From Azolla caroliniana (taxonomy: Eukaryota; Plantae; Polypodiophyta): DNA of 22,106 nucleotides. The notes beneath the pieces were generated by a model. That model worked only from the letters and a program-made list of their open reading frames with translations, did no database searches and was not told the origin of the DNA. Within the stretch, counting starts at the first letter, position 1. The number at the start of each line of letters is the position of its first letter. The stretch spans positions 1 to 22,106 of the forward strand of contig JBHGNT010000511.1 of assembly GCA_043228905.1 (NCBI GenBank), read 5' to 3'. The translations under genes were made by a program, and so were the position numbers. Below, piece after piece: positions 1 to 22,106 of the stretch.

Positions 1-787
1 AGGCTAATAGAGTCCCTAGAGAGGAAAGGCTATGTAGGTTGTGCCACATAGAGATAGAGGATGATTATCACTTCACATGCAAGTGCCCAACTTATGCCGA
101 GATACGAGTGGAATACCAAGACATATCACGACCCTCTCCCACCCTCTCCAAACTATTAGATACCCCGGATGTAAAGAGACTAGGTAGGTATATCTTAGAG
201 CTAAAACAACATAGGGAGAATAAATTACAAAGTGTTAACCATAACCCTTTTACTATTCATCAACTTGTAACTAGTGTAATTTTTCAGGAACAAGGGGAGA
301 CGATGAATGTGGATACACTTACACCACTCGGCCTCTCTCTTGAGGAAGCCGAAATGCAAAGAACAACCAAACGCCCTCGGATGTTGGGCTTCAAAACAAG
401 TCGACACGAAGTAGAAAAGATAAAGAAGATAAGGGAACGTGAGCTACGACGACTAGAAGCTATGGTTGGAGTACCTTTTACATTGGGACCACGGGCCACA
501 TCCACATTGAAACCCTTAGACCTCCCGCTTCTCTTCGAGAGACTTGGATGGAAATGAAATTAGGCCTAGTATAACATCATTTTCATTGTAGAACATGTTT
601 TTTATATAGAACAAGTTGGTTATTTTAATAGAACTATTTAGCTTAAAACTCTATTTTTATTTTTATTTTTTACTTTCGACGAATGGGTAAATATCCCATT
701 TTTTGTTGTAAACCATTTGTCTCATGGGCCAATTTTGGCCTTAGAAGACGTTAATATTTCTTTCTTTCTTTCTTTCTTTCTTTCTCT
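1..787 (+). mobile_element. 3' end of a non-LTR retrotransposon (LINE, RTE/L2-like rather than L1): ORF2 C-terminus, 3' UTR and (TTTC)n tail; 5' part lies outside the window
   Basis: Frame 3 is open from the window edge to TGA at 557 and reads NRVPREERLCRLCHIEIEDDYHFTCKCPTYAEIR. This is the CxxC..E...H....CP.Y..IR zinc knuckle typical of LINE ORF2 C-termini. It is followed by a T-rich UTR, two short hairpins (682-700, 727-740) and a (TTTC)n tail at ~757-787. A diverged second copy of the same end lies at ~15581-15830. Confidence 0.8.
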
Positions 788-1950
788 CAACCTTTAACAT
801 AATTGTGAACCTTACTCAAATCGTAAGTTTCCACCTTGAGTGTTTGAGCTCAACTTGTGCCCTATTGTTGCTTGTTTCCATATTTTATTAATAGGAATTG
901 TTCTCATTATTCATTTATTGTGCAGCCCTTCATTTTAGTTAAGTGATTAAGGAATACATTGGTAAGTTCATTCTCAGCACATATTCTTCATTATTAAATT
1001 TTGAGTGTTAGAGTGAGGTTATGAAGGCATCTCATTGTGACCTATCTAATTGCTCCACAAATATGGTGAGATATTTGCAAAATTGTATTTATCATAACTT
1101 AGTGACATTTATAAGAAAAAGGTAGACAATACGAAGCATGCATGAGTCAAATGTTTTTAAGGGTGGAAGTTAATGTGTTCTTTTTCAAGTTATCTATAAC
1201 ACCATTGGGATGTTTTTCTAGTTTCTTTCAATGTATTTTCTAGAAAACATTGAACAAATTTGAGAACAATGGATCTTTTGATAAAGATTTAGTGCTAATA
1301 TATTTAATAGTAATCGATAAATTGATAAACAAATAGTACAAATGTGTTTAGAACCATTAGAATCTACAATTAACTCTCTCTTTTTTCTCTCAGCAATGGT
1401 TTATATTATATCTAGGCGATTTACATGATACTTCATCATAGATTTTTACCTTTTCAACTGCTCTTACACTATCATAGACAAACATACCTCCCAAAGCATT
1501 GCCAAGAACAGTTATGCATGGCCACATGCCTCATGTTGGTGGAGGACACACAACCATTAACCATGTAGAATATATTCATCCTTTCCCATCTCTTCTTGAA
1601 AACCTCTTGCTTTCAAAGACTACATTTGAATCACCCTTGGTAGCATCATATTCTCCTTTTAGTGTATGCACTAAGGTCAGCCAGATCTCCTTGACTACAT
1701 CCACAACATTCCATTGAATTTGTTGATATATCCTTTGAGATCTACTAGTCCACAAAACTCACTTAACTCTTTGAATGGGAAACGTTTTTATAAAGTTGTA
1801 ACTTCTATGATATGAAAGAAAGTTGAAGGCTTAGCAAATCTTATTGCCCTTTTATATTAGGTTGCGATTGCATGACTTCCTTCCTTCCAAAATAGAGTGA
1901 CAAATCTTTCTTCAATATCACATACATGTCTCAAACCTATGAGAATAATG

Positions 1951-2440
1951 AGAGTGTTGGTTACTAATATAAATTCCCAAACAAGGAAAACCTAAGTTTC
2001 CCATCATGAACAAAACAGTATATGTAAATTACTTTCGATATGGATGCAGGATCTTATCATTAGCATGGATATCCTCCCCAATATATCTTTGCATGGAGGT
2101 TGATTACTTAACGAAATGCATGAAGTCTATGTAGTTGTGCATGCATGAATTTCAATAAACAAATCAATAAAAAACTAATGAATGTACACACAAGCTTGGA
2201 GACAAGAGTGTTGGTTACTAATATGAATTCCCAAACAAGGAAACCCCAAGTTTCCCATCATGAATGAAACAATATATATGTAAATTACTTTCTATATGGA
2301 TTTAGGATCTTATCCTTAGTGTGGATATCGTCACTGAGTCTATCTTTGCATGGAGGTTGATTATTTAACAAAAAGTATGAAGGCCATCTAATTGTGTATG
2401 CACGAATTCAATAAACGAATTATTATACAATGAATGAATA
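1951..2440. repeat. Diverged tandem direct repeat, 2 copies, period 254 bp
   Basis: AGAGTGTTGGTTACTAATAT(A/G)AATTCCCAAACAAGGAAA starts at 1951 and again at 2205. The copies stay colinear through TATCTTTGCATGGAGGTTGATTA and TCAATAAAC, with scattered substitutions. Confidence 0.9.
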
Positions 2441-4905
2441 AAACCACTAGCTCAGAGACTAACTCCTGAAGGGCTTCATAGGGAATGTTTAGACCTTGCT
2501 TAAGGGTGAACCACAATATACCTTAAAGGCTCAAATAAGTCTTCTTGAAAGTTCTTATTGTGTCATCTATTTATTGGGGGTCCTCTAGAAGGGTTCAATT
2601 TTTGGCCTCATTGACACTAACTATTCATAACGAGCAAAACTTTGGGCAATCAACTTCCAATCAAAATTTGTTATTTAAGTTTTCTCTCGTTGTCCGTCCT
2701 TTTCTATTTTTCATCTCTCTCATGTCATTGATGGGAATTTTATGCCCTAAAATTTAATATCTCTAATGTGACATGTAAATATTCATTATGGTATTTCACC
2801 ACTTTGAGGATTCCCACCATTAATTCAATTCATTGTTAAAACAAGACGTGTGTGTGTATGTGCGCACGTCTTTTTGTTGATTTTTGGATCGTTACAAGGA
2901 GTGCGAGCGGCTTAACACAACAATGTAGGTGGGAGGAGTCAAGACATTTTGTTAGGGACACCAAGTGGGGGAGAATGTTATGTTATTGAGATAGCAAAGG
3001 GGGCCAATGAGGCAACACAAACCAAGGTGGAACCCACCACACTTCCAAAGAAGATGAAAAAAGACCATTGTAATTTGCATGTGAATTTGTCTCATATATT
3101 TGGGGGTTGTGATTCATAACCTCTAATGTGGATAGCTACTTAGGCCTCACAAGGCTCAATTAAAAAATCAGCATTTCTTAGATAGAAGCGAAGGATGTAG
3201 TACATGATCAATCATATTTCGTGTAGCATTTGTACCAATAACATTAGTTCACAAGATAGGATTTCACTATCACCACTTCCATCCTCCTCAACAAGGTTAA
3301 ATATGACCTTCTCTATTAAAGTAAAAGTTGTTGAATTCACAATTTTCCAACCTTTTTTATTTTTTGCTGGGTGGATGATAAATTTCATTTATCTATTACT
3401 TCTTCTCACTTCCTTCGAACAAAAGGTATTGCCCATATTATTAGTATTGTGCATGAATAAGGGGAATCGATAATTGTATGAGGTACCTATATTCAATATA
3501 ATAAAAAAGGACTACCATAGTTGTCTTTCAAATATAGCAATTTGGTAAGGTTGTGATTAATGTAGCTGAAGTTGGTGTAAATAATATACTTAGGTATTGC
3601 CCATACCTTAATGGAAAAGTGTGCTAATGTTACATAATTTATTATATTTGTGTGCATGGATGCCTAGATGCGTAGTGGGATTGACATAAATTAGGTTAAA
3701 TGTTTGTCAACCTAATTTTGTAACTTTCCCATATGAGTAAGAAATTAGTATTGAGGTTGTGTAAGAAATAATGGTTTCTGTAAATGAAGGTATGATTTTA
3801 TTTTTGGGAAAAAAAAGAAAAAAAGGCATGACTTTAATATTCCTAAAGAAGAGAGAAAGATGGTAACAAATTATGTTGGCCATATCAACACACTACAACC
3901 ATGTCTATCTTCTTTACTAGCACACATGTTCACAAAACGGCATGACACATATTAACATCCTCACCATCCAATGTATAACATGCGTCTCTGCATGTGCCTA
4001 AATGTGGAATGGACGATGCATGGGGACACCCTTAACATATGCCACATGAACCATACATTGTTCTCCACATTGCTTGAAGCTATCTTAGGCCATTTTCACG
4101 TGCATGATCGTTCCATATGTGCTATCTTCTTCCTTACAAAAAAAAAGGGGTGGTAGAGATAAAGTACATAAAACATTTGGCTAGACAAGTTTCTCTTATC
4201 ATCTTTGAAATATAGAGATGATAAAAAAAATCACTAAGATTGGGGCTATTGAATGCAATTATTTTGAGTGTCTACATTCACATGCATCACGTGCATGTGT
4301 GCATTAATATAATTCTTCATTGGATTGTAGATGATATGCAATAAAACATTTATGTAAGAAATTGGTTCTCCCATGATCTAGCACAATGTGCCAATAAACA
4401 TTTCCCTACGTTTGTGTATGGGCATGAATATTATTGTTTGGATACAACCATGTACATGCTATAAAGGAAATTGAAGTAACTTGAGTTGAGGCCTATCCTA
4501 AACCCCTCTCTCAAGAACTGAGGTCTTACATATGGTTTATTAAGGGAGACGTAATTTCTCTCTCAAGAACTAGGCAACAACTCGAAATAACAAACATGAT
4601 CTAACACAGACACCTAAAATGTTGATCCCTTAAGAACTAGAAAATAGACAAAGTACACATGTAGTGCATAATAAACACAAGCATGTGTATCAAGACATAA
4701 AAATCTACAAAACAACAAACAAACACATTTAGCATGAAGGGTAACAAGGATCAAACATGCACTAGAACAAGTTAAGGGCATGGTGTTCGAAGTTGGAGAT
4801 GGAGTGAGAAAGATTGGATTGATGTTGGGAATATATATTCACATATTTATGTACACATAACATAGATGTATATATCTATCTAATGTATATAAATATACCT
4901 ATTGA

Positions 4906-4923
4906 TGTGTGTGTGTGTGTGTG
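4906..4923. repeat. (TG)n microsatellite
   Basis: Directly visible. Confidence 0.9.
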
Positions 4924-5057
4924 CAGAAGCATGAGGGAGACAAAAGGCATAGAGGGATACATATGAGGGGTCATAAAACCCAACAAGAAAGAGGTGGACG
5001 AAGAAGGTGGGAGGAAGGTGAGTAAAAAAAGGAAGGGAAGGGGTGGAGTTTAGTATT

Positions 5058-5064
5058 TATAAAA
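5058..5064 (+). promoter_or_regulatory. Candidate TATA box of the dirigent gene
   Basis: TATAAAA 150 bp upstream of the ATG at 5208, followed by a CA/CT-rich leader. Positional evidence only. Confidence 0.35.
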
Positions 5065-5207
5065 ACATGGGCTCAAACATAACCTTTGTAAGAATAAAGT
5101 ACAAAAGACCCAAAAAGATTGTGTTGGAAAAAAATAAAACCTTCACACATACACACATACGTTCTACTTCTCTCTTACTAGCATTGTTTCTCTTTCTCTT
5201 TTGATAG

Positions 5208-5801
5208 ATGGCTTCCACTCTCCCAAACATAATGGTTATCCTCCTAATAATAGCTACCATGGCCTTGGCAACGTCCAATTGGGCAATGGCATCGAGACCT
5301 CGAATAATCAAATACTATGTGCAACAAGAGAGTGAGATCGGAATGATTCCAGCATTGGCCGTGTCAGCAGTAGAACGTGGCTCTGGCAATGCGAGCGGTC
5401 AAAATGCGAATCTCGGTGTAGGCTCTGGGGCTGGTGTCGGTGTCTCAGTTGTGTATGAATACCCCATGACCAAGAATTCAAGTGCTGCCTCACCTGTTGT
5501 TGGTTTCATACGTGGAACATCTGTCGTGGTCAATAGTTCAGCTGCTGGGACACTTTTCTTCATGAACAATGTGATTCATTTTAGCTCCGGAAAATGGGCC
5601 GGAAGCACGATATCCCAACAAGGGGAGGCCATGCTCACACGATCGCCTTGGGAATTGGCAGTGGTTGGCGGAACGGGTGATTTCCGTCATGCTTTTGGCT
5701 ATAATGTTGGCTTCTTGGTGGCCACCTCTCGTACACCTCATAACACTACTCGTATCACCACTCGCTACCATGCCCATCTCTCTTATGTTAAAACTACCTA
5801 A
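5208..5801 (+). CDS. Dirigent-family (DIR/DIR-like) secreted protein, 197 aa, single coding exon
   Basis: Hydrophobic N-terminal signal peptide (NIMVILLIIATMALA). VVYEYPMTKNSSAASPVVGFIRG resembles the dirigent motif VFDDPLT....S..VGRAQG. GSTISQQG resembles GSTL...G, and ELAVVGGTGDFRHAFGY resembles E..VVGGTG.F..ARG. Several N-glycosylation sequons (NAS, NSS, NSS, NTT). Size is typical of the family. Confidence 0.9.
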   Translation: MASTLPNIMVILLIIATMALATSNWAMASRPRIIKYYVQQESEIGMIPALAVSAVERGSGNASGQNANLGVGSGAGVGVSVVYEYPMTKNSSAASPVVGFIRGTSVVVNSSAAGTLFFMNNVIHFSSGKWAGSTISQQGEAMLTRSPWELAVVGGTGDFRHAFGYNVGFLVATSRTPHNTTRITTRYHAHLSYVKTT

Positions 5802-7399
5802 ATGTGGTCACCCTTTTTAACCCCTTTCACTTTTGTGCTTTTGTGTTGGCCTATTATCCACAACCCCCCCCCCCCATGTCATATAGCTCCTAACATGGCC
5901 AATACTTACTACTACTTCCTAGGTACTACCCCTATCCCTAGTATTAATCTACTACTACTACTGTTGTTGTTATTGCTCTTGTTTTAAATATTGTTTGTAA
6001 TTCCCTAATACCTCTATTTTATGGTATGATTTCATTGTTCCCTCTCTTTTTACATCGTTGTGTTTCTCATCATAACTCGGTAGACATTTGTTTTCTTTAT
6101 GCACTCACGGATATGGGTTTTCTATGTAGAATTGTGTTGTTCTTATATTCAACTATATTTCATAATATTGTTGATTGGAATGCTACCAATGTTTGCACCA
6201 AAGGTGCAAGTACTCTATGATGCCATCAATTCCTCAATATCTTTTGAATGTCCATTGAGATGCACCTCTATACACATACACACATATATGTCGTCGTTTG
6301 TAATGTTGGTCCATGGGTGTGCCATAGGTAACTTCGAATTTGGTTAAAATTTCCAATTAGTGGTGTGATGATATGGTCATAGGTTTCCACTAGCACACAA
6401 AAATGTTAGCTTCATGAGGATGTCAAGATTTTAGAAATTCACTTTTACCTGGTGAAAAAACTACATCTCCATTGTGAGGGCAATTTGGTTATTACTATTC
6501 TCCACTCTCATAGAGCATATACCATATGCCCAAAGATCACAAATGAGAAAACTCGCACTTCATCAACTAAAGGTGCGATTGAAGGTTTACACATGTGAAT
6601 TGAATTTATGATAATCTAAATGAATATCTCTCCTTGATGAATGACTTAATATCAACATCTACATCATATAATTTTGTATAAAAAACATCTACCACTTCTT
6701 CTTTGTGACATCATGAATACTAATAACTTAGTTGAGAAATCGCTAAAATATGCTTGCATGTATCCAATTTTAAAAAAGTGAGCTTGCTTACATGTTTTGT
6801 CAAAGTTTAGGATCCTAATCATATAGGATTTGGGATTAAGCATATAGTTAAAGAAAATAACAAGAAACATTGAATTAATCTAATAATTACAATTAAGGAT
6901 AACATGCTTGATTAATTTCCCAATAATCGCAAATCGCTTAACTTTCTAATAAGTGTCTTCATATTTACATAAGAAAAATCCGCAAACTAAAGTTGAGGTA
7001 CAAAGAGCACGGTGAGAGAAATCTACTTGAGAGGGAATCCCGAATCCCAATGCATTGTTGGGGGTTCTTTTCTTCCCCGTAGTCACAAATTATATTTGTT
7101 ATTACAAGAAAAATTAGAAAACTAAACATTATTTTTCTCATTAGAACACCCTTACTTTCTTTCCAAAGAGAAACAAGTAATTAAGTCCTGTAATTACCCA
7201 AATTCATTTTCAAATTGTGGTAAATTAATCTTCATAACCACAGTTTTTTTACAAGCATACATATATTCTTAATCTTGTGAATAGCAAGCAAGACTTGAAT
7301 TTTCAATACATGAAACTTCCTCACAAGTTCCCTCCTCCTTTCATGCATCAAAACGTTGCTCTTTGTCTTCATTTATGACCGTTATTGAGATTGATTTTG

Positions 7400-8210
7400 A
7401 ATTTTCAAATCAAGGTTTGGGACTTTGTTGAAAGGATGCATAGGTTTGATAGCACCAACACGGGTAAACATTTGGCTACTTCAATTTTGAATATCATGGA
7501 TTTGGTTTTCCCTATGCTCATGGATAATTTCGTTTAAGTTACAAAAATCCTCAATGGCTAGAAAGTTAGAATGATGTCGGCATTCCCTAAGAGCACTACG
7601 ACATCACCATAGTGAATTAGTAGCTAAATGTTTGCCTTAGGTTGGCCCTCAAAGTTACTCAAATTTGTGTTACTTGTAAGATGAAATCTTCAAATGGGCC
7701 ACATACCACTCAAGTAGAGGGGTGGAAGGAGGCACCCTTGATTTGTCCCAAGATTGCTTCCAAAACCATCGGAAATCGATCTTATGTTTTTAGTATACAT
7801 CAAACTTGCTTGTAAGTTACGCTATATCAACTCGATATTCATGGTAAAACCAAGTTTTGCCATATCTTCTCCATCGAGTCCTTTTTATGGGATTGCATCG
7901 AAAACATTTTTGAAATCTAGAAAACTACAATGAAGATTCTCTCTCTTGCGACAACATTTTTGCATATTGATGTAGATGGTAACGAGAAAGCATGTCATGG
8001 CATGATCTTGGCTTGAATTGGAGCAAATTTGGAGAATGTGATAACGTTGAAATACCTCGTTCGAATGTCCAGTCACGGTTCCATTGCAAAGTGATTGCGG
8101 TGTGCAATTTATTTGTATTCAACGAAACATGGAATTCAAGTGTTTGTAATGTTATGCACATCAATGTAGGTATAGTATTAAACAATGGTATTAAGAAGTG
8201 AGGGTATTGG
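7400..8210 (-). mobile_element. Decayed LINE reverse transcriptase fragment (frameshifts and stops)
   Basis: Minus-strand translations give RT motifs in the right order: LHCSFLDFKNVFDAIP (F.DF.KAFD.IP), GFGSNLGTNQGCLLPP (GVKQGCPLSP, QGC at 7740-7732), LIHYGDVVVLL (LLYADDLVL, 7620-7588) and IGKTKSMIF (N.SKTK.MIF). Boundaries are approximate. Confidence 0.8.
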
Positions 8211-8281
8211 AGACAAACGTGTAGTTTTTTTTATCATATCTTTGGTGAAACCCTATATGAATGAAGTGGACACATTGCAAG

Positions 8282-8566
8282 AGATTGCCGCGCAAAACTT
8301 GCGTAGGTGTGGCCGGAAAGTTAGGTTTCAGGGACTCTGCCCGGGCATGCCAAGTTTGGCAGGCTTATGAGGAACCAACAAGTTCTCATTCCATTCGGTT
8401 ATCCCTTAAGTAAATAAAACTTATCAACATAGCCTAAGATTGCCGGGCAAACTTGCCACAGGTGTGGCCTGAAAATGGGTTCAGGAGGAGCTTTGCTTGG
8501 GCATGCCAAGTTCTCATTCCATTCAGTTATTCCTCAAGTAAATGAAACTTATCAACATAGCCCAAG
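8282..8566. repeat. Diverged tandem duplication (~155 bp + ~130 bp) just upstream of the PPR gene
   Basis: AGATTGCCG...AACTTGC...AGGTGTGGCC...GGGCATGCCAAGTT...CTCATTCCATTC...AACTTATCAACATAGCC(T/C)AAG occurs at 8282-8438 and 8437-8566. Copy 2 lacks the 28 bp between the two CAAGTT hexamers (8351, 8379). Confidence 0.88.
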
Positions 8567-8680
8567 TCCAAGCAATCAAGCCCCTTTTGTAACTGCTACT
8601 CTCAACAGACTTGCTTCAAGTCCATCTAAGAGCTGAGAGAGTTTTGCTCTTCGCCCAAATGACAATCAATCTATATAGCC

Positions 8681-10183
8681 ATGGCTTCCTTAAGGAGACA
8701 TCAGGGTCTGAACCAAGCACTCAGATATGCAGAGTTGAAGATGCAAGAGGGCGTTCCTATGCTAAGGGGCCATGCTTACACTCTACTTCAACAATGCTCT
8801 AAAGAGCGGAACTTGGCATATACCAGAAGACTTCTCTGCCTTCTGAGGTACAGTAAACTTGATACTATCCCTGTCTTAGCTGACCACATCATTAGACTCT
8901 GGTCATCCTTCCAATGCTTGGAAGAAGCACACGAATCCTTCCAAAAGGTCCAAAAACCAAGTGTTCATACATGGTGTGCCATTATTTCAGCCTATACAAA
9001 TGTTGGTAAGGCTGAAATAGGCTTTGAATTGTATGACAAAATGTTGGATTCTGGTATGCAAGGCAATAAATATGTGTTTCTTGCTGTACTTAAAGCATGT
9101 GGAAACATCGATAGTGTTGGTCAAGGAAGACAGATCCATCATCATATTTTGAGAAGTGGACTTGAATGTGATGTAACTTTAGGTAATGCAATGATAGACA
9201 TGTACGCTAAATGTGGTATGTTAGCTGAAGCTCAGAAAGTGTTCAGCGATTTGCCATGTCGAGATATAGTTTCATGGAATTGTATGCTCTCGGGTTGTAT
9301 ACAACACGCTGATTTTGAACTAGTTTTGGAATGCTTTGAGCTTATGCAAGGAGAAGGTATCACGCCAAATGTGGTCTCTTGGAGTGCAATCATAGAAGGA
9401 TATACACAACATGGTGAAGACATACTTGCATTAGATAGTTATGTAAAGATGCAAAATTGTGGTTTGGATCCGGATAGAGTTACTTTCTTGAGCATGCTAA
9501 AGGTATGTGGTAACCTAGGAGCGCTATATCAAGGAATGCTTATTCATGACCAAGCTATTAGACACGATTGCCAACTAAGCCTAGGAGTGGCCAATGTGCT
9601 TATTGATATGTATGGTAAATGTTGTAGATTGTTGGAATCACGAAAAGTTTTAGATAAATTTCCCGATCGCGATGTGATCTCTTGGAATACAATGATTTCA
9701 GCATATGCACAATCAGACCATTTCGATATGGCGTTGGAATGTCTTGAATTCATGCAGAAAGAGGGCATCAAACCCGACGATGTAACATTTATTAGCATTC
9801 TTTCATCATGTAGCCACATGGGCTTGGTCACCGAATTTTTCAGCTCCCTAAACTGTATGAAAGATAACCATGGGATTATGCCCGATATGAAACACTACAC
9901 TTGCATGATCGATCTACTTGGCCATGTGGGAATGCTAGATGAGGCTGGGAATGTGAAACGAATCATACGTGATGATGCTATAAGTTGGATATCTCTGCTG
10001 ACAGCCTGCAAAAGAAATGGTAATATTGAGCTTGGAAGAGTATGTTTTGATCAAGTCGTGAAAATCGAGCCAGAAAATGCTATTGCTTATGCTCTCATGT
10101 CAGCAATGTATAATGATGCCGGTATGGAGATAAATGCTGCAGCATTGGAGGAGATTTCTTCCAAGCTACCTAGGAACACATGA
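8681..10183 (+). CDS. PLS-class pentatricopeptide repeat protein with E1 and truncated E2, no DYW (candidate organellar RNA-editing specificity factor), 500 aa
   Basis: About 12 motifs in the order L-S-P-L-S-P-P-L-S-P2-L2-S2, e.g. VTLGNAMIDMYAKCGMLAEAQKVF, IVSWNCMLSG, VISWNTMISAYAQ, DVTFISILSSCSHMG, HYTCMIDLLGHVG. Then E1 (SWISLLTACKRNGNIELG) and the start of E2 (AYALMSAMYNDAG). No PG box or HSE/CxxC/DYW signature follows. Confidence 0.95.
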   Translation: MASLRRHQGLNQALRYAELKMQEGVPMLRGHAYTLLQQCSKERNLAYTRRLLCLLRYSKLDTIPVLADHIIRLWSSFQCLEEAHESFQKVQKPSVHTWCAIISAYTNVGKAEIGFELYDKMLDSGMQGNKYVFLAVLKACGNIDSVGQGRQIHHHILRSGLECDVTLGNAMIDMYAKCGMLAEAQKVFSDLPCRDIVSWNCMLSGCIQHADFELVLECFELMQGEGITPNVVSWSAIIEGYTQHGEDILALDSYVKMQNCGLDPDRVTFLSMLKVCGNLGALYQGMLIHDQAIRHDCQLSLGVANVLIDMYGKCCRLLESRKVLDKFPDRDVISWNTMISAYAQSDHFDMALECLEFMQKEGIKPDDVTFISILSSCSHMGLVTEFFSSLNCMKDNHGIMPDMKHYTCMIDLLGHVGMLDEAGNVKRIIRDDAISWISLLTACKRNGNIELGRVCFDQVVKIEPENAIAYALMSAMYNDAGMEINAAALEEISSKLPRNT

Positions 10184-11902
10184 AGAAACTAGAAGATATT
10201 GGAGTTGTTTCCCCCAATTTCGTCATTCCTGTTTTAGAAGTTCTGATCTGAAAATCTTTCTTGATAAGGATCGTCAAGGTTTGGGCTTTTAAGTAGAAAG
10301 AGTCCCATTTAGCCATATTTCAAGAATTTGAAGGTCTTGCTCCATGTGAAAGATTACAGAAGTCTGAACACAAGCAACAATGTAGTCTCATCCAGTTGCA
10401 CCTTGGTATTGTTGCATGAAGATGCAGTTGATGGTAAACGGTATAGAAAGTTTATTTGAATCATGCTCGTGTTGCACCTCTCTCCATCTCAAAATTTGTG
10501 CTCAATTATCCCATAAGCTTATCCCCATGGAATTTGACCAAAATGCATCAAGATGGCCCTACAGTTCCTTTGACTGTATCAGTCACCAAATTTACTGAAA
10601 TTTTAATCTGGTTAAAAATAATTCCTAAAATCCCGCTCGTAAGTTAACCAATTTATGACTACTTTTCATGGGCTTCTCATGTATTTTTTTGTAAGGTCAC
10701 TCCTATGCATAACTAGAGAAAAACACTTATGTACCTCAGAGTTGCAGCTTGACATGTCCAGCTGGGAGAAGTTGTATTAGGTCGGTCTATGAATTATTGG
10801 TGGGAAGCATTGTTAAATTGTCATGAATCCTTCACACCATAATGTGACAATCAAACCAGAGTGTTGTATTGGTAATGGTGAATGAGATTTGGGTTGGGAT
10901 TTTAATGAATGCCTATAGACATTGGATTATCACACAGATTTTCATACTATACACCAATTATGATCGTTGTTTCATTTTGATGGTTTGCATTTGACAATAC
11001 TAGTAAACAGATACTGACTTAGATAATTAAAACTAGCAAGAAATTAAGGAATTAACAATGGGCGACCTAGTCCTTTACTATGAAGAAAGAAACATAGACC
11101 ATTTCATAAATAAATATTTAAAAACAGGTGACTGTGGCATTGTTGTAAACCATGCAACCTCTAGTCCAACAATTAGCAAGACAAAAAGTGACATTGTTAA
11201 GTGTTATATAACATTCTAGCTAGCTAATTATGGTCTAATTATTAAAATATATCCACTAGCTTATGCAAACTTTATGGAATATATGCTCAACTCTTAAAGA
11301 TGTTTCAGAAATGGTGACAAATATTTATTTTGACTAACCCTTCATTTAAGAAGTTATGTAGGTCAGTTTGTTGTGACTAGTTGCCATTTTGATTGATTTA
11401 TTGTAAGCATATGCAACCTTAAAGGTGAAAATCAAAACAATGAGTTCATGTAATTTCAACGCAAAGTCTATATCCTACTTGTAAAATCTCTGCATTCAGA
11501 ACATTGTAGACTCAACCGAAACTCCAGGGAATTGAAATAAACATACACAACGAATAGGAAATGAGCCTATGATTCTAAGAAATGTTATCCTAGGCAAGTC
11601 CGAGTCAAGAGCAATTGAGAAACCACATCATTTTTTTTCCGTTCTTTAGGTGGTTTACCTTTCTATCTTTCTCAAAGTTTTTTGATGATTTTACTGCAAT
11701 GGTTGCAACCCAGCAATTAAAGTCTTTTTGCATATAGTTTAATTCGTGTCACATATAGAGCAGACCTCGATATAAGAAGAGTTAATTGATGATACGCACA
11801 ATGACATTAGATTCCTTCATTTCTTTATTGTTTTGGATGGTCATGTGGGATTGGTTGATGAACGAAGATGTGCAAAAGAATGTTGTGCTTGTGGTCTCTT
11901 AA

Positions 11903-11970
11903 CTCCATTAATCCCTATCAGAAATGTGTTTTTCTATCTCCATTAATCCCTCTCAGAAATGTGTCTTTCT
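11903..11970. repeat. 35-bp tandem duplication in the last exon of the acidic-protein gene
   Basis: CTCCATTAATCCCT(A/C)TCAGAAATGTGT(T/C)TTTCT at 11903 and 11938. Confidence 0.92.
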
Positions 11971-14289
11971 TCCAAATCTTTTGTAACTGCGCAAACCTGC
12001 ATGTGGAAGGGCATAGAAACATAATGTTTAAATGGAAAGGAAACCATGTAGTACGCTTGACATTGCATTCTGTGCATTGCCTTATCTATGATCAAAGTAA
12101 AATTAAGCCCATCTCAGCTATTCGATGAAACGTGCACTTTCAACAACAAGATTGTAACCGACGATGGTTATGAAACTTTGAAATTAAGGAGAATAATGCA
12201 TCACCATAGATTGCAAATTTGGTTGGTAGTCTCAATTATATATACCTTGTAGCATGTTCATTAAGGAAAAGTGATACCATTTGATCGATTATGTCCACTC
12301 AATGAGAGGATCATGCTTAGATGTGTCTGGAATGAGAACATGGCAGGATATCAGAGATTTACCTGGCAACACGATCAATTTTACCACCTTTGCCAGATGA
12401 CCCATCATTCCCAACGCTACAACGGCTTGTAAGGTGGATCAATGAATGTTTTCTTTGATCTTCAGAATTCATGTTTCCTCTTTGCCCTATTTTAATTGTT
12501 CCACAATTACTAAAGTTCTTTCTTTCTTAAAAATGTAGAATGTCGGGTATTAGATCAAACTTAAAAGAAAAGACCAAACATTAAAAGACAAGTTAGGAGG
12601 ATCTTAAGGCAAATGTATTTTTACCTTTTTAAGGGTTTGTATAGACAAACAATATATGGTGAGCCTACCACAGTAGTGAGAGCACCTTATGGCAGTTTAT
12701 AAATTATTTGTGTGAATGGATGGATGTATGAATGTATATATAAACTAATCAGGATTAGCTAGCTGATTAGGAGGAAGTAAGTAGGATTAATGAACCGCTT
12801 AGAATTCGCTAACCAGAATTGTTCCATCCTTAAACATCCAAAAGTAAGACTTACGCAGGCAGGGGCTGTAGCTCTCTGTGCTGATTCGCCCACCATTCAT
12901 CAAGTTATTGCAATTCTCCACTTCATCTCCGATCCGCCCATCAGAATTAACCATACGATTCTCATCATTAACCCCTTGATTCACAAAATTATTCACGTTA
13001 TCCCCATTAATCCTCCTCTTCGGTGGTGCAGGATTTCGCCTGATTTTGGCCTTTATCGTGCTCTCAGTCGTCTGACTCTTCGAGATGGAGCCGTGATTAG
13101 ATTCTTTGATCACTTCACTGACATCATTAATGCTTAATCTCTTCACCGAATTCTGATCTTTCTTTGACAGTCTGATGGAGTTCTTGATTGATCTTTCCAT
13201 GATGGGTGACAAAGGGGGTGAATTGATTATGGGATTGATTACGTAACTAGTGGGTGTATTATAATTTATTGACCCAAGGGGGCCATGATTATCACTATTT
13301 AATTGGATTGGGCTGGTTTTTACTTTCCCAATCAATGGATAAATTGGTTCCTCTGTTATCGAATCGACCTCCGCAATGGGTGATTGGCTGAGAAAAACAG
13401 AGTTTGTTAATTGAAGAGATAAATTATTGTCTGAACCATTCGAAGAAGACATGGACGGTTCGAACAATGGTAAGAAATCCTGTAATTTCAAATGGGTTAG
13501 CTGTGATGCCTGATCGATTGGCTGATTTTCCAGGTTTTGGCAAGTAACTTTCCCATTTTGATCCATTCGTTGGCTAGCAGTAATCTCCTGATTGTTATCA
13601 GGATTTTGGCCGAAATGATCTGATGCTTTGGTATACATTTCCAGCTGATTTTCACGGATTTCTTCAAATTTATCAATCATTTCTTCTTTAATTTGATCAA
13701 TTAATTCTGTGTCAGATATGCTGATGGACGAATGTGGAGAATAATTAAATCGTTCTCCACCTTCGTTTAGAGCTATTTCTTCATCATAATCATCATATTC
13801 GTCTTCTTCTTCTTCTTCTTCTTCTACGACTAATGCTTCTTCTCCCCCTCCTACTCCTCTTTCTACAGCTATTTCTTCATCATCATCTTCTTCTTCTTGT
13901 TTTTCAACTATTTCTTCTTCTTCTTCTTCTTCTTTTTCAACTATTTCTTCTTCGTCTTCTTCTTGTTGTTGTTTTCCAACTATTTCTTCTTCGTTTTCTT
14001 CTTCTTGTTTATCATCTATTTCTTCTTTCTCAACCTCCTTCACCTCTTCTTCTCCTTCTTCTTCTCCTTCTACAGTTGTTTCTTCTTCATCATCATCATC
14101 TCCTTCAATTAATTCGTCCGGTTCTGATTCGAAACGATGTTGTGTTTCTTCTTCTAACTCGTCCGGTTCTTCATCTAATGCTCCTGATTCTTCTGCTTCC
14201 ATTTCCCCTTCCCATTCTTCTTCTTCTTCTTCTTCTTTAATGGCACTTAATCCATCATCACTAATGTCATCACTCTGTGACGAGTCCAT
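11918..14289 (-). CDS. Acidic low-complexity protein with a C-terminal HYLS1-like motif; predicted exons 14289-12855, 12525-12363, 11996-11918 (558 aa)
   Basis: Long Glu/Asp-rich ORF from ATG 14289. A consensus donor C|GTAAGT at 12854 (phase 1) joins acceptor TTTTTAAG| before 12525. Donor CAG|GTAAAT at 12362 (phase 2) joins acceptor TGCAG| before 11996. The phases match and give ...SPCLQRKNFSNCGTIKIGQRGNMNSEDQRKHSLIHLTSRCSVGNDGSSGKGGKIDRVARFAQLQKIWKKDTFLRGINGDRKTHF*. The gene itself is well supported; the HYLS1 assignment is by recalled motif similarity only. Confidence 0.75.
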
Positions 14290-14314
14290 CTAAATATAAG
14301 GATAGGCTCTGTTT

Positions 14315-14316
<2 letters not shown>

Positions 14317-14353
<37 letters not shown>
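14317..14353. repeat. (GA)n microsatellite, i.e. (TC)n in the leader of the minus-strand gene
   Basis: Directly visible; starts 28 bp upstream of ATG 14289. CT-repeat leaders are common in plant 5' UTRs. Confidence 0.95.
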
Positions 14354-14356
<3 letters not shown>

Positions 14357-14557
14357 GAAGGGGGGGGAAGCAGGGGATATGGAGGAATTGGAGCAGCGAA
14401 GGGAGGCGAACCCCCCTCTTCTCAATTCCAAAACCAACTCCCCCCAAATAAAATCACTTACATCTTCTTCTTCTCCTCCTCTTCTAAAACCAACCCTTTT
14501 ATTTTAAGTACCTTACCTTACTGGTAAATTGTTACACACAAGCATTATGTATGTCTT

Positions 14558-14893
14558 GGGTTCAAAACCCAATTTTCTCACCTCATACATATCTCCTTTA
14601 ATTCACTAAATGCCTGTGAATGTAGGGGTTGAACCCATGACATGCTCGGGTTTGGTTTGAAACCCAATTTTCTCACCTCTCTATTAGATACTTCATATCT
14701 CCTTTAATTCACTAAATGCCTGTGAATGTAGGGGTTGAACCCATGACATGCTCGGGTTTGAAACCCAATTTTCTCACCTCTCTATTAGATACTTCGTCTA
14801 GACATCTCTTTTAATTCACTAGATGCCACTGTGGAATGTAGGGGTTGAACCCATGACCTCCTGGTCTCCATTGGGCAGCCTTACCAATGGGCT
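14558..14893 (-). mobile_element. tRNA-derived SINE-like element with its body amplified as three tandem ~90-106 bp units
   Basis: The minus strand from 14893 reads AGCCCATTGGTAAGGCT (A-box-like, D-arm stem AGCC/GGCT) ...AGGAGGTCATGGGTTCAACCCC (variable loop plus B-box GGTTCAACCC). On the plus strand, units start at 14558, 14648 and 14754, each with AAACCCAATTTTCTCACCTC...TTTAATTCACTA...GAATGTAGGGGTTGAACCCATGAC. Confidence 0.6.
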
Positions 14894-14902
14894 TTTGTTC
14901 AA

Positions 14903-14904
<2 letters not shown>

Positions 14905-14941
<37 letters not shown>
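14905..14941. repeat. (TC)n microsatellite
   Basis: Directly visible. Confidence 0.95.
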
Positions 14942-14945
<4 letters not shown>

Positions 14946-15580
14946 TATTCATTAAGTTAAACAAAGGAGGCAAAACTACATATATAGATTCCATTCACAC
15001 ATCAATGCACCCTCTCTAATCTATTCTCCGAGGGTTTCTTTATCTATGAGATCCTCGATTCATAGTTTTAAAAAAGAATCCAACACCAGCCCTCCTCACA
15101 TGTCATCATGGCTCCAATGGTTGCACAATCTAGGTGTCATTGCCTTCGTACAATTCAAGCCCATGTTGGGAGAATTCAAGCGAATGTCTAGCAAGCTTGG
15201 TAAGTATGGGTGTCAAGTGATGGTATTGATCTATGCACCCACCATCTCAAATATGATTGATAAAAAACAATGGCCTACAATAACACAAGGTAAAAATAAA
15301 GTTCTCCAACATGACATTCCTATTATAAGATGTGCGCCCTTGTTGCTACTTAAATTTTTATTAAATTTTAATGCTTCCCAACATGCTCTCCATAAATTTT
15401 AATCATCTTGCTTTGCCATTGGATCATCAAGTCTCATACATCCAAAAAATGGATAGACTATTAGTAAAACACAACATTTTACACCCATATTCCACATAAC
15501 CCTCTCTTCATCTTGTTGCCCAACATGAACTTGTCACATTACACACCTTTATAGCCCTTCACATTCTAACCTTATACGAG

Positions 15581-15830
15581 AATCCTTTGACCTCCCACTC
15601 CTTTTAAAGAGACCTGAATGCAAATGAAACTAGACTACACATATAACCATTTCCATTTTAGAATATATTACTACCCGTAACATCTTTTAAACCACAAACT
15701 CTTTTATCTATGTTTATTTTTATTTTCATTTTCGATGATTGGGCACACATCCCAATATTGTCACCAATTGTGCCCATGGACCAAATTTAGTCTTACAAGA
15801 CATTAATGTCTGTCTCTGTGTCCTCTCTCC
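15581..15830 (+). mobile_element. 5'-truncated, diverged copy of the LINE 3' end seen at 511-787
   Basis: AATCCTTTGACCTCCCACTCCTTTTAAAGAGACCTGAATGCAAATGAAACTAG aligns with AACCCTTAGACCTCCCGCTTCTCTTCGAGAGACTTGGATGGAAATGAAATTAG (511-563). TTTCGATGATTGGG...CCCAAT...CATGGACCAAATTTAGTCTTACAAGACATTAAT aligns with 674-755. It ends in a degenerate pyrimidine-rich tail. Confidence 0.8.
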
Positions 15831-17251
15831 ACGCAAGTGCACTTGTTCAAATCCCTCATACATATTACGAATGCACTACATGCATGGAAATGCATCAAGA
15901 TAATGATCAAGCAGTTATAAAAACCTGCAGCTTTTATTTTTTTTCAGTATAGATGGGGCATTAAATCACCGATATTTGGGATCAAGGTTTGTCTCAAACC
16001 AACTTTGGGCATCTCGCATTCATTAGTATATCATTCTTTTCCTTCTGTTTGGAAGACAAAAAACACTTGAATGCAAACCTTTGATGTGTAAACACTGAGA
16101 TCAGTTGAAGACTAATTGCAACATACTCTGCAAACAGATTTCAATGCCACCCTCACTATGCACTAGGTCTCCCATTCTCACTCATGATACTTCAGAAATA
16201 TTACTTTGCAAATCAGTACAAATATATGTCAAAAAATATAATTACATCGTTCATGATTTCAAATAGGATACACATCATACATTCTGCACACAAATTCAGT
16301 AGTTACACATCATATAAACATGTCCTTTCAAGGCTTGGTCTCATGCCTAGGAGAGTAATCGAAGAATCTCTCAATTACTCTCATGCAGGGCAGAATTAAA
16401 TGTTCCTTGCAATTATCCCATGTTGATTAATGCAATTAATTAAATCTTGGTTAGATTAACCCTTCCTAACTATTCTAAATTACACATTAATGAAATGCAT
16501 ATTGATTGTTTAATGATTTTAATTCGCATCAACTTGTAGTTTTACAGTTAAGTACCTCTTCATTACTTAAATGAGAATTATAATTAAATCCTTCATTACT
16601 CCAATAAGTAAGTCTTTATGATTACAATAATTAAATCCCTGATTACACCAATTGATCATTTAATTATTAATCCACATCCAACTCCAAATACACATCCAAC
16701 TCATCACTTTTAATTATTAATCCCTGTCATCCTAATTAAATGTCCAACACATCATTCCTTACAATTAGCTAAGAAAAAAGGGGCCACTAATTAGAAAAGC
16801 TAAAACTAATTTAAAAAAACAGATATTAAGGAAAAAATGTTGAACTCATTATTTCAAAAAAGTTGACTCTGTTGAAAGCAAGCAGAGTGCAGTCTAAATA
16901 AAATTTGCACCCTTATTGAATTTCGAGTGTTACTTAGGAGTGCACATGAATGGAATAATTATGTACATATCCAACTAATGTTTGATTTTTAGTATTATAA
17001 GTATTGTAACAGAGTATCTTCTACTTACAAGAATGATGTGATTGTGGTGATTCTTGACCTGAGGTTGCTAAATTTTGGGCTTGCCATTCTTCTGAGATAA
17101 AATGTTCCATTCGCTCGACTGAATAAGATTTAAACAGGACATTCAATTGAGTTTATTTGAATTTCGTAAATTATATAGCAGTGAGCATTTGAGATTGTAA
17201 AAGAACGGCAAATTTCGTAATACTGAAAGTTCAGATTTCCAGAATAGGAGG

Positions 17252-20200
17252 TCAAACCTCAATCATCCCATTCCGATTCCCATCAAACATTCGATAAATC
17301 AGGTCCAACTCCCTCTGGTAAAATACAGATCCCATGCAAACATACAGGTACAACTTTATCATGTAAATTTCATTTTAGTAATTAATGTGTTAAGGCTATG
17401 AAACTGGACAGAATTACTCAGATAGGCATATAACATTATTTCACAAAGCTTAAAGCGTTTTTTATTATTGCTAGCATTTATATAAACAAGATTTTTTTAA
17501 TCATAAATAGCTACAGACAACCAGTAGTTTCTCCTTATCTATGGGTCACTATTTGTAGCAGTAGAAATATTTTAGGGTTTTGGGTTTAATATTTTAAAGA
17601 GATATATATCCACTTAATAGAATAACAGCCTTAAGTTAAAACTTGCCATATCAAATGTTTCCTTAGATTTACATAAGGAAAAACTAAGCATTATATGTTA
17701 CAATCAACCACTTTTAGCATAAAGCAGTTGGTAAGATGAAACTAAGCCTTGAGATAAAACTTGCCATAAAAACCATTTTATCTAACGAAAAATTAAGCAT
17801 TAAATTACAAACTATTAAATTGTTACATCTATCATCACCCACTTTTCGAATGAAGCATGTTGTAGAATGACCTTTGAGTATTTGCTCAAATTCTTCTCGA
17901 CTCAATCGATGCCCTTCACCTGCAATACACCGTCGCATAAACTCTAGAAATCTTGAACTCTTTAAAAAATAATCAAATCATGTGAGAAGTGTAGAAAGCT
18001 TAGCAAACTTCTCAGATACAAGTTCAGGAAAACGATGTTATCCCAACACCAAATTTGAGATCAGTATAGCGCATATCCGTCATACATATAAACACATTAA
18101 AATTCAATTACTCCAAAATAGTTATGATTAAACTTCAATACAAGGTTGTAAGATATAAAACTCTCATCAACAAAAAGATGAAGATAATTGTCGATAGATC
18201 CAGATGAAAGGTCCTGTAAAATATTGACTCAACATCATCACTTTTTCCTCTCCATAAGCTTGACATATGGTAAGTATCTATGTGGGATGAAGATGAGATC
18301 TATATCACAATTCCATAAGCTATTTTTTGACCCATCATTCAGCTGTTTTATGCCACTTTTCTAGCTCCCTCATTATGTGAATACATACACACACACACAC
18401 ACACACACGTTTACATTCTGCTACTAAAAGAACTGACTGTTTGTACGTGTCACACAGCCAGTATCATGATCTTAATAGGTTGAACCAATATGGCCTTACA
18501 AATATGTATACTTCATATAAATGTCACTGCTGCTCAAAATAGTCTGAGATGAGCATAATATCATCTCAACAACAACGTCACAAACCCTTAACTCGAATAT
18601 GACCATAAACCAATCAATAGGTTCCGCCTCCACATAAAATATATTTATACAAAAATGTACAATGCGTATAGATGTCACAGCTGACTCCTCAAAAGAGGAG
18701 CATGATATGATTTCCTGATCAACATCCCATATAGCCCCACAAACCAATAGATTCCAGTTTCCACAATAAGTTAGGTAAAATCCATAGGTGATAAAGAGGG
18801 AAGCCTGCTTCTGACATTTTAACTTGTAGCCAGAATTGTAAGAAGATTTAACTTTCTTGACAGAAATGCAATCGTTACACAAAGTCAAGCTTGGTGCCCT
18901 TGACCACCATCTTGTGGGAAACAGCATAATTTTAATGCATACAAAGCATGTAGATAATATGCATGTGGGATCCCCCATGAAACTGTTGGAATTAGTGTGT
19001 TCCAATGTATTCAACGCCACTTCCTGTTCATTCATTAGGAATTTGGTTCTTTATCACATTCATTGATGTTGCTACAAGGTATGGGTCTACCTGTCGAAGA
19101 ATAAGGAAGCGCCCTTAAGTATGGTCAAGTTATGAATGGCTGTAGTAGAGTTGGAAAAATGCTGGAAGCTGAGAACTCTCTATTTGGAGAATAGAGGAGA
19201 ATTTAATTATTAAAAAATCCAGATTTTCAGCGAAAATTGGGGAAAAGGCAAGATAACAGAGAGGAAAGCTTCATAACGGATGCCATACATTTGTCAGATA
19301 GGTTCTAATTGCTGTCTCCAGAAGACCTCTGGCATAGGTCAACGCAGAATGGATAGACCACTAAAGCAAAGGGAGCACCTATAGCGGCAGGGAGATAATG
19401 GCATTTATCTGCCAATGACAAAGGGTGGGAAGATCATGGTTTGTAAGGCCAGGGATTTCGAAGTTCTATATGATCCAGGTGTCTGATGCAGTGATACACT
19501 ACATCCCTTCCATCAAGTTCTTCTTACTGTCAATGCAGAGCCTCTTACCCTCAAAAAGGCTAGGACATGTCAATCTCCAAATAAGTGTGAGTGTGCTATG
19601 CAACAGGAGGTCAAATAGCCTTCCTACATGGAAATCTAGACGAGGAGCTATATATGAAGTGACTAGAAGGATTTGTAGTCTTAAGGAAGAAGCAATTGCT
19701 GTGCAGAAATAGGCCCCATGCCAATCATAGAAGAAATTTAATTGCTCTCGCAGAGTTTCATCTCTACATAAAGCACAAAGATGGCAGCCTTATCATACTA
19801 GTTTCCTCTCTACATAAACCACTGACACACTAATTGCAGGAAAACATGATAAGATTCTGCAGGAAACAAAAAACAAATTCAAATTTGCATTGCTTAGTAA
19901 AGATCTAGGACACACTGACCATATTCTTAGAATGAGGATCATGCAGGACAGACAAAAAGGTGTTTATTTTAAGAAAAGTATAGTGAGAAGCTATTGGACA
20001 GATTTCACATGGCTGATGCTAAGCGACTTTTAGCACTTCTTCAGCCTCAAGAGAAGCTTTCAAAGGCAAATTGTCCCACTACTGATGCAGCAGCCGCAGA
20101 TGTGGCATGCTTCATTTTGCAGATAATTGATGCACACTATGGCATCGTCATGTCCAAACACCACATATGCAGAACTAGTCAACAGATTCATGTTTCGACC

Positions 20201-22045
20201 CCGACCAAGCCATTGGGTTGCAATCAAGTAAATACTCAGGTATCTTCATGGCACTAAGGCAATGTGTCTATGACATGGTAAAAGGATCAGAATCTTAATG
20301 GTTACTGTGATTCTAACATGGCAAGCAATGTGGATTCTAACATGTTCACTCTTGCAGGAAGACCTAGCTATTTCATGGAGCTTTCCAGCTTCAATGGATA
20401 ATCATTCTGCTAGCACAGAAGCGTACATCTCAGCTATAGAGGCTTCGAAGGAAGCCATTTGGTTAGCTTGATTACGTGCATACAATGGACTTCCATAGCT
20501 AGGTCCAATCTTAATGGTTACTGTGATTCTAACATGGCAAGCAATGTGGATTCTAACATGTTCACTCTTGCAGGAAGACCTAGCTATTTCATGGAGCTTT
20601 CCAGCTTCAATGGATAATCATTCTGCTAGCACAGAAGCGTACATCTCAGCTATAGAGGCTTCGAAGGAAGCCATTTGGTTAGCTTGATTACGTGCATACA
20701 ATGGACTTCCATAGCTAGGTCCAATCTTACATCATTACAGCCAAAGTGTAAGTTTCATGCAAGGATAAAGAACATTGATGTATTTGTGAGATGATTGAGG
20801 ATGGTTCCATCTGTCTAGTTAAGTTTGATACCAGTCAATATCCAGCAGATTGTCTTACAACATCTCCCAAAGACCATCAGCAATGACATTAGCCTAGGTG
20901 GCTAAATTTTGTGCCACCTGTTCAAATAAATGCCACTTCTGACTTAAAAGAGCCTGAGATGAGCACAATATATCGCAGACCCTCAATTCATATATCGCAG
21001 AAAACCAATAGGTCACAGTCTCAACATGAGCTTTGTACATGATATTGTCTCAAATGCATTGTGGAAATTCACAAAGCAAAATTGTGTGTGCTCTATCCTC
21101 TCGAATTACAGCTCTAACAGTCAACATGTGATCCAACATTGCGAATGTATCCTGAGCCTTGCTTTTCCTATTCTGTCATAAACAGTTCCACTCAAACTCC
21201 AAAATCAGTTCATATAGTTTGGCCAAGTATTAGTCAATCATGATACTATGACTCAGGGTATCTCCACTTTTAAAGAGCAAGATATTATAAAGCATGAACG
21301 GGAAATCACTCAAGCGTCAATTGATACATTACAAACCTTGGCTGGCAACAGATTGGAAGATATCATCTATAGCATTCATGTGCTGCAGTAGGTCTCTTAA
21401 AGCGGCAAGATCCTAAAATATATAAGTGAAACTTCAAACTGCATTCATGGCATCCCTTCTGACTAATATTCAGCATTAGGGTTGCCTGCCATTACCTGAG
21501 CACGTTGCTTATCTTTAAAATTGGGAACAATACGCAATGCAATAATCAAACCAAGAAAGCATGATAGGGCTAGTGTTGATGTTGTCCCAATCACCCAGTA
21601 GAACATATGAGGATGAACTTCTACTCCACTATGTTAAATTACATGTAAGTTATTAGAGCCTTGTTTTAAATGGTTCAAAAAATTGCATTGATGACATATA
21701 CCTTGTAAGGTTCATGCCAAAGAAACTAGCAGGTACAGTAGCTCTGCAAAGTGATTGTACCTCATTAAGGAAAGGTAATACGACTATGTTTAAAATCTAT
21801 GGTATGAATCGCTACTCACAGACTGAAGGTCACAGTTGCAATAGACATATAAAGGTTCATTGTTATGATCCGATTGCGTGTTGTATCAAGCCCAAGCTCC
21901 CAAACCTCCATGTAGCAATTTACACTTACAACTTACGTCAGCCATCACAAGAAAAAATATATATAAATATTTCAATAATAGCTACCTCTTGAGCTGCATC
22001 CATTCCCTTTCTCATCTCCTCAAGAGCACCTCCACAATCATCCAC
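17252..22045 (-). CDS. MRS2: CorA/MRS2 (MGT)-family magnesium channel, 3' part, with a C-terminal EF-hand extension; predicted exons 22045-21986, 21905-21820, 21743-21702, 21628-21496, 21412-21337, 17919-17843, 17314-17252; 5' exons lie beyond the window
   Basis: Seven GT-AG-bounded exons join in matching phases (0,2,2,0,1,0; introns 80, 76, 73, 83, 3417, 528 nt). They give VDDCGGALEEMRKGMDAAQEVWELGLDTTRNRIITMNLYMSIATVTFSLATVPASFFGMNLTSGVEVHPHMFYWVIGTTSTLALSCFLGLIIALRIVPNFKDKQRAQDLAALRDLLQHMNAIDDIFQSVASQGEGHRLSREEFEQILKGHSTTCFIRKRELDLIYRMFDGNRNGMIEV*. LD..RN.II..NL, TM1-GMN, a short loop and TM2 are the CorA/MRS2 signature. The exact 3' end is uncertain because of a possible donor GAG|GTTTGA at 17257. 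Confidence 0.88.
18387..18408. repeat. (AC)n microsatellite in the large MRS2 intron
   Basis: Directly visible. Confidence 0.95.
18512..21230 (+). mobile_element. Old, internally deleted Ty1/copia LTR retrotransposon inserted antisense in the 3.4-kb MRS2 intron
   Basis: Broken plus-strand motifs occur in copia order. Integrase: KLLELVCSNV (LELVHSDV), FITFIDVAT, KLRTLYLENRGEF (LRSDNGGEF). RT: ICSLK...AP (VCKLKKSLYGLKQAPRQW), KDLGHTDHILRMRIMQDRQK. RNase H: GYCDSNMASNVDS, STEA..AIEASKEAIWL, FHARIKNIDV, YPADCLT. A diverged direct repeat flanks them (18512 onward vs 20921 onward, sharing TTCA.ATAAATG.CACT and CTGAGATGAGCA.AATAT), consistent with LTRs. Outer limits are approximate. Confidence 0.85.
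20291..20729. repeat. Perfect 216-bp tandem duplication in the copia RNase H region
   Basis: 20291-20506 is identical by eye to 20507-20722. AATCTTA occurs at 20291, 20507 and 20723. Confidence 0.95.
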
Positions 22046-22106
22046 CTTTTTTACATTATTAATATCGCTTATTATCAAGTTTCCAGTTACGTAAAGGAAA
22101 AAATTA

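Follow-up and report, generated by a model that had tools for sequence, protein, structure and literature searches.

Azolla caroliniana carries an MRS2-type magnesium channel gene with a predicted C-terminal EF-hand tail

The last eight exons of an MRS2 gene lie on the minus strand of the window, by which we mean the whole 22,106-nucleotide stretch of the fern Azolla caroliniana analysed here (contig JBHGNT010000511.1). Judged from the sequence, the product is an MRS2 core fused to a pair of a pseudo-EF-hand and a canonical EF-hand, with ion binding predicted for the latter. It is a variant, in domain content, of a well-studied protein family, and its function is a prediction: with a probability of about 0.5, we read it as a mitochondrial channel for Mg2+ on which matrix Ca2+ acts as an inhibitor via the channel's own EF-hand. 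The features in the window are as follows.

21986..22045, minus strand: exon 1 of eight, with 20 codons; stalk helix, including a Glu that corresponds in the alignment to human MRS2 E312; further upstream exons fall beyond the window edge
21820..21905, minus strand: exon 2; stalk end and TM1, with an Asp (21887-21885) and an Arg (21878-21876) at the aligned positions of the human pore rings D329 and R332
21702..21743, minus strand: exon 3; end of TM1 and GMN filter motif (21718-21710)
21496..21628, minus strand: exon 4; acidic loop, TM2, basic post-TM2 segment
21337..21412, minus strand: exon 5; conserved helix behind TM2, then the entering helix of EF-hand 1, which has no ligands
17920..21336, minus strand: intron 5 (3,417 nt); repeat-derived DNA with a perfect 216-bp tandem duplication, removed by splicing in five runs
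17843..17919, minus strand: exon 6; short ligand-less loop, then the exiting helix of EF-hand 1 and a linker
17258..17314, minus strand: exon 7; entering helix of EF-hand 2, followed by positions 1-9 of its loop (D1 at 17284-17282, N3, N5, G6, I8, E9)
17068..17118, minus strand: exon 8, coding part; the remaining loop positions (10-12), Glu12 being encoded at 17112-17110, then the exiting helix and a TAG stop codon (17070-17068)

The exon chain has GT..AG intron ends and, in the spliced translation, a single open frame across the junctions. All seven introns are bridged by contig 8 of run X2 (1,843 nt, 0 differences in the eight listed pieces), which extends for ~1,190 nt upstream of 22045, the gene being truncated by the window edge. 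The two tail junctions that the preliminary description had singled out for verification were checked in assembled contigs, and each is present in five of eight runs: 21337/17919 in X2, X4, X5, X6 and X7 (five studies; in X4 with only 30 letters on the short side), and 17843/17314, together with 17258/17118, in X2, X3, X4, X5 and X7 (four studies). It should be noted that these runs are assembled contigs presumed to derive from RNA, none being on record as such; X1 is probably DNA, X9 yielded no match, and X8, from the same sample as X5, was kept outside the counts. Contigs also run past the stop codon into the 3′ untranslated part, at least to 17002. A profile of 31 orthologues, run against the six frames of the whole window, recovered the seven exons first proposed, at E values between 1e-15 and 1.4e-4, with no other match at E < 2, and the seven intron positions are identical in a moss genomic locus. 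Exon 4 alone, as the query of a word-index search, gave 13 candidates and no match among them. The preliminary description had proposed seven phase-compatible exons and a protein ending at 17252; all seven are real, but the count is eight, since 17118-17068 had been missed, and exon 7 stops at 17258, after loop position 9.

A separate gene or mere chance as the source of the EF exons, with the fusion an artefact of joining over the 3.4-kb intron, is extremely improbable. The X6 contig retains intron 6, so that its product would be without the canonical loop, and the tail is absent from two public gene models (Ginkgo P0004 and Riccia sorocarpa P0005); however, the whole exon chain is spanned by single contigs, and core and tail are joined in frame in dozens of contiguous orthologues and in intron-free algal open reading frames, which together rule out a separate unit.

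The GMN motif after TM1 is found in exon 3 of the window and in 31 of 31 orthologues. In the AlphaFold model of orthologue P0012 the stalk is continuous with TM1 and is followed by a short loop and TM2 (helices 315-398 and 409-457); in the window, TM2 passes a hydropathy cut of 1.5 and TM1 does not. An N-terminal alpha/beta domain (Pfam MRS2-like, PF22099) is present in 32 of 36 members, all of them orthologues, the exons for this domain and the N-terminus of the Azolla protein lying upstream of the window. Both pore-ring residues are carried by the window, with Arg kept in 25 of 25 aligned sequences and Asp in 24 (human numbering counted from G360). Human MRS2 is matched by a long orthologue model at E 1.7e-14 (Foldseek) and by the profile at E 5e-38, over the N-terminal domain, stalk and TM1-GMN-TM2. 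The clade thus resembles human MRS2 (PDB 8ip3, 8tul, 8ts1) and Chaetomium Mrs2 (8q8p, 8q8q) in the fold of these parts, the Asp and Arg pore rings and the site-3 acids, and shares with angiosperm MRS2/MGT1-10 the character of GMN-type two-TM magnesium transporters. Mg2+ conduction is predicted, and the solved Mrs2 structures suggest a pentamer. Unlike in the clade, the human protein has no EF tail, the profile match ending at TM2 (position 405-409 of 512), and its M336 is replaced by Ile in 23 of 25 clade sequences. Angiosperm MRS2/MGT proteins likewise end soon past TM2 and are not known to carry EF-hands.

A further difference from the human and Chaetomium proteins concerns the second Arg of the RDLR motif. 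It is found in none of 31 full-length green members (all orthologues), 23 of which have Asp instead, a change that possibly reflects one ancestral event, so that the 31 rows are not independent; all six aligned homologues without an EF loop retain it. This Arg stabilises the open state of Chaetomium Mrs2 (PMC11919701). Because it is missing in 31 of 31, we do not file the clade as a canonical RDLR-gated Mrs2, although it would probably function in a similar way. The N-terminal divalent site does appear to remain, since the human site-3 acids E138, E243, D247 and E312 are retained in 29-31 of 31 members.

After splicing, the window encodes a canonical 12-residue loop (D1, N3, N5, G6, I8, E9, E12), completed by the bidentate-type Glu12 of exon 8, a residue missing from the preliminary description. 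It matches the PROSITE-type EF pattern, as do 36 of the 50 complete loops found among 53 rows, this one included. Across these 50, D1 is conserved in 49, Asp, Asn or Ser at position 3 in 46, a ligand-type residue at position 5 in 49, an acid at position 9 in 44, and position 12 is Glu in 43 and Glu or Asp in 49; Gly6 is retained in 25 only. Position 3 is His in one subgroup of gymnosperms. In the first helix-loop-helix the loop is short, variable (conservation 0.41) and devoid of Asp or Asn ligands, unlike in a two-site lobe of the calmodulin type, which leaves one candidate site per subunit instead of two.

Domain scans also recovered the EF-hand, with Pfam EF-hand_7 at E<=0.01 in 21 of 36 members, most EF scores being below the curated cut-offs; scans of single exons gave no domain in five of six and EF-hand_1 at E 0.01 in exon 7. 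In the AlphaFold models of orthologues P0012 and P0002 (pLDDT about 70-80 in the tail) the helix-loop-helix units are paired, and both loops contain short strands. All 36 rows listed by Foldseek for the short model are EF-hand entries, including the EF domain of polycystin-2 at an rmsd of 2.6 over 62 columns, with no match for the tail at E<=0.001 (best 0.075). Matches in a wide structural search were taken up by the long helices (residues 1-99) and do not probe the tail, and Atlas matches for the tail, all < 0.9, are leads only. The arrangement of an atypical and a canonical hand in a small pair on a channel tail recalls polycystin-2 (TRPP2), whose first hand is not known to bind Ca2+, and the pair architecture is that of the pseudo-EF and canonical EF pairs of calbindin D9k (E 0.016) and S100 proteins; polycystin-2, however, belongs to an unrelated channel family, and the resemblance, with weak E-values, is one of architecture only.

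The tail could be a structural or partner-binding module in which a bound ion has a stabilising role only and the pore is not gated. Consistent with this, the best conserved part of the tail is the post-TM2 helix (0.80, against 0.61 for the EF loop) with the hydrophobic core positions, Gly6 is missing from half of the loops, loops are degenerate in two members (L007 and L010) and some gymnosperms, and two further homologues (L042 and L047) have long tails without an EF loop. D1 and an acid at position 12, each kept in 49 of 50 loops across green algae, gymnosperms and the groups between them as well as a marine group, are hard to explain without ion binding, and we regard a purely structural role as unlikely. 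Alternatively, the loop may sense Mg2+ and, at millimolar matrix Mg2+, act as a feedback switch that closes the channel in place of the Mg2+/RDLR switch of fungal Mrs2. The altered RDLR in all 31 members would fit, as would the loops with three acidic ligands only (29 of 50, the window's among them) and the Asp12 of the marine group, because few acidic ligands and Asp12 lower the Ca2+ selectivity of EF-hands. Nevertheless, Glu12 is the Ca2+-type bidentate ligand of EF loops and predominates here, and the persisting N-terminal site leaves another place for divalent ions; we consider an Mg2+ sensor unlikely.

Orthologue N-termini resemble presequences. At least two Arg and at most one acid in 20 residues are found in 22 of 30 N-termini, against 58 of 642 internal windows, by a crude criterion chosen after the sequences were seen. 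The first 16 residues of 30 members, green and non-green alike, contain 12.9% Arg, 2.1% acids and 8.3% Ser, and an Arg-rich, acid-poor and not Ser-rich N-terminus fits mitochondrial better than plastid presequences. Thus, the tail is likely exposed to the mitochondrial matrix and not to the cytosol. The solved Mrs2 structures would also place the C-terminus on the matrix side, as described for human MRS2 in a preprint (bioRxiv 2023.08.12.553106). A channel in the plastid envelope, ER, tonoplast or plasma membrane, with an EF-hand reading cytosolic or stromal Ca2+, as the wording of the preliminary description implies, appears quite unlikely given this composition, even though eight of the 30 N-termini fail the criterion. 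Such a location would be in keeping with angiosperm MRS2/MGT proteins, which mostly lie outside mitochondria (tonoplast, plasma membrane, ER and chloroplast, with MGT5 in mitochondria; PMC13022745), and with the Chlamydomonas 'MRS2' in the table of Ishfaq et al., which another source calls a chloroplast MGT10 homologue.

For the favoured reading, Ca2+ inhibition from the matrix, the following sequence of events can be envisaged. The pentamer would sit in the mitochondrial inner membrane, with TM2 extending into the conserved helix and then into the EF-hand pair with its one canonical loop; matrix Ca2+ would occupy this matrix-side loop, which would then pull on TM2 and the stalk and thereby damp Mg2+ entry. 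Which ion binds, how it is coupled mechanically to the pore and whether it damps or promotes flux are all suppositions. Human MRS2 is reported to be inactivated by Ca2+ at a site that could not be located, and removing its obvious acidic site did not abolish inactivation (bioRxiv 2023.08.12.553106). The EF-tailed clade offers a discrete, mutable candidate site of the Ca2+ type, and in genetics-ready organisms (Marchantia, Physcomitrium) Ca2+-to-Mg2+ coupling could be probed by two point mutations. The predicted EF-hand control of a mitochondrial cation channel parallels MICU1/MICU2, the gatekeepers of the mitochondrial Ca2+ uniporter, which the tail profile matches weakly (E about 1e-3). MICUs, however, are separate subunits on the intermembrane-space side, whereas the EF pair here is part of the channel chain itself and is predicted to lie in the matrix.

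Conservation of the tail extends over green algae, bryophytes, lycophytes, ferns, gymnosperms and a marine non-green group, bearing out the view of core plus tail as a conserved subfamily. The restriction to algae and seed-free plants suggested earlier is not supported, as Cryptomeria, Taxus and Welwitschia and the marine group also have it. Among the matches there are one gene in Marchantia and two in Physcomitrium, and the 35 and 43 homologue matches include no named angiosperm. The window groups with the Marchantia orthologue P0014 (MARPO_0032s0166) in a 23-row land-plant clade (support 98/97) of a tree built without angiosperm, fungal or animal MRS2 sequences. P0014 is Mapoly0032s0166, listed as MpMRS2 in the table of Ishfaq et al. 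2021, whose plant MRS2/MGT 'Clade III' is described as lacking angiosperms (PMC8733655). The EF-tailed clade is very likely this Clade III, with membership read from naming and text rather than from the figure. That study sampled no fern or gymnosperm, and 'EF-hand' has 0 occurrences in its main text (PMC8733655). For the tail, we found no description in the literature outside theses and paywalled articles (Knoop et al. 2005, for example), nor a paper joining EF-hand, magnesium transporter and Marchantia. The clade has not gone wholly without notice, since its Marchantia member is already in a published tree.

The clade is a candidate mitochondrial Mg2+ channel for non-flowering plants and raises the question of its replacement in angiosperms. 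A tentative extension, possible but on balance not favoured, is that green plants and a marine non-green algal lineage had it as their ancestral mitochondrial Mrs2, that the RDLR/Mg2+ open-state switch gave way in it to a fused sensor of matrix Ca2+, and that flowering plants lost it outright; angiosperm mitochondrial Mg2+ uptake would then be wired to Ca2+ unlike that of all other plants. Whether the green and marine groups with EF tails arose once is left undecided by the short-core tree and by a topology test (p-AU 0.159), and an unfinished quick mixture tree joins them, along with a bacterial row on a long branch, at SH-aLRT 90. The long tails of L042 and L047 do not align with the EF tails (probability under 1%), and the green and marine tails align with each other outside the loop with a probability of 87% (E 3.8e-6).

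The minus-strand gene for an MRS2-type magnesium channel with a C-terminal EF-hand tail has its last eight coding exons, separated by GT..AG introns, in the window:

22045-21986, minus strand, exon 1
21905-21820, minus strand, exon 2
21743-21702, minus strand, exon 3
21628-21496, minus strand, exon 4
21412-21337, minus strand, exon 5
17919-17843, minus strand, exon 6
17314-17258, minus strand, exon 7
17118-17068, minus strand, exon 8

When joined, they encode 193 residues in a single open frame closed by TAG. A profile of 31 orthologues, run against all six reading frames of the whole window, matched exons 1-7 (E 1e-15 to 1.4e-4) and nothing outside these seven below E 2; the spliced product scored 328 bits against it. 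Splicing was assessed in eight public sequencing runs, all available as assembled contigs whose RNA status was guessed by software. Contig 8 of run X2 (1,843 nt, ~1,190 nt of which lie upstream of the window) contains all eight exons with 0 differences and lacks all seven introns. Runs X2, X4, X5, X6, and X7 (5/8 runs, five studies) join the exons on either side of the 3,417-nt intron, one flank in X4 being just 30 letters long, and both junctions that build the EF loop are present in X2, X3, X4, X5, and X7 (5/8 runs, four studies). The junctions singled out for checking in the preliminary description are upheld by these transcript-like contigs. All seven phase-compatible exons proposed there are real, as judged by profile and contigs, and the exon at 17118-17068 was missed: the earlier model ended at 17252 because an intron falls between loop positions 9 and 10. 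The same intron probably explains why the public models of Taxus (P0028) and Sphagnum (P0024) stop or derail there. Introns occupy these seven positions in a genomic locus of a moss (L048) as well, where one likewise separates loop positions 9 and 10. The fusion of an MRS2 core with EF-hands is upheld, and the overlooked exon makes the case for it stronger; against these junctions, an artefactual fusion appears extremely improbable. Intron 6 is retained in one X6 contig (window 17735-17917), the only such case among the runs compared, which may represent unspliced RNA or an isoform; a transcript of this kind would swap the canonical hand for unrelated residues, losing the canonical EF loop.

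Intron 5 contains a perfect 216 bp tandem duplication (20291-20729), either recent or an assembly artefact, the translation of which resembles a copia-type RNase H fragment. Three other genes or open reading frames lie in the window:

5208-5801, plus strand, intronless dirigent-like gene, 197 aa (Pfam PF03018, E 2e-16)
8681-10183, plus strand, pentatricopeptide-repeat gene, 500 aa, terminating in a weak E motif
12799-14289, minus strand, ORF of 496 aa; its long N-terminal half is rich in Glu/Asp, and no Pfam family matches at E<=0.01

Following TM2, the tail consists of a strongly conserved helix, a first helix-loop-helix with a short loop, and, beyond a linker, a second hand whose loop is complete. 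Mean column conservation (25 rows) is 0.80 for the post-TM2 helix, 0.82 for the stalk, 0.41 for the first loop, and 0.61 for the second-hand loop. The first hand, previously called degenerate, indeed has a short loop without ligands, and the near-canonical second loop (D1, N3, N5, G6, I8, E9) is borne out and extended by E12. Among 50 loops (53 rows, near-duplicates included, minus three incomplete ones), D1 is kept in 49/50, E12 in 43/50 (Glu or Asp in 49/50), and G6 in 25/50, and 36/50 match a PROSITE-type EF pattern. In an HMM scan of the family, Pfam EF families were found in 21/36 members at E<=0.01, mostly below curated cut-offs. Structural models of two orthologues, rather than of the window's own spliced protein, display paired-hand geometry, and EF-hand entries account for 36/36 Foldseek matches listed for a short model, all weak (best E 0.075). 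Because the first loop lacks ligands and the second hand has a full loop, sequences and models point to one candidate ion site per subunit. At residue 120 of the spliced product (exon 5), the window encodes Asn, as do the X2 contig and a close genomic relative (L021), versus Asp in 36/36 aligned orthologues. In a gymnosperm subgroup (P0018, P0019, P0020, L003), loop position 3 is His and position 6 is Ser; these members belong to the lineage nearest the angiosperms, in part of which the ion site may be decaying.

The full-length orthologue model matched human MRS2 with E 1.7e-14, whereas bacterial CorA (E about 1e-5) is a far poorer match than human MRS2 or Chaetomium Mrs2. The GMN motif, the Asp/Arg aligned with human D329/R332 (numbers counted along the alignment), and the four acids of human site 3 are retained by 29-31 of the 31 green members that are full-length. 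In Chaetomium Mrs2, the second Arg of the RDLR motif holds the open state, according to PMC11919701. This Arg is absent from 31/31 full-length green members, 23 of which have Asp there, and kept in 6/6 aligned homologues without EF loop, two more EF-less rows and three marine EF rows having failed to align at the motif; one marine EF row has Leu. The result comes from orthologues, since the corresponding exons of this gene precede those in the window; one event in an ancestor may account for the change.

Orthologue N-termini are Arg-rich and acid-poor, 22/30 passing a simple test versus 58/642 internal windows, although the test is crude and its criterion was set after inspection of the sequences. 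Location in a compartment other than mitochondria seems improbable. TM2 of human MRS2 ends in the matrix (bioRxiv 2023.08.12.553106); therefore, if the protein is mitochondrial, the EF pair would by analogy be a matrix element, sharing that side of the membrane with the N-terminal domain. On good grounds, the tail is predicted to be regulatory; a structural role is rather unlikely. With a probability of roughly one half, the protein is a mitochondrial Mg2+ channel damped by matrix Ca2+ through its own EF tail. A pentamer would pass Mg2+ via the GMN filter into the matrix, with five tails encircling the pore on the matrix face; Ca2+ rising in the matrix would occupy the canonical loop, and this would be transmitted through the conserved helix after TM2 to TM2 itself and to the stalk close to the Arg ring, so that flux would fall. 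That the effect would be inhibitory is assumed by analogy with the Ca2+ inactivation reported for human MRS2 in the same preprint. That the tail instead senses Mg2+ is conceivable, if unlikely.

Homologues were collected with an exon 2 query (7 representatives at E<=0.001), a full-length representative (35 proteins), and an alignment (43), the last two each from about 8,000 candidates scored. Named members include ferns (Adiantum, Ceratopteris), lycophytes (Diphasiastrum, Selaginella), liverworts (Marchantia, Riccia, Calypogeia), mosses (Sphagnum, Physcomitrium, Ceratodon), and gymnosperms (Cryptomeria, Taxus, Ginkgo, Welwitschia), besides Spirogloea, Klebsormidium, Coccomyxa, and Asterochloris; the 35- and 43-protein match sets of these non-exhaustive searches contain no named angiosperm or hornwort. 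The window product shares 73-79% identity with fern proteins; for the near-complete proteins of bryophytes, lycophytes, and gymnosperms, the figure is 45-59%. In a core tree of 59 rows with the tail removed, it falls among ferns (100/98), in one green clade of 30 rows (100/97). Of 159 metagenome loci, 80 were kept; the seven marine ones that entered the tree group apart, in a clade of their own (100/99), and their tail is homologous to the green one. The tail ranges more widely than the algae and seed-free plants initially suggested, gymnosperms and the marine group also carrying it.

A third plant MRS2 clade without angiosperm members was described by Ishfaq et al. 2021 (PMC8733655), whose Table S1 lists MpMRS2 as Mapoly0032s0166, our orthologue P0014; the main text does not contain 'EF-hand'. 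The algal edge of that clade is unsure, as PMC10484576 regards its Chlamydomonas 'MRS2' as a homologue of MGT10 whose model is incomplete. 'EF-hand' was not found in section 9 and the supplementary file of PMC13022745, nor in PMC6345045 or PMC5712471, and occurs once in PMC7865908, in a reference title. The openly readable literature searched yielded no paper on the MRS2 EF tail. Precomputed Pfam annotation already assigns EF families to some members, so databases display the fusion, although it has apparently gone undiscussed.

In two marine loci (L005, 83-2683; L010, 1669-5427), a related large gene, which looks bromodomain-like, adjoins the EF-tailed MRS2 gene. The eukaryotic MRS2 genes at loci L042 and L047 are GC-rich and continue after TM2 into long tails that lack an EF loop; the RDLR-type motif is intact in L042. 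Locus L040 (2-820, plus strand) carries a tail-less MRS2-like gene (PF22099, E 5e-20); the contig has 26% G+C, and its other ORFs look bacterial. An Mrs2-like protein from bacteria may be relevant to how the family arose. Finally, as a lead only, in an ESM Atlas cluster of 51 CorA proteins with Oomycota as the commonest taxon, 29% of members carry EF-hand families (score 0.84), possibly a second CorA-EF fusion.
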